From: a virus
Lineage: Duplodnaviria > Caudoviricetes
Strand: one strand, 5' to 3'
Length of the DNA stretch: 61,460 nt
Virus record (IMG/VR): IMGVR_UViG_3300025674_000039
Coordinates: 1-61,460 of that record
Notes under the pieces: generated by a model
Seen by the model: only the letters and a program-made list of their open reading frames with translations
The model's database searches: none
Told to the model about the DNA's origin: nothing
Part shown: one piece after another, positions 1-61,460 of the stretch
Layout of the letters: each line of letters begins with the position of its first letter
How positions within the stretch are numbered: the stretch's first letter is position 1
Translations under genes and position numbers: made by a program

Positions 1-2
1 TC

Positions 3-311
3 AAGAATGACCTGTTCCCTGAATATAAATCATGGGATCAACTTACACCCAAGACCTTGGATGTTATCAATGATATTGTATCCAACCTTGTGTATGAGGT
101 AGAGCGTCAGTTCAAAGAGACACACCAGGAATACAAAACTGATGATGATGAGATCTTCATTCCTTATCGTAGTTTCAAAGAGAATGTAACAGAAGCACTC
201 AAAGAAGCAATGCCATGTGCTCTCGAAAAACACAATCAGGAAGTTCTTGCTAAACTTGAATGTCCTCCTTGTGATACACTACAATGTAGCGATCACTTGA
301 CTGACGAATAA
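3..311 (+). CDS. hypothetical protein, 5' truncated by the window edge
   Basis: The frame of the 57..311 ORF stays open to position 3 (KNDLFPEYKSWDQLTPKTLDVINDIV...). Confidence 0.7.
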   Translation, partial: KNDLFPEYKSWDQLTPKTLDVINDIVSNLVYEVERQFKETHQEYKTDDDEIFIPYRSFKENVTEALKEAMPCALEKHNQEVLAKLECPPCDTLQCSDHLTDE

Positions 312-407
312 ATTTTTTCATTCTCTATTTGAAAATCGACTTTTGTTTTCAAAAATACCGGAAAAAAAATCCGGCAAAATTTTTGACTCTCAGGGTCGCA
401 TGTGAAG

Positions 408-433
408 AATAGGGTCTTCGGACCCTATTTTTT
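408..433 (+). terminator. rho-independent terminator with cUUCGg tetraloop
   Basis: AATAGGGTC-TTCG-GACCCTATT followed by a T run; T4-type UUCG hairpin. Confidence 0.85.
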
Positions 434-464
434 ATGATATAGATATTTCTAAAAGATTTAAAGC

Positions 465-773
465 ATGATTACCTCAGAAACTCCATATAAAATGGTAGAA
501 ATAATTCATGATACTTGGCCACAATTATTTCGTCCTGGGGTAAATAGTAGTAAAAACACGATAGTGTACAAACAGGAACGTCTAAACATAAAAAATGAAG
601 AATGTTCAAAACTTTGGCATGAATGGTTTGAATTGTTTAATGAAAATGAGACAAGACATACAGAAGAGATGAGCAGGAGAAGAAAGGTTTGGTGCAAATG
701 CTGTGATGAGTTTAGTGCCATGATTCATGAGGAATACCTGAAGATGGTTGAAAAACATGGCAAAATGATGTAA
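465..773 (+). CDS. hypothetical cyanophage protein
   Basis: 102-aa ORF filling the space between the terminator and talC. Confidence 0.6.
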   Translation: MITSETPYKMVEIIHDTWPQLFRPGVNSSKNTIVYKQERLNIKNEECSKLWHEWFELFNENETRHTEEMSRRRKVWCKCCDEFSAMIHEEYLKMVEKHGKMM

Positions 774-799
774 TATATAACGGTAGTCATATTAAAAAG

Positions 800-1459
800 A
801 TGAAAATTTTCCTTGATACGGCAGACCTAGACGAAATTAAAAAAGCAGCACGTACTGGTCTGGTTGATGGAGTCACGACTAATCCTACGCTGATTAAGCG
901 CAGTGGAAGGACTCTCCCTGATGTTGCTCAAGAACTGACTACCAAGTATCCACAGTTTGAAAGCGTTTCTTGTGAAGTGGTTGCAGATACCGCTGAAGAA
1001 ATGATCGAGCAAGCACAGCAGTTTATTGCACTGGGTAGTGAAGCAATCACTATTAAAGTTCCTTGCACTGTAGAAGGATTGATTGCATGTAAATCACTCT
1101 CTGTTCTTGGAATTAAAACAAATGTAACTCTTGTGTTCTCTGTGGCACAAGCAATCATGGCAGCGAAAGCAGGTGCTACATACATCTCACCTTTTGTTGG
1201 ACGTTGTAATGACAATTCTTTCAGTGGTGTAGAACTGGTCCGTGCTATTGCTGGAACTCTTGCTGCTCATGGAAGTGAAACTCAAGTGCTCGCAGCATCT
1301 CTTCGTGATTGCCATCATGTTTCTAGATGCTATCTGTATGGTGCAAAGGTCGTTACAATGCCTCCTAAGGTCTTCTGGGCAATGTATGAGCATGTTCTTA
1401 CCCGTGAAGGTTTGGCGCTCTTCCAGGCGGACTGGGATGCTGCTAAGGAGCAATCCTGA
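800..1459 (+). CDS. talC: transaldolase (TalC/FSA family), auxiliary metabolic gene
   Basis: MKIFLDTAD, GVTTNPTLI, IKVP (Schiff-base Lys), NVTLVFS, YISPFVGR, LAASLR; 219 aa. Confidence 0.97.
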   Translation: MKIFLDTADLDEIKKAARTGLVDGVTTNPTLIKRSGRTLPDVAQELTTKYPQFESVSCEVVADTAEEMIEQAQQFIALGSEAITIKVPCTVEGLIACKSLSVLGIKTNVTLVFSVAQAIMAAKAGATYISPFVGRCNDNSFSGVELVRAIAGTLAAHGSETQVLAASLRDCHHVSRCYLYGAKVVTMPPKVFWAMYEHVLTREGLALFQADWDAAKEQS

Positions 1460-1463
1460 ACTG

Positions 1464-1471
1464 TATAAATA
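1464..1471 (+). promoter_or_regulatory. T4-type late promoter
   Basis: TATAAATA 26 nt upstream of the ATG at 1498. Confidence 0.75.
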
Positions 1472-1497
1472 AAAATAACAGTTGATTCAGATCTTTA

Positions 1498-1839
1498 ATG
1501 GATTACTCTCAGTTATCTGAACAAGAGAAGATTGAAATGTTCAATCTTCGTAAAGCTGATCATCCTATCTCTAGACATACTTTTAAAGTAGAGATTCGTC
1601 CTGGAGTAATCCATTATAACACTATTGAGATTGGTAAAAAGTACAGAATCAATAGACCTGGATTAAAAGCGGCGCATAATAGAGAAGTTCAGATAATAGA
1701 TTTCGCATATAAAAAGAAAGAAGGTGGTAAGGACGCAGTTTACGACGACGCTATTCCGTTAGGAGTCGTCGTAAAATTCACAGATAGAAATGTGAAAGGT
1801 TCTTATTATGACATGCTTGATCTAGTAGAAGTTAACTAA
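1498..1839 (+). CDS. hypothetical protein
   Basis: 113-aa ORF after a late promoter; no family recognised. Confidence 0.7.
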   Translation: MDYSQLSEQEKIEMFNLRKADHPISRHTFKVEIRPGVIHYNTIEIGKKYRINRPGLKAAHNREVQIIDFAYKKKEGGKDAVYDDAIPLGVVVKFTDRNVKGSYYDMLDLVEVN

Positions 1840-1847
1840 GAGAGTTT

Positions 1848-2222
1848 ATGCCATTTTACAAGTCTTTCCGGGATTATTTGTATAACTTACATGCATCTAA
1901 TTCAGGAGAAGCGCGGAGGATGTGGAAAGCATCTATTAAAGAAAAGTGGAATCACAAATGTGCATATTGTGGTTCAGATAAAGAAATCACAATCGACCAT
2001 ATAGTTCCTCAAGCATTAGGAGGAATTGATTTTTCCCCAAATGTTGTTGCTTGTTGTAGATCTTGTAATCACGACAAGGGACACGAAGATTGGAAAGATT
2101 GGTACAAAAGACAACCATTTTTCGATCCAAAACGTATGCATGACATTGTTGAGTGGATGAAACCACACAAAGAAAAAAACTCTTTACACAAATATCGTCC
2201 AAGAAAAACAAAAGTTTATTGA
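1848..2222 (+). CDS. HNH endonuclease
   Basis: CAYCG...TIDHIVPQALGG...NVVACCRSCNHDKG. Confidence 0.9.
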   Translation: MPFYKSFRDYLYNLHASNSGEARRMWKASIKEKWNHKCAYCGSDKEITIDHIVPQALGGIDFSPNVVACCRSCNHDKGHEDWKDWYKRQPFFDPKRMHDIVEWMKPHKEKNSLHKYRPRKTKVY

Positions 2223-2224
2223 TT

Positions 2225-2464
2225 ATGGATTTCATTGTTTATTCGAAGGAAAAGTGCCCTTATTGCTATAAGATTGAGCAAGTCCTTCAACTGACCGGTA
2301 AAAAATTTGTGATCTACAAATTAGATAGAGATTTCGATAGAACCGAGTTCATTGAAAAGTTCGGAGAGGGATCTACTTTTCCTCAAGTTTTGTATAATGA
2401 CCAGAAATTGGGAGGTTGCATTGACACAATCAAATTCCTCAAACAACAAAGAATCGGAATCTAA
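2225..2464 (+). CDS. nrdC: glutaredoxin
   Basis: CPYC active site, TFPQV, LGGC; start moved to ATG 2225, just after the HNH stop. Confidence 0.92.
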   Translation: MDFIVYSKEKCPYCYKIEQVLQLTGKKFVIYKLDRDFDRTEFIEKFGEGSTFPQVLYNDQKLGGCIDTIKFLKQQRIGI

Positions 2465-2636
2465 CCTAAATAATATTACTGAAAGATCAAATCGTGGTGT
2501 AGATCTAATACTTAACGGAGGTAAAAAAAAGCAAGCACACCCACTCGACTTTAGATTTGAGCAGATAGTTTGCTTTTTTAAGAGAGAAGTGACTATCGCA
2601 TTCCAATTTTCATTGGACATTAAGAAAAAACGATAG
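2352..2636 (+). CDS. hypothetical protein (true start uncertain, probably after 2464)
   Basis: Open frame covers the gap 2465-2636. Confidence 0.4.
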   Translation: MKSSERDLLFLKFCIMTRNWEVALTQSNSSNNKESESNLNNITERSNRGVDLILNGGKKKQAHPLDFRFEQIVCFFKREVTIAFQFSLDIKKKR

Positions 2637-2653
2637 TTTTAGGAGAAAGACCC

Positions 2654-2887
2654 ATGGTAGCAGTAAGTTTAGTTTTCGGTTCATTTTTAACCGTACTGTT
2701 CCTTGTAGTTGGATTAATTGGTGGTTGGTGTGTGAGAGAATATATGCTAAAATATCAAGACAGACCCTCGTTACATCCAGAATTTTTTGATGAGCATGGG
2801 AATGTCTTACCGGATGAGATAGTTGCTTTGTCTATTTCGCAAGATTTCTTCTCCGACGAAGAATATGATGATGAAGACGAAAACTGA
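2654..2887 (+). CDS. small membrane protein
   Basis: AGGAG SD; one TM helix followed by HPEFFDEHGN and an acidic tail. Confidence 0.8.
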   Translation: MVAVSLVFGSFLTVLFLVVGLIGGWCVREYMLKYQDRPSLHPEFFDEHGNVLPDEIVALSISQDFFSDEEYDDEDEN

Positions 2888-2925
2888 CATCTAAATACTA
2901 ACATCGCTATTCATTGTAAAAGAAT

Positions 2926-3495
2926 ATGACATCGACAAAGAAAAAAGCAGCAACAAAACCAATTCCAGATCTTCCTCCAAATCCTTTTGTATTTGAAATT
3001 CTGGAATTGGCATCAAAACAGAGAAGTGTTGCTAAAAAAGTTGAAGTTCTCAAAAAGTACGAGCATCCTTGCCTTAAATCAATTTTCATCTGGAACTTTG
3101 ATGATAGTATTTTAAGCGAACTCCCTGAGGGTGATGTTCCTTATGCTGCAGTCGATGAGCAAGATTCTTTCAAAGGAACATTAACTGAAAAGATTGATTC
3201 TATGGTTGGGTCCATGGAAGAACTTAATTCAAAATCTCTTGGATCACAAGATCAGGGTAAATCTTCTATTCGTAAAGAATACCAAAAGTTTTTTAACTTT
3301 ATCAAAGGCGGTAATCCATCTCTCAGTGGTCTTCGTAGAGAGACAATGTTTATCAACATTCTGCAAGGTCTTCATCCTCTCGAAGCACAGATTATCTGTC
3401 TAGTAAAAGATAAAAATCTTACTAATAAGTACAAAATTAGTAAGCAGGTAGTTTCCGATGCATATCCTGATATTATGTGGGGAAACCGGTCCTGA
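2926..3495 (+). CDS. conserved T4-like phage hypothetical protein
   Basis: LPEGDVPY and RRETMFINILQGLHPLEA motifs; late-type CTAAATA at 2891. Confidence 0.8.
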   Translation: MTSTKKKAATKPIPDLPPNPFVFEILELASKQRSVAKKVEVLKKYEHPCLKSIFIWNFDDSILSELPEGDVPYAAVDEQDSFKGTLTEKIDSMVGSMEELNSKSLGSQDQGKSSIRKEYQKFFNFIKGGNPSLSGLRRETMFINILQGLHPLEAQIICLVKDKNLTNKYKISKQVVSDAYPDIMWGNRS

Positions 3496-3519
3496 AGTTG
3501 TAAATTAATTTTTTTCGAT

Positions 3520-3870
3520 ATGGCAAATGCAGTTGAAACTCTAGAAAAAACAGAGCAGATTCAAATGGAACACTGGACTCAATTAGAAAGAGATGAATCT
3601 CCCAAAAGGTACGGATGCACTATCATGATTTCTAATGGGTCTTGGGAACAAGTTTGTACGACTGATGCACCATATGATGCAAAAATCGTTACATACTATG
3701 TTGACGGTCAAAAATGCCATGATTTGACTAGAAGTCAGAAAGAAGTACGTATCTTTGATATGTACTATGATAAGTTTGGTAAGAATCTCAAAAGCATTGA
3801 ATTTGGTTATGGTAAGGCAAATCCAAAGACCTGGGGATACGAAGCGCCAAAGGATAAAAAGAAGAAATAA
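3520..3870 (+). CDS. hypothetical cyanophage protein
   Basis: 116-aa ORF (IFDMYYDKFG...GYGKANPKTWG). Confidence 0.75.
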   Translation: MANAVETLEKTEQIQMEHWTQLERDESPKRYGCTIMISNGSWEQVCTTDAPYDAKIVTYYVDGQKCHDLTRSQKEVRIFDMYYDKFGKNLKSIEFGYGKANPKTWGYEAPKDKKKK

Positions 3871-3880
3871 ATCTTAAAAT

Positions 3881-3896
3881 TGTATCATAAGTTACA
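3881..3896. promoter_or_regulatory. NtcA-type binding site
   Basis: TGTA-TCATAAGT-TACA, a perfect GTA-N8-TAC with flanking T/A. Confidence 0.7.
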
Positions 3897-3903
3897 AAAC
3901 TAC

Positions 3904-3932
3904 TTGCATATATAGACCATAGGAGTTATAAT
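3904..3932 (+). promoter_or_regulatory. sigma70-type promoter
   Basis: TTGCAT (3904-3909), 17 nt spacer, TATAAT (3927-3932); predicted TSS about 3939. Confidence 0.75.
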
Positions 3933-3951
3933 ACTCTAGTACGTTCATCTC

Positions 3952-4152
3952 ATGCTCAGTATCTTACTGGCATTGACCTTAGCCCATCATGCAGACGGCA
4001 GCCCCTACGGGTGGCATATGTCGTGTGAAAGGTTTTTACAAAAACGAATTGAAATCCTAATGGATGACAATTTAGATAGACGATCTAAATATAATCTGAT
4101 AGGTTATTTTAGATCTAAAGTAGAAGGTCAATGTAATCAGACATTGACATGA
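3952..4152 (+). CDS. small protein embedded in riboswitch-like unit 1 (hydrophobic N-terminus, 2 Cys)
   Basis: 66-aa ORF; ATG and TGA both lie in the P2 stem TCTCATG/CATGAGA. Confidence 0.7.
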   Translation: MLSILLALTLAHHADGSPYGWHMSCERFLQKRIEILMDDNLDRRSKYNLIGYFRSKVEGQCNQTLT

Positions 4153-4187
4153 GACGCAAGTAAGTCGCGGAACGGAGCGTTCATCCC

Positions 4188-4349
4188 ATGATTGATCTTT
4201 TACTCTATGTCTCTATTGCCTGTCAAGATGCTGCCGATATGATCGGTCGTGTCAAGGCAAATGAATCCATGAGTAAAATTGTCAGAGCAGAGATTGTTGA
4301 AACTTTAAAAGAAGCAACACCTCAGTGTAAGTGGGACGCAAACGACTGA
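4188..4349 (+). CDS. small protein embedded in riboswitch-like unit 2 (53 aa, 2 Cys)
   Basis: Hand translation MIDLLLYVSIACQDAADMIGRVKANESMSKIVRAEIVETLKEATPQCKWDAND; GGAG at 4174-4177. Confidence 0.7.
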   Translation: MIDLLLYVSIACQDAADMIGRVKANESMSKIVRAEIVETLKEATPQCKWDAND

Positions 4350-4417
4350 AGGAACGGGGAAACGGATCCTGCGAAAGCAGAGAAGGTTAACTTTCCATTC
4401 TATTCAGGTAACGACAA

Positions 4418-4582
4418 ATGAACACACTTTCTTTAATCAAGAAGCAAATCGAAAAGCAAGCAGCTCTTCACGATGCTCAAATTATGATGACCACCTATCG
4501 TGGCGTCAAGTATGAGTGTCAGCAAGGAACTGATGAAGTGCATGGCACTTTCTGCTATCGCGGTCGTACTTACGTTAAGTGA
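4418..4582 (+). CDS. DUF4278 family protein (GifB/IF17-related)
   Basis: Hand translation MNTLSLIKKQIEKQAALHDAQIMMTTYRGVKYE...FCYRGRTYVK; two YRG motifs; AGGT SD. Confidence 0.8.
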   Translation: MNTLSLIKKQIEKQAALHDAQIMMTTYRGVKYECQQGTDEVHGTFCYRGRTYVK

Positions 4583-4589
4583 GGACGCC

Positions 4590-4685
4590 ATGCAAGCACT
4601 ACAAGTAGCAACATCAGTTTCTGTTTTAAGTATCGCTTTTCTAGGTATTCTTTACGGTGAATTAAACTTCTTATACAAGAGGTGA
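4590..4685 (+). CDS. 31-aa membrane peptide
   Basis: GAGG SD; MQALQVATSVSVLSIAFLGILYGELNFLYKR. Confidence 0.6.
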   Translation: MQALQVATSVSVLSIAFLGILYGELNFLYKR

Positions 4686-4688
4686 GAC

Positions 4689-4844
4689 ATGCTCAAAATC
4701 AAGATCTCATATGATCTTCCTGAGTATGATTCCGTGAAACATGATCCAGAAAAAGTATTTGCTTTTTTAACATATCGTGGAATTAATTATGCAAAATTGG
4801 TAAATCTCAAATCAAGGTCAATTTTGTCTCCACGAATTAAATGA
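4689..4844 (+). CDS. second YRG-motif (DUF4278-like) small protein
   Basis: Hand translation MLKIKISYDLPEYDSVKHDPEKVFAFLTYRGINYAK... (51 aa); GAGG SD. Confidence 0.65.
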   Translation: MLKIKISYDLPEYDSVKHDPEKVFAFLTYRGINYAKLVNLKSRSILSPRIK

Positions 4845-4868
4845 AGGGGTTGTACCCCTTCTTTTTTT
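4843..4868 (+). terminator. rho-independent terminator overlapping the next promoter
   Basis: GAAGGGGT-TGT-ACCCCTTC-T7; overlaps TTGTAC(4850)-17-TATGAT(4873) with an extended TG. Confidence 0.8.
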
Positions 4869-4898
4869 ATGCTATGATGGTGGAAACGTATCAAGGTC

Positions 4899-5069
4899 AT
4901 GGAGAGAGAACGACTTAAACTAATCGTAAGAAATCTAGAACTCCTTGTAGAATCTCTGAAGGTGGAGGTTTACTCTGATCCTAATTCTTACATTGATAAA
5001 AGAGAGAACTTTGATGATCCGCTAGAATATCAAGTTCAGTACGACGACGATGATGGTTATCCTGATTGA
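4899..5069 (+). CDS. hypothetical protein (56 aa)
   Basis: Hand translation MERERLKLIVRNLELLVESLKVEVYSD...DDDDGYPD. Confidence 0.75.
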   Translation: MERERLKLIVRNLELLVESLKVEVYSDPNSYIDKRENFDDPLEYQVQYDDDDGYPD

Positions 5070-5071
5070 AA

Positions 5072-5233
5072 ATGAGTAGAGCAAAAGATCTTATTAAGTT
5101 GCTTGAGCGTTTGATCAAGCAAGATCATCTTTATGATGCCGAAAGAATCAAAGAGATGAAAGCGCAACTTCGTGCTGTTAAAGAACAGGTCGAAGAAATG
5201 GAAAGGAACAATTCTAAAGGATTTGGTAAATGA
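5072..5233 (+). CDS. hypothetical coiled-coil protein (53 aa)
   Basis: Hand translation MSRAKDLIKLLERLIKQDHLY...SKGFGK; ATGA overlap with thyX. Confidence 0.75.
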   Translation: MSRAKDLIKLLERLIKQDHLYDAERIKEMKAQLRAVKEQVEEMERNNSKGFGK

Positions 5234-5883
5234 ACGTAAAACTGATCAGTGTAACTCCGGATGCGGAGAAGACCATGGCATATATTGCCCGCGTTTCAAA
5301 TCCAAATAATCAGGAAAACCCCAACTATGCTAAACTGTTGGGTTATTGTATCAAGCACAACCACTGGTCTGTGTTTGAACAGAGTTTTATGACTCTGGAG
5401 ATTGAAACGACACGTGGTCTGGCAGCTCAGATTTTGCGTCACCGTTCGTTTACATATCAAGAGTTTTCTCAACGCTATGCTGATTCTTCCTTACTCTCAG
5501 AGACGATCCCGCTCCCAGAACTTCGCCGTCAGGATACCAAGAATCGTCAGAATTCTATTGACGACATTGATCCTTTCGTCAAGCAGGAGTTCGAGATCAA
5601 AATGAGGAAGCATTTTGATGAAGCAATGGTTCTTTATCAATCAATGCTTGATATAGGTGTAGCAAAAGAGTGTGCTCGCTTTGTGCTTCCTCTGGCAACT
5701 CCTACTCGCTTGTATATGAGTGGTTCCTGCCGTTCTTGGATTCATTATATCGCACTCCGAGAAAAATCAGGAACTCAAAAAGAGCATATGGATATTGCCA
5801 AAGAATGTAAAAAAATCTTTGTAGAGCAGTTTCCAACTTGTGCCGAAGCACTTGGAGGTTTAGATGTAGATTGGGTATTGTAA
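5230..5883 (+). CDS. thyX: flavin-dependent thymidylate synthase
   Basis: HWSVFEQ; RHRSFTYQEFSQRY (RHRx7S signature); AKECARFVLP. Confidence 0.97.
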   Translation: MNVKLISVTPDAEKTMAYIARVSNPNNQENPNYAKLLGYCIKHNHWSVFEQSFMTLEIETTRGLAAQILRHRSFTYQEFSQRYADSSLLSETIPLPELRRQDTKNRQNSIDDIDPFVKQEFEIKMRKHFDEAMVLYQSMLDIGVAKECARFVLPLATPTRLYMSGSCRSWIHYIALREKSGTQKEHMDIAKECKKIFVEQFPTCAEALGGLDVDWVL

Positions 5884-5894
5884 TGTAGTGAATG

Positions 5895-5902
5895 TATAAA
5901 TA
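5895..5902 (+). promoter_or_regulatory. late promoter of the endonuclease gene
   Basis: TATAAATA. Confidence 0.75.
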
Positions 5903-5923
5903 GATATAGTGTATGTTATATCT

Positions 5924-6490
5924 ATGAAAGCAATAACACTTAATGAGGGACAAAAATTTAATAGGTGGGAAGTTATAAGTTCTTCCCCCACAATTCAATA
6001 TTTTGGAACAAGTAACCGTCCTGTTAGATGTTTTCTATGTAAATGTGAATGTGGAGTAGAAAAATTAGTTAGAGGTGATTATCTAACACGAGGAACAAGT
6101 AAAAGTTGTGGTTGTCTTAGATCTGATAGAGCTAAGGAAACTGGAAGAAAACAAAAAACAATAGAATCTTACCACAATAAAATTTATGGTGATTGTAAAA
6201 GATCTGCTAAACACAGAGGAAAGGAGTGGTCTTTAACAAAAAAGGAACACTTTGACATTGTTACAAAACCTTGTTATTATTGTGGAGAACCTCCAATTTT
6301 AAGAGAAAGTAATGTTGGTATTCCATTCTCACATTGGGGGATAGACAGACAAGATAATAGTATTGGATATACTCCTAACAATTCAGTATCTTGCTGTCAT
6401 ATATGTAATACCATGAAAATGGATTTATCTCTAAATAAATTTTCTGAACACATAAAAAAACTCTCTAAAAGATCTTTAGAGTGGAACTAA
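5924..6490 (+). CDS. free-standing HNH-type homing endonuclease
   Basis: N-terminal CKCECG...SKSCGC Zn module; C-terminal CYYCG...GIDRQDNSIGYTPNNSVSCCHICNTMK; AT-rich; has its own late promoter. Confidence 0.85.
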   Translation: MKAITLNEGQKFNRWEVISSSPTIQYFGTSNRPVRCFLCKCECGVEKLVRGDYLTRGTSKSCGCLRSDRAKETGRKQKTIESYHNKIYGDCKRSAKHRGKEWSLTKKEHFDIVTKPCYYCGEPPILRESNVGIPFSHWGIDRQDNSIGYTPNNSVSCCHICNTMKMDLSLNKFSEHIKKLSKRSLEWN

Positions 6491-6521
6491 ATAGTAATGT
6501 GATTATATTGATTTCATAACA

Positions 6522-6770
6522 ATGGCAACATATCCTGTTATTAATAAAAACACTGGTGAACAAAAGGAAGTTAAGTTGAGTGTCCACGAATGGGATCAGT
6601 GGAAAGAAGACAATCCCGATTGGACACGCGACTGGTCTGACCCATCTACTTGCCCTTCTACTGGAGAAGTTGGTGAGTGGCGGGATAAACTAGTCAATAA
6701 AAATCCTGGATGGAATGAAGTTCTTGATAGAGCATCTAAAGCACCTGGTTCTAAAGTAAAAAAACTTTAA
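6522..6770 (+). CDS. conserved cyanophage hypothetical protein
   Basis: MATYPVINKNTGEQKE...GWNEVL; typical position upstream of phoH. Confidence 0.8.
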   Translation: MATYPVINKNTGEQKEVKLSVHEWDQWKEDNPDWTRDWSDPSTCPSTGEVGEWRDKLVNKNPGWNEVLDRASKAPGSKVKKL

Positions 6771-6779
6771 TTTAAATCT

Positions 6780-7535
6780 ATGGCAAGAAAGAAGAGAGGA
6801 CAAGACCAACAGATTGGAGTTGGACTTACGGCTAGACAACTTAAAAAGAAAAAACTTTACTCGACTGACTACCTTACAAATATCGAACCGATGACTCCGA
6901 ATCAGGAGCGAGTGTTCAATTCATATGCTGAAGGTAAACACATTGTTTCTTATGGTTGTGCTGGAACTGGAAAAACGTTTATTACTCTCTACAATGCCAT
7001 CAAAGACGTATTAAGTGACTACACACCATACGAAAAAATTTACTTGGTTCGTTCTCTTGTAGCAACTAGAGAGATTGGTTTCCTTCCTGGTACGCACGAA
7101 GACAAAGCAGACATTTACCAGATTCCTTACAAGAATATGGTGAAGTATATGTTTGAGTTCCCAGATGATGCTGATTTTGAAATGCTTTATGGAAATCTTA
7201 AGTCACAGGAAATCATTAAGTTCTGGAGCACATCATTCCTTCGTGGAACAACGCTTGATAATGCTATCATCATTGTTGATGAGTTTCAGAATCTCAATTT
7301 CCATGAGTTAGATTCTATTATCACCCGTGTTGGTGAAGATAGTAAGATCTGTTTCTGCGGAGATATTATGCAGTCCGATCTTCGTAAGGCAGATGAAAAG
7401 AATGGTATTGTAGATTTTATGTCAGTGTTGCAAAAAATGCCGTCTTTTGATATAATTGAATTTGGACTAGGTGATATTGTTCGTTCTGGTCTTGTTAAAG
7501 AGTATCTAGTTGCAAAAATTGAAGCAGGTATTTGA
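6780..7535 (+). CDS. phoH: PhoH family ATPase
   Basis: GCAGTGKT, EIGFLPG, SFLRGTTL, IIVDEFQN, TRVG, GDIMQSDL, IVRSGLV. Confidence 0.96.
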   Translation: MARKKRGQDQQIGVGLTARQLKKKKLYSTDYLTNIEPMTPNQERVFNSYAEGKHIVSYGCAGTGKTFITLYNAIKDVLSDYTPYEKIYLVRSLVATREIGFLPGTHEDKADIYQIPYKNMVKYMFEFPDDADFEMLYGNLKSQEIIKFWSTSFLRGTTLDNAIIIVDEFQNLNFHELDSIITRVGEDSKICFCGDIMQSDLRKADEKNGIVDFMSVLQKMPSFDIIEFGLGDIVRSGLVKEYLVAKIEAGI

Positions 7536-8215
7536 TGTTTACACATGTTGATTTGATCCTCCCTCGTCTTTCGAGGGAAACTATAGATGGTGTTCGATAT
7601 TATTCTGTCCCTGACGAAGAAGAACTTCTCAAACTGGTCTCGATTACATCGGTGACCAGTCATTTTAATAAGGAAATTTTTGAGAAGTGGCGCAAAAAAG
7701 TTGGAGAAGAGAAAGCAAATAAGATTACCAAAGCTGCCACCGGTCGTGGCACCGACATGCACACCTTGGTAGAGCATCATCTTAAGAATGAGGATCTTCC
7801 TAGTGTTCGACCAATATCTGAGTTTTTGTTCAAGATTTGTAAAGGAGAATTAAATAATATAAATAATATACATGCTCTCGAAGGGTCTCTGTATAGCAAA
7901 GCATTGGGAATTGCAGGGACAGTCGATTGTATCGCTGAGTATAACGGCGAGTTAGCGATAATCGATTTTAAGACATCTAAGAAACCGAAACCGCGAGAGT
8001 GGATCGATCACTACTTCGTTCAGTGTGCTGCTTATGCTTGTATGCTGTTTGAACTGACTGATATTCCGGTCAAAAAATTTGTAATCATCATGGCATGTGA
8101 AAATGGAGAATGCGTCGTTTATGAAGAATATGACAAAGCAAAGTACATCAAACTTCTCACCAAATATATTGGAAAGTTTGTTAGAGATAAACTGGAACTC
8201 TATGGAACCAAATAA
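7535..8215 (+). CDS. PD-(D/E)XK exonuclease
   Basis: SITSV, RGTDMH, IAGTVDCI...IIDFKTS, YFVQCAAYA. Confidence 0.9.
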   Translation: MFTHVDLILPRLSRETIDGVRYYSVPDEEELLKLVSITSVTSHFNKEIFEKWRKKVGEEKANKITKAATGRGTDMHTLVEHHLKNEDLPSVRPISEFLFKICKGELNNINNIHALEGSLYSKALGIAGTVDCIAEYNGELAIIDFKTSKKPKPREWIDHYFVQCAAYACMLFELTDIPVKKFVIIMACENGECVVYEEYDKAKYIKLLTKYIGKFVRDKLELYGTK

Positions 8216-8462
8216 AGAGCTAGAAAAAGCAATAGAAAGTAAATTTCTAAGTCCAGCAAAATTCGCACTGGAGATCGAAAAGATCGTCATCGAAGAAAAA
8301 GTCAATTACATTGATGCAATTATTCACTATTGTGAAATCAATGAACTTGAGATAGAATCGATTACGAAACTTGTATCGAAACCTTTGAAGGAACGATTGA
8401 AGTGGGACGCGATACGTCTTAACTTCATGAAGAAAACTTCAAGGGCAAAACTTCCTCTATGA
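8202..8462 (+). CDS. gp33: late transcription co-activator gp33
   Basis: FALEIEKIV...NYIDAIIHYCE...LVSKPLKERLKWDA..LNFMK; synteny with gp59 and gp32. Confidence 0.85.
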   Translation: MEPNKELEKAIESKFLSPAKFALEIEKIVIEEKVNYIDAIIHYCEINELEIESITKLVSKPLKERLKWDAIRLNFMKKTSRAKLPL

Positions 8463-8689
8463 ATTCAGTTTCCCGTGATGAATTGATGCACCAACGCCTT
8501 CAGGCGTGGTTGCGTGAGTATAAGTGTGATGACCTCAAGTATCTTGGTTTTCACGAAGATATCTATGGAGTTGCAAAGCATTGGTATTCCATTGCTGGCA
8601 ATGAGGTCTCAGTTGATTGTATTGAAGATTTTGATCCTGAAGATTTTGATCCTGAAGATTTAGAGCCTGATGAAAGTGACTCCCTTTGA
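8459..8689 (+). CDS. hypothetical acidic protein
   Basis: 76-aa ORF overlapping both gp33 and gp59. Confidence 0.65.
   Translation: MNSVSRDELMHQRLQAWLREYKCDDLKYLGFHEDIYGVAKHWYSIAGNEVSVDCIEDFDPEDFDPEDLEPDESDSL
8624..8668 (+). repeat. 15-bp tandem repeat x3 (EDFDP)
   Basis: GAAGATTTTGATCCT x2 plus GAAGATTTAGAGCCT. Confidence 0.85.
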
Positions 8690-9269
8690 AACCTATCAAC
8701 ATTATTTGTCTCTCAAAAATCATTTTACAAATCCCAAATACGACTTCTTCAAATACGGAGCCAAAACCAGAGCAAGTTTGGCGTCATTTAACAAACGACG
8801 CGATAAATATTGGTTCGAGAAAACTTCCCGTAAGTATTCCGATAAAGAAATTGTTCAGTTTTTGGTATCCAATTTTGCAGCATCAGACAACCCCCAAAAC
8901 CTATGGATTGGAGAAATTATAAATTCTGGCGAAAGGAACTACGCCGACTGGATGAGACGACAGCAGAGTTTGAAGTATCACTTCAAAGAACAATCGAAGA
9001 AATTACTATCCGAAAACGGGTTGGAGAATGTCTTCAAATGTACGAAGAAACACCCAATCATCCTGAAAAAGTTTCTAGGTGGAGAAGTATCTCTAGATAC
9101 GCTAGTAATCTACGAAAAAATCTTCCATTTTTCAAAAAACTACGATGAGAAACTAAAAGACGATCCTGTTTGGCCTCTTGTTAGTTTGAAGATTACAAAG
9201 TACAATCAGTTTCTAAATATTAACATATTTGAGTTCAAACATATTTTAAGAGAAATAGTAAATGAATAA
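8670..9269 (+). CDS. gp59: helicase loader gp59
   Basis: YLSLKNHF...YDFFKY...SFNKRRDKYWF. Confidence 0.92.
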   Translation: MKVTPFETYQHYLSLKNHFTNPKYDFFKYGAKTRASLASFNKRRDKYWFEKTSRKYSDKEIVQFLVSNFAASDNPQNLWIGEIINSGERNYADWMRRQQSLKYHFKEQSKKLLSENGLENVFKCTKKHPIILKKFLGGEVSLDTLVIYEKIFHFSKNYDEKLKDDPVWPLVSLKITKYNQFLNINIFEFKHILREIVNE

Positions 9270-9591
9270 TTTCTTCGACTCCGATATAGTTCAGAAGGAA
9301 CTAGACGATATCAATCAACTTCAAGAAGATATATGTGGAAGCATCATGTCTTTCGGTGCCATGGATATCGATACAAAACTGGAGCACGTAGAAAAACTGC
9401 AAGTTCTTCTTGAAAAGCAGAGAGTAATGTATACTCGTTTATCCTTGTCTGATCATCCCAAAGCAGTTGAAATGAAGGAGAACCTTCAGAAATCTGTTGT
9501 CATGATGGGTTTCCCACCGCACACCGATATTCAGGTCCTCTTTAACACCATGGAAGAAACCATTGTTGAACTAAAGAGATACCTTGACTGA
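9262..9591 (+). CDS. conserved cyanobacterial/cyanophage protein (DUF1825-like)
   Basis: FFDSDIVQ...LLEKQRVMYTRLSLSDHP. Confidence 0.7.
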   Translation: MNNFFDSDIVQKELDDINQLQEDICGSIMSFGAMDIDTKLEHVEKLQVLLEKQRVMYTRLSLSDHPKAVEMKENLQKSVVMMGFPPHTDIQVLFNTMEETIVELKRYLD

Positions 9592-9601
9592 ACTCCAGGG
9601 C

Positions 9602-9630
9602 TTGACATCCCTTCGTAGGTCTCCTATGAT
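9602..9630 (+). promoter_or_regulatory. sigma70-type promoter for gp32
   Basis: TTGACA-17-TATGAT. Confidence 0.85.
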
Positions 9631-9675
9631 AAAGAGGTCGCACAACCGACATCCAACACAATCCCCCGAAATCTA

Positions 9676-10611
9676 ATGTCATTCGCAGATCTTAAAAAGC
9701 AATCCAAACTCGGATCTCTGACCGCCAAACTGGTCAAAGAAGTCGAGAAAATGAATTCCACTGGACAAGGTGGCGACGAACGCCTCTGGAAACTGGAGTG
9801 TGATAAGAGCGGTAATGGTTATGCCGTTATTCGTTTTCTCCCATCTCCTGAAGGTGAAGATCTTCCTTTCGTTAAACTGTACTCTCACGCCTTCCAGGGT
9901 CCTGGCGGTTGGTACATTGAGAACTCTCTGACCACTATGGGTCATAAAGATCCTGTGTCTGAATATAACTCGATGCTGTGGAACAACGGCACCGATGCAG
10001 GTAAAGATCAGGCACGTAAGCAAAAGCGTAAACTGACCTACATTGCAAACATCTATGTGGTCAAGGATCCCGCAAACCCTGAGAACGAAGGTCGCGTTTT
10101 CCTGTATAAGTTTGGCAAGAAAATCTTTGACAAACTGACTGAAGCAATGCAACCCGAGTTCGAGGACGAGGAAGCAATCGATCCGTTCGACTTCTGGCAA
10201 GGTGCTAACTTCAAACTGAAGGCAAAGAACGTTGCTGGTTATCGTAACTACGACTCTTCCGAGTTTGCACGCACCTCTGCTCTCCTGGACGACGATGACG
10301 CCATGGAAGCAGTGTGGAAGCGTCAGTATCCTCTGGCAGAACTCGTTGCAGAGGATCAGTTCAAAACCTATGATGAACTGAAGACCCGTCTTGATTATGT
10401 TCTCGGTATCAAGGGAACTCCTAAGATGCAAGATCAAGAGAGCATTCAGGAAGAAGAAGAGTTCCGTCAGGCAAATCGTGGCACTGGAACTTCCAGCACT
10501 GGAGGATTCAATGATCCCGACATCACCCTCTCCAGTTCAACCGAAACTGATGACGATGATGAAATGTCAGATGAACTGAAGAACTTGTTCGCACGACTCT
10601 CTGACGAGTGA
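9676..10611 (+). CDS. gp32: single-stranded DNA-binding protein gp32
   Basis: DERLWK, GNGYAVIRFLP, WYIENSLTT, FGKKIFDK, GANFKLK, NYDSSEF; acidic tail. Confidence 0.97.
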   Translation: MSFADLKKQSKLGSLTAKLVKEVEKMNSTGQGGDERLWKLECDKSGNGYAVIRFLPSPEGEDLPFVKLYSHAFQGPGGWYIENSLTTMGHKDPVSEYNSMLWNNGTDAGKDQARKQKRKLTYIANIYVVKDPANPENEGRVFLYKFGKKIFDKLTEAMQPEFEDEEAIDPFDFWQGANFKLKAKNVAGYRNYDSSEFARTSALLDDDDAMEAVWKRQYPLAELVAEDQFKTYDELKTRLDYVLGIKGTPKMQDQESIQEEEEFRQANRGTGTSSTGGFNDPDITLSSSTETDDDDEMSDELKNLFARLSDE

Positions 10612-10617
10612 TACAAG

Positions 10618-10645
10618 AAAGGGAGGTCCAAGACCTCCCTTTTTT
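10618..10645. terminator. bidirectional terminator between convergent gp32 and gp53
   Basis: AAAGGGAGGTC-CAA-GACCTCCCTTT plus T run. Confidence 0.85.
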
Positions 10646-11345
10646 ATTTGCCTATTACTCTAGTGTTTTCAGTTCGTATTAAGAACTGATCGATAAACTC
10701 AGATGATTCTGAGTATTCAAGTTCTCTACTCATGTCCAGCAGTGCCTGTTGGACATATTGTGGTCTAAGTAAGTAAATGTTTCTCTTCTTTTCATTCTTA
10801 CGATACTCATAATCAAAGTTTGTAACAGCGTTTGTTATTTGTGTCACATAAACTTCGATATTAGGATCTAGTTCCCCTGGATCATCGTTAGTGTAAATTT
10901 GATTGCCTACTGAGTAATTCAATTTAAAATTTTCATCAACAACTTTCCCCGCAGGGAGAATCAATCTATCTTCAGAATCTCTTACCTCTACAGTTTCATA
11001 ATGATGAATAGCATTGAGATTCTGATCCGATCCGTATAAATCTAGGCAATAATTGTAAAGTTCGTAATCAGAAAGTGGCCATTGATCTCTATAGTTTGTT
11101 ATTCCTGCACAGATCAAAACTAAGAAGTCATATCCTTCAAAACCATAAAATTCTTCTGCAACAGTATCTGGTCTTGCACCATCAGGGATCTGATATTTAT
11201 TGAAGAGAGTTATTGCATTTTGAAGATCATCTCTCAGTTTCATCCTCTTGAATAGGTTTTTGACAACCAAATATTCAGATGATGATTTTGAATCTGAAAG
11301 AAATGATTGGTACTCTATATTTGGAACTCTGGAAAAATATGACAT
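10644..11345 (-). CDS. gp53: baseplate wedge protein gp53
   Basis: MSYFSRVPN, KNLFKR, RPDTVAEEFYG, QWPLS, HHYET, NEKKRNIYLL. Confidence 0.88.
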   Translation of the reverse strand: MSYFSRVPNIEYQSFLSDSKSSSEYLVVKNLFKRMKLRDDLQNAITLFNKYQIPDGARPDTVAEEFYGFEGYDFLVLICAGITNYRDQWPLSDYELYNYCLDLYGSDQNLNAIHHYETVEVRDSEDRLILPAGKVVDENFKLNYSVGNQIYTNDDPGELDPNIEVYVTQITNAVTNFDYEYRKNEKKRNIYLLRPQYVQQALLDMSRELEYSESSEFIDQFLIRTENTRVIGK

Positions 11346-12337
11346 CAGAATCCAACTCCTTTTTTGTTGCTTTCGAAGTATTCAAGTTGATCTTCAGCAA
11401 AGATTGGTGATAGTTCTTGGAACTGAAGAGATAATTTCATGTGAACTGGTGTACCATCTGCATAAGTTGAATGTTGTCCAGATCCAGTATAATCTACACT
11501 CATCTGTGTTAAAGCACATAACTTGAACTTATGTAGAAATGGATGTTCTTTGTTGCCCATCCTATACTCTAGTTTGAATACATCAGGTGCCTGAACAAAT
11601 AGTCCTCCTCTTGTACCCGTATCACGTCGTGTTTGTCCACTCTCTCCAGGTACGGCAGAATTTTTTGGTGCCATATGATACTTAAATGTTCTGATAATAC
11701 TTTTAATCCTATCTGATTCTTCTTTACTTCTTGGAGTTAGGTCAAATGTAAATTGAAATGCTGGTCTAACTTGGATTCCATTAAATAAGAATTCTGTATT
11801 TTGATTAAATACCTGACCAGTTGATCTTGAGGTAAATTGATTGATTCCAGCTTGACCAAATAAAGCATTAGTGACGAGAGCTGCAGTTGTCCCTCCCACA
11901 CTTTTCGGATCCTTAAATTGTTCTCCTACAGAGTTAAGAGCATTTCCTGCACTCTCAAATAAACTTTTGAACATATTATTAGACATTGCTCCTTCAAAAC
12001 TGCTTCCAGCTATAACAGCTGCCAGAGGATTCATATTTCCTGCAGTCCATTCTGCTCCGTTGTTGTCTTGAATTTTATCAGGTATTGGGAGAATGATAGT
12101 CTGTATCTGCTTTATAGTTCCATTTTTTTCATCAATTACATCTTGAGCATCTCTTGCATTATTAGAAGAACCAAATGCAAATGAACTACCTCTACCTCCA
12201 ACGGATTCTAATCCTGGAGGTATATAATTTACAACTCTAATATAGAGGTAATCATCTAATCTATCACCATTCTTTCCGTCCCCATAATATTTTAGGGGAT
12301 ACCTCAACAGTGCTTTTGTATTTTTCTTCTTAGCCAT
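11345..12337 (-). CDS. gp48: baseplate tail-tube cap gp48
   Basis: NQNTEFLFNG, FQFTFDLTPRS.EES..I..II..FK, CALTQMSVDYT, LQFQELSPI. Confidence 0.88.
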   Translation of the reverse strand: MAKKKNTKALLRYPLKYYGDGKNGDRLDDYLYIRVVNYIPPGLESVGGRGSSFAFGSSNNARDAQDVIDEKNGTIKQIQTIILPIPDKIQDNNGAEWTAGNMNPLAAVIAGSSFEGAMSNNMFKSLFESAGNALNSVGEQFKDPKSVGGTTAALVTNALFGQAGINQFTSRSTGQVFNQNTEFLFNGIQVRPAFQFTFDLTPRSKEESDRIKSIIRTFKYHMAPKNSAVPGESGQTRRDTGTRGGLFVQAPDVFKLEYRMGNKEHPFLHKFKLCALTQMSVDYTGSGQHSTYADGTPVHMKLSLQFQELSPIFAEDQLEYFESNKKGVGF

Positions 12338-12369
12338 GCACGGACTAACCTTTTAGAAGTATTTATGAA

Positions 12370-12999
12370 CTAAAGTTGAATTTTTCTTGCGTATGGTATT
12401 GATTTAAGAGTTTGTAACTCAAGATAACTTATTTCATAAATTGGACTCTGAACTCGTTCACCAGGATATTCATTCTTATATTGCCTATTCATTGGCCAGT
12501 GATAGTTATATCCAACGAAACTATTCTCATTGATTGCCACGCATGTAATCAATGGATGTCTATCGTATTTTATTCCTGGCGTTGCCGCATAATATATGTA
12601 TGTATAATGTCTTCCTGGTAAAACCTGATCAACTTCGGTTCCTTCTGCTAAGCTAAGTATTTCATCCATCAACTCTTCAGGTTTCTCAGTTCCTTTCAAA
12701 CCTGCCCTAAGTTCAAAGAATCTATTTTCAACTGTATCAACATCATCTTCAATATCAAAAGGATCGTAATCAGTATCACCGCTTCTTTGTAGATCTTTCC
12801 TTTGAGCATTCTTGTAGTCACGATCATTTCTGATCAAACTAATTAACTGGTGCTTTGTCAACCTGTCATAGTTTGCCGTACTACCTCTACCTTTAGCGGT
12901 CTTGTAGTAGAGAGTGTATTTTTTGGCAAGTTCAACTAATTCTTCTTTAGTGTAGTCATTTAAAGAATTTCTCTCAAACCCAGTTAATTCTTCGTCCAT
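12370..12999 (-). CDS. gp2: DNA end protector gp2-like protein with N-terminal extension
   Basis: YTYIYYAAT...YDRHPL...GYNYHW; sits between gp48 and gp4. Confidence 0.6.
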   Translation of the reverse strand: MDEELTGFERNSLNDYTKEELVELAKKYTLYYKTAKGRGSTANYDRLTKHQLISLIRNDRDYKNAQRKDLQRSGDTDYDPFDIEDDVDTVENRFFELRAGLKGTEKPEELMDEILSLAEGTEVDQVLPGRHYTYIYYAATPGIKYDRHPLITCVAINENSFVGYNYHWPMNRQYKNEYPGERVQSPIYEISYLELQTLKSIPYARKIQL

Positions 13000-13000
13000 T

Positions 13001-13441
13001 TTAGTATCTGATGTTTAGATCTTCTTCAGTTAGTATTCTGAATTCATAACCACGATCAGCACACCACTCTTTTGCAACTGCCCACTTAGATTGATTCTTG
13101 GCATACTCCTTTGCCTCAAAAATATACCCCTTGGTTATATTATTTGGTTTCTTGGGAGCGCGGCACTGTCTCTTGGGTTTTATTTCAACGACATAGTTTA
13201 TGATTTTTCCAGAACTGGTCTGTTCTTTGACCATGAAATCTGGGAAGTATTTGTGAATTCTTCCATCAATAGGTGATCTGTAAGGGATGAAGAATTCTTC
13301 ACTGGACCATAGTAGAATATTTTCATTAGTATCTAAGTATTTCATGTACTTTCTTTCCCATAAAGATCTATAGATGATGTTTGATGGGTTTCCGCTATAT
13401 TTGTTTGGATAAGAGGGTTTGTACTTTCCTTTGTAAGCCAT
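13001..13441 (-). CDS. gp4: head completion nuclease gp4
   Basis: YKGKYKP, IYRSLWER, WSSEE, YFPDF, VEIKP, NQSKW, ILTE. Confidence 0.95.
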   Translation of the reverse strand: MAYKGKYKPSYPNKYSGNPSNIIYRSLWERKYMKYLDTNENILLWSSEEFFIPYRSPIDGRIHKYFPDFMVKEQTSSGKIINYVVEIKPKRQCRAPKKPNNITKGYIFEAKEYAKNQSKWAVAKEWCADRGYEFRILTEEDLNIRY

Positions 13442-13481
13442 CTAAATACTTATACTAAAAGTGTTCAATATAGGTATTTAG
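13442..13481. promoter_or_regulatory. pair of oppositely oriented late promoters
   Basis: CTAAATA on + (13442-13448) and CTAAATA on - (13475-13481) between divergent structural operons. Confidence 0.7.
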
Positions 13482-13482
13482 T

Positions 13483-14283
13483 GTGGCAGAGTTCAATGTA
13501 CCACAACCAAAAAAGATATTTGAGTTCAGAGACAAGATAACAAATCTTGCACAAACCTCATTTTACTATGTTCAATTTGGTGGTCTTGGTTCTCTGGCAA
13601 GTGGTTCTAGATTAAAACAATATTTGCGATCCAGAGGGATAGATGATAATTATATTAATGAAATAGGTCTTTTGTGTAGTAGTGCTGTACTTCCTACAAC
13701 GCAGTTAGCAACTGCTGAAGTCAATAGTAACTATATGGGAATTACCCAGACATTTGCACATAGAAGACAATTCCAGGATGTTACTTTAGAGTTTTACGTA
13801 GATAAAACTTATAAATCTCTGAAGTTCTTTGAATATTGGATGGACTTTATTGCTGGAGGATCTCATATTGAATATAGGTATCCTCAATTTGGAGAATTGC
13901 CTGCAATTGATAAGAATCAATCAGGAGATGATTATTTTATTAGAATGAATTATCCTGATGATTATAAATCCAATTGCACTCACATAGTTAAATTTGAGAG
14001 GGATCATAATTCAGTTCATTCTATAGTGTACAATTTTTATGGAATGTATCCTTATAATATCGCATCTATTCCAGTGAGTTATGGTGCATCAGAACTGTTG
14101 AAGATGTCTGTGTCATTTAAGATTGATCGATACACTGTTGTGAGAGCAAATGATTACGCTTGGGTAAATGATGCATCTAATGATAGAAAACCATATATTC
14201 TGGGTAAGGATCAATACTTTAATCTTCCAGTATTTTTAAGAGACATTGGTCAAACTATTATTGATGGAATTAAGTCACTTTGA
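13483..14283 (+). CDS. tail tube-like baseplate protein (gp54/gp19 family)
   Basis: GTG start; VTLEFYVD...KFFEYWMDFI, YP.NIASIPVSY...MSVSF. Confidence 0.75.
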   Translation: MAEFNVPQPKKIFEFRDKITNLAQTSFYYVQFGGLGSLASGSRLKQYLRSRGIDDNYINEIGLLCSSAVLPTTQLATAEVNSNYMGITQTFAHRRQFQDVTLEFYVDKTYKSLKFFEYWMDFIAGGSHIEYRYPQFGELPAIDKNQSGDDYFIRMNYPDDYKSNCTHIVKFERDHNSVHSIVYNFYGMYPYNIASIPVSYGASELLKMSVSFKIDRYTVVRANDYAWVNDASNDRKPYILGKDQYFNLPVFLRDIGQTIIDGIKSL

Positions 14284-14319
14284 CTTGATAAATAATTTTA
14301 TATGACTGAGTGAATAATC

Positions 14320-15045
14320 ATGCCATTACCATCTATTTCTGTTCCTACATATTCTCTTGAGATTCCATCTACTAACAAGAAGATTAAGTATAGACCTTTT
14401 CTTGTAAGAGAAGAGAAACTTCTAATCATCGCCAAAGAGAGTCAGGATCCTGAACAAGTTAATCAAGCAATTAAGGATGTCCTTCAGAATTGTATCCTGA
14501 CGAAGGGAGTTGATATTGAGAAACTGACTAGTTTTGATATTGAATATCTTTTCCTAAATGTTCGTGGTAAATCTGTAGGAGAAGAAGTCGAAGTTTTGAT
14601 TACTTGTCTTGATGATATGAAGACCCAGGTTCCTGTTGCTATCAATCTTGATGACATCAAAGTTGTGCAAAATGAAAGACACACACGCGACATTGAACTT
14701 GATGAGGCATTCAAGTTGAGGATGAAGTATCCATCACTCGAACAATTTGTCAAGCAAAATTATGATGTTGGACCTAAGCAGAGTGATCAGTTGGAATCTA
14801 CATTTGCTATGATTGCTGATTGTATTGAGCAAGTATATAATGATGAAGAATCTTTTAGTGCTGCTGATGAAGATCCAAAACACATTAGAGAGTGGATTGA
14901 GATGTTATCTCCGCAGCATCTTGAAAAAGTTAATGACTTCTTTGAGACCATGCCAAAACTATCTCATACTGTAGAAATTATTAATCCAAACACTGGAGTT
15001 AGAAATGATATTGTCCTTGAGGGTCTGAATAGTTTTTTAGCGTAG
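14320..15045 (+). CDS. gp26: baseplate hub assembly protein (gp26 family)
   Basis: MPLP..PTY.L, YRPFLVREEK.L, FDIEYLFLNVRGKSVGE, FFETMPKL; GATAAATA late promoter at 14287. Confidence 0.9.
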   Translation: MPLPSISVPTYSLEIPSTNKKIKYRPFLVREEKLLIIAKESQDPEQVNQAIKDVLQNCILTKGVDIEKLTSFDIEYLFLNVRGKSVGEEVEVLITCLDDMKTQVPVAINLDDIKVVQNERHTRDIELDEAFKLRMKYPSLEQFVKQNYDVGPKQSDQLESTFAMIADCIEQVYNDEESFSAADEDPKHIREWIEMLSPQHLEKVNDFFETMPKLSHTVEIINPNTGVRNDIVLEGLNSFLA

Positions 15046-15047
15046 GT

Positions 15048-15221
15048 ATGGCTCACGAAACTCTTGAGTCATACTACAAAACTAACTTTAGTTTGATTAA
15101 CCATCATAAATATTCATTAACTGAGATTGAAAATATGATCCCTTGGGAAAGGGAAGTTTATATTGGATTATTAAACATTCATATTGAAGAGGAAAACAAG
15201 AAGAATCAGCAGAATGGCTAG
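15048..15221 (+). CDS. gp51: short gp51-like hub assembly protein
   Basis: Hand translation MAHETLESYYKTNFSLINHHKYSLTEIENMIPWEREVYIGLL... (57 aa). Confidence 0.88.
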   Translation: MAHETLESYYKTNFSLINHHKYSLTEIENMIPWEREVYIGLLNIHIEEENKKNQQNG

Positions 15222-16836
15222 TTCAATGATACCAGATCCTTGGGATACTCCAAAACCTGTTAATCCAATTCCACAAAATAAAGGGATCCTAAGTCCTGAG
15301 ATGAAGAAGTTGGTTACAAACCAACAAAGTGTCAATGTCTCTGCCATTAGGAGTGATTTACTTCGTGTAGAAAGAAAAAGAGATGCGGTAGACGGGCAAA
15401 CAACCGCAGTAATTTCTCAGCAAAGTGGTGTTCTTGAAAACTTCAATAAGAATATTATTGCTCTTAGAGTTGATGTTAATAAACTGGGTACAGGGTTGGA
15501 TGGTATATCACGACTTATCTTCCAACAGAATCAATTAGAAGTTGATAGAATACGTAAAGAGCAAGAAGAATTAAGATTATCTGCGGAGAGATCAACCAGA
15601 AGTGGAAGAGAGAACGCTATCGAGCAGCGTGTTAATAATGCTCTTCTTGTACCAGTACAGGCAATAACTCCAAAGTTAACATCTTTATTTGATAGGATTA
15701 AGCAAGCACTTGCTATTTTGTTTGGTGGTTGGTTAACTAATCAACTTATAGAATTACTTCAAGCAAACCAAGAAGATAATGTTGAGGGTGTTAAAAAGAT
15801 AAGTGAGAATATTCAAAAAAATATACTAAAATTAATTGGTGGTCTGGTTGCTGTTGGAGCAGGGTTTAAAATTTTAAAAGGAGTAATAGGTAATACTGCA
15901 AGAGGATTAACAAGTCTTTTTATTTCACGACCTATTGCTGCTGCAACAAGAGGATTGGGAAGAGCACTAAACAATCCTAGATTGGCAAATACAAGAGCAC
16001 CAAAACCAAACTTTAGACCAACAGGCTTGACTGGATTAAGTAAGGTTATGGCAGCATTAGATGTCTTTCTCAACCTTAGAAACGGAGAATTCACTGATGC
16101 TAGTATAGCTGCTCTTGCTGTAAAGGCACCAAATCGAGTTGTAAGAACAATGGCAGGTGCTGGATTTATTGCCGATCAAATTGCTGAAATGTTTGGATTG
16201 AATTTATTTGGTAAAAACCCTAACGAAGAAGTTGAGGGTAGACCAAATGAAACATTCCTCAAGAATATTGTAACAGAAACTCAGATACTTAAAGAGGAAG
16301 AACAAAAAAATAATTCACAAACTTCTTCAGAACCACAGGAACCACAACCTGAATCATCTACTGGAGCAGCAGTTGAACCTCAAGAAACAAAAGTAACAGA
16401 AATATCCTCTGCAGACATAGTTCAACCACAAGAAACAATAACTGGACAACCTGTAAACCAACCAGAGCAACAACAATCTCCTGCACCTGTGGCGCAACCT
16501 ATGGAGACAATTACTGGGCAACCTACAGTATCTCCACAAGAAACGGAGCAGGTTGAAGTAGCAGAAGCTATGTCTCCTGGAAGTCCAGAACCTTCAGTAC
16601 AATCTCCTGCGAAGGTTGAGATATCACCTGTTGCTATGACTCCTCAAAGAGTTGGTGAAGTTCCTGCTGCAAGACCAGAGGTTGCATTAATAAGAACATC
16701 TTCTCCTGCTCAAGGACCACAGACAAGACCTCCAGTTAGTGAAGGTGAATTGAATCCAGTTCCTAAGATTGGTTCATCTAATCCTGATAATTTCCATAGA
16801 TTATATTCTGAACTCGTTTATAACGTAGTAGTATAA
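15214..16836 (+). CDS. tape-measure/baseplate hub-like protein (coiled-coil plus P/Q/E-rich tail)
   Basis: Helical N-terminal half, low-complexity C-terminus; follows gp51. Confidence 0.55.
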   Translation: MASSMIPDPWDTPKPVNPIPQNKGILSPEMKKLVTNQQSVNVSAIRSDLLRVERKRDAVDGQTTAVISQQSGVLENFNKNIIALRVDVNKLGTGLDGISRLIFQQNQLEVDRIRKEQEELRLSAERSTRSGRENAIEQRVNNALLVPVQAITPKLTSLFDRIKQALAILFGGWLTNQLIELLQANQEDNVEGVKKISENIQKNILKLIGGLVAVGAGFKILKGVIGNTARGLTSLFISRPIAAATRGLGRALNNPRLANTRAPKPNFRPTGLTGLSKVMAALDVFLNLRNGEFTDASIAALAVKAPNRVVRTMAGAGFIADQIAEMFGLNLFGKNPNEEVEGRPNETFLKNIVTETQILKEEEQKNNSQTSSEPQEPQPESSTGAAVEPQETKVTEISSADIVQPQETITGQPVNQPEQQQSPAPVAQPMETITGQPTVSPQETEQVEVAEAMSPGSPEPSVQSPAKVEISPVAMTPQRVGEVPAARPEVALIRTSSPAQGPQTRPPVSEGELNPVPKIGSSNPDNFHRLYSELVYNVVV

Positions 16837-18728
16837 TGGCAATACAAACATCTCTTAGGAAATCATCAACTAGTATTGAAAAGATTGCTGCTTCTCTGAA
16901 TCAAACCAGGGAAAGTATTCAAGGTGTTCAGGTTTCTGTCGATAGCCTTAGCAAGATGATAGAGACAAATACTAAGTTTAAATCGCAATTATATGCTAGG
17001 TCAGAAATCTTATCTTACAGAATAACTGAGGCAAGGAATAGAAAGGAGAAAGAAGATAAGTTAGAAGCAAATAGAGTAGGAACACCTAATCCAAATCTTG
17101 CATTGGGATTTGGGGCAAATTCTGCTGGTGGTATTTTCGGAAAATTAATAGCATTTGCATCTTACTTGACTGCTGGATGGATTATCAATAATTTTCAAGT
17201 ATGGCAGCAGGTTGGTGGTGAATTTATAAACAGATTGACAATTCTGAAAAATAATTTGGTGAATTTTGGACCTGCACTTTTAGATGTATTCTCTAAATTA
17301 AATTCAGCATTAACATCTTCATTAGTATCGATATTAACTTTAGATTTCTCTGCATTTACTGAAGGGCAAGTTAAAGAAGATTTTGATGCACTCAATGATG
17401 CAGTTAGAGCCTTAACACAAAATATCCAAGATTCTTATACTGCTCTTACCACACCACTGACTGAATCAGTAGAAGGCGGTGGTTCATCTGACGGAGGTGG
17501 TGGAGATACTTCGGGAGGATATGATCAATCATCTGGATCTGGAGTAGGTACAGTGGAACAGCAGGCATTACTTTCTACGATTAGATTTGCAGAAGGAACT
17601 GCTGGACCTACTGGTTATAGTATGTTCTTTGGTGATAGAACTGGTGAAGCAAAGTATGGTGATCTTACAAATAAATCTATTGCAGAAGTTGAAGAACTGG
17701 TAACCAAGTTCTTACAGGATCCTCAATCTAAGTTTGGTAATGGTCAAAGATCTGCTGCTGTTGGTGCATATCAATTCATTGACATCACTGGATTAGCAAA
17801 ATCTGTTGGTATGAGCACCGATAGAAATTTTGATAAGGAGTTTCAGGATGAGTTAGCACTTAGATTAGCAGCAAAGCAGGGAGTAAGTCCCGAAGTTCTT
17901 AGGAGAGAAGGACTTAGTGATTCTGTAATTAAAAAACTTTCTCCTAAGTGGGCATCATTCCCAGGAAATAATTATGGACAACCAACTAAAGCAATAACAT
18001 CCCTTAGAGAAACTTACAATAGAGCAGTAGAAAGATCTAGAAATACCACTACAAGTTCAAATATTTCCGGATATCGTGTTACTCGTAGTGGTCGGAACAT
18101 ACCATCACTAAGTGCATTGCCAGATCATCATAGTAACACTAGAACTTCTGATGGACGTTTAGTTCAGGACTTTACACTGTTTAAAGGTGATAAGTTCTTG
18201 AATCTTCCTGTTCCTTCTCCAGTTTCGGGAACAGTTACATGGGCAGGTAATGCTGGTAATGGTGGATTATGGGTTGAAATTCAATCTCCAGAGGGTAAAG
18301 TCGAGATGGGTCACTTCAACTCCCTTCGTGTTAAGAAGGGAGATAAGGTCGGTGTTGGATCTATTTTAGGTCTTCAAGGTCATAGTGGAAGGACAATGCC
18401 TTCTGGACCTGATGGAACTCATATTCATATTCAGGCACCAGATAGTGTCCTTGAGAGATATATTCAGATGATTAACTCTAATTCATTCTCTGAGACAAAA
18501 GTATCATCTGCAAATATTAATCCATCTCCTTCAAGAAATGCTGAAACTAGTAATATTGCATCTAGTAAGGCGGCACAAGTTATAGCAATTGATGCATCTC
18601 AGATTCCTGCGGAGAATAATTATTCTCCAATGCCTGCAGAATCTCCTATGGTTGCATCTATTTCTGAAGGTCAACTGTTAAATAGATTAAACAAGAACAA
18701 ACTATTAACTGATCTAGCATATACCTGA
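16836..18728 (+). CDS. tail-associated protein with lysozyme-like and M23 peptidase domains
   Basis: IRFAEGT...YSMFFG...SAAVGAYQF...WASFP (lambda-R/GH104-like); PSPVSGTV...GH...VKKGDKV...GHSG...HIH (M23). Confidence 0.85.
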   Translation: MAIQTSLRKSSTSIEKIAASLNQTRESIQGVQVSVDSLSKMIETNTKFKSQLYARSEILSYRITEARNRKEKEDKLEANRVGTPNPNLALGFGANSAGGIFGKLIAFASYLTAGWIINNFQVWQQVGGEFINRLTILKNNLVNFGPALLDVFSKLNSALTSSLVSILTLDFSAFTEGQVKEDFDALNDAVRALTQNIQDSYTALTTPLTESVEGGGSSDGGGGDTSGGYDQSSGSGVGTVEQQALLSTIRFAEGTAGPTGYSMFFGDRTGEAKYGDLTNKSIAEVEELVTKFLQDPQSKFGNGQRSAAVGAYQFIDITGLAKSVGMSTDRNFDKEFQDELALRLAAKQGVSPEVLRREGLSDSVIKKLSPKWASFPGNNYGQPTKAITSLRETYNRAVERSRNTTTSSNISGYRVTRSGRNIPSLSALPDHHSNTRTSDGRLVQDFTLFKGDKFLNLPVPSPVSGTVTWAGNAGNGGLWVEIQSPEGKVEMGHFNSLRVKKGDKVGVGSILGLQGHSGRTMPSGPDGTHIHIQAPDSVLERYIQMINSNSFSETKVSSANINPSPSRNAETSNIASSKAAQVIAIDASQIPAENNYSPMPAESPMVASISEGQLLNRLNKNKLLTDLAYT

Positions 18729-20056
18729 TGTCAAAAGAAAAGTCACTATTTACGGAATTAACGATTCAATCTGCCGATGGAGAGAGAACGGCTAATCTTG
18801 CTAATGGTTTTGTTTTATTTGAATATTATGAGGATATTTTTTCTCCCATGGTCACGGCAAAACTTAGAATAGTTAATACTCAGAATACTATAAAAGTTGA
18901 TGGTCGTGATGGTAGAGAATCCCTTTACAACGGTCTTCCTTTGAGAGGTGGTGAACGAGTATCATTGGTTCTTGCTCCCAATAGTCCAACAAATCCGGGA
19001 CTTGATTTCAGTAGAGTTGAAAAATATTTTTATGTTTCATCAGTATCTGATGTCATATCTGAAGGATCTAAAGAATCTTTTACACTACATCTTGTTCCTA
19101 GAGAGGCATTGACTAATGAACAAAGTAGAGTGATGGGAAAATATCCAACTTCTTTGAGTATTGCTGACTCAGTTAAGAAAATCATAAAAGATTATTTGAC
19201 AATTACTGATTCCAGTACAAAGGTGAATACTGGAACAATAGATGAGACATCTAATAAGTATGGTTTCATGGGAAACATGAGGAAACCATTTACTGTATTG
19301 ACATGGTTAGCATCTAAGTCAGTTCCAGAGAAAAGCGGTACGGCAGGATATGTATTTTATCAGACAGTAGAAGGGTTCCAGTTTAGATCTTTAGATCGTC
19401 TTGCGAAACAGAAACCAGTCGCCCGTTATATTTCATATGATGCAGTAGATGCGTATGATAGTAATTTAAGAAGAAATGATAATTCCAATAATATAATAGA
19501 TTTCTTTATTGAAAAAAATTCGAACTTAATTGAAAAACTTCGTGTTGGAACATATTCTAACGAATCTATTTTCTTTAATCCACTAACACTGAGTTTTGGA
19601 CAAAAAATTTATAAGCAAGAAGATTATCAAAAGAAAGTTGATAATCTTGGAGGAAGATTTAAACTACCTCCACTAAATAGTCAAACAGAGGATACTCTTG
19701 GTGATGTTCCCACTAGGAGAATGAGTTTCATATCAGATGTAGGTACATTTGAAAAAGGGGTAAGTAGGGATGTCAATGCAGATCCTAATGAATATCAGAA
19801 TCAAGTATTGATGAGATACAATACTCTGTTTACTCAGACAGCAACTATGACAGTAACATCAAATACTAACTTGAAAGCTGGTGATGTAATTGACTGTAAG
19901 TTTCCTAGATTATCAGAATCTAAAGCAACTGAGTATGATACTGAGACAAGTGGTCTATATATTATTAAGGAAGTATGCCACTCATTCAATACAACTAGTT
20001 CATATACCTCATTGAAATTAGTAAGAGATACGTTCGGATCACCTGTTAAGAAGTAA
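18728..20056 (+). CDS. baseplate hub (gp27-like) tail protein
   Basis: YYEDIFSP, LPLRGGE, FYQT.EGFQFRS, LKAGDVI, SGLYII..VCHSF...L.LVRD; precedes gp5. Confidence 0.75.
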   Translation: MSKEKSLFTELTIQSADGERTANLANGFVLFEYYEDIFSPMVTAKLRIVNTQNTIKVDGRDGRESLYNGLPLRGGERVSLVLAPNSPTNPGLDFSRVEKYFYVSSVSDVISEGSKESFTLHLVPREALTNEQSRVMGKYPTSLSIADSVKKIIKDYLTITDSSTKVNTGTIDETSNKYGFMGNMRKPFTVLTWLASKSVPEKSGTAGYVFYQTVEGFQFRSLDRLAKQKPVARYISYDAVDAYDSNLRRNDNSNNIIDFFIEKNSNLIEKLRVGTYSNESIFFNPLTLSFGQKIYKQEDYQKKVDNLGGRFKLPPLNSQTEDTLGDVPTRRMSFISDVGTFEKGVSRDVNADPNEYQNQVLMRYNTLFTQTATMTVTSNTNLKAGDVIDCKFPRLSESKATEYDTETSGLYIIKEVCHSFNTTSSYTSLKLVRDTFGSPVKK

Positions 20057-22095
20057 TGCTAGATCAAGCAGCAATTCAGAATAATTTTGTAGGTAGAGAT
20101 GGATTTAGGTGGTGGATAGGACAGATTCCACCTTATGAATCCATGGCGGAGCAGCTTGGAAACAAGGGGTGGGGAAATAGATTTAAAGTTCGCATCATGG
20201 GATATCATCCCGCGAGTGAAGCAGAATTATCTAATGAAGATTTGCCGTGGGCACAAGTCCTACTGCCACCAACAGCAGGTAGTGGTGCTGCAAATGCAAT
20301 GACAAGTGTCCAGATTCAACCTGGAGATATTGTATTTGGATTCTTCTTAGATGGAGATAATGCACAGATACCAATCATACAATCTGTTTTCGGAAGAACA
20401 GATCTTTCTTCTAGTGCTGAGTATTCAAGTCCATTTACACCATTCACTGGATTTTCTCAAGCAATACCTAGGAATAATAAACAAACCACTTCTCAACCTA
20501 AAGATTCGATTACTACAGAGTCAAACGAACCGAAATCTACTAGTAATCCATCACCAAGAACAATATCTCAAGATCAAGCACAAAAAGTTGCTCAAAAAAC
20601 TGGTTTAGTAGAACAGACAATTAATGCTGCTACTGGAACTAAAATTCCATTAGCAAATACTACTAAAAATAGTATGATTGATAAGATCAGTTCAACTATT
20701 GAGAATCTTATCAATAAACTCAAGAGATTGAATGGTAACATAACTCAGATGAGATATGCTATATCAAATGCTATTGATGCAGTCACCATATCTGCGAATG
20801 GAATCATTGGTCAACTATTTGATACTTTGATCAATGGAAACGATGGTGGATTTATTGGAATGATTGGTCTGTTGAAGGAGGGATTAGATTTACTATACAA
20901 ACTAGTATTTGCAAAAGTTCTTGCTGCTACGGGAAATCCTATTGCTGCTCACCTTGCAGGTGTTGCTGCCCAGCAGGTTATGGTTACACCAGTAAAACTA
21001 CTTGAAGAAGCATTTCACTGTGTAGTTGGTCAAGTTGTTAGTGCTGCTACAAGTGTAATTGCAGATTTAGTTGATTCAACTCTCGGAAACGTAGAAAGAT
21101 TTGTTACTTGTGCTGGAGAACAATTTGCTGGAAGTTTAATTAATTCTATTATTAGATTATGCGAAAACTTTTTGGAAGGACCTTTGGGTGCTATTACAAA
21201 ACTATTGCAATTCTTCGGTGACTTTAATGTTGGAAATATCTTGAGAGATGCGATTGGATTATTGTCTGAAGGCGCAATTGGATTCTCTTGCAATCAGAAC
21301 TTCGATAGTTATAAAGGTTTGATTAATGAGTGGGTTGTTGGTAGAGGACCATCTGGATCTCCATCGACTATAAACGAAAGTATGGCGGGAACATTTAGAG
21401 AAATTAGAAATATTGCAAACAAAGTAAATAACGCAGAAGAAGAACTTGGAGAATGCTTTAGCGGTCTCCTTGACTTTGCAAGTCCTCCTGTGATTAACAT
21501 CTTTGGAGGTGGTGGTGGAAGAGGAGCATCTGCAGTTCCTGTATTCGGAAATCTTACGGAGGGTCCTGGAGGTCAAGTGACTGCCAGTGTTGTTGGTGTT
21601 CAGTTGACTAATAGAGGATCTGGATATGTCTATCCTCCATTTATTGAGATTGTGGATGATCAGAATCAAGGATTTGGTGCTGTTGCAAGATGTACTATAG
21701 ATGAAAAAGGTCAGGTTGAAGGAGTTTACATGGTTTCTGTCGGAGAGTTTTACTCTGTTGGTGATGTTCTTGATTACAGTATTGTTGATGTTATAGTTGA
21801 AGATGGTGGATCTGGATATGATAATTCCTTAATTATCACTGATGATCAGGGTAATCCTTACGATTATGTAATTGAAGGAGGTAGAATAACTCAGGTAACA
21901 CCCCTAAATAATACAGCAGATGGACTTCCAGTTCTTTCTCTGAACGGAGGTAATGGTATTGGAGCAATACTAAGACCTATTTTAGGTTCAGTCAATAGCG
22001 ATAACTTTGAAGAGGATAGAGATGGAAATCTCACTTCAGATCTTACTAATCTGTTCGCAGGAAAACCAATAGAATCTATAGATTGCCCAGAATAA
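20056..22095 (+). CDS. gp5: baseplate hub/spike gp5 (OB-fold N-terminus)
   Basis: GRDGFRWWIGQ, RFKVRIMGYH, DLPWA, VFGFFLDG. Confidence 0.9.
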   Translation: MLDQAAIQNNFVGRDGFRWWIGQIPPYESMAEQLGNKGWGNRFKVRIMGYHPASEAELSNEDLPWAQVLLPPTAGSGAANAMTSVQIQPGDIVFGFFLDGDNAQIPIIQSVFGRTDLSSSAEYSSPFTPFTGFSQAIPRNNKQTTSQPKDSITTESNEPKSTSNPSPRTISQDQAQKVAQKTGLVEQTINAATGTKIPLANTTKNSMIDKISSTIENLINKLKRLNGNITQMRYAISNAIDAVTISANGIIGQLFDTLINGNDGGFIGMIGLLKEGLDLLYKLVFAKVLAATGNPIAAHLAGVAAQQVMVTPVKLLEEAFHCVVGQVVSAATSVIADLVDSTLGNVERFVTCAGEQFAGSLINSIIRLCENFLEGPLGAITKLLQFFGDFNVGNILRDAIGLLSEGAIGFSCNQNFDSYKGLINEWVVGRGPSGSPSTINESMAGTFREIRNIANKVNNAEEELGECFSGLLDFASPPVINIFGGGGGRGASAVPVFGNLTEGPGGQVTASVVGVQLTNRGSGYVYPPFIEIVDDQNQGFGAVARCTIDEKGQVEGVYMVSVGEFYSVGDVLDYSIVDVIVEDGGSGYDNSLIITDDQGNPYDYVIEGGRITQVTPLNNTADGLPVLSLNGGNGIGAILRPILGSVNSDNFEEDRDGNLTSDLTNLFAGKPIESIDCPE

Positions 22096-22096
22096 G

Positions 22097-23056
22097 ATGG
22101 CAGAAAGACAGTTAAATTCTTGGAAAAGGACACTTGTTAGTTACAACCCTAACTTCAGGATTGATACTGCTAACCCTCAAATGGGTCAGAGTGGAACTGA
22201 TGTTTACAAAATTTATGGCGTAACTGACAACGGAGATTGTCAATCTTCTATCAGTTTAAGTAGCGGTGGCATGATGGATATCATGAATGACCGTTCCATT
22301 GTTATATCTGGAGGAACTGTCAATCCTGAAAATTCTGAGGACGTTGTAATTATTGGTCAGAATGGTAATATTTCTATTTCTGCTCCTAATGGAAAAGTAC
22401 GTATCCTTGCAAAGGATATTATGGTCGATGCTGAGAGAGATTTGCACCTCAAGGCAGGTAGAAATATCAATCTCAAAGCAGTTGGTGGTAAGATTACACA
22501 AGAATCTCAGAAGCAAGATATTATAGGAACATCTGGCAACCTGATTACTCAGTTAGGAATGGACTTTGCTACTCAAGTTTTTGAGGGTAGTTTTGTTGGT
22601 GGTGATTTCTTAGGCGGAGTTATTGGTCCTATTGCAGGTAATATCGTTAACAGTGTATTAGATACTGCTACTGGTGGTCTTGCGGGAGGAATTGGTGGTG
22701 TTGTTGGTGGTGTACTCGGTGGTGGCGGTATTGCAGGAGTAGTTGGTAATGTTGCAGGTGGTGTACTCGGTGGTGGCGGTATTGCAGGAGTAGTTGGTAA
22801 TGTTGCAGGTGGTGTACTCGGTGGTGGAGGTATTGGTGGAATAGTTGGTAATGTTGCAGGTGGTGTTCTTGGTGATGGACTTGGCGGGATAGTCGGTGAT
22901 GTTGCTGGAGGAGCTTTGACTGGTAATCTTGGTGGTGCAGTTGCTGGTGTTGCTGGTGGATTAGTTGGTGATGTCGCAGGAAACCTTGGTGACAGGATTG
23001 GCGGCGATGTTGCTGGTAATATTGCTAGAAAGTATGCTACTAAACAATTTAAGTAA
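22097..23056 (+). CDS. gp5 C-terminal-like beta-helix protein with Gly-rich tail
   Basis: GNISISAPNGKVRILAKDIMVDAERDLHLKAGRNINL beta-helix; about 125-aa Gly-rich C-terminus. Confidence 0.65.
   Translation: MAERQLNSWKRTLVSYNPNFRIDTANPQMGQSGTDVYKIYGVTDNGDCQSSISLSSGGMMDIMNDRSIVISGGTVNPENSEDVVIIGQNGNISISAPNGKVRILAKDIMVDAERDLHLKAGRNINLKAVGGKITQESQKQDIIGTSGNLITQLGMDFATQVFEGSFVGGDFLGGVIGPIAGNIVNSVLDTATGGLAGGIGGVVGGVLGGGGIAGVVGNVAGGVLGGGGIAGVVGNVAGGVLGGGGIGGIVGNVAGGVLGDGLGGIVGDVAGGALTGNLGGAVAGVAGGLVGDVAGNLGDRIGGDVAGNIARKYATKQFK
22706..22858 (+). repeat. 51-bp tandem repeat x3 (GGVLGGGGIAGVVGNVA)
   Basis: Units 22706-22756 and 22757-22807 are identical; the third is slightly diverged. Confidence 0.9.
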
Positions 23057-23063
23057 TTAGAAA

Positions 23064-23873
23064 ATGGCAGATCAGAATTGGGATATTAATAATTACAAAC
23101 CTCCTGCCGATGGATCAGTTTTCTATGGAAAGGAGCAGCATTTTAATGAAGATGTAGTATTCTACAAAGGAATTCGAATTCATGGCGATCTTGAATTTGA
23201 CTTCACTAAGTTTGATAAACTTGTAGTTACTCAATTAGATGTTATTGGTCCTAATGAGAATAATTTCTTTGGACCTGTAAATTTTCAATCTAATGTAGAT
23301 ATTAGTGCAGATCTTAATGTAGATAATTTAACTGTAAGAAATAGATTTCAGGTTGGTGAAATTGGTGAAATAATTGTTGCTGATAGTTCAGAAGAGCATG
23401 TTGGAATTTTTACTTCTATTCCAGATAAAGATTTTCAGATAGGAGTAGGATCATCATCAATTACATATGTTTTTGAAAATGAAGGTCTTGTAGATAATGT
23501 TCTTGGTATAGGAACAACTAATCCTGGTTCTTTTCTAATTGAATCTGAAGGTGGAATAACTCCAGGAATCAATCAAAACCTGAAACTTGATGTTGAAGGT
23601 AGTATTAGAATCAAAAATACTATCTTTGACTCTGCAGATGTTCCAGGTCAAAATGGATATTTCTTTGCCAGAGATCAGAGGGGTGTTAGATGGCTGCAGC
23701 AGATTGCTGATGATGATGGAGTGATGCCTTTGTCTGTTGTTCTTTGGGGAGGTAATGGAAATTTCCCTCCTCCGGGTTATGAAATATGTGATGGTACTAA
23801 CGGAAAACCTAATCTAGCACCAGTTACAGATTTGAATGGGACTGTATTTCAATATATTATTAAAGTTGTTTAA
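23064..23873 (+). CDS. virion/tail protein with a short tail-collar-like C-terminus
   Basis: VGIGT-type fibre motifs; VVLWGG...PPGYEICDGTNGKPNL. Confidence 0.7.
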   Translation: MADQNWDINNYKPPADGSVFYGKEQHFNEDVVFYKGIRIHGDLEFDFTKFDKLVVTQLDVIGPNENNFFGPVNFQSNVDISADLNVDNLTVRNRFQVGEIGEIIVADSSEEHVGIFTSIPDKDFQIGVGSSSITYVFENEGLVDNVLGIGTTNPGSFLIESEGGITPGINQNLKLDVEGSIRIKNTIFDSADVPGQNGYFFARDQRGVRWLQQIADDDGVMPLSVVLWGGNGNFPPPGYEICDGTNGKPNLAPVTDLNGTVFQYIIKVV

Positions 23874-23919
23874 TTTTCATCATAAATATTTTCATAAAGG
23901 TCTCAAAGACAAAGGATAA

Positions 23920-26490
23920 ATGGCATCTAAATTCTATGTACAGGATAAGGGAGTATATATCCCTACAGATGGATTAGCACAATCCTTTTCGGTACTAAAC
24001 TTCGAATCAGGAAACAGTTTAGGTGTAGGTACGGAAACTGTTACCCCTACTGTAAATGCAGATAATCCAAACTTTATCTCAAATATCTTACAGCAAGATC
24101 TTTGGGGTTATGATAGTGAGGAGAGTTTATATAGAGTCAGTTCTGTAGGTATTGGAACTACTCAAGTAATCGGGCAATTTAATGTTGGTGAAGAAGGTAA
24201 TGATTTCGTTATTACTGATCTTGGAGATGTTGGAATCGGAATAGAACAACCAACATTCAAATTAGAAGTAGCTGGAAATGCAAAGGTTCAACAAGAAGCA
24301 GAGATTGGATCTACTTTAGACGTTACTGGTGCTACAACTTTAAATAATACACTTGACGTTACATCTACAACTACACTAAATGACACTTTAGATGTTTTTG
24401 GCGCAACATCAATCACTAACACTCTAAGTGTAAGTCAAAATACTACACTTGGAGCGAACTTAAGTGTTGCGGCTCAAACTACTCTTTCAGATACATTGAC
24501 TGTAGCAGGTCAAACTACTCTTAATGACACTCTGACAGTAACTTCTACAACTACATTAAATGAAACTTTATCTGTAACAGCAGCAACTACTCTCAATGAT
24601 ACTCTTGATGTCAGTGGAGATGTTACTGTTACCAGCACTACTGGATCGGTAGACAAAGATACAGGTTCTATCGTTACTGAAGGTGGTGTTGGTATTGAAG
24701 AGAACTTAAATGTAGGAGTAAATGCTAAAATTGGAGGAGTTCTTGAGTTAGAATCTTTCCTCAGAGATGTCAATGACTATACGGCAGATGATAAGAAAGA
24801 TTGGAGATTATCTGCAGTAGGAACAGGTGTCTCTTGGAGACCATCTGGTGTTGAAACTCAGAATACTATCTGGGTTACTAAGGATGGAAATGATAATAAT
24901 ACTGGATTGCTAGAAGGTGATGCTAAGGCAACGATTGGTGCTGCTGCAGCCGCTGCACAGGAAGGAGATACGATCATCATCAAACCAGGTATCTACGTTG
25001 AAAACAATCCTATTGGTCTTCGCACTGATGTTTCTGTTACTGGAGAAGATATACGACTGGTTACAGTAACACCTCAGAATGTTAACCTGGATGTTTTCCA
25101 TGTAAGACGTGGATGTCTCATTGAAAACCTAAACTTTGCAGGAACTAGTGTTTCAGTAAATCACAGTGGTTGTGGTGCAGTTGCATTCCCTCCTACGGTT
25201 CTTTCTGAAAGAGCAAACACTGGATATATTGCCGATGGTCCTGCCCTAGAAGGTCCAAGTGGAAGATGGAGATCTCCATATATTCGTAACTGTACCAACT
25301 TCATGACTGGAAGTATCGGTATGAGGATTAATGGTGACCATGCTTCTGTATCAGATCCAATCAATAATATTGGTAATAATCTGAAGTCAATGGTTTGTGA
25401 CTCATTCACCCAATATAATGAAAATGGCATTGGTGTTTCGATCACGAACAATGGTTATGCTCAGTTAGTTTCTATCTTCACTATTGCATCGGATATTGGA
25501 ATCTACTGTGATACTGGTGGATCATGTGACCTTACAAACTCTAACTCTTCCTTCGGTAACTTTGGTCTATATGCTGTTGGTCTTGGTATAACTGAGTACA
25601 GTGGAGTTGTAGATCGTTATCCTCCATCAAAAACTTCTCCAGGTGTAATTGCCAATAGTGATGTTGTTACATTCAATAGTGTATATGATGTCTTCAATAA
25701 TGTTAGAAGACCTTATGATGGGCAGGCGATCTTCTTTAAGATTGATCTGACAAATTATGGTGATGTTGATCAAACCTACGTCGCTGGTTTACCATCAAAC
25801 GTTCTTACTGAACCTATGTTACAGGTTCAGGAAATTAAAGTCACCAATGGTGGAAGTGGATTCTCTCCTCTTGCACCACCTACTGTGATTGTAAGAGATG
25901 CAGACGATTTTACGCAAGATCCAAAAGGACCACAGGGAATTATTGCAGAACTGAGTCCTACCATTGATGAAGTGACAGGATCTATCACTGCTATTGATGT
26001 TGTAAATAGTGGTAGAAACTATCTTCCTTCACAAAACCTTGAGGTCTTTATTGATGGCGGAGGAGCAACTGCAGAGCTTATAACACAACCAATTTATTAC
26101 ACGGTTGATGTCGCCACAGAAGTCACCCCTGTAAGTGGAATCTCTACAGTCACATTCAACCAGTTTATTCCTTACGAACTGTTTGGTGGAGAAGAAGTAT
26201 CGTTTAAGAGGATTAGTAGAATCCTAACCAGTTCTCACTCATTCGAATACATCGGTACTGGTGTTGATATAAATAACTCAACACCTTTCCAAGGCGCTGT
26301 TCCTATTAAGGAAAATGAAATCGTTGCATTAGATGGTGCCCAAATTCCATTTACTAGCACGGACCAAAAAGGTAATTTTGATATTGGAGAGGGATTCCAA
26401 ATTAACCAACCAACAGCAACGATTCGTGGAAGAGATTTTAGTAAGGCAATACAAGCAGAAGTCACACCGCTTATACTCGCATTAAGGTAA
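23920..26490 (+). CDS. virion structural/tail fibre protein with beta-helix domain
   Basis: 12-aa repeats, SPYIRNCT...SMVCDSFTQ...AQLVSIFTI, SHSFEYIGTG; CATAAATA at 23881. Confidence 0.8.
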   Translation: MASKFYVQDKGVYIPTDGLAQSFSVLNFESGNSLGVGTETVTPTVNADNPNFISNILQQDLWGYDSEESLYRVSSVGIGTTQVIGQFNVGEEGNDFVITDLGDVGIGIEQPTFKLEVAGNAKVQQEAEIGSTLDVTGATTLNNTLDVTSTTTLNDTLDVFGATSITNTLSVSQNTTLGANLSVAAQTTLSDTLTVAGQTTLNDTLTVTSTTTLNETLSVTAATTLNDTLDVSGDVTVTSTTGSVDKDTGSIVTEGGVGIEENLNVGVNAKIGGVLELESFLRDVNDYTADDKKDWRLSAVGTGVSWRPSGVETQNTIWVTKDGNDNNTGLLEGDAKATIGAAAAAAQEGDTIIIKPGIYVENNPIGLRTDVSVTGEDIRLVTVTPQNVNLDVFHVRRGCLIENLNFAGTSVSVNHSGCGAVAFPPTVLSERANTGYIADGPALEGPSGRWRSPYIRNCTNFMTGSIGMRINGDHASVSDPINNIGNNLKSMVCDSFTQYNENGIGVSITNNGYAQLVSIFTIASDIGIYCDTGGSCDLTNSNSSFGNFGLYAVGLGITEYSGVVDRYPPSKTSPGVIANSDVVTFNSVYDVFNNVRRPYDGQAIFFKIDLTNYGDVDQTYVAGLPSNVLTEPMLQVQEIKVTNGGSGFSPLAPPTVIVRDADDFTQDPKGPQGIIAELSPTIDEVTGSITAIDVVNSGRNYLPSQNLEVFIDGGGATAELITQPIYYTVDVATEVTPVSGISTVTFNQFIPYELFGGEEVSFKRISRILTSSHSFEYIGTGVDINNSTPFQGAVPIKENEIVALDGAQIPFTSTDQKGNFDIGEGFQINQPTATIRGRDFSKAIQAEVTPLILALR
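24313..24620 (+). repeat. about 8-9 copies of a 12-aa repeat (TLxVxxxTTLND)
   Basis: Visible in the translation. Confidence 0.8.
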
Positions 26491-26496
26491 AAAATT

Positions 26497-27471
26497 ATGG
26501 CAGTTGCACCACTTAATAAGTTTTTAACAGTTGCTGTTCCAGTAGCACCTGGTGAGCAGACGATCTATACAACTCCAACTGGAGTTTCTGCCATCGTTCT
26601 GTATGCTCAGTGCGCTAACGTTGGTGTTGGAACATTCCCTACAGTTACGTTTACTCATCGAAGAAAGAGTACTTCTGCAAGAACAGTAGGAAATACTAGA
26701 AATATTAGAGTAATTAAAGACATTGAAATTCCTCCAAATGATTCTCTAGTCATTATTGATGGTAGATTGGTTCTGGAAAGAACTGCTATCATTACTGACT
26801 CTATTGTTATTAGTGGTCAGCAAGAAGGAATAGTTGATATTGATGGTTGTGAATATGATGAAAATACTGGTATCACAATAGTTTCTACTCTACAAGCACA
26901 TAATTTCCAAGTTGGTGATGAGATTACCATGAGTAATCTGAGATTCACCTGTACCCCAGGAAACTATGGATTGACGACAAGCATTTTCCCAAATCCACAG
27001 AAGTCATTCATTGTTGATAAAGTTCCAGATGCTAACACATTTGTTACTGATTCTGGAATTTCTTTAGGCATTCCTCATACATTTGTGCCTGCAGCGCACA
27101 CATTTGCTGGTGCAGATACGGGTGCAATCACAGTAACTAGTGGATCTGGTGGACCATTCACTCCAACTACTGCTACATATGATGGAGCAACTGGTTTGAT
27201 GGTTGTCACGGTTCCAAATCATGGATTAACAAATGGTAATACGGTCAGAATTACCGATGAATCAATTTACTTTAAGTGTAGTACAGATAATTTTGTTGAG
27301 AAAAAAGGTTATCCAAGAGCTACTGACCCTATTTCTGGAGTTGATATAACAGTCCAGAACGCAACAGTAAATACATTTACACTTGATGTTGGACCATCCC
27401 CAACTGGAGGAAGAGCAGCTCCTCTTCAAATGGAATTTATTTGCAGCATCCTAGAAAATAGCACCACATAA
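26497..27471 (+). CDS. virion structural protein
   Basis: Two YDxxTG...H.(F/L)..G repeats typical of cyanophage fibre and baseplate proteins. Confidence 0.75.
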   Translation: MAVAPLNKFLTVAVPVAPGEQTIYTTPTGVSAIVLYAQCANVGVGTFPTVTFTHRRKSTSARTVGNTRNIRVIKDIEIPPNDSLVIIDGRLVLERTAIITDSIVISGQQEGIVDIDGCEYDENTGITIVSTLQAHNFQVGDEITMSNLRFTCTPGNYGLTTSIFPNPQKSFIVDKVPDANTFVTDSGISLGIPHTFVPAAHTFAGADTGAITVTSGSGGPFTPTTATYDGATGLMVVTVPNHGLTNGNTVRITDESIYFKCSTDNFVEKKGYPRATDPISGVDITVQNATVNTFTLDVGPSPTGGRAAPLQMEFICSILENSTT

Positions 27472-27476
27472 TAATT

Positions 27477-30400
27477 ATGCCAAGATATCTATCCGGACGC
27501 ACTAGAACATCAGATTCAGAGAGATTAACTGATGATAGATATGATTACCTATCTCTAGGTGATGCTGAACCTAACCTTGGTAATCCAGTATCGCCAGGAG
27601 ATATAGTTCCTGTTGGTCAGCAATATCAAATTATTTCTATCCAAGGATATCCAGGAGAGAGATATTGGGTTCCTCGCGGTGGTGGAATTCTTCCAGGATC
27701 GATATCTGTATTTGATGAAGATGTATTGGTCGGTGGACTTAGTAGTACCACTCAATTAAATTTTACTGGAAGTGCTATTCAGGCAGTAGGATCTAATACT
27801 GGATTACCTAATCCAGGTATTGCCGTAACCATTGCATTTGCTCCTCCTGGGAATAATGGAGAAGTTTTATTCAAGGAATCTGGAGATTTTGCGACATCTA
27901 CAGGTTTAACTTTTGATATATCTGAAGAATATCTTGGTATTGGTGGTTCTATATCTGTAGGGGCAGATCGTAGTGTATTCAATGCGGGTACAAATAATGC
28001 AGGAATTGCTAGTGTAGGTATCAACACAGCATCACCAACATATACTTTAGACATTAATGGTGATGTTAGAATAAGAGGGACAATCGTTGACTTCAATGGT
28101 AACGAAGGAACTCCTTCTCAACTTTTAACTAAGAATATTTTTGGTGGACTGACCTGGATAGATTCTGGTGCTCTTCCATCTGCTGCTGGTGGTTATTATA
28201 GAACAGTTCAGTTCCATAATAACGTTGGTCTGGTTGATGGTGCTCTAGAGTTTGTATACAATGATGTTCAGGGATCTGTAGGTATTGGTAGCACTATTCC
28301 TAAAACTGGTAAGCGTTTAGATGTTTTAGGAGATTCTGTATTTACTGGCAACATAGAAATTGTTGGTGTTCTTACTGCCACTGATCTAGAAACTACAGAT
28401 CTTGGTGTATCCGGAATTGCTACTGCAAATCGACTGACTGTCTTTGGCGATGCTGGATTCGAAGATATTGATGCTAGACACGGTGCTTATACTGGAATTG
28501 TAACAGCAGCGAAGTTTGTTGGTGATATTGATGTTGTTGATCTATTCGTTACTGGTATTGCAAGTTTCAATAATATCGGTGCAACTGGTATTATTACGAC
28601 AAATCAGTTAACTGTTTATGATGCTGCTAATTTTCAAGGAAGCACTACTATTGAACGACTAAATGTCACTGAGTTTCTTGAAACTCTTGCTTTTAGAGCA
28701 ACTGGTGTTTCCACTATTGGAAGTATAAAAGTTGAGAATAGTACTTTATCTACTAATGCAGGAAATATTATTATCAATTCAGGTGGTGGTGGAATACTTC
28801 AAGTTATTGACCCACTATTTGTTGATAATGCTACTCAATCTACCAGTTCTGGTACAGGATCAATCATTACTCTTGGTGGAGTTGGAATTGCCAAGAATTT
28901 GAATGTAGATGGTGAAGTAAAATTAGCAACTAATGGCGGAATCACAACCACTGGTGGTGATCTTTATGTTGACGGTGATTTATATGTTACTGATGATGTA
29001 TTTTACGATGAACTCAATGCTAACAGAGGAGAATTTGTAGAATATCTTCAAACAGATGATTTTTATGTAACTGGAGTATCTACTTTCTTAGGAAATGTCT
29101 ACATGGATGGTAGAGAGATTGGAATCTCTACCTTCATAGATAACAAGACAGTATGGGATCAAAGAAATACTGATGGAACTACTCATGATACGAGTAGTGT
29201 AGTATCTTTATCTGCTGCTTCTGCATTTGTTTGGAACAATAAAGATCCTTCTGGAATCAATACTACATTAACCATTACGGGTTGGTGGGATGATAATGCA
29301 TATATTGATAATAGATCTGCAAATGGAGAAATAATTTTTAGAACTGGATTTACTGAAGAAACACCATTAACAAGTATTCCAGATTTACTAATTGATGCTA
29401 ATGGAAATATTGGTATCGGAACAGATAATGCGGCAGACAAGTTACAAGTTGACGGAAATATACTTCCCACTAAGGATGGGACATATAATGTTGGATCACC
29501 AACACTCCGTTGGAATACTATCTTTGCGACAACTCTAAACGGAACTCTAACTGGTACTGCAGATAATTCTAATAATGTTCTTACTCAAAGTAGTAATACT
29601 AATTCTTCTTTCTATCTGACATTTGTTAATAGTGATAATAGTCCTGCAGCATTTGAGCAAGTATTTACTGATAGCGACTTATCATATAACCCATCTACAA
29701 ATACCTTAAGTGGAACAAATGCATTATTCATAAACAATTTTGAAGTACAAGGAAATTCCACTTTCGGTAATGCTAGTACAGATACAGTTTCTTTCCAAGC
29801 ATCTCTGAATAGCGACTTACTCCCAAATGCTGATGGTACAAGGAAGATTGGTAATACTTTGTTTAGATATGATGAAATTCATGCTATAGATTTCTTTGGA
29901 AACATCAGTGGAACATCAAGTAATGCTAATAATGTTCTTACGATAGAAGATACCAGCAACAATGACTTCCATCTAACTTTTGTTGTCGATAACAATACTC
30001 CTAATGGAAATTTTGAAGCAGTAAAAACAAATGCAAATCTCACATATAATCCTGCAACTGGAGATGTACGCACAACAGGAGATATTGTTTCCGGAAAGGA
30101 TAGTGGTGGAGTTTCATTAACTATCAACGATGGTTATGGAGATGCTAATATTGCATTTAACCATCAAAATGGAATTCCAGAGCAAGCTGGAAACTCTGCA
30201 AGAATTCAAGTCAATACTGATTCTAATGGCAATGCCAGAATGGACTTTGGTATTAAGTCCAGTGTTGGTGCTGGTGTAGCAGTAACACCTGATTACATCA
30301 TGAGAATTCAAGATGGTGTCATTCAACCATTTGGAGATGCTGCTATCGACTTTGGTACGGCATCATTGCGTTGGAAAGATGTTTATGCCCAGAACTTTAT

Positions 30401-33400
30401 TGGAAATGTTACTGGAACTACTGACAGTGCAAATAAAGTTCTAGTTACTGCTTCTAATTCTAATGCAGCTCACTTTATTACTTTTGTAGATAGTAATAAT
30501 GCCTCTCCAGGTGATTCTGAGGCGGTTTATAGTGATACTAATTTACAGTATAATCCAAGTACAAATACTTTACAAACGACTGATTTACTTGTCACTGGTG
30601 ATTTTGATGTAAATGGAAATGTTGATTTAGGTAATGCTGCATCAGACACTATCAGTTTCAATGGAACTGTAGATACAAATATTTTACCAACTACAGATAG
30701 TACAGTTGATCTTGGAAGCAATACTGTAAGATGGGCAACTATCTATGCAGATACCTTTGATGGCACATTCTCAGGAACAGCAGACAATGCCAATAACATT
30801 CTAACTGGTGCTAACGATACAAATGCAAACTTCTATCTGACCTTTGTAGATAGTAATAATTCTACGGCAGCATTTGAATCGTTATCGACCGATGCTAACA
30901 TCACATATAATCCAAACTCAAATACATTATCAGTTTCCAACTTAACTGTAAATGAATTACTTTCTGCAACTGGAGATGTTGATCTTGGTGATCAAGCTTC
31001 CGATACTGTTTCAATCATTGGTCGTGTTGACACAAATATTATTCCAAGTACAGATAATACTTTGGATCTTGGATCATCTACCCTTAAGTATGCAAACGTT
31101 TATGCAACAACCTTTAATGGAGCATTCCAAGGTACTGCTGATTCTGCAAACACTGTATTAACAGTCACTAATACCACTGATGCTAATTTCTTCCTTACAT
31201 TTGTAGATAGTAATAATTCAGCACCTGGTCAGAATGAAGCAGTATATACTGATTCTAATATCGTATATAATCCAAATGATAATGCTCTGACAATACCAAA
31301 TATTAATGTCAGTACAGAACTGAGTGTTTCTGGAAACACTACTCTTGGTAGTGATATTTCAGATTCAGTAACATTCAATGCTGGTGTAGAAACAATACTG
31401 CCATTTGCAGATTCGTCCTATGATATTGGATCTAGCAGTGAACGCTTTGCTACAATTTATGCAGATACCTTCAATGGAACATTCCAAGGAACTGCTGATT
31501 CAGCACTACAAGTTAGAACTACTACAAATGCTACTAGTGGAACTTTCTATCTAACATTCGTTGATAGTAATAACACTGCTCCAGGCACTAATGAAAATGT
31601 ATACACTGATGCTGGAATAACTTATAATCCAAATTCAAATCTTCTAACTATTGCCAATGTACAAGTAACCACGAATCTTGAATCTCGCGGAAACACTACT
31701 TTAGGCAATGCTAATACTGATAATGTGACCTTTACTGCCCGTGTTGACAGTAATATCAGACCACAAACTGATGATACCTATGATCTTGGAAGTTCAACCA
31801 GGAGATGGGGAAATGTTTATGCAACGACATTCAATGGTGCCTTCGCAGGAACTGCAGATGATGCCGATCAAATTGCTGTAGTAGATAATTCTGATGATGC
31901 TAGCTTCAACTTAATATTCGTAGATCAGAGTGCTGATTCATATAAGTCAGTTTATCAAGATGCTGGAATTACTTACAATCCATCTACAAATCTTGCTACG
32001 ATTTCAAATCTGACTGTAAGTACAACCGCAAACTTAAATGGTGATACTGATTTAGGCAATGCTGATACTGATACTGTAACCTTTACTGCCCGTGTTGACA
32101 GTAATATCGTTCCTAGTGCAGATGTAACATACAGTCTTGGATCTGCTTCTTTACGTTGGGATAATGTATATGCAAATACATTCAATGGAACATTTCAAGG
32201 AACTGCAGGTAGTGCATCAGAAATTATTGTTACTGATGACGCCACAAATACTAATTATGTTTTACTTTTCTCTGAAGGATCAAATACTGGAGGTGTTCAA
32301 AGATCTGTTAAGAGTGATGGTGATATTACCTATAATCCTTCTACAAATACCTTATCAACTAGTAATATTACTTCTGTTGGAACTCTTAATGCACAGGGTG
32401 ATGTAATTATTGGTCAGTCAAATACTGAAACTCTTACAGTTAATGCCTATGTGGGCACTGATCTTATTCCAGATCAACCTGGTACACGTAATTTAGGAGA
32501 TGTAACTAATAAGTGGGATACTGTTTTTGCAAATACTTTTAACGGTACATTTACAGGAACTGCAGACATTACAGAACAAGTTATTATTGGAACTAATACA
32601 ACTAATGCTACCTTCTATTTAACTTTTGTCGATAGTGATAACAGTCCTGCAGCAGCAGAAACAATTTATAGTGATGATGCAATAACCTATAATCCATTTA
32701 CGGCTACTTTAGGTACAACAAATCTAACTTTAAGTGGAAATCTTATTGCCAATGGAAATACTGATATTGGAGATGACGTTGGTGATACTTTAAGTATTAA
32801 TGCAAGTGTAGATACTAATATTATTCCTGATACAGATGGTATTCGTAATTTAGGATCACCTTCAGTTAAATGGGGTACAGTTTATGCGGATAATTTCAAT
32901 GGAACAATTTCTGGAAGTGTAGCGTCTGCTGACGCAGTTCTTACTGGAGCAAATGGAACCAATGCAGATCTGTATATAACATTTGTTCTTGACAATAATG
33001 CTGCTAATGATAGACAAGCAGAAGATCTGTATACAGATGACGCACTGAAATACAATCCAAATGATAATCTACTCACTCTTAGAAAACTTACGGTAGAAAA
33101 TAATGTAACCCTTGGTGATGCCGCTACAGATGAAATTGCCTTTAATGGAAGTTCTAGTACAAACTTTGTTCCATTAACAGATAGTACATATGATTTAGGA
33201 ACTGCCTCTAATAAGTGGGCTACTGTTTATGCAGATACCTTTAACGGAACTTTCTCAGGAACTGCAGATCAAGCTGATGCCATACTAACTGTTGCCAGTA
33301 ATTCATCTGGAGATTTTTATATAACCTTTGTTGATAGTAACAATACCACCGCAGATTATGAATCAGTTAGCACAAATAGCAATTTCAAATATGTTCCTAC

Positions 33401-34391
33401 TACCGAAACTTTAGAGACAAGTAATGTATCAGCTTCTACAAGAGTAACTGCTGGTGATGGTGGTGGTGCAGTTGCTTTGACCATCAATGACGGTGGCGGA
33501 AATGCAAACGTAACCTTCAACCATGCTGGAACAGCTCCAGATAAGACAGGAAATGCTGGTAGAATCAGCGTAAATGTTGATTCTACAACTGATCCAAGAA
33601 TGAACTTTGAGGTTGCTGCAAACCTCACAGCAGATATTCCTGCTAATACAACTGAAATTGCACATGTTGCTTCGACAGGTTTCCATCCTGGAGCAGATTC
33701 AACTTATAATCTTGGGGAATCAGATAATAAGTGGGATAACATCTATGTCAATAGCATAAATGGAGCAAATATTGGTGGTGGTGGAGGAGGACTCGGAGGA
33801 CTTCCATCTGGAACAAGATTAGCATTCCAGCAAGCTGCTGCTCCAACTGGATGGACAGTCGATACTACATATGATAACTATGCAATTCGACTGCGTGATG
33901 GAACGGGAACTTTAGGTAGCCGAACAAACGGCATCTCATTTACCGCAGCATTTGCTAATAGAACTGTGGTCCTACCAAGGCACCAACACTCTGGTACATC
34001 TGATAATGCAGATACAAACCACACTCACACTGGTACTACAAGTAACCAGAATAGCAATCACACTCACGCTGGTACTACAAACAACGATTCTCCTGATCAC
34101 AGCCACGGAATGAACAACTTCCCTAACAGGAATGTTGAGCGTGGTAATAGAGGTAATCGATCTGCAAGAGATGAACAAAGAGGAACTAGAGCTTCTGACG
34201 GTGCAAGTACTAGACACACACACGGATTCGCAACTGGTGGTATCAGTAGCAACCACAGTCACACATTTACTACTAGTGGTCAAGACCAGAGTCACACGCA
34301 CACATTTGATTCATCATTTGAAGGAACGAATGGTGCTGCAATGGACTTCCGAGTTAACTATGTTGACTTCATTATCGCACAGAAAAATTAA
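27477..34391 (+). CDS. long tail fibre (2304 aa) with repetitive shaft, collar and His-rich tip
   Basis: 11 repeats of about 117 aa; PSGTRLAFQQAAAPTGW collar; HxH-rich C-terminus; followed by chaperone genes. Confidence 0.9.
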   Translation: MPRYLSGRTRTSDSERLTDDRYDYLSLGDAEPNLGNPVSPGDIVPVGQQYQIISIQGYPGERYWVPRGGGILPGSISVFDEDVLVGGLSSTTQLNFTGSAIQAVGSNTGLPNPGIAVTIAFAPPGNNGEVLFKESGDFATSTGLTFDISEEYLGIGGSISVGADRSVFNAGTNNAGIASVGINTASPTYTLDINGDVRIRGTIVDFNGNEGTPSQLLTKNIFGGLTWIDSGALPSAAGGYYRTVQFHNNVGLVDGALEFVYNDVQGSVGIGSTIPKTGKRLDVLGDSVFTGNIEIVGVLTATDLETTDLGVSGIATANRLTVFGDAGFEDIDARHGAYTGIVTAAKFVGDIDVVDLFVTGIASFNNIGATGIITTNQLTVYDAANFQGSTTIERLNVTEFLETLAFRATGVSTIGSIKVENSTLSTNAGNIIINSGGGGILQVIDPLFVDNATQSTSSGTGSIITLGGVGIAKNLNVDGEVKLATNGGITTTGGDLYVDGDLYVTDDVFYDELNANRGEFVEYLQTDDFYVTGVSTFLGNVYMDGREIGISTFIDNKTVWDQRNTDGTTHDTSSVVSLSAASAFVWNNKDPSGINTTLTITGWWDDNAYIDNRSANGEIIFRTGFTEETPLTSIPDLLIDANGNIGIGTDNAADKLQVDGNILPTKDGTYNVGSPTLRWNTIFATTLNGTLTGTADNSNNVLTQSSNTNSSFYLTFVNSDNSPAAFEQVFTDSDLSYNPSTNTLSGTNALFINNFEVQGNSTFGNASTDTVSFQASLNSDLLPNADGTRKIGNTLFRYDEIHAIDFFGNISGTSSNANNVLTIEDTSNNDFHLTFVVDNNTPNGNFEAVKTNANLTYNPATGDVRTTGDIVSGKDSGGVSLTINDGYGDANIAFNHQNGIPEQAGNSARIQVNTDSNGNARMDFGIKSSVGAGVAVTPDYIMRIQDGVIQPFGDAAIDFGTASLRWKDVYAQNFIGNVTGTTDSANKVLVTASNSNAAHFITFVDSNNASPGDSEAVYSDTNLQYNPSTNTLQTTDLLVTGDFDVNGNVDLGNAASDTISFNGTVDTNILPTTDSTVDLGSNTVRWATIYADTFDGTFSGTADNANNILTGANDTNANFYLTFVDSNNSTAAFESLSTDANITYNPNSNTLSVSNLTVNELLSATGDVDLGDQASDTVSIIGRVDTNIIPSTDNTLDLGSSTLKYANVYATTFNGAFQGTADSANTVLTVTNTTDANFFLTFVDSNNSAPGQNEAVYTDSNIVYNPNDNALTIPNINVSTELSVSGNTTLGSDISDSVTFNAGVETILPFADSSYDIGSSSERFATIYADTFNGTFQGTADSALQVRTTTNATSGTFYLTFVDSNNTAPGTNENVYTDAGITYNPNSNLLTIANVQVTTNLESRGNTTLGNANTDNVTFTARVDSNIRPQTDDTYDLGSSTRRWGNVYATTFNGAFAGTADDADQIAVVDNSDDASFNLIFVDQSADSYKSVYQDAGITYNPSTNLATISNLTVSTTANLNGDTDLGNADTDTVTFTARVDSNIVPSADVTYSLGSASLRWDNVYANTFNGTFQGTAGSASEIIVTDDATNTNYVLLFSEGSNTGGVQRSVKSDGDITYNPSTNTLSTSNITSVGTLNAQGDVIIGQSNTETLTVNAYVGTDLIPDQPGTRNLGDVTNKWDTVFANTFNGTFTGTADITEQVIIGTNTTNATFYLTFVDSDNSPAAAETIYSDDAITYNPFTATLGTTNLTLSGNLIANGNTDIGDDVGDTLSINASVDTNIIPDTDGIRNLGSPSVKWGTVYADNFNGTISGSVASADAVLTGANGTNADLYITFVLDNNAANDRQAEDLYTDDALKYNPNDNLLTLRKLTVENNVTLGDAATDEIAFNGSSSTNFVPLTDSTYDLGTASNKWATVYADTFNGTFSGTADQADAILTVASNSSGDFYITFVDSNNTTADYESVSTNSNFKYVPTTETLETSNVSASTRVTAGDGGGAVALTINDGGGNANVTFNHAGTAPDKTGNAGRISVNVDSTTDPRMNFEVAANLTADIPANTTEIAHVASTGFHPGADSTYNLGESDNKWDNIYVNSINGANIGGGGGGLGGLPSGTRLAFQQAAAPTGWTVDTTYDNYAIRLRDGTGTLGSRTNGISFTAAFANRTVVLPRHQHSGTSDNADTNHTHTGTTSNQNSNHTHAGTTNNDSPDHSHGMNNFPNRNVERGNRGNRSARDEQRGTRASDGASTRHTHGFATGGISSNHSHTFTTSGQDQSHTHTFDSSFEGTNGAAMDFRVNYVDFIIAQKN
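29560..33440 (+). repeat. 11 repeats of about 117 aa in the fibre shaft
   Basis: Recurring FYLTFVDSNN...TYNP...DLGS...W..YA.TF.G; boundaries approximate. Confidence 0.85.
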
Positions 34392-34408
34392 TTTAGGAGT
34401 ATAAAATT

Positions 34409-35047
34409 ATGGCAGACATCTACGCAAATCAGAATACATCTATACTTGCAGTGAACAATCACTTCTTCTATGATCTTGAAGATGAATTATCTTTTATGCC
34501 TGAGGAAATTCATGAAGTTCGTTGGAACGGGACGGATGGTGAAATTAGATATGATGATGGAAGATTAGAACCAATTACCGAACTTGAAAATGAGGAAACT
34601 TATATTTCAGTTTTTAATACATTAAGAGCTGCAGAATTAGCGGCAAAACCAGTTCCCCCTGCTTCTGGAGAAGGTTGGGAACCACAAGCAGAAGTACCGA
34701 CAATGGAATTAGTTGATGTCGAGGCATTTTTAGCACAATGGGAACAAGATAACCCAACCAATCCTATCGTTCAACCCACCCCAACTCCAACTCCTGCTCC
34801 AGAATTAACTTTTGAACAAATTTCTGAAAATTTTAGACGCAATAGAAATAAACTCTTACAATCGTCTGATTGGACACAACTTCCTGGTTCTCCATTGACT
34901 GATGCTAAAAAGGCAGAGTGGGAAGCATATAGAGTTCTATTAAGAGATGCACCAGTTGGTATATCAACATCTCTCTGGGGACCTATGGCAGATAGGATTA
35001 CTGAGGATTGGGAAAATAATCCAAACTGGCCTACAAAACCTTCATAA
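34409..35047 (+). CDS. tail fibre assembly chaperone
   Basis: RRNRNKLLQSSDWTQLP...WEAYRVLLRD...NWPTKP. Confidence 0.85.
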   Translation: MADIYANQNTSILAVNNHFFYDLEDELSFMPEEIHEVRWNGTDGEIRYDDGRLEPITELENEETYISVFNTLRAAELAAKPVPPASGEGWEPQAEVPTMELVDVEAFLAQWEQDNPTNPIVQPTPTPTPAPELTFEQISENFRRNRNKLLQSSDWTQLPGSPLTDAKKAEWEAYRVLLRDAPVGISTSLWGPMADRITEDWENNPNWPTKPS

Positions 35048-35070
35048 ATTATTATAGTAATACAAATATC

Positions 35071-35406
35071 ATGAAAATTGAGCAGGGAACTTTTTGTCCT
35101 TTAATTCAAGGACCGTGTAAAAAACTTGAGTGTGCCTGGTTTACCAGAGTTGCTGGAACTAATCCAAACACTGGAGAACAAATTGAAGAATGGAACTGTG
35201 CAGTTACTCTGATGCCAATGTTGCAGATTGAAACATCTCAATCAATGAGGGGGGCACAAGCTGCTACTGAATCATTTAGAAACGAAGTTGTAAAGGCAAA
35301 TCGGGAGAATCAACAACTTTACATTCAACAATCTGTTGCTAATGCTAAAAAAATTACTCCATTAAATCAACCAATAAATACTAACACTAACATCTTAGGA
35401 TATTGA
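35071..35406 (+). CDS. Cys-rich fibre-associated hypothetical protein
   Basis: CPL...C...CAW...C; AATESFRNEVV. Confidence 0.75.
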   Translation: MKIEQGTFCPLIQGPCKKLECAWFTRVAGTNPNTGEQIEEWNCAVTLMPMLQIETSQSMRGAQAATESFRNEVVKANRENQQLYIQQSVANAKKITPLNQPINTNTNILGY

Positions 35407-35413
35407 TAGAAAA

Positions 35414-35773
35414 ATGAGTATAGGCACAACATCAGTAGAAGAATATGATGGAGTAGAAATTGTCATCGAACCTTTCGATCCAAATTTGGTTATAAATCCC
35501 ATAGTAACTCCAATTGAAAATGACGAAGATGTAAAACCGGTTTTATTTACAGATTGGGAAGAGTTTAGAATAATGAGAAATGATAAATTGAGTGCATGTG
35601 ATTGGACTCAAATGGCAGATTCACCTCTTTCAGATTCCGAAAAGACAAGTTGGTCAACCTATCGACAGCAACTTAGAGATCTTCCATCATCCATAACGGA
35701 TCCAGTCCCTTTGATCAATGATCGTGATCATGCTAGTTGGCCGACTCCGCCGTTTACGCTCTGGTATCACTGA
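35414..35773 (+). CDS. tail fibre assembly chaperone
   Basis: RNDKLSACDWTQMADSPL...WSTYRQQLRDLP...WPTPP. Confidence 0.88.
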   Translation: MSIGTTSVEEYDGVEIVIEPFDPNLVINPIVTPIENDEDVKPVLFTDWEEFRIMRNDKLSACDWTQMADSPLSDSEKTSWSTYRQQLRDLPSSITDPVPLINDRDHASWPTPPFTLWYH

Positions 35774-35795
35774 ACCAGTTCTCAAACTGGACCAC

Positions 35796-35824
35796 TTGAC
35801 ACCTCCTGATCCACATGGTATGAT
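35796..35824 (+). promoter_or_regulatory. sigma70 promoter for the small-ORF/tRNA operon
   Basis: TTGACA-17-TATGAT with extended TG; preceded by a palindrome at 35772-35793. Confidence 0.85.
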
Positions 35825-35849
35825 TGATGGGTACAGGAGAGCGATTGCC

Positions 35850-36026
35850 ATGAACGAGTACGTCGAACAAGTCGTAGTTGACATTCCTACAAAATCCTTT
35901 TATCTTTTCAGCGATCTTGGAGATTCAAGGACGATCGAATGTGATACGACAACTGAGTTCATGAATATATTGGAGGTTTGTAATGCCAGCCTCCCAGAAG
36001 GAATGCTCACTTATACAAAGGTTTGA
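35850..36026 (+). CDS. hypothetical protein (58 aa)
   Basis: AGGAG SD; MNEYVEQVVVDIPTKSFYLFS. Confidence 0.75.
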   Translation: MNEYVEQVVVDIPTKSFYLFSDLGDSRTIECDTTTEFMNILEVCNASLPEGMLTYTKV

Positions 36027-36202
36027 TGGAAGTTTTTACGCTACAAGAATGGGAAGACAATTTTGATGAACTCTTCGCAAGAGTTGAAAATGGAGAAACC
36101 ATCGGAATTGTAAGAGAAGATGGTCAAGCAGCAGTCATGATGCCTGCTTCTGAAGCAGATTTTCTGCGAATACACACAGTAGGCAATAACGACGCTGATT
36201 AG
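36026..36202 (+). CDS. Phd/YefM antitoxin-like protein
   Basis: Hand translation MEVFTLQEWEDNFDELFARVENGETIGIVREDGQAAVMMP... fits the Phd N-terminal pattern. Confidence 0.75.
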   Translation: MEVFTLQEWEDNFDELFARVENGETIGIVREDGQAAVMMPASEADFLRIHTVGNNDAD

Positions 36203-36209
36203 TGTATTC

Positions 36210-36281
36210 GGGAATGTCGCCTAAAGGTAAAGGCCCTCTGCTTATAACGGAGTGATCTGGGTTCAAGTCCCAGCATTCCTA
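36210..36281 (+). tRNA. tRNA-Ile(UAU)
   Basis: Acceptor GGGAATG/CATTCCT; anticodon arm CTCTG-CTTATAA-CGGAG; TTCAAGT T-loop; no encoded CCA. Confidence 0.9.
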
Positions 36282-36284
36282 TTC

Positions 36285-36357
36285 GCAGGTCTAGCAATTT
36301 GGTAAATGCAGCGTTCTCATAAAGCGCCTAAAAAGAGTTCGATTCTCTTGACCTGCA
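36285..36357 (+). tRNA. tRNA with CAU anticodon (elongator Met or Ile2)
   Basis: GCAGGTC/GACCTGC; GCGTT-CTCATAA-AGCGC; lacks initiator features. Confidence 0.88.
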
Positions 36358-36362
36358 CCTAC

Positions 36363-36436
36363 GCCCGAGTGACCCAGCGGAATGAGGTTCTCGACTTAAA
36401 ATCGAGCAGTCGCGGGTTCGAATCCCGCCTCGGGTA
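36363..36436 (+). tRNA. tRNA-Leu(UAA) with short variable loop
   Basis: GCCCGAG/CTCGGGT; CTCGA-CTTAAAA-TCGAG; GCGGG-TTCGAAT-CCCGC. Confidence 0.9.
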
Positions 36437-36504
36437 TTTCTTAAAACGCAACCTTAAAAATAAGTAACACCGCACTATCTAAATACTTCCAGATGGGAAG
36501 TGCT

Positions 36505-36813
36505 ATGTCATATACAATACAGACAAAGAACTGCTGGTATAACAAGAGATCTGTTATAGTCCATATGTTCTTTCTTAATCATGTACCATTTACCTTTGAT
36601 GATCTTCCTGATGGGTACTTGTATGATAGGTTGATCGTTGAAGAAGCAGAAAGCAATATAAGTTACGAAATAGACGATATATACAGAGGATCTAATTATC
36701 TGATTCAAGAGCAATGTCATCCTTGCTTTGATGTGATAGAGATTACAAATCCAGAAAAATTGCCAGAAGAGATGCAAAGTTTCTACAATGGTGAAGAAGA
36801 TTTGTTTGGATAA
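36505..36813 (+). CDS. conserved cyanophage hypothetical protein
   Basis: MFFLNHVPFTFD...YLIQEQCHPCF; late-type CTAAATA at about 36479. Confidence 0.75.
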   Translation: MSYTIQTKNCWYNKRSVIVHMFFLNHVPFTFDDLPDGYLYDRLIVEEAESNISYEIDDIYRGSNYLIQEQCHPCFDVIEITNPEKLPEEMQSFYNGEEDLFG

Positions 36814-36850
36814 ATAAAGACATAGAACAGTAAACAGAAGTTGTAATACC

Positions 36851-39800
36851 ATGCCTCTGAATAAGTTACAGAACTTTATTAAGAACACTGAAGGGCGCAT
36901 CCTGTACGTTAATCCAAATGATCTGGATTCTACTGATTCGATCACTAACAGTGGTAACTCCTTAGCACAACCATTCAAAACGATTCAGAGAGCACTTCTT
37001 GAGTCGGCAAGATTTTCTTTCGTTAGTGGAAAGGGAAATGATATTACAGAGAAGACGACTATTCTTGTCTTCCCAGCAGAGCACGTCATTGATAACAGAC
37101 CTGGTTATGCAATTTATGATAACAATGGAATTGCATATACAGTTCCTCCAACTGGTGGTATCGGATCTCCTGCAGCACCAGTTCTTTCTCTTGAGTTAGA
37201 TTCAAACTTTGACATCACTCAAGATGATAACATCCTTTACAAGTTTAATAGTGTAAATGGTGGTGTTATCATTCCAAGAGGTACATCCATTGTTGGTCTA
37301 GACCTTAGAAAGACGAAGGTTAGACCAAAATATGTACCAAACCCAACTGACCCCCTGATTGGAGATTCTTCAATCTTTAGAGTAACTGGTGCATGTTATT
37401 TCTGGCAGTTCTCTTTCTTTGATGGTGATGAGAGTGGTACAGTTTACACTCACCCATCATTCTTTAGTGATGCATATAAGACAGTACCTAGATTCTCACA
37501 CCATAAACTAGCATGTTTTGAATATGCTGATGGTGTAAATGAAGTTGGTAGTTATGGTCTGACTGACCTTGACATGTATTACAGTAAGTTGAGTAATGCA
37601 TTCAACAACTATAGAGAGATTCCAGTTCCTGAGAAATTCCCTAACAGTTCAGAGAACTTTGCTAAGAGAGATCCAGAATGGCAGATCGTTGGTGCATTTG
37701 CTACTGACCCTATTGAAATTTCCAATATTATATCTGGAAATGGTACGACCGCAAACAACCTAATTACGGTAACTACCAGCACTCCACACAATCTGAATAT
37801 TGATACGCCAATCAAGATCAAGGGTGTTGGTGAGACAAATTATAATGTATCAACAAAGGTTCAGAACGTAATTGATGCTGTTACATTCACATACTTACTA
37901 GAATCTTTCCCAATTAACCTTGATGCAAATCCAAGTAGTTCTGGTGCAAACGTAACAGTTGAAACTGATACTGTAACTGGAGCATCTCCATACATCTTTA
38001 ATACCTCTCTGAGATCAGTTTGGGGTATGAATGGAATGCACGCAGATGGTCTGAAGGCATCTGGATTCCGTTCAATGGTTGTGGCTCAGTTCACTGCTGT
38101 ATCTCTACAGAAGGATGATCGTGCATTTGTTAAATATAACCCACAATCTAGAGCTTATGAGGGTGTAGATTATGATACTGTCTATGGTGCAGCACTAGCA
38201 ACACAGGCATCTCAGACAGATACTACTAAGATCTATCACCTAGATCAGGAAGCAGTTTATAGGCAAGGATGGGAAACAAGTCACATCAAGATTTCTAACG
38301 ACTCATTTATTCAGGTCGTTTCTGTCTTTGCTATTGGATTTAACAAGCACTTTGATATTGAGAGTGGTGGTGACGCATCGATCACCAACTCTAACTCTAA
38401 CTTCGGTCAAATATCACTCAACTCTGAAGGATACAAGGCCGCGGCATTTGATAAAGATGATAAGGCATACCTTACATCGATCATTGGTCCTAGAGAGATT
38501 GACACTACAGAAGAGGAAGAGATCGAGTGGATCGCTCTTGATGTTCAGAAAACTGTTAATGCAGCAAATGCAGAAAGATTATATCTACTTGGATTAGACA
38601 AAGAGGATAGCTTACCTACAAACATTACACAAGGTTATCGTATTGGTGCCCGTGTAGAGGATAAACTATATCTTGATCTCAATGGCACTGAGTATGAAGG
38701 TATCATCAAGATGGCACCAGGACCAAATGGTGCTTCTCCTTCTTCATTTAAGTCGTATAGTGTAACTTCAGTATCTGCTAATGAACTAACCATTCCCGGT
38801 CATAACATTGCAACTGGTGAGAAGATTATTCTTAATAGTGAAAGTGGTGATCTTCCTGAAAATGTAACTCCTCATATTGTTTACTACGCAATAAGAACTG
38901 CTGGTGATAAGATCAAACTTGCTACCTCAGAAACTAATGCTCTTAATGGAGAAGCACTTACCATCTATGGTGGAACATCTCTGGTAGTCAAGAGTAGAGT
39001 ATCTGATAAAAATTCTGGAGAACTTGGATCTCCAATTCAATGGGATTCTGCTCAGTCAAACTGGTATATTTGGGTTGATTCTACAAATACAATTTACAGT
39101 GCAATCGTAGCAAATCAGACAGAACTGATTAATGATAACCAAGGAGCAACAGACCTTGCTTATGTAAGAAGAATCGTTGATGATAGAAGTTTAGATGAGA
39201 AAGTTTACAAACTTAGAGTTGTAATTCCTAAAGAACAGGTTGGTGCAAAGGATCCAGAACAGTCATTCATTATTCAGGATTCTAGTAATACTGGAGCAGG
39301 ATCAGGTGATTTTACAAAAACCAATATCGTTGCTGCTGATTATGACTTTAAGAGAAATCAAAGATATATTGTATCAACAACACTGTCTTTGACAACAGTA
39401 ACTGTAGAAACTTCTACTCCACATAATCTACAAATAGGTGATGAAATTACTATTGTTAATGTAACTTGTTCAAACAATACAGATGCAACTGCAAATAGAG
39501 GATTTAATGGTAAGTTTGTCGTTCTATCTGTAAATGATTTTGAGTTCACTTATGATACCACAGATACTACTGGAAGAGAACACTTCCCTGGACCAGAGAG
39601 TACCAATAATACTCATGCAAGGGTAACTGCCGATGAGGTAAGAGACCTACCAAGATATGAAAGAACTGATAACCAGAATAATCTGTATATTTACAGAAAT
39701 GAGATTATCTCTCCATATATTGAAGGTGAGCAAGATGGTATCTACCACTTCTATGCATTAAATGCAAGTAATTCTATTACAGAGCAATTTACAAACTTAA

Positions 39801-42628
39801 ATTACTCTCAGAATAGTGTAGATCTTTATCCTCAACTTGACAGAGATAACTACGATTCAAACCCACCAGCATCCAAGACATTTGCCTTACGTGCTCCAAT
39901 CGGAGATGTTAATACAAGTGATCTCAAGAAGAGTGTTACTAGAGAAGCACTTGATAAATTTACTAGATCATTTGGATTAGGACTAAAGATTACAAATGTA
40001 ACTTCTAGCAGCACTACTATAACTCTAACTTTCGATAGAGATCATGGTCTAGGTGGTGTAGCGACTGGAACTCTTAGTGGTAATACTGGTTATAATCCAG
40101 GAACTTATTATGATGTTAAACTTCTAAACAATAATGCCAACCCACTTGTAGGTGTTTGGAAGGGTGCTAGAGCTAAAGTTGTAGTTGATGTTGCTACAAA
40201 TATTACAAGCATTATTATTACATCTGCAGGTTCTGCATATCAACCAGGAGAGATTCTATATCCAGATTCTTCTGTTCTTGGTATTGCTGGACTTCCTGCC
40301 ACATATACAATTCCGGCAAATGGAATTGTTAATAATATTGATGATACCATTCAAATCACTGGTGATGGTGAGTATCCGGATGAATACTTCAGAATTACTC
40401 AAATTTTAGACACAAATAGAATTAGCCTTCAAAGAGGAGGAGTTAGTGTCCCAGTTCCTACAACAGATCAGTATGCCCTATTAGTTGGACCAACAATTTT
40501 TATCCAAAATAAAACTTATAATGGTACAACTAAAACTGCAACTATCAATACTATCGGTGCTCATGGACTTAAGACCGGCAACAAAATTACTATAAGAAAC
40601 GATTCGGCTGCTGTTGCTGGAACATATCTAGTTGATTCAACGAATGGTATAGATGAGTTCACTGTAATAACCGATGAGAATCCTAATAATGTAGGAAATG
40701 GATATATTCTCAAGCATGGATATTCCTCTAACCAAGGAATTTCTGATATTAGAGAAGAGAATCTTGCATCTAGACAGTGGACTGTTTATGCAGGTGATAC
40801 ATTAAAAGTCAACAGTGCTATCGGTGATGGCGAAAATGAGACGACGTTGCAAGTAGCAGAGTATAAGACATCTACTGGAATTTCAAATAGATTCCAAATC
40901 GGTGATTATATTCGAGTAGGGAATGAGATCATGAGGATCACATCCTCAAACAATACTACTCAGTTTACAGTAATTCGTGGTGCATTAGGAACAAGAAAAG
41001 AATCTCATCTATTAAATGAGTTGATTGTAAAGATCAAGGCACCTGCACTTGAATTCCGTAGACCATCTATTCTTCGTGCTTCTGGTCATACATTTGAATA
41101 TCTTGGTTATGGTCCAGGTAACTACTCTACTGGATTACCACAGATTCAGGTTAGACAACTCTCTGAAAGAGAGTCATTCCTTGTTCAATCTCAAGAAAGA
41201 GCAGGTGGTGTCGTTGTTTACACTGGCATGAACAATGATGGTGATTTCTTCAGTGGAAATACTAAGACATCATCTTCTTCTGGTGAGGTTATCTCTTACG
41301 ATATTCCAAGACCAACTGTTACTGGTGAAGATCCTTCCAAGTCAAGTGCTGTATTTGATGAAATTACTGTCAAGGAGAGAATCCTTGTTGAAGGTGGTGA
41401 TTCTGGAACAGTTCTGTCTCAGTTTGATGGACCAGTTACCTTTAATAAGAACACTAGATTCAAAGGTGCTGCTATCTTTAGTGACAGTATCAGAATCAAG
41501 AAAGATACTGGAACTGCACTTGAGTCAGCGGGAGATGTTTACTTCAAGAAAGATCTTACTGTAGATGGTGATGTTAATTTTGGTGGTGGTCTTGATCTTA
41601 ATGGAGATCTGGATTTAGGTGATGATGATAAACTTTACCTTGGTGATAGTCCAGAACGCCTTGAAATCTATCATGGTTCTAATGGCAATAGTTATATTAA
41701 AGAAAATGATCCTAATGGACACCTTTATCTACAAACAAGTAGATTATTTGTCACCAATGAAGATGATAGTGCAAATATTTTAATTGCTAATGATGATCAA
41801 GGTCGTGTAAAACTATATGATAATGGTACTCTTCGTTTCCAAACAGGTAATCCTGATCTGAAGATCTTTGGTAACTTAGATTTCAGAGATTCTGATCCTA
41901 ATGAAGGCATCATCTATGCAAATAAACTTGAAGTTCCAAACATTACTCCTATTGGATCGATCATCCTGTGGCCAGGAACAATTGACAACTTCCCTGATAA
42001 CTGGAAGATTTGTAATGGTCAGCAACTTGTTATCGCAGATTACCCAGGTTGCTATAATACTCTTACCAACAATGGAACTACGTTCCCATTCGGTAACAAT
42101 ACTAATGGAGGAACTCAATTCCGTCTACCAGATATGGTAAACAGATTTGTTGTTGGCACTGGAGATTTGTACAATGTTGGTTCAACTGGTGGTAATAAAG
42201 ATGCTTCTTTGGTAGCACACGAACACAGTGGTACATCACAGGGTCAGAGTCAATCTCATACTCATAGTGGTACTACTAATGATCAAAATGCTAATCATAC
42301 TCACAGTGGTAGAACTGGTGATGATTCTCCAGACCATACTCATGTTGTTGAGGGTCAACCTAACGGAAACATTGAGCGTGGCAATAGAGCATCAAGATCT
42401 GCAAGAGATGAACAAAGAGGTGATCGTACAACTCAGGGTGCAAGTACCAGACACCAACATGATTTCTCAACTGGCAATCAGATAGGCAATCACAAGCACC
42501 AGTTTTCTACTGGTGATAATATCGGAGACCACACCCATCAATACACCACATCTAATGAAGGTGTAAATGCTAACAACAAAAATCTCCCACCATATTTTGG
42601 AATGATCTATTTAATGAGGGTATTGTAA
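36851..42628 (+). CDS. large virion structural/fibre protein (1925 aa) with collar and His-rich tip
   Basis: MPLNKLQNF, PFKTIQRAL, RRPSILRASGHTFEYLGYGPGNYS, PIGSIILW...NLPPY; GATAAATA at 36809. Confidence 0.9.
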   Translation: MPLNKLQNFIKNTEGRILYVNPNDLDSTDSITNSGNSLAQPFKTIQRALLESARFSFVSGKGNDITEKTTILVFPAEHVIDNRPGYAIYDNNGIAYTVPPTGGIGSPAAPVLSLELDSNFDITQDDNILYKFNSVNGGVIIPRGTSIVGLDLRKTKVRPKYVPNPTDPLIGDSSIFRVTGACYFWQFSFFDGDESGTVYTHPSFFSDAYKTVPRFSHHKLACFEYADGVNEVGSYGLTDLDMYYSKLSNAFNNYREIPVPEKFPNSSENFAKRDPEWQIVGAFATDPIEISNIISGNGTTANNLITVTTSTPHNLNIDTPIKIKGVGETNYNVSTKVQNVIDAVTFTYLLESFPINLDANPSSSGANVTVETDTVTGASPYIFNTSLRSVWGMNGMHADGLKASGFRSMVVAQFTAVSLQKDDRAFVKYNPQSRAYEGVDYDTVYGAALATQASQTDTTKIYHLDQEAVYRQGWETSHIKISNDSFIQVVSVFAIGFNKHFDIESGGDASITNSNSNFGQISLNSEGYKAAAFDKDDKAYLTSIIGPREIDTTEEEEIEWIALDVQKTVNAANAERLYLLGLDKEDSLPTNITQGYRIGARVEDKLYLDLNGTEYEGIIKMAPGPNGASPSSFKSYSVTSVSANELTIPGHNIATGEKIILNSESGDLPENVTPHIVYYAIRTAGDKIKLATSETNALNGEALTIYGGTSLVVKSRVSDKNSGELGSPIQWDSAQSNWYIWVDSTNTIYSAIVANQTELINDNQGATDLAYVRRIVDDRSLDEKVYKLRVVIPKEQVGAKDPEQSFIIQDSSNTGAGSGDFTKTNIVAADYDFKRNQRYIVSTTLSLTTVTVETSTPHNLQIGDEITIVNVTCSNNTDATANRGFNGKFVVLSVNDFEFTYDTTDTTGREHFPGPESTNNTHARVTADEVRDLPRYERTDNQNNLYIYRNEIISPYIEGEQDGIYHFYALNASNSITEQFTNLNYSQNSVDLYPQLDRDNYDSNPPASKTFALRAPIGDVNTSDLKKSVTREALDKFTRSFGLGLKITNVTSSSTTITLTFDRDHGLGGVATGTLSGNTGYNPGTYYDVKLLNNNANPLVGVWKGARAKVVVDVATNITSIIITSAGSAYQPGEILYPDSSVLGIAGLPATYTIPANGIVNNIDDTIQITGDGEYPDEYFRITQILDTNRISLQRGGVSVPVPTTDQYALLVGPTIFIQNKTYNGTTKTATINTIGAHGLKTGNKITIRNDSAAVAGTYLVDSTNGIDEFTVITDENPNNVGNGYILKHGYSSNQGISDIREENLASRQWTVYAGDTLKVNSAIGDGENETTLQVAEYKTSTGISNRFQIGDYIRVGNEIMRITSSNNTTQFTVIRGALGTRKESHLLNELIVKIKAPALEFRRPSILRASGHTFEYLGYGPGNYSTGLPQIQVRQLSERESFLVQSQERAGGVVVYTGMNNDGDFFSGNTKTSSSSGEVISYDIPRPTVTGEDPSKSSAVFDEITVKERILVEGGDSGTVLSQFDGPVTFNKNTRFKGAAIFSDSIRIKKDTGTALESAGDVYFKKDLTVDGDVNFGGGLDLNGDLDLGDDDKLYLGDSPERLEIYHGSNGNSYIKENDPNGHLYLQTSRLFVTNEDDSANILIANDDQGRVKLYDNGTLRFQTGNPDLKIFGNLDFRDSDPNEGIIYANKLEVPNITPIGSIILWPGTIDNFPDNWKICNGQQLVIADYPGCYNTLTNNGTTFPFGNNTNGGTQFRLPDMVNRFVVGTGDLYNVGSTGGNKDASLVAHEHSGTSQGQSQSHTHSGTTNDQNANHTHSGRTGDDSPDHTHVVEGQPNGNIERGNRASRSARDEQRGDRTTQGASTRHQHDFSTGNQIGNHKHQFSTGDNIGDHTHQYTTSNEGVNANNKNLPPYFGMIYLMRVL

Positions 42629-42651
42629 TAAATAACTAAAAACCATAAGAA

Positions 42652-44703
42652 ATGGCAAATTTCAAAAAATCATTCAATTTTAGGAATGGTGTACAGGTTG
42701 ATAATGATAATTTCGTTGTAAATTCTAATGGTCTGGTTGGAATTGGAACTTCAGTTCCGACCGAAGCTTTAGATGTTATTGGTAACGTTGATGTTGATGG
42801 ATTGATCAGTTCACCACTGGCAATTATTGGGGTGTCTACGATAACTTATGTTGTCGCAGATAATATCAATGTTGGTGGAGCAGTAACTGCTAATACTTTC
42901 TATGGTAGTGCTGCTGGATTGTCCGATATCTATGCCATTGCCGTTGATGGTTGGAATGTTGCTGGAACAGGACATATTTCAACAACTTCCAGTGTTAGTG
43001 TTGGTTTGGATCAACCTGACAATGCTGATGCACAGTTTACTGTAGGTTCTGACGTTTCCATCGGTGCTACTGTTAGAGTGAGAGATAAACATATTATATT
43101 AAATGCATTTGATGGGTCAGAAAATACAAATGATATTATAGATGATTATAAACAATCTGGATTGGGATTTGATGTAAGATTTGATAATAACGGGACAAGT
43201 GTTCTTGGAGCACTGATTAATGGAAATTATGACATTGATAAATGTGACCTACACTTTAATGTAAGAGAAAATTTTAATTTAAATTTTCCAAACGTTCCTG
43301 CAATGTCGATCACGACTGAGCAGAATGTCGGTATAAAAACAGATAATCCAACATCTGCATTGTACGTCTATGGGGATGGATATTGCACTGGAGTAGTTAC
43401 TGCAACATCATACTATGCCGATACTATTTTTGCAACTACTGTAACAGGCGATTTAATTGGCATTGCAAATACTGCATTAGATGTTGACGATAACGCAAAT
43501 ATTACAATAAATTCGGTCAATAGTTGGTTTTCCATAACTGGTATTAGTACAGTTCATGATTTGTTATATGTCGAATCTGATATTGGAGTAGGCACAGAAA
43601 TACCATCAACTGATATTCATGTTTCGAGAACAGAAGAAGATGCTGGTATCCAGGTAACTGCAGTCAATAGTGTTGCAACAGTAACCGTTGGTAGAAATTC
43701 AAACGCGACAACTGCAAGTGGTCAACTTAGATTTGGAAATAATGATGGTAGTTTCCCTTCAAGTACAACAGATTCATTTGATCTTATCAATTATGATGAT
43801 GGAAACATCAACTTCTATCTAAATCCAGGTGGATCTGGAACAGGAGTATTCAACTGGTTTGCTCCAGGTTTATCTAACATAATGACTCTGAATCAAGAGG
43901 GATATCTTGGTTTGAATGATAATGACCCAGGTGTTCTTCTGAGTGTAGATGGAAATGTAAATGTGACTGGAATCGCTACGATTCAAGATCTTAATATCGG
44001 AAACACAGTAAATGTTACTAATGATCTTGTCGTAGAATCTTTTGTTGGAGTATCTACAAATGCAGTTCCAACAGCATACAACCTACAAGTAGGAGCAAAT
44101 CCTCAAACTCTAAGTGGAGTTGGATTGGACCAGAATGGAAACATTCGAGGTTCAGGAAACCTTGAGATGAACGGTAGTTTAGCAGGTTCTTCGCTTTTAA
44201 TCAATGGTCAGGTGACTATTGCTAATGGTGGAAATTTGAATGCAAATGATATTTCCGCACAGAATATTACTGCAACTTCCATAGATGCTGGTTCTTATGG
44301 TGACGTAATTGCAACCAAAGTTGATATTTCAGGTAGTGGCGGTGTCAATGCTCCAGCAGGAGTTGGAACTTTCTCAGCTATAGATGTCACTACTTTTGGA
44401 GTTCTAAATCCAACTGAAATCAATCTTGAATTTCCAGGAACCATTTCCGGAGCCGGAACTATCACCGCTAGTGAGTTCCGTACTTCAGGAAACTATCAAC
44501 TTTCAGGAAATGGTCTTACTAGAGATACAACTGTATTTAATTTTAATTACACAGATGATTATGGGGAAGGTGGAATTGAGATTCAAGTAAATCCTGGTAT
44601 TACTCCAGAACCTGCATTTGAAGGCATCAAGTTTGAGACAGACGGAACAGATCTGTACATAACCGTAATTGGTATTGGAACTGCAATTCTTTCTCTCTCT
44701 TGA
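42652..44703 (+). CDS. tail fibre-like structural protein
   Basis: KSFNFRNGVQVD, repeated VGIGT motifs; late promoter at about 42627. Confidence 0.8.
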   Translation: MANFKKSFNFRNGVQVDNDNFVVNSNGLVGIGTSVPTEALDVIGNVDVDGLISSPLAIIGVSTITYVVADNINVGGAVTANTFYGSAAGLSDIYAIAVDGWNVAGTGHISTTSSVSVGLDQPDNADAQFTVGSDVSIGATVRVRDKHIILNAFDGSENTNDIIDDYKQSGLGFDVRFDNNGTSVLGALINGNYDIDKCDLHFNVRENFNLNFPNVPAMSITTEQNVGIKTDNPTSALYVYGDGYCTGVVTATSYYADTIFATTVTGDLIGIANTALDVDDNANITINSVNSWFSITGISTVHDLLYVESDIGVGTEIPSTDIHVSRTEEDAGIQVTAVNSVATVTVGRNSNATTASGQLRFGNNDGSFPSSTTDSFDLINYDDGNINFYLNPGGSGTGVFNWFAPGLSNIMTLNQEGYLGLNDNDPGVLLSVDGNVNVTGIATIQDLNIGNTVNVTNDLVVESFVGVSTNAVPTAYNLQVGANPQTLSGVGLDQNGNIRGSGNLEMNGSLAGSSLLINGQVTIANGGNLNANDISAQNITATSIDAGSYGDVIATKVDISGSGGVNAPAGVGTFSAIDVTTFGVLNPTEINLEFPGTISGAGTITASEFRTSGNYQLSGNGLTRDTTVFNFNYTDDYGEGGIEIQVNPGITPEPAFEGIKFETDGTDLYITVIGIGTAILSLS

Positions 44704-44757
44704 CACAACACTCAAATATCAGTAGAATCTCTTTGTCCGCTTTGGCGGGATGGCTTT

Positions 44758-44815
44758 AGGACACATAGAGTACTGTCACATAGAGACCCCACTGGGGTCT
44801 TTTTTAATGTATAAT
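44758..44815 (+). promoter_or_regulatory. palindrome, hairpin and -10 promoter at the start of the accessory region
   Basis: AGGACACAT-AGAG-TACTGTCAC; hairpin AGACCCC-ACT-GGGGTCT plus T run; TATAAT at 44810. Confidence 0.75.
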
Positions 44816-44837
44816 TGAACTACATTGACACCACATT

Positions 44838-46061
44838 ATGCTCAGACATCATCAGAAACATGCTCTTCATCGTATGTTGCAGTACGACAAGGGTGTTATT
44901 TGTGCTGTCACTGGTGCTGGTAAGACGCTCATAGGTGTTTACGATGCTGTTAGGCAGTTTGAGAGCGAAGAGGATCAGACAGTCGTTGTAGTCGCTCCTA
45001 GGTTGCTCCTGGCAAATCAGTTATCGGAAGAATATCTTGAGCATATTGCCAATGCTTCAGTACTTCACGTACATAGTGGAGATACAAGACACGCATCTAC
45101 AACAAAACCTCACTACATCAAGAGGTGGGTAGAGAGCACGAAGGGTCACAAACTGATCTTCACTACTTATCACTCTCTGTGTCGTGTGATTGAATCAGGG
45201 ATTGCGGTGGATACATCTCACTTGGATGAGGCACATAACTCTGTTCGTAAGGACTTCTTTCCTTATGTTGAGATGTTGTCTGCTCTGTCAGATCGTTTTT
45301 ACTCATACACAGCAACACCAAAACATTCTTCCAAGGTCAACAAACCTGGAATGAATCGTACTGACGTGTATGGTCAGATGATCGTCAATGTCTCTGCTCC
45401 TGAAATGGTTCAGAGTGGATATATTGTTCCTCCTGATGTCAGGACACACACAATCAATGCTGTACGGGACAAGGAATATGGTGCAGAACGTGATTGCATG
45501 ACACTGCTGGATACGATCATCAACGAAGACAACATGGAGAAGGTGCTGGTTGCTGCACCAAACACCAAGGTGTTGATTCGTATGCTTGCAGAGACAGAGT
45601 TCATGACTGAGGTTCAGTCCTATGGATACGATGTCCTGTGGATTACCTCTAAATATGGTGCATTTGTCAATAACGACAAGGTAAGCAGGGAAGAGTTCTT
45701 CAACACTCTTCGTGCATATGGTAAGGATCCTGACAAAAAGTTCATCATTCTTCACTACAGCATCCTGTCAGAGGGTATTGATTGTCCTGGATTGACCTCC
45801 TGCATCCTCATGAGGAACCTTGACTACATCTCCATGGCACAGACCATCGGTAGAGTCATTCGCCTCCATCCAGAGGATTCTAAGCGCCTCTCAGAGGGTG
45901 TGATTGAACCAGGGGCGACGGAACAATATGTAAAGTCCAGTGGTTTTATCCACATTCCGGTGTATAATAATGTTGGGATCGGCACGGTACGGCGTATCCA
46001 GTCAGTGACTGATACAATATTCGTACAGGGCGATCCTGTCATCTCTACAATCACCAAGTGA
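44838..46061 (+). CDS. SF2 (DEAD/DEAH-like, ResIII-type) helicase
   Basis: TGAGKT, DEAH, TAT, ILSEGIDC, QTIGRVIR. Confidence 0.92.
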   Translation: MLRHHQKHALHRMLQYDKGVICAVTGAGKTLIGVYDAVRQFESEEDQTVVVVAPRLLLANQLSEEYLEHIANASVLHVHSGDTRHASTTKPHYIKRWVESTKGHKLIFTTYHSLCRVIESGIAVDTSHLDEAHNSVRKDFFPYVEMLSALSDRFYSYTATPKHSSKVNKPGMNRTDVYGQMIVNVSAPEMVQSGYIVPPDVRTHTINAVRDKEYGAERDCMTLLDTIINEDNMEKVLVAAPNTKVLIRMLAETEFMTEVQSYGYDVLWITSKYGAFVNNDKVSREEFFNTLRAYGKDPDKKFIILHYSILSEGIDCPGLTSCILMRNLDYISMAQTIGRVIRLHPEDSKRLSEGVIEPGATEQYVKSSGFIHIPVYNNVGIGTVRRIQSVTDTIFVQGDPVISTITK

Positions 46062-47629
46062 GGATCCGACAATGATGCACCGCGTTACCTGCATGGTTAG
46101 TGGTCGTGTATTCAACGTTGACTGCTATGCCCGCAACCGGAATGAAGCAATTTCAGTTGCCCGTGCTCAGTATCCAAATGCAAGAATCATGTCCTCTAAT
46201 ATTTTGTATTGATGCCCTACGGATGGAACATTCAAAATGAAACTCTGTTGGATCCTGTACCAGGACATCCCAACGGATATGTGACTGAAGGTGGTGAATG
46301 GGCAGCAGTTCCTCTAGTAGGTTGCAAGAAGTTCATCATCATACATAATGGTAGACAGTGCCATATATCACGTAATTATCCCTCTGCTGTTTCTTACATT
46401 AAGAGGCAACTTAAAAAATCTAAAAAGAAATGCAAATGAACACTCCCGAAAAACATCAAAAACGTCGTGACGCACTGGGACTCTTTTATGAGAGTGTCCT
46501 GAAACCTGATCATGAACTCAGGCAGTGTGCTCATAACCAGTCATGCTATCATGAGTTGATGGAGTGGCGTGATGATGTCATTCGCTGGTTGGATCAGCGA
46601 AGAAATCAAGAGTTTGGGTGATGCTATATTTTTACTTTTGGGGATTTTTATTGATCATAATCGTTTACTTTATTGTAAGTGATCCGGGAATCGGCCAACT
46701 TGTGTATATGTTTGGTAGATGGTTAGATATAAATTTCCAAAAGTATAAATGGATGCTGCTAAATGATCCAAGAAATCCTATAGTTAAATGGATGATATGG
46801 AGAAAATCTATGAAGATGGCAGAAAAAATAAGAAAAGAGATAGAAAATAAATAGATGCAATAGGGGAGAGTTATGTTATCAACTCAGTATCGTCTTCGTC
46901 TTGAAGGGATTTGTAAAAAGATTGTGAGGGGCGAAGACGTTCCCCTGGAAGATATGATTTGGGCAGAGAAACTGTCCAAGGCAAATACTACTGCCCGTGA
47001 GTGGTTGAAGAAAGCACGTCGTCAATCATCAGCACAGATTCAAGAAGGAACAATGGATGACTTCATGAATCGTATGGGTCTTGGTGATCCTGATCCGTCC
47101 AATTACAAGACCGGGTTTGATAGTGCCGATGAAATTGTAGATTGGTTCAAGCAAGACAAACCTGATGACTGGCGCCAGAGAGATTAACTATGAAAGAATT
47201 GCAGGAGTCAACGTGACTAATCAAGTTACTAAACTGAATATTGTTAAGAACTTGGTAGAGAAGATTGCTGAACTTCTAAATGCAGAGATTCACTATTCTT
47301 ATCTTCTTGATCATAAAGGTCTAGAGCAGAGAAAAATTTCAATTACTTACAAAGAAGAATGACTGAAGAGACAATCATTAAAAAGTATGATATTGAAGAC
47401 ATTGATGTGGACAAATTGCCACCAATGGTATATGATTGGATTGAAGAAAATAAATTCACACAAATCTCCCAATATGTCAATGCTCCCACTGTAACCCAAG
47501 AATCTAATCCCGAGTGGGGTGAAGGTATTACAGTGTGGTTTCTGGGTTGGCATGATAAGGCAGAGTTCTCACTCTGCAAGAGTCCTCTAGTGGATGATGA
47601 CTTTTTAGTATCTTGCCTAAAATAAACTC

Positions 47630-47866
47630 ATGAAAGACGCAGTAATCTATTCCAACGGCAGTCAAGAGTGTCAGCGCATGGCATCACTACTTCAATCACT
47701 GGATGGGAAGTATCATGAATACCTTTTGGGTGTACATTTCAGTGATAAGCAGTTCAGAATGGAATTTGGGGACGAAGCAGAGTATCCCCAAGTATCATAT
47801 GGTGATAGGCACCTTGGCAGCATGAAGGAAGCACTTCAATACTTTAGTGGTATGGGGTTGTTCTGA
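47630..47866 (+). CDS. glutaredoxin-like protein lacking CxxC
   Basis: VIYS...SQEC, EFG.EAEYPQV...HLG aligns with the 2225 glutaredoxin. Confidence 0.7.
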   Translation: MKDAVIYSNGSQECQRMASLLQSLDGKYHEYLLGVHFSDKQFRMEFGDEAEYPQVSYGDRHLGSMKEALQYFSGMGLF

Positions 47867-48386
47867 TGGATTATGATGAGTTTGCCGCACAGAGTTTAGA
47901 ATATTACATGGATATGGTCATGCTTATCCAGATAAAAACTAAATATCATATGAAATTTACCGATGATGAGAAAGAAATCAACGGTTATATTCTTGAAGTT
48001 CAAGAAAGTAATAAGATTAACGCATTGAGAGATAAATTCGAAAAGATCTGGGGCAACGATACATGAATTACTCCTTTACTCTTCTTCTTTGTTTTCTCCC
48101 TCTTGCGATCATCTACATAGTATTGAAGATTGCTGTTTGGATGTCTGCCGTAAATGCTGAATCGGATTATGTCAGGAGAGAACCTTTACGAAAACGAGGA
48201 CCCTTCGTGGAGAATCCATATGATGACGTTGATGAAGAGGAAGAGGAATATGGAGATCGCACAGATTTTAGATAAAGCCATCAACGATTACTACACAGAG
48301 AAGGGTAAACCAGTCCCCAGGTGGAAGTTGCAGAAAGACCCTCAGTGGTGGATAGATTATCTAAAGGAAATTGATGACGAAAAAGG

Positions 48387-48416
48387 TTGACAACACCTGT
48401 CTTTGTCGTTTATAAT
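48387..48416 (+). promoter_or_regulatory. sigma70 promoter
   Basis: TTGACA-18-TATAAT. Confidence 0.8.
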
Positions 48417-48631
48417 CGGAGTATATACATCTTTATCATGGACTATAGACCTTACAGTAGAGAGTGGACACGAAAACGATACCTTGCAGAGGCTATCGAA
48501 GAATACTTCAATACTGATGCGTCTACCGATGTGATCATTGGTGACATCTCTGATGTCCTTCAAGAAAAGGCAAACTTCTATCAACGTAGAGCAACTAAAT
48601 TCAAACAAGTACTGAAAAGTGTCAAGGAACT

Positions 48632-49336
48632 ATGAAGGCAAAAGATTTGTATAGGCAGAAATATAAGATCATTAAGTTCTTTAATGAGCAACAACTTGAT
48701 ATTCTCCGTAAAGATATTAAAACTCTTAGGTGGGAACCAGGTCTTGTATCTCTTAACTACGATAATAAAAAAATTGCTCTTAAAGTCAAGAGTAATTTTC
48801 AAGCAGATTATGATTCTGCTAAATTTTATAGTATGATTGATACATCTAGAGAGTTTCATGAGTTCGTTGAACCCAAAACTTCTACTAATGTCATGATTAG
48901 TAGGACACCTACTGGTGGTTATTATAAACCACATACGGACTGGGAAGGATTGGGTCATTATAGTACAACTATCTTTTTAAATGATCCTGATACTTATTCT
49001 GGTGGAGAGTTGTGCATACTTCCAAATCCGTATGAAGATGAACTTAAAATCAAACTTCCAGCAGGTTGGGGTGTAACATACGAAACAGGTATTCCTCATA
49101 GAGTTGCTACTGTAACTCATGGTGAGAGATTAGTTTCTATATATTGGACAGAATCCAATTTTGGTGACTTGAATGACTTAGATCGCTATAGATATCTTTG
49201 CGATATGTATGAATGGTGTGAAGAGCATTACGCGCATAAAGTTTTTGAGAACTGCCATGAGTTCAACAATGATGCACAGATGTACTTTCAAAGAAAGAGT
49301 AAAGAGTTATCCAAAAAATATATTTCTATGAAGTAA
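48632..49336 (+). CDS. 2OG-Fe(II) oxygenase (PKHD/PiuC-like)
   Basis: GGYYKPHTD, STTIFLNDPDTYSGGEL, PHRV..VT.GERLV. Confidence 0.9.
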   Translation: MKAKDLYRQKYKIIKFFNEQQLDILRKDIKTLRWEPGLVSLNYDNKKIALKVKSNFQADYDSAKFYSMIDTSREFHEFVEPKTSTNVMISRTPTGGYYKPHTDWEGLGHYSTTIFLNDPDTYSGGELCILPNPYEDELKIKLPAGWGVTYETGIPHRVATVTHGERLVSIYWTESNFGDLNDLDRYRYLCDMYEWCEEHYAHKVFENCHEFNNDAQMYFQRKSKELSKKYISMK

Positions 49337-49914
49337 TGTATATTGGTACTGTTTCTGAAGATCTTGCTGATAAGATCGATACATATGTCACTAAAAACAA
49401 TGATGACATACTTTGGGTGTATAGTGAAGAGACATCTGGTTACACACCAGGTGAATATGATGCTATTCCAATTCCTGGATCTGGTGAGACGTTTCAGTTT
49501 GAACATCGCATTTGTTCCGAGACCTACGGTGTAGTTGATCGGAAAGCATGGACTGAAATTATGGTTCCCATCATGATTGAGTATCAGAAATATGACTTCC
49601 CTCCCATGAATAATGTATTCCGATCAAAAATCAACATGCTCACTATTGATCCTAGGGAAGAGATTGTCTGTAATACACCTCATGTTGATGATGTTGATCC
49701 ACATTGGGTCATGATTTATTATATAAATGATAGTGATGGTCCTACAACATTTTTTGATCAATATTATGATGGTCAGAAAAAGGCACCAAAATTTAGTAGT
49801 TCTGTAACTCCAAAAAAGGGTAAATTTGTCGTATTTAATGGACTTCAATTTCATGCAAGTTCTGCTCCCCGACAAACTACGCAACGTTGCGTAATTAACA
49901 TTAATTTTAGGTAA
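49336..49914 (+). CDS. 2OG-Fe(II) oxygenase
   Basis: PHVD, IYYINDSDG, PKKG..VVF, HASS.P, RCVININF. Confidence 0.85.
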   Translation: MYIGTVSEDLADKIDTYVTKNNDDILWVYSEETSGYTPGEYDAIPIPGSGETFQFEHRICSETYGVVDRKAWTEIMVPIMIEYQKYDFPPMNNVFRSKINMLTIDPREEIVCNTPHVDDVDPHWVMIYYINDSDGPTTFFDQYYDGQKKAPKFSSSVTPKKGKFVVFNGLQFHASSAPRQTTQRCVININFR

Positions 49915-49922
49915 TTTGAATC

Positions 49923-50561
49923 ATGTATAGAAAAGATCTTAAATTGCATTTCCGTTCAGGTAATTATCTTGAAGACAGTAATGGCCGCTTTGGTCAATTT
50001 ATTGCCGATCACGAACTTGAATACACTGTTGACATGGATAATAATTCATGTGAAGATGTATTTCTCCATATTAAATCTTTCCTTAGGGGAATGGGTGCTC
50101 TTGACAATGAAATTGTTACAGGTGCATGTGGAATCGTATTTGCTGGTGGTTATGATGCCACTACAACTCAAATGATTAGAGAAATCGGTCAATTTACTCC
50201 TAATCATGAAGTAGAAGAAAGAATTGAATCAGAAGTAAATATTCAGATGGGAAGTTACATGCAGGTTGATCGTGTTCAGGATAAACAAAATTGGGAGAGT
50301 AGATATTGGGATCTTCAAAAAGAATATCAAGAGAAAATGCTTGAAATGAAAGCAAAGATCTCACGTCTTGAAAATCCTGATCAGGAAGAGTTGACTTTTG
50401 AAGAGAAAAATCATATTCAGTGGCACGCTCAGCAAAATGGTGGTTCTTTAGATGTTGTAAGTCCTGAAGAAGAAGTTCATGATGAAGTACATCATGTAGT
50501 AGATGATTCAAGCGATCCTAATCATAAATCTTTTGAACTTGATCATAAGCATAGTTATTGA
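49923..50561 (+). CDS. hypothetical protein
   Basis: 212-aa ORF with a coiled-coil segment. Confidence 0.7.
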   Translation: MYRKDLKLHFRSGNYLEDSNGRFGQFIADHELEYTVDMDNNSCEDVFLHIKSFLRGMGALDNEIVTGACGIVFAGGYDATTTQMIREIGQFTPNHEVEERIESEVNIQMGSYMQVDRVQDKQNWESRYWDLQKEYQEKMLEMKAKISRLENPDQEELTFEEKNHIQWHAQQNGGSLDVVSPEEEVHDEVHHVVDDSSDPNHKSFELDHKHSY

Positions 50562-50570
50562 TGAAGCATT

Positions 50571-51596
50571 ATGTTTTTTGCAAATCTTTTTAATTTTAGT
50601 GCTAATGATATTGAAAAAAATATCTTTGATTTAGGTCACAATTCCTTCTTTCTTTGCTTACTACCCTATGAGCAAAAAAAGGAGGTTTTGTCGTCCATAA
50701 ATCCTGAAGCACAATCTGCGTTAAAATATATTCTTAATATCAAAGAAAAATTTGTAGAAGATATTGATGATGCAAAATACGTAATACAGACACCTGAGAA
50801 AATCAATACTGACATTTATCTTTACGGTAAACATTATATGAGTTGGTGTCCTAATCATGGTGCTAAAGCGGTTTATTTCTATGGAGCAGCTGACACCAGA
50901 CCAATTTATCTACACAAAGATTGGGGATGTCAAGCAAAAGATTTCATTTTGTTTAGATATGGTGGAAGAAATACTGAGAAGTGGCACAATACATTTTCAA
51001 TTCCATACATTGTAAATGATAACTTTAATAATGTTTTTTTACCAAAAAAATTAAGTATTTCTTATTGCGGATATCCACATAATTGGATATTCAAAAAGAG
51101 AGTAGTTGATACTATACATCAATATGAATATTCAGATTTCATCATTAGGGATCGTTGGGGTGGGAATTGTGTTGATGATGGTAAAAATTATGACTCGTAT
51201 AACTTTGGACCATCTAAAGATATGAGAGATGAATTTTTTGATAATATGGAGAGAAATTTATATGCCTTGATTGTAAGAGGAATGAATAATGCTTCGATAA
51301 GATTGTTCGAAGCATTTATGATGGGAAGAATACCTGTAATCATCAATAGTGATATGATTCTACCATTTGAAGATCAGATTGATTATAGAAAAAACACAGT
51401 GTTCATAACTGACTTTCATGATATTGATTCTCAAATAAGAGAATATCATGATTCACATACTGAAGAGGAATTGATTGAAATACAGAAACAGAACAGACAG
51501 ATTTGGTTGGATTATTTCAGAGTTGATGGATTCTTTTATAAAATGAAACAGTTCCTTGAGAATTATAAATACGAAAAAGAACTCATATTGAAGTAA
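50571..51596 (+). CDS. exostosin-like (GT47) glycosyltransferase
   Basis: YALIVRGMNNASIRLFEAFMMGRIPVII...LPFEDQIDY. Confidence 0.85.
   Translation: MFFANLFNFSANDIEKNIFDLGHNSFFLCLLPYEQKKEVLSSINPEAQSALKYILNIKEKFVEDIDDAKYVIQTPEKINTDIYLYGKHYMSWCPNHGAKAVYFYGAADTRPIYLHKDWGCQAKDFILFRYGGRNTEKWHNTFSIPYIVNDNFNNVFLPKKLSISYCGYPHNWIFKKRVVDTIHQYEYSDFIIRDRWGGNCVDDGKNYDSYNFGPSKDMRDEFFDNMERNLYALIVRGMNNASIRLFEAFMMGRIPVIINSDMILPFEDQIDYRKNTVFITDFHDIDSQIREYHDSHTEEELIEIQKQNRQIWLDYFRVDGFFYKMKQFLENYKYEKELILK
51564..51571 (+). promoter_or_regulatory. late promoter
   Basis: TATAAATA 25 nt upstream of the ATG at 51597. Confidence 0.75.
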
Positions 51597-52373
51597 ATGG
51601 CATACGAAATATCTGGAACTACAGTTATTGCCAATGATAGAACAGTAACAGCTACAGAATTTGTAGGACTTGGTGCTCTACCTTTCGGTAGTATTATTAT
51701 TTGGTATGGTGCAACAAATACTGTTCCTAGTGGATGGAGTTTATGTAATGGAAGTAATGGAACTCCAGATTTAAGAAACAAATTCGTTGTTGGTGCTGCT
51801 AATAATCCAGGAACTTATTATGAAGTTGGTGACACTGGTGGTGCCGACGAAGTATCACTGACTGCAAACCAAGGACCATCACATACGCATACCGGAAACT
51901 CTGGAAACAATAGTGTCAACCATACTCATGGTGGTAATACCGGAAACCAGAGTGCAAACCATTCACATAGTGGTAACACTGGAAGCCAGAATAGAAACCA
52001 TACTCATAATGGTACTACTGGTGATGACTCTCCAGACCATGCTCATAATGTAAGTAATTTTCCTAATCAAAATATTGAACGCGGAAATAGAAGTAGTCAA
52101 TCTGCAAGAGATGAAAATAGAGGTACTAGGGCTACATCAGGAGCGACGGCAAGACATCAACATGCATTTACAACCAGTGGAGTTAGTGTAAACCACGAGC
52201 ATACTTTCAATACTGGAAACAATAGTGCAAACCATAGTCACTCATTCAATACTGGAAACCAGAGTGCAAATCATAGTCACACTATTTCTCTTGATGCTGG
52301 TGGTGGAAGTGGTGCTGCACACGAAAACAGACCTCCATATCATGCACTTTGCTTTATCATGAGAACTGGCTGA
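51597..52373 (+). CDS. short tail-collar fibre protein with His-rich needle
   Basis: PFGSIIIW...PSGWSLCNGSNGTPDLRNKFVVG; many HxH motifs; HENRPPY..L.FIMR. Confidence 0.9.
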   Translation: MAYEISGTTVIANDRTVTATEFVGLGALPFGSIIIWYGATNTVPSGWSLCNGSNGTPDLRNKFVVGAANNPGTYYEVGDTGGADEVSLTANQGPSHTHTGNSGNNSVNHTHGGNTGNQSANHSHSGNTGSQNRNHTHNGTTGDDSPDHAHNVSNFPNQNIERGNRSSQSARDENRGTRATSGATARHQHAFTTSGVSVNHEHTFNTGNNSANHSHSFNTGNQSANHSHTISLDAGGGSGAAHENRPPYHALCFIMRTG

Positions 52374-53581
52374 TGTCTCCTAGGAAAAATGAGTTTCCCT
52401 ATGAATCTATGCCTTGGAAACTCATTCATAAAGTAAAGAAGGGCGAAGATAAGAAAGCATGTCACTTTCAGTGTGAGGAACATATGCTGAAGTACATTAA
52501 ACGTGGTGGATACCGTAAGAATCAATATACAATTAAGCATAGAGATGGATAAAGATTCTAAAATCATGACAATATCAGCATTATGCTTGTTTTTTGTTGG
52601 AACTCTTGGTATAATTGCTCTTGGATACCTTCACGGAGGTATGCACATAGAAGCAGTATGGAGAAATTTACACACATGACTACTCGACAGTTTGTTAGCA
52701 GCAAAGGTGATACATGGGAGTGGGAAGAAACTCCTGAATTTGTAGAAGCACTCCAAAATTACTACAAAACAGTTCGTAGTAATGATAATGCTGTTCCAGT
52801 ACCTATCCCTCCGAATAAGAAAGCGGATGCTTAAATTCTTTTCCTGGTTCTTTAGATCTGATGAACCTTATAATTATAATTCAGTGATGGATTATGTTGA
52901 AAAACTAGAAGATAGGGTTTCTGTGTTAGAAGAAGAAAACATTTCTACCACAAATGCACTATATGAAATTGCAAACTCACTAGAAAGTCGTATAGATATT
53001 CTAGTTAAGGAGTTAAAAGATGTATGAATCATTGAACTGTTTTGAAGAAGCATTAAAACACTTTGGAACTAGAGTTGAAGTCATCACTGCTATGGAAGTG
53101 GCGAACAAAATTAGTTCTGAAGATGCTTATCAACAAATTAAAGCAGAAATGAAAGAACTCAAAACATGTCGTAAACATTACATAAAAAATGAAAAATGCT
53201 GAAGAAGATTCCCTAGAGATATTCCAAAACGAGGATGGATCATTCTTAATGGAATGGGATAAAGAAGATCCAAAGTGGTCATTTTTGAACGAGTTGACAC
53301 CAGAAGAGATTCAGAGTATTATTGAACGAGGATTAAAAGAATACAACTAGATGGCACTATCCAAAACTGTAGAAGATTCTTTGAACGAGGCAAAGTTAAA
53401 CCTTCGTAATGCACTAGCATTTGCTGCTAGAAGTGAGCGTCCAATGGTCTGTAGTGTTATTGCAGATCTCATTTCCAAAATCGATGGTGTCAAGAGCACC
53501 GACAGTATTCTGGATAAACTTGATGACCGAAAACTAGGGGATAGTGGGTTTTTTGGGTCAATTTTCGATCCAGATGAATAA
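52373..53581 (+). other. cluster of small hypothetical ORFs
   Basis: 52373-52552, 52545-52679, 52676-52834, 52827-53027, 53020-53202, 53189-53350, 53351-53581; most overlap at start and stop. Confidence 0.7.
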
Positions 53582-53607
53582 ATACATCTAGCATCCCATA
53601 CAAATCC

Positions 53608-53835
53608 ATGGAAAACATCGAAGCACACATTGAGGCGGATAAAAAGATCCTTGAAAATCCAACAACCAATCCTCAACAACGTCGTCATATCGAAGCAGAA
53701 CTTCACGATCTCGAAGATTGGGTAATAAACCACAAAGAGGAAATTGAAGCAGGTGATCACCATGATCCATCTTCTCTTGAACTTTACTGTGATCAACAAC
53801 CTGGCGCACCGGAGTGCAAAATTCACGATAACTGA
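53608..53835 (+). CDS. cp12: CP12 Calvin-cycle inhibitor
   Basis: C-terminal LELYCDQQPGAPECKIHD; AATAAATA late-type promoter at 53577. Confidence 0.92.
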   Translation: MENIEAHIEADKKILENPTTNPQQRRHIEAELHDLEDWVINHKEEIEAGDHHDPSSLELYCDQQPGAPECKIHDN

Positions 53836-53913
53836 GACAGTTTGGCAAGTGGCACACCGGGAGGCACATGCCTCCTTTTTTATTGCCATGATGTGGTCAG
53901 TCGCATCCACACC

Positions 53914-54186
53914 ATGTTTCACCATTCACTGACTGTCAAGGAGTGCAAGGACTACCTGATCGACAAGAAGGGTTGGACATTCGTTAAGAAGTGTCCAAAT
54001 CTGCATTATTACTATTGGAAGACCAATGGTAATGATAACTGGTCTCATAGTAAAATCTGGACTATGAAAGAAATGCGTCATAGTGTTGAGCGTATGAGGA
54101 TGCAAGATTGGTTGGATGCTGAGTATGAAAAATATCGTCAAGGTATTCAACTTTCACTGTTTTCTGATTGGGAGTATGTAAGTTGA
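53914..54186 (+). CDS. hypothetical protein
   Basis: Follows the palindrome and -10 at 53834-53892. Confidence 0.65.
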   Translation: MFHHSLTVKECKDYLIDKKGWTFVKKCPNLHYYYWKTNGNDNWSHSKIWTMKEMRHSVERMRMQDWLDAEYEKYRQGIQLSLFSDWEYVS

Positions 54187-54255
54187 GGAACTGTCACAGG
54201 GGGTCGCAAGACCCCTTTCTCATGCCCTATACTAACTTCAGTTCAAACAAAGGCA

Positions 54256-54543
54256 ATGCTCACCGTCAACCTGACCGAACAACAACTCTCACTGCTGGAA
54301 GATCTTGTGGGTGAGAAGTTTAATGAAGTCGCACAGGCATGGTTGCCTGCTGAGGAAACAAAGGACATGAACAAACTTTGTTACAATACTCTCCTGAACC
54401 TTCGTTGTGTTCGTCTGGCAAAAGAGTATGATGAAACTTATGCCAACTGGGACAAAAATTTCTATTCTTTTGATAAGAAAGAATACTTGAAGGATGTGGG
54501 TCTTATGACAGATGAGGAACTGGTGCAGCAGGGGGTCTGCTGA
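54256..54543 (+). CDS. hypothetical protein
   Basis: Follows the palindrome and -10 at 54176-54233. Confidence 0.75.
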   Translation: MLTVNLTEQQLSLLEDLVGEKFNEVAQAWLPAEETKDMNKLCYNTLLNLRCVRLAKEYDETYANWDKNFYSFDKKEYLKDVGLMTDEELVQQGVC

Positions 54544-54589
54544 CCCATTTCTACCCTATACTGATTACATCAACACAGGAGCACCACTC

Positions 54590-55051
54590 ATGGGCACTCG
54601 TTCTCGCATCGGCATTGAACTTCCTGATCACAGTGTCGTCAGTGTCTACTGCCACTGGGATGGTTATGTAGAGCACAACGGACGCATCCTGGTCGAGCAC
54701 TACCAAGACCGTGAAGCAGTCAAAGAACTGATTGATGGTGGTAGCATGTCATGTCTTCGCACGACCCAGACATGGGAGAGTAGAATCCTGAAGGATGATG
54801 ACAATAACTATATTCTTGACGAAAACGGTCAGATTCAGTACACTCACACCCGTGAACCACAACCTCAGTATCACTCAGAACGTGGTGAAGAAATCAGTGT
54901 AGAGCACACCAGTTTTGATGATTTCTGTAGTGATATATGCGGTGAAGAGTATGCTTATATGTATGATCTGAATGGTAACTGGAAAGCATTTAAGATTGGT
55001 TGGGGTAAAGAACCCACCGAGCGTGTGGATATTCCAGGATATGTGCTATAA
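54590..55051 (+). CDS. conserved phage early protein
   Basis: MGTRSRIGI...SVYCHWDGY...EEYAY; AGGAG SD. Confidence 0.85.
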   Translation: MGTRSRIGIELPDHSVVSVYCHWDGYVEHNGRILVEHYQDREAVKELIDGGSMSCLRTTQTWESRILKDDDNNYILDENGQIQYTHTREPQPQYHSERGEEISVEHTSFDDFCSDICGEEYAYMYDLNGNWKAFKIGWGKEPTERVDIPGYVL

Positions 55052-55073
55052 TAGATAAACTTGAGGATAAAAT

Positions 55074-55295
55074 ATGAAACTTGATGAATTTGGTCGAATG
55101 ACTGGTTCATTTCTTGTTATTGGTGCCTATTTTGTTATTCTTCATGTGAATATACGTTTCGGTGCCGCCATGCACATTGTAGGTGATTTGGTTTCTATTC
55201 CTTTCTTTGTAAGAACAAAGTCCTGGGATATTGTAATCATGTTAATATTTTTACTATCAATTTCCTTGTCCAAACTCCTAGCAGTAGACCTATGA
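55074..55295 (+). CDS. small multi-pass membrane protein
   Basis: Hydrophobic 73-aa ORF; GAGG SD. Confidence 0.7.
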   Translation: MKLDEFGRMTGSFLVIGAYFVILHVNIRFGAAMHIVGDLVSIPFFVRTKSWDIVIMLIFLLSISLSKLLAVDL

Positions 55296-55474
55296 TTGAC
55301 AGAAGTTTTCTTGATGACATGACACATGAGAACAAAGAAGTTCTAGCAGAAGATTGTGAAGATTTTCTGCTTCATCGTCACATTCCTCTCTATTCACATT
55401 CGTATGATGAGATCATCATGCAGGCAATAAAAGAAGGTTATCAATTACATAAGTGCGATAGACATGTTCGATAA
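55292..55474 (+). CDS. hypothetical protein
   Basis: 60-aa ORF with ATGA overlap. Confidence 0.65.
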   Translation: MIDRSFLDDMTHENKEVLAEDCEDFLLHRHIPLYSHSYDEIIMQAIKEGYQLHKCDRHVR

Positions 55475-56078
55475 GTTTATTTGGCAAAAACGTAATGCAC
55501 TTTCTCCTAATTTTTGCAATGCTTTGATTGCAAAGTTTGAGGCAGATGATAATAAGGAGCAAGGCATTACTGGTGCAGGATTAAATACTAAGTTTAAGAT
55601 ATCAACAGATTTGAATCTATCTCTTTGGGATGAATACCAATATGAAGATGAGGTATTGTTTGAATCCATAAAAAAAGGAATCAATGAATACTGTTCATAT
55701 CACAGAACTCTTCATCCTGCTTTGGATATGCAAAATAATCCAAATGTTGAGCTTGAAGATAGTGGATACCAACTGCAACGTACCAGAGTTGGTGAATACT
55801 ACAAATGGCACAATGATTTTGGTATTTACAAAAATGGTGTGCGTCTAGCGACATACATTTGGTATTTGAATGATGTTCATAAAGGTGGAGAAACTGAATT
55901 TATTGATGGGACTTTGATTAAACCAGAGCAGGGTAAGTTGATGATCTTCCCTGCCTACTGGAACTATCATCACCAGGGAAGACCACCGATCAGTAATACG
56001 AAATATATTGTAACAGGTTGGATGGTAGTCGATCCTGTGCTGGAATTGAAGAAATATAAAAACGGGACACTTGAATAA
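55464..56078 (+). CDS. 2OG-Fe(II) oxygenase (prolyl-4-hydroxylase-like)
   Basis: YKWHND, YIWYLNDV..GGETEF, KPEQGKLMIFP, HQGRPP...KY. Confidence 0.92.
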   Translation: MFDKFIWQKRNALSPNFCNALIAKFEADDNKEQGITGAGLNTKFKISTDLNLSLWDEYQYEDEVLFESIKKGINEYCSYHRTLHPALDMQNNPNVELEDSGYQLQRTRVGEYYKWHNDFGIYKNGVRLATYIWYLNDVHKGGETEFIDGTLIKPEQGKLMIFPAYWNYHHQGRPPISNTKYIVTGWMVVDPVLELKKYKNGTLE

Positions 56079-56148
56079 CTGTCACAAGGCACACCTATTC
56101 CTGCTCTCTGTGCCTCTATAATAAGCATGTAGACAACGCACAGCACTC

Positions 56149-56523
56149 ATGCCTACCTTTGCTGCTTACGTCGAACAGGAGGGCGCAAGAAACGCTCTCA
56201 AGGTCAAGATCAAAGAGCATACCAAGGATCTTACCTGCCGTCTTCTGTCAAGTTTGCCTGTCAAATCACAAGATAGGTACAGGTTCTATATCAAAGAGGG
56301 ACGTAAGTACCTCAAAGTGATGATGAGCACATCATGTAACCTTGACAACACAGTTTGGCAAGAATCTGTTCACTGTTTTGTTGATAAGAAGACAGGTGAA
56401 GTGTATAAGGCAGCATCACTCAATGCTCCTGCCAAGGGTGTGCGCTTTGATCTGCGCCTGATCAAAGATCGTGAGTGGTTGATGGAGAACGCGACATGGC
56501 ATGGCGGGTATCTTTACAAGTGA
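56149..56523 (+). CDS. conserved phage early protein
   Basis: GRKYLKV...SVHCFVDKKTGEVYKAAS..APAKGVR. Confidence 0.85.
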   Translation: MPTFAAYVEQEGARNALKVKIKEHTKDLTCRLLSSLPVKSQDRYRFYIKEGRKYLKVMMSTSCNLDNTVWQESVHCFVDKKTGEVYKAASLNAPAKGVRFDLRLIKDREWLMENATWHGGYLYK

Positions 56524-56880
56524 TGATACCATTTAATGAAGAACAATACCGCCTCATTATGGAGGCGGTCGAAGACTATGGTATGCTAGTTGATGAAGAA
56601 ATCTCCTTCAAATGTGAGGAGATCAATGCAATCATTCAAGCACATCTTAATGAAATTCGAGCACAACCTGGTGAATTACACTAAACAACAACTTGTAGAC
56701 GCACTTGTGGCAGAGTGGGAGTATCTCTGCCACGATGATTTCGATCCTGATGTTGATCTTACAACAGAAGAGTATCGGGAAATGTTGGAAGAAATGACTT
56801 TTGATGAGTTAGTAGAAGAAACTAGCACTGGTGAAGGATACACTTTTGATGACTTTATGGAGAATTGGAATGTCATCTAA
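56523..56880 (+). other. two small acidic hypothetical ORFs
   Basis: 56523-56684 and 56650-56880. Confidence 0.65.
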
Positions 56881-56931
56881 AGAAAAACTCCTCTTTGTTT
56901 CATCGTTCATTTGGTTTTTGCATTGGGGTCA

Positions 56932-57408
56932 ATGTCTTACATCACTCATTCTGGACATGGTTATTCTAAGATCCTCTGTGAGGATATTACCTCTTGGTTT
57001 ATAAATGAGTATTTCCCACGCCATAAGATCCACCTTGAAGTGATTCATCGTGGTATGAAGCGTGAGAATGTTGTTGGACTGTGTGATGTTGAGGGTGATG
57101 TTTATCGCCCTCGACATTTTTGCATTGAATTGCAGTCCAAAATGAAGAGAGAAGAGTACATTTTGACTCTCATGCACGAATTGCATCACATGGCACAGTG
57201 GATCCGTGGTGAACTGACCTTTGCACAGGGAAAACTGTGCCATAAACGCACTCCAGTGGACAACTGGGAGTACCTGGAGCAACCACATGAGATCGAAGCA
57301 CGGGAGATGGAGCAGTATCTGTACGATCAGTACCTCCAGTGGCACGGCAGTGTGCCAGTTTGCCAAGTGTCCCAACTGTTCCCCAACCGCCTGTGTGCTG
57401 CGGCATAA
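56932..57408 (+). CDS. zincin metallopeptidase-like protein
   Basis: TLMHELHHMAQ (HExxH) and EQPHEIEA. Confidence 0.8.
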   Translation: MSYITHSGHGYSKILCEDITSWFINEYFPRHKIHLEVIHRGMKRENVVGLCDVEGDVYRPRHFCIELQSKMKREEYILTLMHELHHMAQWIRGELTFAQGKLCHKRTPVDNWEYLEQPHEIEAREMEQYLYDQYLQWHGSVPVCQVSQLFPNRLCAAA

Positions 57409-59094
57409 TATGTTCATGTCAAGGGAACCACACCCATGAACTACACACTCAAACAACTTCAAGAGCGAGTCAAGAACCTGATCGAAGTTCAGGGAGAAGA
57501 TGCATACTGTGCCGCATGGATTTACACTGCTGAAGATTGTATGATTCGTGATGGAGATGGCGAACCAAATTATCTTCCTACAAAAGTAGATCCTGAACTA
57601 GCAGAAAGAATCTTCAATGATGTTGGCAACATCGATTACATCTACACGGTGATCCAGGAGTGTGTGGATGAAGTGACTGAGGAGCAGTGGATGCTCTACC
57701 AGCAGGAACTGGTGAGTGATCTGGAAGCAACCGCATCTGACTACGGAGTGGGCAAATGAAATTCAAGGTAACATCAGTCCAGGTGGATTTTGAAGATGAT
57801 GACTTTGAACTTCCACCAATGGATCAACTGGAGATCATCCAGAACATCATGGCAGAACCCTGGTTTGTTGATGATGAGGATGATCTGGTTGATCACATCA
57901 GTGATGTCACCGGATGGCGCATCAAATCAATCAACTACCACAGGTGGAATTAGATGAATAATGAACTAATGAAACGCCTGGAGGACATTTCTGAGGAACT
58001 GGGAGGCGTCATTCGTTTCCAGAACCTGTATAATGCTTCTGGGAAGCGCATGAAGCGCATTACCATCACCTATTACGAGGATCAAAAGACCAATGACTGA
58101 CATTGAACTACGCTCCAGGTGTGAACAACTCCAAGAAGACATTGATGCTATTGTTGAGGAACATTCTTATTACTCTAATATGAGTGCCGATAAAACAGAG
58201 GATCTAATCCGTGTCCTATGTGATGCTGTCTGCAAAAACTTTCCCCTTCAAGAATCATGATTGCCGTCCTTTCCATTTCCTTGATCATCAATGCTGTTCT
58301 GTTGCACAATCAGATCAAACAGAACAACAAATTGAACAAAAAGTTGGTCGAACAGATCGATCTTACTCTTGATGCACTGAATCAGAGTAAGAAAAATCTT
58401 GCGGACAACATTGAGTTGTTGAAAATCATTGATAATTCTTCTACCAAGGAAGAAATGATCCAAAAGTACGTCCTTAACCAATCACTGAAAAATGAGTAAG
58501 ATCAATGTTAATTTAGATCTGGATTTGAAAGATCTGACACAGGAGATTGTCTTCAACTGTTCCGAATCGGACATTATTGAGTTCATATCAGAATTGAGTG
58601 AACTTGCCAATAACATTGATCCTGACTTTACGACCGAATTGGTTGAAAGGTTGGGTGATTTGTAATATAATTAGTGATGTAGTATACAGATAATTCCGAT
58701 GAAAGATGAAATTCTGCTCAATTTGAATGTGCATGAGATGGGGATTCTACTGATGGCAATGCAAATCGTAGAGTTTTCGGATGAAGTGCAAATGGAGAAA
58801 GAATGTGGTAGTATGAGGACGTTATACGACCGTCTTTATGCGGAATATATGAAAATGGATCGTACAAATGTAGTGCAAGAGTGTGAACCTTATGTCGAAC
58901 CATCCTTCTGAACTTGAACTGACTGCCCAAGAGATTGCCGAATTTATGACTGCCTTTCGTGACTTCATGGTTCATGCCGATGAAGAGATCGATGCGTATG
59001 AGAAGCGTGAAGAGGCACGGAAGTATATTGAGCAGGAGATCGAACAAAAAGCATCAGAAATGGAAGTGACTGTTGATTATTACATGCAAGAGTT

Positions 59095-59138
59095 CATGTG
59101 ACCATGTGACCATGGTACATGGTACATGGTACATGTGA
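59095..59138. repeat. array of six CATG-containing 7-8-bp repeats
   Basis: CATGTGAC CATGTGAC CATGGTA CATGGTA CATGGTA CATGTGA. Confidence 0.9.
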
Positions 59139-59141
59139 TGG

Positions 59142-59170
59142 TTGACAACTGAATACAGTTCCTTTATAAT
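59142..59170 (+). promoter_or_regulatory. consensus sigma70 promoter
   Basis: TTGACA-17-TATAAT. Confidence 0.9.
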
Positions 59171-60613
59171 CAGAGAGTAATTTACGAAGACCGATGCCAA
59201 AGCAAAAATTCATGTATATCGTGAACCATTACATTCCATTTCCGCGATCAGAGTATGGTGGTATTTGGAATGTGGTCGCATCAGATGATGAAGAATGTTT
59301 TGATCTAATTGTCGATGAAGACGATGGATTAAATGGTGATTATTATAGTCATCTACGTGAGAACATCATGAAGGCATCGGTTTTTGAATTGGCAGATGAT
59401 GATGTCAAGAGTGGTATTGTGGAGCAATTTACGACATGACCGATCAAATTTTGTATCGAATCGAAGAGAACTTTACGAACGGATGGGAACTGGTAGATCC
59501 ATCGTGTCAGGGTTTGACACGGGAGCAATGTGATGCAAAGATCCAGGAGTTACTGAACAGTGGAGTGGTGAGTCCAAATTATTTGAGAGCAGTACGTGAT
59601 GTCTGATCCTTATATTCCACGGGTCAATGATTATGTCAAGTGGAAGAAAGGATTTGAGGGATGGGTTTATTTCTATTGTCCCGATTACATTACGATTGAA
59701 TTGTATGTAAAGAAGAAACCCGATGATCTGGTCAAGATTCATAAGATGACACATGTGTGTATTTTATGTTATTCTTATCAGTGGGACGAATTAACATTTA
59801 TCAAACGCCGCAAATCAGTTTATGACAAAGTATCAGGTGACGTATCTGGAGAACAGGAAAGTGCGGAAAGCAGTGTTCTACAAGATTGAGGATGCGGGCA
59901 TGTGGGAGAACCATATCAAGCGTGAGAAGAATGTATCGAATGTAGAAATTATTCCGTTATTCCAATGAACCAAGATAATATTTGGATTGATCTTGACATC
60001 CAGGAACATGAGATGATCATGGATATGATCCGTAGTCAGTTAGATACGATGGAGATGTTATTGGGTGGTGAGATGTGTTTTTATAATTTACCACCAGAGG
60101 ATCCAATGCGGAAGAGATATATGAAGTTGAATGATTTGTTACAGGAGGTTGTTACTTTATGGAGGAAAAGGTTTGGGGATGATGATGTGATTCAACCAGA
60201 GCACATTGGGAGTACAAAATGAACAGATATATGTTTGAATTGCTTGATCAGAGATTTGAGATGATGGATCGTGCAAGGAAATTGTTTTTTCCTGATTGTA
60301 CCTGGAAAGAACTGACCGAAAGTCAGATCAAGGTCATCAATGATATTTGCAATGATATTCTTGATGCGGCAGACAGGAGGCATCATGAGCATTGATCATT
60401 ATAAACCTGATCAGAAATGGAAGGTAATGAATGATCTGGAGCAGGCATTTAATCAGATCACCACATTTAATTTTTTGCTTGATCAACTCCAGGAGGCGGT
60501 TGATCAACACCAGCACCAACAGATTGTTGATATCACCCATGCGCTTAATGCTTTTTATCATCCTTATGTGAACAACTGGGACAAGAAGTTCAAAGAAGCA
60601 TGGAAGGAAGTAA

Positions 60614-60826
60614 TCACAAACGATGATGACCCTCTTCCGAAGGATAAAATTCAGTGGGAAGAGTATTGGGAGAAAGAAGCACAAAAATCAAAAGACCACA
60701 CATAAAAGTAATACGTAAAAGGTCATTCCAACTTACTGTAATGTTCTGACTACCACAGTCAGGACATTTTTTTATGTCATGTGTTTTAGAGTATCCACAG
60801 TTCTTACAGATTCGAGTTACTTGCAT
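60614..60826 (-). CDS. possible zinc-ribbon membrane protein
   Basis: CKNC...CPDC followed by a hydrophobic stretch; 3' end overlaps a + strand ORF. Confidence 0.4.
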   Translation of the reverse strand: MQVTRICKNCGYSKTHDIKKCPDCGSQNITVSWNDLLRITFMCGLLIFVLLSPNTLPTEFYPSEEGHHRL

Positions 60827-60851
60827 GTTAGAGATGTCGGAGCGGATTTTT

Positions 60852-61460
60852 TTATGCCTTGAACCAAAAGTATTGTCCAGAGCGTTTCTTATAAGGATGT
60901 GCAATACTTCTTCTTATACAACCATCATGAACGCCCATAATACGTGATGCTTCCCTTATACTATTAAAGACCTTAGTTTCTTCCCATGTCTTATAATGGA
61001 CGCCATATACTTGAATGGATTGTTTTTTATCATCAAGTTTCTTATATCGGTGCCCGTAACAAATCCAATTATTTTTACAAGCAGTAGATATAGCACCTGA
61101 ATACTTTCTATCACCTTTTAATGCAAGAGCAGCGGCACGAAACGATTCATATTCTATTTCTTCTAATGTATCAACATTGATAGCAAGTATACGCATCCTA
61201 CCATGCTTACCATCACCTCTATTCTCTGGTTTATGGAATCCCCAAAGATCATTATCTTCGATTTTGTTTTGTAGTGTAGAACTTATATTGTCACGGTGTT
61301 CTTGTGTCTTTTCTATGTTATGTGCTATCTCAGATAGTTTATCCTTTGTTTCTTGATTAAACTCAGGTGTTCTACCACCAGACGTAGCATTATAATGAGA
61401 AGAATCTTCAAATGTATTGTATTTCTGGATGAACTCTTCTTCCTTTGCATCCAGTTCTTC
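60852..61460 (-). CDS. GIY-YIG-type homing endonuclease, 5' truncated, with two NUMOD1/IENR1-like HTH repeats
   Basis: Frame is open to the window end: EELDAKEEEFIQKYNT...YNATSGG, then YESFRAAA...ISTAC and FNSIREAS...IRRSI. Confidence 0.8.
   Translation of the reverse strand, partial: EELDAKEEEFIQKYNTFEDSSHYNATSGGRTPEFNQETKDKLSEIAHNIEKTQEHRDNISSTLQNKIEDNDLWGFHKPENRGDGKHGRMRILAINVDTLEEIEYESFRAAALALKGDRKYSGAISTACKNNWICYGHRYKKLDDKKQSIQVYGVHYKTWEETKVFNSIREASRIMGVHDGCIRRSIAHPYKKRSGQYFWFKA

Follow-up and report, generated by a model that had tools for sequence, protein, structure and literature searches.

A putative composite glnA-type aptamer assembled around two nested genes in a marine cyanophage

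In the window (the whole stretch of DNA analyzed here, 61,460 nucleotides from a marine cyanophage), the parts of a glutamine-riboswitch-type aptamer extend over about 415 bases around two small genes. Comparison with related loci indicates that the region is a single composite glnA-type (type I) aptamer whose P3 encloses a second core, and not two independent aptamers in tandem. The anatomy of the region, its pairings and the reality of its nested genes are results of the present analysis (Table 1). In the full reading, the element would be a composite glutamine riboswitch at the extreme 5' end of a phage transcript of the early type, exerting opposite control over the nested and the downstream genes; we favor this reading with slightly better than even confidence, glutamine binding, the direction of control and its reciprocity being the parts that we infer. 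No description of genes inside the aptamer was found in the consulted parts of the glutamine-riboswitch literature (including PMC9964418, PMC9004378, PMC6212724, PMC12379486, and PMC6698751); Ames and Breaker (2011) and Ren (2015), which may treat tandem or long-loop forms, lay outside that scope. Ten strings with AUG at the position of a nested ORF had 0 occurrences in the searched alignment file of Weinberg (2010).

Table 1. Coordinates of the features of the element and its transcription unit in the window
Feature	Positions	Strand	Basis
Sigma-70-type promoter: -35 TTGCAT 3904-09 (3/6 to consensus), 17-nt spacer, -10 TATAAT 3927-32	3904..3932	+	read from the letters
a1, outer P1 5' strand CGUUC (within CGTTCA 3942-47 of unit 1)	3942..3946	+	partner 4352-4356; covariation in relatives
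Outer P2: stem TCTCATG 3948-54 pairing with CATGAGA 4148-54, loop holding ORF1	3948..4154	+	covariation, ViennaRNA
Nested gene 1, 66 aa, PHROG 6471, syn9 gp196 family	3952..4152	+	intactness, dN/dS
CGC linking strand (4155-57), AAGUA E-loop half (4158-62), P3 5' strand AGUCG (4163-67)	4155..4167	+	cmscan alignment, conservation
Inner helix: GGAACG (a1' = 4170-74), loop G-AG, CGUUC (a2 = 4178-82; within CGTTCA 4178-83 of unit 2)	4169..4182	+	covariation, pair probability
Inner hairpin: stem TCCCAT 4184-89 pairing with GTGGGA 4331-36, loop holding most of ORF2	4184..4336	+	covariation, pair probability
Nested gene 2, 53 aa, PHROG 504, syn9 gp197 family	4188..4349	+	intactness, dN/dS, paralogy
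Second CGC (4337-39), AAA, P3 3' strand CGACU (4343-47), GAAG E-loop half (4348-51), outer P1 3' strand GAACG (a2' = 4352-56), G4357	4337..4357	+	cmscan alignment
Expression platform: potential helix of CUGAA 4346-50 with UUCAG 4403-07	4346..4408	+	covariation
DUF4278-like gene, 54 aa, IF17-like, PHROG 545, syn9 gp198 family	4418..4582	+	PF14105, PHROG
Rest of unit: 31-aa hydrophobic ORF 4590-4685; 51-aa ORF with YRGxxY motif 4689-4844, PHROG 6192	4590..4844	+	in relatives too
Intrinsic terminator: 8-bp GC-rich hairpin, then T run	4843..4868	+	scan; RNA-library contig ends

Anatomy and pairing of the element

An earlier note on this DNA had described two aptamer units, each with a protein-coding gene in its P2 loop, and all the letters of that layout are present between 3942 and 4357: two 5' modules (CGUUCA) and two 3' modules (GACGCAA-N9-GGAACGG), with a small conserved ORF between the members of each pair. 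The 3' module occurs exactly twice in the 61,460 bases, at 4153-75 and 4335-57, as against 0 expected and 0 in 100 shuffles; CGTTCATC alone, with 3 copies against 1.13 expected, is weak evidence. With the letters in place, the 3' module above chance and the same layout in relatives, the observation was confirmed, and the assignment of the parts to the glutamine-riboswitch type was borne out by compact relatives matching the Rfam glnA family RF01739. The claim that each unit has a P1 of its own was not supported.

Covariation in relatives places the four P1 strands in crosswise pairs, the first strand with the fourth and the second with the third. Three strand combinations were found among 159 distinct elements, namely CGTTC/GAACG/CGTTC/GAACG (99), CGTTC/CAACG/CGTTG/GAACG (53), and CGTTT/CAACG/CGTTG/AAACG (7); crosswise pairing fits all 159, whereas tandem pairing leaves a mismatch in both P1 helices of 60, in which the crosswise helices are fully paired. 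In 35 aligned relatives the fifth pair of outer P1 is C:G in 28, U:A in 7 and never unpaired, while the alternative partner of a1, 4170-74, is mismatched in 21 of the 35 sequences; the inner helix changes from G:C to C:G (21 and 14 sequences, none unpaired). The covariation of P1 has one position and at least two events as its basis. The pair probability of the inner helix is 0.73-0.83 (ViennaRNA), and in the best cmscan alignments of the compact relatives the 5' half comes from unit 1 and the 3' half from unit 2. CGUUC 4178-82 covaries with the GAACG upstream of it and not, as in a glutamine-II-type pseudoknot, with 4352-56. In the window itself all four strands carry the consensus letters and both crosswise and tandem pairing are possible; constrained folds (H -139.2, T -136.7) differ by only 2.5 kcal/mol, and the unconstrained minimum (-147.2) lies below both and forms neither P1.

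The linking strand, E-loop half and P3 strand at 4155-4167 fit the RF01739 consensus CGg-AAGUA-P3, as seen from the cmscan alignments of compact relatives, and are nearly invariant in 187 parsed loci; a 21-nt junction is identical in the compact relatives. Around P3, the E-loop strands AAGUA and GAAG match RF01739 at the level of sequence, with G replaced by A in 36 elements. Since AAGUA is confined to unit 1 and GAAG to unit 2, only crosswise pairing gives a complete E-loop. P3, with its 5 bp, is paired in 99.4% of cells, and its changes are exclusively one-sided (G:C to G:U and U:A to U:G), with 0 two-sided ones. Enclosed by P3 is the second core in circularly permuted order, consisting of the helix 4170-74/4178-82, the hairpin 4184-89/4331-36 and the second CGC. 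The binding-core nucleotides given in the consulted part of PMC6698751 (CGUUC, CGC, and GGAACG with the next G) are present in both cores, and selective binding of L-glutamine is predicted. By analogy with glutamine-II, for which the same source gives a long-range C:G pair (PMC6698751), G4357 is likely the long-range partner of C4157.

As the earlier note had expected, covariance models miss the element: the window has no match to glnA (RF01739) or glutamine-II (RF01704) at the gathering scores of 35 and 33 bits, respectively, nor at E<=10 on 3850-4750. The sole RF01739 match in the record (12.1 bits at 4293-4323) is spurious, and no compact aptamer pattern occurs in the window's own record. 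For the check with Infernal, natural compact relatives took the place of an in-silico deletion of the loops. Where both units are compact, 7 of the 8 loci tested (9 are known) match RF01739 at 38.4-43.6 bits (38-44) through hybrid matches of 86-97 nt. With RF01739 the scores of single compact units are 23-31 bits; with RF01704 their maximum is 34.0 bits, in unit 2 of locus L036, compact unit 2 of the others scoring 19.9-31.6 bits. The window goes without an RF01739 match because its loops contain 193 nt and 141 nt, and its probable membership of RF01739 rests on homology to the compact forms.

Nested genes and their hairpins among relatives

The start codon of gene 1 lies within the 5' strand of outer P2 and its stop codon TGA within the 3' strand, and the proposed extension of the stem past one bulge (TCAGT/ATTGA) is present in the sequence. 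Across 49 distinct ORF-bearing sequences 95.2% of the cells of outer P2 are paired and two pairs covary (CG 24/UA 22; CG 21/UA 12/AU 1), 0 of 500 shuffles scoring as high; the pair probabilities are 0.41-1.0 (ViennaRNA). The 193-nt loop of this stem is coding and exceeds the known range of the RF01739 family, and at the position of ORF1 relatives carry a covarying hairpin of 18-53 nt, the stem of these short forms covarying as well, at a level that none of 1000 shuffles reached (62 end pairs). The inner stem shows the same behavior: among 66 distinct end pairs, positions 1-4 are paired in 98-100%, position 4 covaries (CG 44, TA 13, TG 6, AT 2; 0 of 1000 shuffles as high) and the pair probability is 0.78-0.98. 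Its loop content is 141 nt in the window, and relatives (9+1 distinct elements) have a short hairpin of 12-27 nt in place of ORF2. Gene 2 reads through the 3' strand of the stem and the junction, its last codons (WDAND-stop) overlapping the 3' strand of the stem, the second CGC, the 3' strand of P3 and the opening bases of the E-loop.

Both ORFs behave as real genes. Gene 1 is intact in 48 of 49 distinct elements with a median dN/dS of 0.19, and gene 2 in all 152 with a median of 0.35, values indicating purifying selection; gene 2 ends at the same position in 144 of these elements. The start codon stands at offset 10 from CGTTCA in 36/49 elements for gene 1 and in 146/152 for gene 2. GGAG at 4174-77 is likely the Shine-Dalgarno sequence of ORF2: the linker of the inner helix reads AG(N) in 149 of 153 ORF2-bearing elements of the GGAACGG type as against 0 of 8 whose inner hairpin is short. 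A point against the composite reading is that in the sister clade the GGAG linker is found in only 25 of 75 elements. The two genes are distant paralogues (hhalign probability 94%, E 1e-7), and no second copy of gene 2 was detected in the window's own record. Searches for the function of the nested proteins returned no Pfam family, and only families or clusters of unknown function in PHROGs and the ESM Atlas. Taken together, the propositions of the earlier note that the genes sit inside hairpin loops and that the nested ORFs are genuine withstood comparison with relatives, in which the same loops can be short and the closing stems covary.

Homologous cyanophage loci, which the earlier note had suggested comparing for the presence or absence of the ORFs, have both gene-bearing and empty loops: of 162 distinct elements parsed, 48 have both hairpins loaded as in the window, 104 only the inner one, 1 only the outer one and 9 neither. 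In an unbiased sample of loci, fetched via the downstream protein, both modules were kept in 71 of 80 with no sign of decay, the other 9 being incomplete or having a 5' module that possibly lies outside the DNA fetched. The core letters, including the non-coding 4155-4177, are equally invariant in loaded and empty elements, and the second core is equally conserved where gene 2 is absent. Each of the three terminal loops carries gene-sized inserts somewhere among the relatives; in Sf-CH5 a 190-aa gene stands between the middle GAACG and CGUUC, and outer P1 spans 1007 nt. This gene is called a homing endonuclease by the depositor's annotation only, with no Pfam family at E<=0.001. The model cyanophage syn9 carries the element as well (gp196-198), again with no Rfam match to it. 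A separate pattern, GGAACGG-N2-4-CGTTCAT, occurs in genome contigs at at least 120 loci in unrelated bacteria; two among the matches listed pass a fuller pattern, both chance-like, and this result bears in neither direction on the presence of the composite element in hosts.

Transcription unit, proposed control and rival readings

The -35 of the promoter in front of the element falls below the 4-of-6 rule of our promoter scan, which left it out. Among 230 distinct elements of relatives for which 50 nt of DNA upstream are available, 201 have a -10 whose end precedes CGTTCA by 5-11 nt, together with a -35 of at least 4/6. In the window the RNA should start some 2-3 nt before the first aptamer base. 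The stretch was found in four RNA libraries, with a depth over about 3930-4830 several-fold above the flanks; these data are contigs, which cannot show 5' ends and may include DNA carry-over. Contigs of three runs end at 4828-4833 and the depth is 0-1.35 in 4842-4902, a weak hint of termination only. Relatives lacking gene 1 probably account for the low depth at 3927-4109 in runs X3 and X4; neither this nor the parts without cover carry evidential weight in these libraries. Downstream of the aptamer, UUCAG 4403-07 adjoins and runs into AGG 4406-08, the Shine-Dalgarno sequence of the next gene, and the helix that would mask it covaries in 166 distinct elements: the third pair is G:C in 76, G:U in 46 and A:U in 36, with no match in 8 and A opposite C in 0. 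The next gene is the presumed regulated gene and is DUF4278-like, in line with the earlier note: it shows the YRG motif and matches PF14105 with E 7e-4 and 20.3 bits, below the cut-off of 25.3. In cyanobacteria, DUF4278 genes are found behind glutamine riboswitches (PMC6212724, in the part consulted).

Following this, we propose that at high glutamine, on ribosome-free RNA, the core would fold and hold CUGAAGG in P3 and the E-loop, freeing the Shine-Dalgarno region of the DUF4278-like gene, the product of which may act on glutamine synthetase by analogy with IF17. The same fold would bury both nested start codons in strands of helices, and P1 would take up the 5' end. Ribosomes translating either nested gene would, in turn, keep the core apart, and one terminating gene 2 at 4347-49 would cover P3, the E-loop and P1. 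Since the start codons lie in helix strands, translation of the nested genes and sensing of glutamine would be mutually exclusive on any one RNA molecule, and the nested genes would be controlled in the opposite sense to the downstream gene. Such reciprocal control is plausible on the layout described here. Two points weaken the scheme or could invert it: folding prediction gives stable hairpin stems even in the absence of ligand, so that the start codons are possibly masked equally with and without glutamine, and the anti-Shine-Dalgarno helix would be opened by any ribosome terminating gene 2, in which case translation of gene 2 could turn the downstream gene on and not off.

The predicted stability of the stems without ligand also speaks for a different reading, which we judge unlikely: the riboswitch would control only the DUF4278-like gene, the small genes having settled in insertion-tolerant loops as endonuclease genes do in intron loops, translated regardless of glutamine, with the stems kept only for the aptamer. 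The gene-sized inserts in all three terminal loops, the 190-aa gene of Sf-CH5 under a 1007-nt outer P1 among them, and the occurrence of loaded and empty loops in all four combinations are in line with it. However, the start codons are fixed inside stem strands and not free in the loops, and gene 2 lacks space for a separate Shine-Dalgarno sequence and relies on letters of the aptamer. The AG linker accompanies gene 2 (149/153 versus 0/8), and in 144/152 elements gene 2 ends inside the 3' core of the aptamer. Ribosomes on the nested genes must, moreover, disrupt the core physically, and full independence is hard to picture.

Two further readings appear to us improbable, the second marginally more so. 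Under one of them, the insertions would have disabled the sensor, and the halves would persist because they provide the 5' end and Shine-Dalgarno sequence for the nested genes, encode the C-terminus of gene 2 or are sites of recombination. Although the window has no covariance-model match, and folding over 415 nt (1007 nt in Sf-CH5) against ribosomes seems difficult, the loop-closing stems still covary after insertion, loading makes no difference to the invariance of the core letters, the non-coding 4155-4177 included, and the second core does not depend on gene 2 for its conservation. Under the other, two aptamers with a P1 each (3942-46/4170-74 and 4178-82/4352-56) would stand in tandem as P3-less sensors resembling glutamine-II, possibly as a second conformer. 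The letters of the window permit both of these helices, both units have a 10-nt spacer from CGCA to GGAACGG, the RF01704 score of the best single compact unit exceeds the gathering score, with 23-31 bits for RF01739, and the glnA alignment of Weinberg (2010; PMC2864571, in the part consulted) holds pieces resembling unit 1 and unit 2 as separate RNAs, some of them in tandem. Nevertheless, the mismatches of both tandem helices in 60 of 159 elements with the crosswise helices intact, the E-loop that is complete only crosswise and the complementarity of the two spacers over 5 bp, which would form P3, argue against the tandem fold.

An extension of the composite reading is put forward tentatively, as doubtful: a kilobase-scale riboswitch around translated genes would build two glutamine cores by strand exchange between half-sites, form only when free of ribosomes and then silence the nested genes. 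The early mRNA of the phage would in this way compute host glutamine and translation load and toggle two paralogous 2-cysteine peptides against IF17-like regulators of glutamine synthetase, and the conserved flanks would serve as homology arms that copy genes between loops, which would explain the paralogy of the nested genes. A riboswitch aptamer is treated as a leader domain that is compact and contiguous and folds ahead of ribosomes. Here the strands of one aptamer are 200-415 nt apart (about 1 kb in Sf-CH5) with translated genes in between. If the composite reading is true, long-range folding can build a metabolite sensor while competing directly with translation, standard covariance-model scans overlook such elements, syn9 gp196-198 included, and phage control of host nitrogen metabolism gains an extra layer via IF17-like proteins. 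Crosswise pairing, furthermore, alters the reading of 'tandem' glnA RNAs.

Comparison with known systems

The type-I glutamine riboswitch (glnA RNA, RF01739), exemplified by the leader of Synechocystis gifB (IF17) (PMC6212724), shares with the window, as far as the consulted parts of PMC6212724 and PMC2864571 describe it, P1 CGUUC/GAACG followed by A and P2, the CGC strand with AAGUA, P3 (putative in the window) and GAAGGAACGG. It stands at the 5' end of an mRNA encoding a DUF4278 protein, as the element of the window probably does with its DUF4278-like gene, and the 3' segment of its aptamer can pair with the ribosome-binding region; the polarity CGC...GAACGG is also found in rows of the glnA alignment of Weinberg (2010; PMC2864571). 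The differences are that in the window P2 holds a 66-codon gene and P3 a second core with a 53-codon gene, and that the aptamer takes up 415 nt instead of about 55-60 and has no Rfam model match. In cyanophage S-CREM1, a compact glnA was annotated over 99 nt (RF01739, 44.0 bits; PMC9964418, Table 4). A match of 99 nt to a model of 53 positions resembles the 86-97 nt hybrid matches described above, and this annotation is probably the same composite element without genes; compact cyanophage annotations are given there as one ordinary glnA, the consulted part of PMC9964418 making no mention of an inner core or gene-bearing forms.

With glutamine-II (RF01704; PMC6698751, in the part consulted), the window shares the core of CGUUC, hairpin, CGC and GGAACGG with a long-range C:G pair (likely in the window), a helix right after CGA with GGAACGG in its loop (4346-50/4403-07 in the window), and the marine picocyanobacterial setting with short DUF4278 genes downstream (a DUF4278-like gene in the window). 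Unlike in glutamine-II, the last GAACG of the window pairs with the first CGUUC, 410 nt upstream, and not with the CGUUC closest to it. GAACG precedes CGUUC in the permuted inner copy, and 46 nt, not 2-3 nt, separate GGAACGG from the 3' strand of the helix.

Group I and group II introns have homing-endonuclease or maturase ORFs lodged in their loops. Like these, the element combines a functional RNA fold with peripheral loops that carry whole ORFs and are empty or loaded depending on the relative, one of which (Sf-CH5) has the annotated homing endonuclease in its third loop. Unlike these, it would be a metabolite sensor on an mRNA and not a ribozyme, and its start and stop codons lie in stems, so that translation and folding collide. 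Riboswitches in tandem exist, as with the tandem glycine aptamers. For glnA RNAs, tandem arrangements were noted by Weinberg (2010; PMC2864571, in the part consulted). The window resembles them in having two putative ligand-binding cores in one leader, whereas its cores do not stand side by side: they are interleaved, with crosswise P1 partners.

Gene-bearing loops and their compact relatives

The motifs on which the earlier note had built its description were all found on reading the sequence, and both nested ORFs lie where it had placed them (see table). GACGCAA-N9-GGAACGG stands directly 3' of each stem; the 61,460-base record has exactly these two copies, and 100 shuffles gave none. The prediction that covariance models would overlook the element was borne out: no Rfam model matched it at gathering score, nor at E ≤ 10 over the 901 bases around it, and a search of the whole record with RF01739 (Rfam glnA, glutamine riboswitch type I) gave one spurious match only (12.1 bits).

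Features of the element and its downstream region in the window
Feature	Position	Strand	Basis
Sigma-70-type promoter, -35	3904-09	+	sequence read
Sigma-70-type promoter, -10	3927-32	+	sequence read; ends 9 nt before first aptamer base
CGTTCA 5' modules	3942 and 4178	+	sequence read
Unit 1 stem TCTCATG/CATGAGA	3948-54 / 4148-54	+	sequence read
Gene 1 (66 aa, outer loop)	3952-4152	+	ORF placement
Unit 2 stem TCCCAT/GTGGGA	4184-89 / 4331-36	+	sequence read
Gene 2 (53 aa, inner loop)	4188-4349	+	ORF placement
DUF4278-like gene	4418-4582	+	PF14105 20.3 bits, below cut-off 25.3
Terminator	4843-68	+	predicted

The cassette is common to many T4-like cyanophages: blastn matched 386 phage records, including syn9 (gp196-198), Syn19, S-CAM1 and S-SCSM2R. 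An exact IMG/VR search with the 21-nt junction of unit 1 returned at least 119 loci, in most of which only 18-53 nt separate CGTTCA from the junction 3' of it, forming a hairpin in which the stem letters vary by locus while pairing is kept. Among the matches listed, 162 distinct whole elements remained after duplicate removal and fell into four classes: a short outer and gene-bearing inner loop (104), genes in both loops as in the window (48), both loops short (9), and a gene in the outer loop with a short inner one (1). An unbiased sample of 80 loci, obtained via the downstream protein, had both modules in 71, namely 24 with both loops loaded with genes, 45 with the inner loop alone loaded and 2 in which the sequence ends at the first strand; in the other 9 the sequence ends early or the 5' module may lie outside the fetched DNA. 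Natural compact forms served for the loop removal proposed in the earlier note, and in cmscan 7 of 8 loci with both hairpins compact scored 38.4-43.6 bits against RF01739, above its gathering score of 35; the forms that Rfam recognises are the compact ones. The neighbourhood of the cassette differs by phage: it follows nrdB in syn9 and Syn19 and petE in S-SCSM2R, and lies near RNase H in S-CAM1. In the window, genes for a DUF6433 protein (2926-3495, 127.8 bits) and ThyX (5230-5883, PF02511, 161.9 bits) lie upstream and downstream of the operon, and three neighbouring tRNA genes (52-61 bits) occur at 36210-36436.

The covariation proposed for the P2 stems was seen as two-sided changes in both outer and inner stems. 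The outer P2 was compared over 49 distinct sequences bearing a gene: 95.2% of its cells are paired, two-sided changes occur at two pairs (CG 24 and UA 22; CG 21, UA 12 and AU 1), the observed covariation was reached by 0 of 500 shuffles, and the gene 1 stop codon co-varies with its stem partner (UGA-UCUC, UAA-UCUU, UAG-G-UCCU). Positions 1-4 of the inner hairpin are 98-100% paired in 66 distinct end pairs, position 4 covarying (CG 44, TA 13, TG 6, AT 2). ViennaRNA, applied to a 485-nt RNA, predicted pair probabilities of 0.41-1.0 for the outer stem, 0.78-0.98 for the inner stem and 0.73-0.83 for the middle GAACG/CGUUC helix. Synechococcus phage Sf-CH5 (L325, 444-1456) carries genes 1 and 2 and additionally a 190-aa gene between the middle GAACG and CGUUC, so that all three terminal loops are loaded, with a span of 1007 nt expected for the outer P1. 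No Pfam family was found for this gene, labelled "homing endonuclease" by the depositor; remnants of such an insert (63-98 nt) are present in L080, L119 and L177.

Pairing of the P1 strands

The earlier note had described two independent units in tandem, each closed by its own P1. Among the matches listed, the P1 strands were read in 159 distinct elements whose outer hairpin is short. In the order first, middle 3', middle 5' and last, they are CGTTC/GAACG/CGTTC/GAACG (99), CGTTC/CAACG/CGTTG/GAACG (53) or CGTTT/CAACG/CGTTG/AAACG (7). Crosswise pairing, in which the outermost strands join each other and so do the two middle ones, is intact in 159/159, whereas tandem pairing would be mismatched in 60, and the description as independent units is not supported. 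L180, a locus from the unbiased sample, has the middle strands GCAACG and CGTTGA, and when the G that differs in it was allowed to be any other letter, at least 120 further loci were retrieved. In an alignment of 35 hand-chosen relatives (14, 14 and 7 of the three strand kinds), the crosswise structure leaves 98.9% of cells paired, with diagnostic pairs C:G 28/U:A 7 and C:G 21/G:C 14, whereas 21 of the 35 are unpaired at both diagnostic places in the tandem structure. This covariation rests on one position per P1 helix and at least two evolutionary events, and changes in P3 are G:U-compatible only.

The P1 letters of the window itself are the consensus, with which either set of pairs can form, and its constrained folds gave -139.2 (crosswise) versus -136.7 kcal/mol (tandem), the unconstrained minimum being -147.2. 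Crosswise pairing also fits the occurrence of AAGUA only in unit 1 and of GAAG only in unit 2, and the complementarity of the spacers (AGUCG 4163-67 with CGACU 4343-47). In the cmscan alignments, moreover, the model runs from CGUUCA-P2-CGC-AAGUA-AGU in unit 1 straight on to ACU-GAAGGAACG in unit 2 and takes the 38-48 nt between the halves as a P3 insert. Taken together, these sequence comparisons indicate that the fold is most probably crosswise rather than tandem. In a single relative (L193, 523-769), both P3 strands are the identical 8-letter string AGCCGACU, replacing AGUCG/CGACU, and simple P3 pairing does not fit.

Nested genes and their expression

From the 5'-strand AUG, the frame is intact in 48/49 distinct elements for gene 1 and in 152/152 for gene 2, variation is mostly at third codon positions, and the median pairwise dN/dS of 0.19 and 0.35, respectively, agrees with the purifying selection that the earlier note had proposed to look for; the nested genes are real. 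They belong to PHROG families 6471 (gene 1) and 504 (gene 2), neither with an assigned function, and Pfam and the ESM Atlas gave no further information on their products. All 152 inner genes formed one cluster and 46 outer genes a separate one, with 2 singletons, each loop having its own gene family. Comparison of the two families by hhalign (probability 94%, E 1e-7, 39 columns, common Cys...Cys core) shows them to be distant paralogues, which would fit copying from loop to loop via the shared aptamer flanks. In 144/152 elements the 3' end of gene 2 lies within the aptamer, where its last codons coincide with stem, second CGC, P3 and first E-loop bases. The linker AG(N), which makes GGAG, is present in 149/153 gene-2-bearing elements of the main, GGAACGG type versus 0/8 without gene 2, and in only 25/75 of a sister clade.

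A promoter likewise precedes the element in 201/230 distinct relatives. The region is represented by contigs in four metatranscriptome runs, with a summed depth of 20-57 over about 3930-4830, 0-1.35 at 4842-4902 and 5-14 beyond; in three runs contigs end at 4828-4833. This is a weak hint of a transcript. In runs X1-X4 there are also contigs in which just 4-9 other letters separate 4178-4190 from 4332-4335, representing RNA or DNA of short-inner-hairpin relatives from the same samples as the gene-bearing form. The gene that the earlier note had expected downstream is present, its assignment to DUF4278 falling short of the family cut-off. Pairing is possible between CUGAA (4346-50) and UUCAG (4403-07), which adjoins the Shine-Dalgarno AGG of this gene, and the variable pair of this helix is G:C in 76, G:U in 46, A:U in 36 and unmatched in 8 of 166 distinct elements. 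Between aptamer and Shine-Dalgarno region, a CUGC-GAAA-GCAG hairpin with a GAAA loop (4369-4380) has counterparts in syn9 (CAGC/GCUG) and Syn19 (CUCC/GGAG), covariation being judged by eye; short-spacer relatives are without it. A 31-aa hydrophobic ORF (4590-4685) between two DUF4278-like genes keeps its position in syn9-like relatives and had been listed only inside a longer ORF (4500-4685) with a GTG start.

Both types of glutamine riboswitch are described as preceding DUF4278 genes in cyanobacteria and as turning translation on there with glutamine (PMC6212724), a direction which we assume, by analogy, for the window element. We propose that gene 1, its 5' end and AUG inside P1 and P2, and gene 2, its GGAG in the inner helix loop and its AUG in the inner stem, would be closed by folding, and that a ribosome stopped at 4347-49 would cover P3, the E-loop and the P1 3' strand; folding and nested translation would therefore exclude each other, any single RNA having either its sensor folded or its nested genes read. 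Glutamine would then most likely act in opposite directions on the nested genes and on the DUF4278-like gene. This opposite control is to be viewed with caution, as stem stability is predicted also in the absence of ligand and a ribosome ending gene 2 would open the anti-Shine-Dalgarno helix; gene 2 termination could couple the nested and DUF4278-like genes rather than oppose them.

Relation to known glutamine riboswitches

The literature searched yielded no account of genes nested in this aptamer, and, as judged by ten query strings, the alignment file of Weinberg 2010 (PMC2864571) has no such form either. Compact cyanophage glnA matches are known, Table 4 of PMC9964418 listing one of 99 nt and 44.0 bits in S-CREM1. 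Pieces resembling unit 1 and unit 2 are entered as separate RNAs in the glnA alignment of Weinberg 2010, the text of which speaks of tandem glnA RNAs (PMC2864571); crosswise pairing would thus seem to depart from what is in print there.

Follow-up and report, generated by a model that had tools for sequence, protein, structure and literature searches.

The DNA analysed here (the window, 61,460 nt), judged from its sequence a fragment of a T4-like cyanomyophage, carries two successive units that each have a core like that of the glutamine-I (glnA-type) aptamer, with a small open reading frame (ORF) in the loop of helix P2, and neither unit has a P3 hairpin of its own. How could two such units sense glutamine, and which of their strands pair with which? 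A sequence-only reading had proposed that the two build one P3 and E-loop between them as a long-range pseudoknot. Its premises hold: AGUA-AGUCG is present at 4159-4167 and CGACU-GAA at 4343-4350, AGUCG and CGACU are exact reverse complements, just 6 nt (AGUCGC) separate AAGUA from the first GGAACG (4169-74) in unit 1, and just 6 nt (ACGACU) separate CGCAA from GAAGGAACG (4348-56) in unit 2. The flanks are those of the E-loop in the crystallised glutamine-I construct, (N)AAGUA-A / U-GAAG (PMC5393176), and the TGA stop (4347-49) of the ORF at 4188..4349 falls inside the P3/E-loop element, as had also been pointed out. The shared helix itself stands, since it pairs, covaries and is the sole complete P3/E-loop of the locus, but the picture of side-by-side aptamers tied together by a pseudoknot does not. 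We read ~3940-4357 instead as a single composite sensor of glutamine, with one aptamer lying inside the other, at the 5' end of an early cyanomyophage transcript, and put the probability of this reading at roughly 0.7.

Anatomy of the element

All features below lie on the plus strand. Unit 1 starts at 3942 and reads CGUUC-A-UCUCAUG, ORF1, CAUGAGA-CGCAAGUA-AGUCG-C-GGAACG-GAG; unit 2 reads CGUUC-A-UCCCA, ORF2, UGGGA-CGCAAA-CGACU-GAAG-GAACG-G and ends at 4357. The glutamine-I (glnA) aptamer, RF01739, has been solved as 5DDP/5DDO (PMC5393176, PMC6698751), and the outer unit resembles it in having all consensus elements in order, CGUUC-A-P2-CGN-AAGUA-P3-GAAG-GAACG-N', with P1, P2, the J2/3 CGN-AAGUA and the GAAG before the P1 3' strand all in place. 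It differs in that P3 is not a hairpin and its far end opens into a second aptamer, and in that P2 carries a 201-nt ORF in the window.

The outer aptamer would accordingly be a canonical three-way junction of the glutamine-I type. Its P1 would pair the first CGUUC (a1, 3942..3946) with GAACG (b2, 4352..4356), an assignment made from linchpin covariation for a1 and from sequence, Rfam alignment and folding for b2; CGUUCA is found at this upstream position in 112 of 114 loci among the matches listed, the other two loci being too short. Its P2 would pair UCUCAUG (3948..3954), which holds the ATG of ORF1, with its exact complement CAUGAGA (4148..4154), which by sequence and the ORF list holds the ORF1 TGA, and the base pairs of this helix covary in compact homologues (helix 2 of the alignment). 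J2/3, CGC-AAGUA at 4155..4162, fits the Rfam consensus CGGAAGUA; within this CGCAAGUA segment, G4156 is the predicted ligand-site G, C4157 is the linchpin base N1 and AGUA is the 5' half of the E-loop. In the shared helix, AGUCG (P3a, 4163..4167) would be the 5' strand and pair with CGACU (P3b, 4343..4347), both strands being placed by sequence and covariation, and GAAG (4348..4351), recognised from sequence, holds the 3' half of the AGUA/GAA E-loop. P3 is thus flanked by its E-loop, 4159-67 with 4343-50, and what closes it is a second junction and no loop. The linchpin pair C4157-G4357 would complete the outer unit, with G4357 (X2) assigned as partner by covariation.

Having no terminal loop, P3 would open at its far end into a second three-way junction that is a circular permutation of the same aptamer. 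Here GGAACG (b1, 4169..4174) would pair through 4170-74 with CGUUC (a2, 4178..4182) to form an inner P1 hairpin with the loop GAG (4175..4177), whose first base G4175 is the linchpin base X1; the basis is N2-X1 covariation and folding for b1, and sequence, folding and RNAalifold for a2. The inner P2 would join UCCCA (4184..4188), which overlaps the ATG of ORF2, to its complement UGGGA (4332..4336), found by sequence, and this helix also covaries in homologues (helix 7 of the alignment). The inner J2/3, CGC-AAA at 4337..4342, lacks GUA and hence an E-loop, and its C4339 is the linchpin base N2, the putative partner of G4175. For its third helix the inner junction would use the opposite end of the shared P3, where there is no E-loop.

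The shared helix in homologues

Homologous loci were collected in a first scan of viral contigs with the pattern AAGUA, 3-14 nt, GGAACG, 1-10 nt, CGUUCA, which gave at least 120 stretches; it fixes GGAACG and CGUUCA at the unit junction and so samples only loci with exactly those strands. The at least 124 pattern matches comprise these 120 viral stretches, three phage loci and the window, and a second GAAGGAACG or AAAGGAACG follows within 460 nt in 114 of the 124 matches listed. Among the other ten matches listed, four are cut by the locus end and six are seemingly unrelated.

The sequence-only reading had named covariation of the two 5-mers as a check, and the two segments do stay complementary. 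Across the 114 loci among the matches listed, the segments that follow AAGUA and precede RAAGG, respectively, occur in 35 sequence combinations that are complementary in the anchored register, with helix lengths of 5, 6 or 8 bp. The 5-bp class, to which the window belongs, has all five positions paired in 46 of 46 loci among the matches listed and is nearly constant there, the variation amounting to a single double change (AGUCA/UGACU) and three wobble changes. In the 6-bp class the strands are GGACGG and CCGCCC. More variation is seen in the 8-bp class (60 loci among the matches listed), where the outermost pair is A-U, G-C or G.U, the innermost is U-A in 34, A-U in 8, G-C in 12 and U.G in 3, and positions 3 and 6 are mostly C.A and A.C mismatches. 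When partners were shuffled among loci, the observed 636 paired cells (shuffled, 601.6 +/- 3.5) were reached in 0 of 2000 shuffles. An alignment of 32 distinct compact loci (A2) points the same way: its pair 34-99 is AU in 23, GC in 5, GU in 3 and other in 1, its pair 42-90 is GC in 9, UA in 6 and AU in 5, and its covariation score was reached in 0 of 500 shuffles.

Could the complementarity be a by-product of ORF2 coding, or chance, with no helix formed? P3b and the J2/3 before it do encode the last ORF2 residues and the stop codon. Yet the pairing is kept in 43 loci without ORF2 among the matches listed, and across helix classes that differ in sequence. A 5-nt Watson-Crick match in the one register fixed by both E-loop halves is expected by chance at about 4^-5 = 0.001, and in a control on bacterial and archaeal genomes a downstream RAAGGAACG was found in 1 of at least 120 chance matches to the junction pattern. 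We give this explanation next to no credence and take the P3 pairing between the two units, as the covariation indicates, to be real. A within-unit mini-hairpin in the 8-bp class (AG-CCGA-CU) was also considered and rejected: U, A or G at position 8 would break such a hairpin, and it is the cross-unit partner that compensates.

Linchpin pairs and the topology of the two units

A shared P3 leaves two ways of joining the P1 strands. All four are invariant (CGUUC, GGAACG), so that partners cannot be read from their covariation directly, and we used the linchpin pair instead. In solved aptamers this pair joins the third base of the J2/3 CGN to the base 3' of GGAACG, as C19:G41 in glutamine-II and as a long-range equivalent in glutamine-I (PMC6698751), and it has covariation support in Rfam (PMC12510878). 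If the two aptamers stood side by side (P1 = a1:b1 and a2:b2), interlocked by a pseudoknotted P3/E-loop, each linchpin should lie within its own unit; if one is nested in the other, the linchpins should run between units.

They run between units. The unit-1 N and the base after the unit-2 GGAACG (N1-X2) form a Watson-Crick pair in 114 of 114 loci among the matches listed (92 C-G, 22 G-C), and the unit-2 N and the base after the unit-1 GGAACG (N2-X1) do so in 112 of 114 (110 C-G, 2 G-C), the two remaining loci having one G.U and one C.A. Same-unit linchpins would be Watson-Crick in 92 of 114 (with 19 G.G) and 93 of 114 (with 20 C.C) of the same matches listed, and such G.G and C.C mismatches argue against a linchpin within each unit. 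In A2 the cross-unit pairs hold in 32/32 and 32/32 and the same-unit pairs in 24/32 and 24/32, and one locus, L070, fits the cross-unit assignment alone, since neither of its same-unit pairs matches while its cross-unit pairs are both Watson-Crick. In the window all four linchpin bases are C or G, and either assignment would pair.

The nested assignment thus rests on two single linchpin pairs together with the geometry of the solved aptamers. J2/3 lies in the groove (PMC6698751), and for the outer J2/3 that place is presumably the helix containing a1. P2 and one A hold J2/3 close to the first CGUUC, and the linchpin partner of J2/3 directly follows the second GGAACG, so that these two strands are the expected partners in one P1. 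That leaves the first GGAACG and the second CGUUC, which on this analysis would form a hairpin around a loop of 3-4 nt; indeed, of the 114 loci among the matches listed, 75 have a linker of 3 nt between these two strands and 34 have one of 4 nt. In an inner P1 hairpin with a 3-nt loop the first loop base would also have to pair with N2, a possible steric obstacle to the nested fold. The earlier long-range pseudoknot helix therefore has to be given up, because the linchpin covaries across units and not within them, and the only crossing contacts left are the two single linchpin pairs. How often the linchpin changed is a separate matter. The 22 G-C outer-linchpin loci among the matches listed mostly have one common expression platform, and independent events may be few, with at least two arguable; both linchpin states are found with the same downstream protein types, which implies either more than one switch or exchange that kept the pair.

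The interlocked arrangement predicts the same P3 and the same number of P1 pairs, since a1 = a2 and b1 = b2; on class-B loci, L018 for example, Rfam gives two adjacent matches (38.6 and 39.6 bits); and glutamine doublets have been described as tandem units (PMC9481103, PMC5066625). Beyond the linchpin mismatches and L070, the J2/3 geometry (PMC6698751) tells against it in that the linchpin partner would be placed next to b2. Tandems that really are arranged side by side provide a further contrast. They form a class of their own in the same viral collection: a second scan requiring the full GAAGGAACG in the first unit gave 120 stretches, of which 106 were parsed as two units and 99 of these 106 are true side-by-side tandems, 93 with own P3 hairpins in both units and 6 with an own 2-bp hairpin. 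The two units of these tandems are separated by 6-10 nt, those of 109 of the 114 nested loci among the matches listed by 3-4 nt, and each tandem unit needs a complete P3/E-loop, for which the window's units have 6 nt available each. We consider the interlocked arrangement very unlikely and prefer the nested fold, with P1 strands swapped between units.

Is the inner junction a second glutamine site?

Both junctions retain all the nucleotides seen to contact glutamine in solved structures, so two glutamine sites joined by one helix would be expected. A nested fold could also bind glutamine at the outer aptamer only, the inner junction serving as a P3 cap or as an expression platform in which the Shine-Dalgarno site and start codon of ORF2 are masked. 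It would fit this alternative that the inner junction has no E-loop, AAA and C replacing AAGUA and GAAG, that the GGAG loop occurs only where ORF2 is present, and that tandem glutamine aptamers, by a second-hand report, lack cooperativity (PMC5066625). However, the inner CGUUCA, GGAACG and CGN are kept in 114 of 114 loci among the matches listed, with or without ORF2, the inner linchpin has flipped to G-C twice with both sides changed, and glutamine-II binds glutamine without an E-loop (PMC6698751). Moreover, in eight loci (L123 and seven from the second scan, these seven with linkers of 3-4 nt) the shared 8-bp helix is flanked on both sides by E-loop halves, giving the inner unit a full E-loop as well; a permuted inner aptamer that enters P3 from its far end would predict this. 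Outer-only binding seems to us unlikely, and two sites the better reading of the nested fold.

Rfam models and folding

No glutamine family is found by Rfam in the window, whether at the gathering threshold (35 bits for RF01739, 33 bits for RF01704) or at E<=10; the glutamine-I score of at least 35 bits is not reached, and RF01704 aligns only a 9-nt fragment at 4.7 bits. The ORFs inserted in the P2 loops probably account for this miss, which appears to be a false negative and not an absence. In ORF-free compact homologues the outer aptamer scores 41-43.6 bits against RF01739, which aligns four of them (L032, L046, L063, L017) as a single aptamer, first CGUUC to second GGAACG, and accommodates the second unit in the P3 loop, as 38-39 nt of inserted sequence. 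Second units of homologues score 25.9-32.8 bits against RF01704, in which GGAACG lies in a 3' hairpin loop; the strand order of the inner unit is the reverse, and 33 bits is not attained.

Folding agrees in most respects. The unconstrained minimum free energy structure of 3940-4360 contains a1:b2, both P2 helices, 4 bp of P3 and the b1:a2 hairpin (z = -4.57), and RNAalifold on the 32 homologues of A2 returns the P1 helices a1:b2 and b1:a2, with P3 left out of the consensus. Two further places in the window with related motifs, 8017/8387 and 34320 (CGUUCA, GAAGGAACG), were rejected, being inside coding sequence with the other motifs absent.

Reading frames in and after the element

ORF1 (66 aa, phrog_6471; 3952..4152) lies wholly in the outer P2 loop, and ORF2 (53 aa, phrog_504; 4188..4349) lies in the inner P2 loop, with its last five codons and stop read from P2, J2/3 and P3b. 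The downstream gene, ORF3 (54 aa, phrog_545; 4418..4582), has two YRGxxY motifs and is presumably the gene under control. The PHROG families of these ORFs are of unknown function. ORF3 is weakly similar to DUF4278 (E = 7e-4, below cutoff), a domain common to the glutamine synthetase inactivating factor IF17 (PMC6212724), and a small YRGxxY protein is the first downstream ORF in most of the loci whose downstream sequence is long enough (89 of 114 among the matches listed).

The inserts come and go between loci. Among the 114 matches listed, 33 have a short outer and a short inner P2, 54 have a short outer P2 and ORF2, 10 have ORF1 and a short inner P2, 15 have both ORFs and 2 are of undetermined type. 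In the metatranscriptome contigs described below, joints such as that of 4186 to 4334, with a short hairpin loop between, reveal co-occurring variants without ORF2. Where frames are present, their ends coincide with structural strands: among the matches listed, 64 of 68 ORF2-type frames stop at a UGA or UAA whose U is the final base of P3b and whose other two bases open the E-loop strand, and 13 of 24 ORF1-type frames stop in the 3' strand of P2. Seven more of those 24 are open at the end of the stretch read; their ends in '..GRK' imply, from the motif reading, the UAA of AAG-UAA as next codon. Among the matches listed, 35 of the 71 loci that have ORF2 show a GAG(N) inner loop, and none of the 43 that lack ORF2 does. 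In the window this GAG together with G4174 gives GGAG, ten bases before the ORF2 start, which is likely the Shine-Dalgarno site of ORF2.

Transcription and expression platform

A TATAAT hexamer resembling a -10 box, read by eye, lies at 3927..3932 (it is absent from the consensus scan and has no -35), and would place the transcript start near 3940. At the other end, a terminator scan found an intrinsic terminator at 4843..4868, an 8-bp stem followed by seven T. Contigs of four metatranscriptome runs cover ~3961-4830 at a depth of 22-55, with 3.6-6 upstream and 5-14 downstream, and are 4-10 times deeper from ~3961 than over 3646-3917, figures to be read with the fact that RNA libraries can hold DNA. 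The RNA-library contigs end at 4828-4833 in three of the four runs and at 4781 in the fourth (X5), and depth drops after 4840. We take this depth as a weak hint in support of the transcript boundaries.

Between the sensor and ORF3, the ORF3 leader holds a GNRA hairpin, CUGC-GAAA-GCAG at 4369..4380, which shows a compensatory CAGC..GCUG in three phages and may be part of a candidate expression platform. No convincing anti-Shine-Dalgarno pairing was found in the ORF3 leader of the window. A CUCUUU/AAGGAG pair is clear only in the clade with C after the second GGAACG, where it parallels the ON mechanism proposed for gifB (PMC6212724).

Distribution in cyanophages

The 801 bases around the element match 371 phage records, nearly all of them Synechococcus or Prochlorococcus phages, and the RNA was inspected in three of these. 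The locus is flanked by nrdB and talC in syn9 and S-BM1, and only small hypothetical proteins are annotated there in the matching phage records (gp196-gp198 in syn9). The first unit of S-BM1 has an ordinary P2 hairpin and scores 29 bits against RF01739 and 28.9 bits against RF01704. As in the window, ORF inserts may hide this cyanophage RNA from covariance-model searches. Two glutamine aptamers in two phage genomes is the count of McCown 2017 (PMC5473149), and glutamine sensing in cyanophages appears to be far commoner than reported.

Comparison with known amino-acid sensors

Tandem glutamine riboswitches, as doublets and triplets, were reportedly described by Ames and Breaker in 2011. Their existence has been known since 2010-2011 (PMC9481103, PMC5066625, PMC2864571), and a later count gives 157 doublets and 4 triplets, called pseudo-cooperative (Sherlock 2022, PMC9481103); none of the first-scan loci among the matches listed is a triplet. 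According to Ruff 2016, tandem glutamine aptamers lie a few nucleotides apart, are non-cooperative in vitro (second-hand) and bring no identified benefit (PMC5066625). The element described here is like them in that its two units, separated by a few nucleotides, lie ahead of small genes of cyanobacterial type. It differs in that their units are treated in those papers as independent, whereas here each is incomplete alone, P3 is shared and the P1 strands are swapped.

The inner unit recalls glutamine-II (Downstream-peptide, RF01704, 6QN3) in its CGUUCA-hairpin-CGC, its missing E-loop and its C:G linchpin. In glutamine-II, however, GGAACG stands 3' of CGUUC in a second hairpin loop, whereas in the inner unit it stands 5' of CGUUC with a 3-4 nt loop between. 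Strands of glutamine-II can come from separate molecules, for the crystal shows strand exchange between two of them and a two-piece form binds glutamine (PMC6698751).

The inner unit and the outer unit also invite comparison with glycine sensors. Tandem glycine aptamers are complete, stand side by side and dock through tertiary contacts, with no shared helix and neither aptamer permuted. They are similar to the present element in that two homologous amino-acid aptamers are in contact and serve one expression platform (PMC5066625). No description of a shared P3 or of a nested fold was found in the riboswitch literature searched; Ames and Breaker 2011 and the supplement of Weinberg 2010 lie outside that search, and a prior description is possible.

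A probable sensor that is also coding sequence

We infer ligand binding at both sites, coupling through P3 and the direction of regulation. A glutamine-stabilised fold would hide the start of ORF1 and both the start and the Shine-Dalgarno site of ORF2, and, as in the cyanobacterial gifB switch, the folded state would change ribosome access to the DUF4278-like ORF3. Conversely, ribosomes on ORF1 or ORF2 would melt P2, P3 and the E-loop. More tentatively, and with some doubt on our part, the locus could be a natural aptamer within an aptamer in which the outer site closes only around a folded inner site, translation and sensing are mutually exclusive, and the three cistrons are set in opposite directions by the nitrogen status of the host. 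The start codons, Shine-Dalgarno site and stop codons of the P2-loop ORFs would then be parts of the sensor in many cyanophages.

The nested, strand-swapped fold, if true, would explain why the units of many such doublets look incomplete and why they are spaced by 3-4 nt. It would widen the known repertoire by a naturally occurring, circularly permuted aptamer, and it offers a concrete structure in which coupling between two ligand sites can be tested.

Reading frames nested in the aptamers

In the predicted two-unit glutamine sensor of the window and in homologous loci, the P2 loops of the aptamers are filled exactly by small ORFs of 49-68 aa (in the window ORF1, 3952-4152, in the outer loop and ORF2, 4188-4349, in the inner one). 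These ORFs place their ATG within the stem, 3-5 nt 3' of CGUUCA, and their stop codon either on the other side of that stem or where P3b meets the E-loop, and their products share a hydrophobic N-terminus and two conserved cysteines. Either P2 can house the same ORF cassette: ORF1 of one homologous locus (L039) is closely similar to ORF2 of another (L010). Of the 114 two-unit loci among the matches listed, 35 of the 71 with ORF2 and none of the 43 without it have a GAG(N) loop in the inner P1 hairpin (window 4174-4177), which makes a GGAG.

The P3 helix shared by the two units varies among the matches listed. A third doublet architecture, found at L123, L248, L270, L277, L356, L363, L309, and L355, has an 8-bp P3 common to its two units, AAGUA/GAAG E-loop halves at each end of that helix, and a linker of 3-4 nt. 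Across the 60 listed loci of the 8-bp P3 class, helix positions 3 and 6 are almost always C.A and A.C, conserved mismatches that form a symmetric pair.

Transcription unit and downstream leader

A -10-like TATAAT (window 3927-3932) and a strong intrinsic terminator (4843-4868) flank a unit of ~920 nt, within which metatranscriptome contig depth is greater than outside, with the proviso that RNA-library contigs can hold DNA. In four runs, such contigs skip from position 4178 or 4186 to 4332 or 4334, in some cases by way of a short UCUUCGGA-type loop; these joined contigs derive from co-occurring relatives without ORF2. The same transcription unit carries a second small ORF (4689-4844; YRGINY motif, phrog_6192), for which comparison with DUF4278 gave E = 0.21. 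Elsewhere in the window lie three adjacent tRNA genes (36210-36436) and a 217-aa ORF (5230-5883) containing RHRSFTYQEFSQRY, a motif suggesting that the product may be a flavin-dependent thymidylate synthase (ThyX).

The leader of the downstream gene ORF3 contains a CUGC-GAAA-GCAG hairpin (window 4369-4380) that belongs to a ~30-nt insert found in some clades only. In syn9, S-SCSM2R, and S-BM1 the hairpin stem reads CAGC..GCUG, the change on one strand being compensated on the other. Among the matches listed, 22 loci with G in the unit-1 CGN (the J2/3 motif whose N is the linchpin base) have CUCUUU 3' of the second GGAACG, ~16 nt upstream of AAGGAG, and the first base of this CUCUUU is the linchpin partner. 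CUCUUU and AAGGAG could plausibly serve as an anti-SD/SD pair in these 22 loci.

What the first reader, a model, noticed from the sequence alone, without database searches (positions are those of the whole stretch)
15031..15050. Candidate -1 programmed frameshift fusing gp26 to gp51, analogous to lambda gpG/gpGT
Seen: gp26 ends agT TTT TTA gcg TAG, a correctly phased U_UUU_UUA heptamer (15033-15039). The -1 frame reads TTT TTT AGC GTA GGT ATG, stop-free and in frame with the 57-aa gp51 ORF. The pair lies between a tail-tube-like gene and tape-measure-like genes. Known: this is the position and mechanism of tail assembly chaperone frameshifts in many long-tailed phages, and T4's own gp51 is a much longer protein. 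Inference: the short gp51 is the C-terminal extension of a roughly 300-aa frameshift product. I am not aware of this being annotated for T4-like cyanophages.
Basis: partly seen in the sequence, partly recalled or inferred. Interest (0 to 1): 0.75.

Follow-up and report, generated by a model that had tools for sequence, protein, structure and literature searches.

The report
Frameshift in T4-like tail chaperone gene
One tail-assembly gene of this uncultured T4-like cyanophage very probably makes both a 241-residue and a 300-residue protein, because some ribosomes slip back one base on TTTTTTA; the device is conserved across T4-like phages and was apparently described for them in 2022, so this is a new example with a slightly unusual signal.

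Summary
The gp26-like ORF (14320-15045) ends AGT TTT TTA GCG TAG. T_TTT_TTA (15033-15039) is in phase. The -1 frame opens exactly at 15033, after a TAG at 15030-15032, and runs into the 57-codon "gp51" ORF.

Comparison supports a programmed shift:
- 36 of 40 gp26 clusters (62 readable junctions) keep an in-phase T_TTT_TTN and a -1 extension of 47-65 codons.
- 24 of those 36 have no start codon for the extension.
- The codon before the run always ends in T, although it changed at least 11 times on the tree.
- T4 makes the long form from a separate gene (51, a gp26 paralogue plus this extension). It keeps Phe-Phe but has no T run.
- The N-domain model matches solved tail assembly chaperones best (Z 7.3-7.9).
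- In this window a GAGGG lies 9 nt upstream and a strong hairpin starts 2-7 nt downstream. Both fit a ribosomal signal.

It is not new as a kind. Two papers cite Vladimirov, Gautam and Davidson (Virology 2022, which I could not read) for tail chaperone genes and poly-T slip signals in T4-like phages. This scan has also noted the same thing in at least 269 other genomes.

There is no direct evidence here from proteins or ribosome profiling.

The parts
13483..14283 (+). Tail-tube-like gene (gp54-type tube initiator position) directly upstream
   Evidence: Pfam PF23849 Phage_TTP_2, E 2.5e-20; phrog_45 'tail tube', E 1.1e-39
14320..15045 (+). gp26-like ORF, the short chaperone form (241 aa), zero frame
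   Evidence: PF12322 T4_baseplate, E 1.4e-69; phrog_150, E 3e-74. AlphaFold2 model pLDDT 85.2. Residues 1-96 match 3fgx, 3klu and 2ob9 (HK97 tail assembly chaperone) at Z 7.9, 7.4 and 7.3
15019..15023 (+). GAGGG, a Shine-Dalgarno-like run 9 nt upstream of the heptamer; possible stimulator
   Evidence: Sequence. A GAGG/GGAGG/AAGG/AGGG-type word lies 12-15 nt before the heptamer in 33 of 36 clusters. GAG is preferred over GAA at this Glu codon in 19 of 26 clusters, against 213 of 809 Glu codons in the gene bodies. The function is inferred
15030..15032 (+). TAG in the -1 frame, closing that frame just before the heptamer
   Evidence: Sequence; -1 frame open from 15033
15033..15039 (+). Slippery heptamer T_TTT_TTA, in phase with the gp26-like ORF
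   Evidence: In-phase T_TTT_TTN is kept in 36 of 40 clusters. The last base is C in 29, T in 4, A in 2 and G in 1
15043..15045 (+). Zero-frame stop TAG, one codon after the heptamer
   Evidence: In 34 of 36 clusters exactly one codon separates the heptamer from the stop
15042..15077 (+). RNA hairpin downstream of the heptamer. The conserved core stem is 15047-15055 paired with 15065-15073, 7 nt after the heptamer. It buries ATG 15048-15050
   Evidence: MFE -18.8 kcal/mol, z -4.25. The site lies at the 0.2 percentile of 60-nt stretches of the locus. In the 11-sequence clade 81.8% of cells are paired, 3 pairs show changes on both sides, and the ATG is paired in 11 of 11
15039..15221 (+). -1 frame extension: 60 codons plus the stop (15219-15221). 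The 57-codon 'gp51' ORF starts at ATG 15048
   Evidence: phrog_634 'baseplate hub assembly catalyst', E 2.2e-26. It also matches the C-end of the gp26 family profile phrog_150 (positions 239-277 of 282). It aligns to T4 gp51 residues 200-243. The model is three helices, pLDDT 79
15211..16836 (+). Tape-measure-like gene (541 aa) overlapping the end of the extension
   Evidence: Assigned by position and composition only
16836..18728 (+). Second tape-measure-like gene with lysozyme-like and M23 peptidase parts
   Evidence: PF01551, E 1.9e-8; phrog_90, E 3e-28

Best explanation
The gp26-like gene is the tail (baseplate-hub) assembly chaperone of a T4-like cyanophage, and it encodes two proteins. 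Most ribosomes stop at TAG 15043 and give the 241-residue short form. A minority slip back one base while tRNA-Phe (P site, UUU) and tRNA-Leu (A site, UUA) sit on U_UUU_UUA at 15033-15039. They then read AGC GUA GGU AUG and onward to the stop at 15219, which gives a 300-residue long form. This long form is collinear with T4 gp51: a gp26-type body plus a ~57-residue, three-helix C-terminal extension. The slip is probably helped by a GAGGG 9 nt upstream that can pair with 16S rRNA, and by a hairpin whose conserved stem starts 7 nt downstream, as in E. coli dnaX. By analogy with lambda gpG/gpGT, both forms would coat the tape-measure protein and the extension would recruit another tail component. 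Shown here: the signal, its phase, its conservation, the missing start codons in relatives, the homology to T4 gp26 and gp51, and the chaperone-like fold. Inferred: that ribosomes rather than RNA polymerase make the shift, its efficiency, the role of the two flanking elements, and the binding partners.
For: (1) Anatomy: the in-phase heptamer lies in a 13-base shift window bounded by a -1 frame TAG and the zero-frame TAG. The background rate is 3 of 16,715 in-phase positions. (2) Conservation: of 67 sources, 62 have readable junctions, forming 40 clusters at 90% identity. 36 of these have in-phase T_TTT_TTN and a -1 extension of 47-65 codons. They include Kyanoviridae, Straboviridae (KVP40-like, Aeromonas, Citrobacter and Cronobacter phages) and Rhizobium, Pseudomonas, Acidovorax and Stenotrophomonas phages. 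(3) 24 of the 36 have no ATG/GTG/TTG in the first 10 codons from the start of the heptamer, and 16 of those have none in 13 codons. The residue aligned with Met-1 of this window's ORF is Ile, Leu or Phe there. (4) Selection acts on the bases and not only on the protein. The codon before the run is AGT, TCT, GCT, GAT, GGT, AAT or ACT. It always ends in T (36 of 36) through at least 11 changes on the tree, against 43% NNT codons overall. The first Phe codon is always TTT, against 59% overall. T4 gene 26 needs no shift and keeps Phe-Phe as GAG TTC TTT, with no run. The one clade that lost the run (3 Vibrio phages) has an ATG overlapping the stop. (5) T4 gp51 (249 aa) matches PF12322 over residues 1-201 (E 3.9e-52). 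Its residues 200-243 match a profile of the -1 extensions from profile position 2, so it is collinear with the predicted product. Genes 26 and 51 are divergent in T4. (6) Three features favour a ribosomal over a transcriptional shift. The run is exactly 6 T in 32 of 36 clusters, and its 5' edge is always in the same phase. The upstream GAGG shows a synonymous GAG preference (19 of 26 against 26% background, binomial p 9e-7, not corrected for kinship). The downstream hairpin has z -4.25 and 3 compensatory pairs in the clade. (7) Fold: the top four of 48,161 chains are 3fgx, 3klu, 2ob9 (HK97 tail assembly chaperone) and 5ir0, at Z 7.9, 7.4, 7.3 and 5.3; the next row has Z 4.5. (8) Literature: Sullivan et al. 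2010 (PMC3037559, passages) noted that cyanophage gp51 lacks the first ~200 residues. PRFect (PMC10885494, passage) and the phage Adele paper (PMC12846349, passages) cite Vladimirov et al. 2022 for short and long chaperone forms and for poly-T slip signals in T4-like phages.
Against: There is no direct evidence for the long protein in this or any relative. RNA-library contigs did not bridge the site, and no proteomic or ribosome-profiling data were available. This window does have an ATG at 15048, two bases after the stop, so the 57-aa peptide could also be made on its own by termination-reinitiation. The last base A (UUA, Leu) is rare: 2 of 36 clusters. After the slip the Leu tRNA would face a U:U wobble, so efficiency may be low. 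The outermost hairpin pairs begin only 2 nt after the heptamer. Downstream structure is not general: RNAalifold found no shared pairs in 28 sequences, and 12 of 36 junctions fold worse than the median stretch of their locus. The GAGG overlaps conserved Leu-Glu-Gly codons, and none of the statistics is corrected for phylogeny. Foldseek found no PDB match at E <= 0.001, and Z below 8 can arise from common arrangements (note). [quoted passage not shown] PRFect reads this as the two-gene solution of T4, but I could not check whether the authors argue against ribosomal slippage in general.
Confidence: 0.72

Rival explanations
1. Transcriptional slippage: RNA polymerase adds one extra U on the T6 run, so a minority of mRNAs carry the two ORFs in one frame and encode the same 300-residue protein. 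In that case the junction would read Phe-Phe rather than Phe-Leu.
For: The conserved element is a homopolymer. 4 of 36 clusters have 7 or 8 T. In-frame versions of the gene occur as single database entries; one of them (P0005) reads exactly as a U7 message would, though these may equally be homopolymer sequencing errors. The title of Vladimirov et al. [quoted passage not shown] My RNA data cannot exclude it.
Against: The run is only 6 T in 32 of 36 clusters and never more than 8. From recalled literature, bacterial polymerase slippage needs roughly 8-9 or more. The run's 5' edge is phase-locked to the codon frame in 36 of 36 clusters, which polymerase slippage does not require. The upstream GAGG with its synonymous bias and the downstream hairpin are elements that act on ribosomes. 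PRFect reads the 2022 title as meaning separate genes in T4, and the Adele paper cites the same work for '-1 frameshift signals'.
Confidence: 0.12
2. There is no recoding in this phage. The 57-aa ORF is translated on its own from ATG 15048, by ribosomes that terminate at TAG 15043 and restart two bases later. The heptamer would then be a relic of an ancestral signal.
For: The ATG is present at 15048, 2 nt after the stop. 12 of 36 heptamer-bearing clusters have an ATG at or next to the stop, and start-codon presence changed at least 6 times on the tree. Three Vibrio phages use only this arrangement. 8 of 21 fetched records annotate the ORF from such a junction ATG.
Against: The ATG is buried in the conserved hairpin stem, paired in 11 of 11 clade members. 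It has no purine-rich run at the usual 5-10 nt distance. The Met aligns with an internal Leu, Ile or Phe in relatives that cannot start there. The heptamer, the T-ending codon before it and the -1 frame are all intact here and in the 97%-identical relative L001. A free 57-aa peptide would lack the ~200-residue body that T4 gp51 carries. Both routes may coexist.
Confidence: 0.1
3. Coincidence of coding constraints: the T run exists only because both reading frames need Phe-Phe at this point, and the two ORFs are simply adjacent genes.
For: Phe-Phe is conserved at this position even in T4 gp26 (EFFELL), and a related VF occurs in gp51. The GAGG overlaps conserved Leu-Glu-Gly codons.
Against: T4 encodes the same Phe-Phe as TTC TTT after GAG, without a run. 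The third base of the preceding, variable codon is T in 36 of 36 clusters. 24 of 36 clusters have no way to start the second ORF.
Confidence: 0.03

Closest known systems
[quoted passage not shown]
   Same: The same gene family (T4 gp26/gp51 type), read as a short and a long chaperone form. According to the Adele paper, poly-T sequences at the 3' end of the short-form gene are the -1 slip signals. According to PRFect, some T4-like phages carry a short gene plus a separate fused long gene instead.
   Different: I could not read the paper, so I do not know which phages, signals or mechanism it covers. This window adds an uncultured freshwater/aquatic phage with the rare last base A, a strong downstream hairpin and an upstream GAGGG.
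Phage T4 gp26 (208 aa) and gp51 (249 aa), hub assembly chaperones (Leiman et al. 2010, PMC3004832, Table 2 passage)
   Same: Both T4 proteins and the window's ORF match PF12322. The window's extension matches the gp51 C-terminus. The predicted 300-aa product is collinear with gp51.
   Different: T4 makes the two forms from two divergently transcribed paralogous genes, and gene 26 has no T run. Here one gene would make both forms.
Lambda gpG/gpGT and the conserved -1 frameshift of tail chaperone genes in long-tailed phages (Levin 1993 and Xu 2004, as summarised in Atkins et al. 2016, PMC5009743, passages)
   Same: The position is between the tube gene and the tape-measure gene. There is a short form plus a -1 extended form, neither is expected in the virion, and the heptamer lies just before the stop. 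The fold of the N-domain resembles the HK97 chaperone 2ob9.
   Different: There is no sequence similarity. The body here is larger (241 aa, with extra domains after the ~95-residue chaperone-like part). The heptamer is U_UUU_UUA and not G_GGA_AAG (recalled). The review says the frameshift is conserved 'except T4'.
Phage P2 gpE/gpE+E'
   Same: A contractile-tailed phage with a -1 shift on a T6N heptamer in the chaperone gene upstream of the tape measure.
   Different: An unrelated sequence family. The details are recalled and were not checked here.
E. coli dnaX tau/gamma -1 frameshift signal (recalled)
   Same: A three-part layout: a Shine-Dalgarno-like run about 10 nt upstream, a heptamer, and a stem-loop a few nt downstream.
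   Different: dnaX uses A_AAA_AAG and its shifted frame ends at once. Here the shifted frame adds a 60-residue domain. The roles of the flanking elements are untested.

Membership tests
Pfam PF12322 T4_baseplate (T4 gp26/gp51 family) | Match to the family profile above its curated cut-off over the whole body | tested here: met
   234.6 bits against a cut-off of 24.5, residues 9-240 on profile positions 2-218 of 219. T4 gp26 and gp51 both match the same profile
Pfam PF12322 T4_baseplate (T4 gp26/gp51 family) | The long form carries the gp51-type C-terminal extension | tested here: met
   The 57-aa ORF matches phrog_634 at E 2.2e-26 and phrog_150 positions 239-277 of 282. A profile of the -1 extensions matches T4 gp51 residues 200-243 at E 1.9e-8
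Tail assembly chaperone with programmed -1 frameshift (lambda G/GT type) | The gene lies between the tail tube gene and the tape-measure gene | tested here: inconclusive
   The upstream tube-like gene is confirmed (PF23849, phrog_45).
Tail assembly chaperone with programmed -1 frameshift (lambda G/GT type) | A second ORF in the -1 frame overlaps the 3' end of the first and does not need its own start codon | tested here: met
   The -1 relation holds in all 36 heptamer-bearing clusters, and 24 of the 36 have no start codon. This window itself has an ATG
Tail assembly chaperone with programmed -1 frameshift (lambda G/GT type) | An in-phase X_XXY_YYZ heptamer lies inside the overlap | tested here: met
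   T_TTT_TTA at 15033-15039; 36 of 40 clusters have the heptamer
Tail assembly chaperone with programmed -1 frameshift (lambda G/GT type) | Chaperone fold as in the HK97 chaperone (PDB 2ob9) | tested here: met
   Residues 1-96 of the model match 3fgx (Z 7.9), 3klu (Z 7.4) and 2ob9 (Z 7.3; rmsd 3.4-4.2 over 83-86 residues). These are the top rows of 48,161 chains, and the next unrelated row has Z 4.5. The Z values are modest. That 3fgx and 3klu are chaperone relatives is recalled and was not shown by a call
Tail assembly chaperone with programmed -1 frameshift (lambda G/GT type) | Both forms are made in infected cells at a fixed low ratio | not testable with these tools
   This needs protein or ribosome-profiling data
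Tail assembly chaperone with programmed -1 frameshift (lambda G/GT type) | The body binds the tape-measure protein, and the extension binds a tube or hub protein | not testable with these tools
   This needs pull-downs or a solved complex
Transcriptional slippage site | A homopolymer run long enough for polymerase realignment (about 8-9 or more in bacteria; recalled) | tested here: not met
   The run is 6 T here and in 32 of 36 clusters, 7 T in 3 clusters and 8 T in 1
dnaX-type three-part ribosomal frameshift signal | A Shine-Dalgarno-like run about 10 nt upstream and a stable stem-loop 5-9 nt downstream of the heptamer | tested here: met
   GAGGG at 15019-15023, with a 9-nt spacer. The hairpin spans 15042-15077 with its conserved core starting 7 nt downstream. 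The sequence features are present; their effect on slippage is untested

The most novel reading that the evidence does not exclude
This phage may carry a complete, dnaX-like ribosomal signal (GAGGG, U_UUU_UUA, hairpin) whose A-site codon UUA is read by the phage's own tRNA-Leu(UAA), encoded at 36363-36436. If so, the phage itself would supply the tRNA that slips and could tune the ratio of short to long chaperone. Because the last base is A and not C, this phage is also one of the few T4-like phages in which the junction residue tells ribosomal slippage (Leu) from polymerase slippage (Phe). It could therefore settle which mechanism T4-like tail chaperone genes use.
Probability: 0.1. Interest if true: 0.55.

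Novelty: new member of a known kind. Interest (0 to 1): 0.3.

Why it matters
The finding explains an old oddity. Cyanophage "gp51" is only a fifth the length of T4 gp51 (Sullivan et al. 2010) because it is the frameshift-only tail of a gp26-type chaperone. It brings T4-like phages into line with the tail-chaperone frameshift that a 2016 review still described as conserved in long-tailed phages "except T4".

The practical consequence is for annotation:
- None of the 21 fetched T4-like phage records joins the two ORFs.
- 8 records start the second ORF at an internal codon.
- 5 records miss the second ORF entirely.
- The family is still named "baseplate hub subunit" or "assembly catalyst".

As a kind of system this is already in print (2022), and this scan has seen it many times. 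The value of this window is limited to its variant signal: the A-ending heptamer, the hairpin and the upstream GAGGG.

Tried and rejected
1. RNA evidence. One search listed 5 metatranscriptome runs that hold parts of the stretch, and laid four of them (Logan contigs). Identical pieces end at 15022 (X16) and begin at 15039 (X17), and no contig bridges the heptamer. Nothing can therefore be said about U insertions or co-transcription, and contigs would hide minor variants anyway.

2. Binding of the extension. One complex prediction (57-aa extension with the upstream tube-like protein, both as alignments A5 and A4) gave "no answer" (score 0.00, mark 0.32). This is no evidence either way.

3. A structure shared by all relatives. 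RNAalifold on 28 junctions predicted no pairs. Only the window's own clade shares the hairpin.

4. Sequence search of solved structures with the gp26 profile found 0 matches at E <= 10. Foldseek against the PDB found none at E <= 0.001, with 2ob9 only at rank 17 and E 0.92.

5. NCBIfam has no family for any of the four proteins tested.

6. A full-length model of a natural in-frame form. Alignment A6 misaligned the end of the body with the start of the extension, so I did not fold it.

7. The tail tube gene gp19 (PF06841) was sought in the phage's own record. The record is only this 61-kb window, estimated 28% complete, and has no match.

8. The window's tRNA-Leu(TAA) gene has no DNA match in S-SRM01, syn9 or three fragments. 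This does not show that those phages lack such a tRNA.

9. Literature. Four searches found no paper holding all their terms that reports the shift: gp26+gp51+frameshift (8 unrelated papers); cyanophage+ribosomal frameshift+baseplate hub (set to list papers holding at least 2 of the 3 terms; none of the 20 listed, of 54 found, holds all three); baseplate hub assembly+frameshift (0 papers); slippery+baseplate hub+T4-like (0 papers). The 2022 paper surfaced only through the reference list of PRFect. It is not held in the library.

10. IME-SM1 (L052) has only 5 T and a +1 relation between the ORFs. Its congener Mendera has the normal T6 and -1 relation, so I treat IME-SM1 as a probable homopolymer error. 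I left it out of the tree.
Full report
**What is there.** The window is a 61-kb fragment of a T4-like, cyanophage-type myovirus with 38% G+C. It carries transaldolase, PhoH, gp32, gp59, gp53, gp48, gp2, gp4, gp5-like and tail-fibre genes. The record behind it is only this fragment, estimated 28% complete.

On the + strand the gene order is:
- a tail-tube-like gene at 13483-14283 (PF23849, phrog_45);
- a gp26-like ORF at 14320-15045 (PF12322, E 1.4e-69; phrog_150);
- a 57-codon ORF at 15048-15221 (phrog_634 "baseplate hub assembly catalyst", E 2.2e-26);
- two tape-measure-like genes at 15211-16836 and 16836-18728.

The gp26-like ORF ends AGT TTT TTA GCG TAG, so T_TTT_TTA at 15033-15039 is in phase. 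The -1 frame has TAG at 15030-15032, opens at 15033, and reads TTT TTT AGC GTA GGT ATG into the 57-codon ORF. The shifted product would have 300 residues. In-phase T_TTT_TTN is rare in this window: 3 of 16,715 in-phase positions in 53 likely genes, and 1 of 53 genes has it in its last five codons.

**Comparison.** A tblastn search with the gp26-like protein found 707 phage records. I fetched 45 IMG/VR loci and 21 phage records chosen across the identity range, plus T4 itself.

Of the 67 sources including the window, 62 have a readable junction, and they fall into 40 clusters at 90% protein identity. 36 clusters have an in-phase T_TTT_TTN inside an open -1 frame that continues for 47-65 codons. 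The last base is C in 29, T in 4, A in 2 (this window's clade and Rhizobium phage RHph_I1_18) and G in 1.

The four exceptions are:
- three Vibrio phages that form one clade, have no run, and carry an ATG overlapping the stop (TAATG);
- Stenotrophomonas phage IME-SM1, which has 5 T and an aberrant frame relation. Its congener Mendera is normal.

In 24 of the 36 clusters there is no ATG, GTG or TTG in the first ten codons from the start of the heptamer, and in 16 of these there is none in 13 codons. The residue aligned with this window's Met is Ile, Leu or Phe there. In those phages the conserved extension can only be translated by a change of frame.

**Is the run selected as DNA or only as Phe-Phe?** The codon before the run encodes Ser, Ala, Asp, Gly, Asn or Thr, but it always ends in T (36 of 36). 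Its identity changed at least 11 times on a tree of 39 representatives, with IME-SM1 left out. NNT codons are 43% of codons in this window, and TTT is 59% of Phe codons, yet the first Phe of the run is always TTT.

T4 provides a natural control. Its gp26 ends Gly-Leu-Lys-Glu-Phe-Phe-Glu-Leu-Leu, encoded GAG TTC TTT, with no run. T4 makes the long form from a separate gene.

**Relation to T4.** T4 gp26 (208 aa) and gp51 (249 aa) both match PF12322, and gp51 does so over residues 1-201. gp51 alone matches the whole phrog_150 profile, including the part that the window's 57-aa ORF matches. A profile built from 39 distinct -1 frame extensions aligns to gp51 residues 200-243, starting at profile position 2. 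T4 gp51 is therefore collinear with the predicted frameshift product. Genes 26 and 51 are adjacent but divergent in T4.

This accounts for the remark by Sullivan et al. 2010 that cyanophage and marine vibriophage gp51 lack the first ~200 residues (PMC3037559, passages). Leiman et al. 2010 list gp26 and gp51 as hub assembly chaperones (PMC3004832, passages).

**Fold.** An AlphaFold2 model of the 241-aa protein was built from a 19-sequence alignment (pLDDT 85.2, pTM 0.78).
- Foldseek found no PDB match at E <= 0.001.
- An all-against-representatives search put 3fgx (Z 7.9), 3klu (Z 7.4), 2ob9 "HK97 tail assembly chaperone" (Z 7.3) and 5ir0 (Z 5.3) on top for residues 1-96. The next row had Z 4.5. 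The scores are modest, but the grouping of the top rows is telling. That 3fgx and 3klu belong to the chaperone family is my recollection and not a call result.
- Against predicted viral structures there are 75 matches at E <= 0.001. Among the 50 rows listed, the named ones are called baseplate hub subunit, baseplate protein or assembly chaperone, and none is called tail assembly chaperone.
- The extension alone models as three helices (pLDDT 79).

**Ribosome or polymerase?** Three features point to the ribosome.
1. The run is exactly six T in 32 of 36 clusters (seven in 3, eight in 1), and its 5' edge is always in the same codon phase.
2. A GAGG-type word lies 12-15 nt before the heptamer in 33 of 36 clusters. 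At the Glu codon that supplies it, GAG is used in 19 of 26 cases, against 213 of 809 Glu codons (26%) in the gene bodies (binomial p 9e-7, not corrected for kinship). In this window GAGGG sits at 15019-15023, 9 nt upstream.
3. The 60 nt after the heptamer fold unusually well here: -18.8 kcal/mol, z -4.25, at the 0.2 percentile of the locus. In the window's 11-sequence clade the hairpin is 81.8% paired, against 29-49% when the 3' partners are slid. It has three pairs with changes on both sides, and the covariation score was reached by 1 of 500 shuffles. Its conserved core starts 7 nt after the heptamer and buries the ATG of the 57-codon ORF, which is paired in 11 of 11 sequences.

There are also results against. 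Structure is not general: no consensus pairs were found in 28 sequences, the median percentile over 36 distinct junctions is 0.14, 15 junctions lie below 0.1, and 12 lie above 0.5. I have no RNA or protein data, because the RNA-library contigs stop on either side of the run.

Because the last base here is A, the two mechanisms predict different junction residues in this phage: Leu for a ribosomal slip and Phe for polymerase slippage. This is a practical discriminator.

**Database forms.** A search for longer proteins containing the extension returned 45 hits of 101-302 aa. Most carry PF12322 plus PF28602, a family that is not in the local Pfam copy, and nearly all are single sequences on single contigs.

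Of the six sequences I printed:
- one (P0005) reads exactly as the predicted product does across the junction;
- others switch frame a few codons earlier, or show garbled stretches, as homopolymer or long-read errors would produce;
- one divergent lineage (P0044; 4 sequences, 5 contigs) looks like a genuine in-frame fusion.

None carries a descriptive name from its source.

**Annotation.** In the 21 fetched T4-like phage records, no CDS at this junction is flagged as joined. 8 records annotate the second ORF from an ATG at the junction, 8 from a start further downstream (which truncates the conserved part), and 5 do not annotate it at all.

**Prior knowledge.**
- Atkins et al. 2016 state that the G-T frameshift is conserved among long-tailed phages "except T4" (PMC5009743, passage).
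- The PRFect paper says that some T4-like phages carry one short gene and one fused long gene instead of frameshifting, citing Vladimirov, Gautam and Davidson 2022 (PMC10885494, passage).
- I could not obtain the 2022 paper itself. Four other citing papers that I opened gave nothing on this: three cite it only in their reference lists, and one merely holds the search terms.
- My own searches for the shift under gp26/gp51 terms found nothing.
- This scan has noted the same device before on other DNA: 299 notes in at least 269 genomes. One of those notes says no paper reports it, which the citations above contradict.

**Verdict.** I put about 0.85 on a recoded ~300-residue long form being made. 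Of that, about 0.72 falls on ribosomal -1 slippage and about 0.12 on polymerase slippage. Independent initiation at ATG 15048 may coexist with recoding; I give it about 0.1 as the only route.

As a kind of system this is already described for T4-like phages. This window is a new member with a rare A-ending heptamer and a clear flanking hairpin and GAGGG. I score interest at 0.3.

Noticed in passing
window 36210-36436 (+): Three adjacent phage tRNA genes: Ile(TAT), Met- or Ile2-type (CAT) and Leu(TAA). tRNA-Leu(UAA) reads UUA, the A-site codon of this phage's unusual heptamer. TTA makes up 24% of Leu codons in 23 genes of the window, so codon usage alone can explain the tRNA. No DNA match to this tRNA gene was found in S-SRM01, syn9 or three fragments.
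   Followed up: partly
L052 (Stenotrophomonas phage IME-SM1, KR560069.1) 1900-2013: The run has 5 T instead of 6, so the annotated 'gp26' runs on for 28 unrelated codons and the extension lies in the +1 frame. The congener Mendera (L064) has T6 and the normal -1 layout. IME-SM1 is probably a homopolymer sequencing error.
   Followed up: yes
L051, L053, L058 (Vibrio phages D531, 1.244.A and YC): These three form one clade that has lost the T run and starts the extension at an ATG overlapping the stop (TAATG). They look like a switch from recoding to ordinary translational coupling.
   Followed up: partly
protein P0044 (292 aa; 4 sequences on 5 contigs): This divergent lineage has the gp26-type body and the extension in a single frame. 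It may be a natural fusion like T4 gp51 outside the T-even phages. I did not check whether a separate short-form gene accompanies it.
   Followed up: no
L035-L042 clade (IMG/VR loci), three bases upstream of the T run: A second in-phase heptamer, A_AAT_TTT, overlaps the T_TTT_TTC, giving AAAATTTTTTC, in five clusters. This may be a tandem slip site.
   Followed up: no
window 15211-16836 and 16836-18728 (+): Two consecutive tape-measure-like genes. The first has a Pro/Gln/Glu-rich C-terminal third and no Pfam match. The second combines a coiled N-terminus with lysozyme-like and M23 peptidase parts.
   Followed up: no
window 3868-5229: About 1.36 kb with no ORF of 70 codons or more, lying just upstream of a thymidylate-synthase ORF. 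That ORF matches only positions 371-583 of the 866-position profile phrog_85. No Rfam family or tRNA was found in the gap.
   Followed up: no
window 1848-2219 and 5909-6487 (+); 48632-49333, 49336-49911 and 55464-56075 (+): Two HNH-type endonuclease genes lie among the metabolic and replication genes. Three ORFs match the 2OG-Fe(II) oxygenase family phrog_61; for 49336-49911 this is only a weak second match (E 7.9e-7) behind phrog_274, DNA endonuclease V.
   Followed up: no
precomputed domains: Proteins containing the extension carry PF28602.1, a Pfam family that is absent from the local Pfam copy. Its name might show how Pfam now labels this domain.
   Followed up: partly
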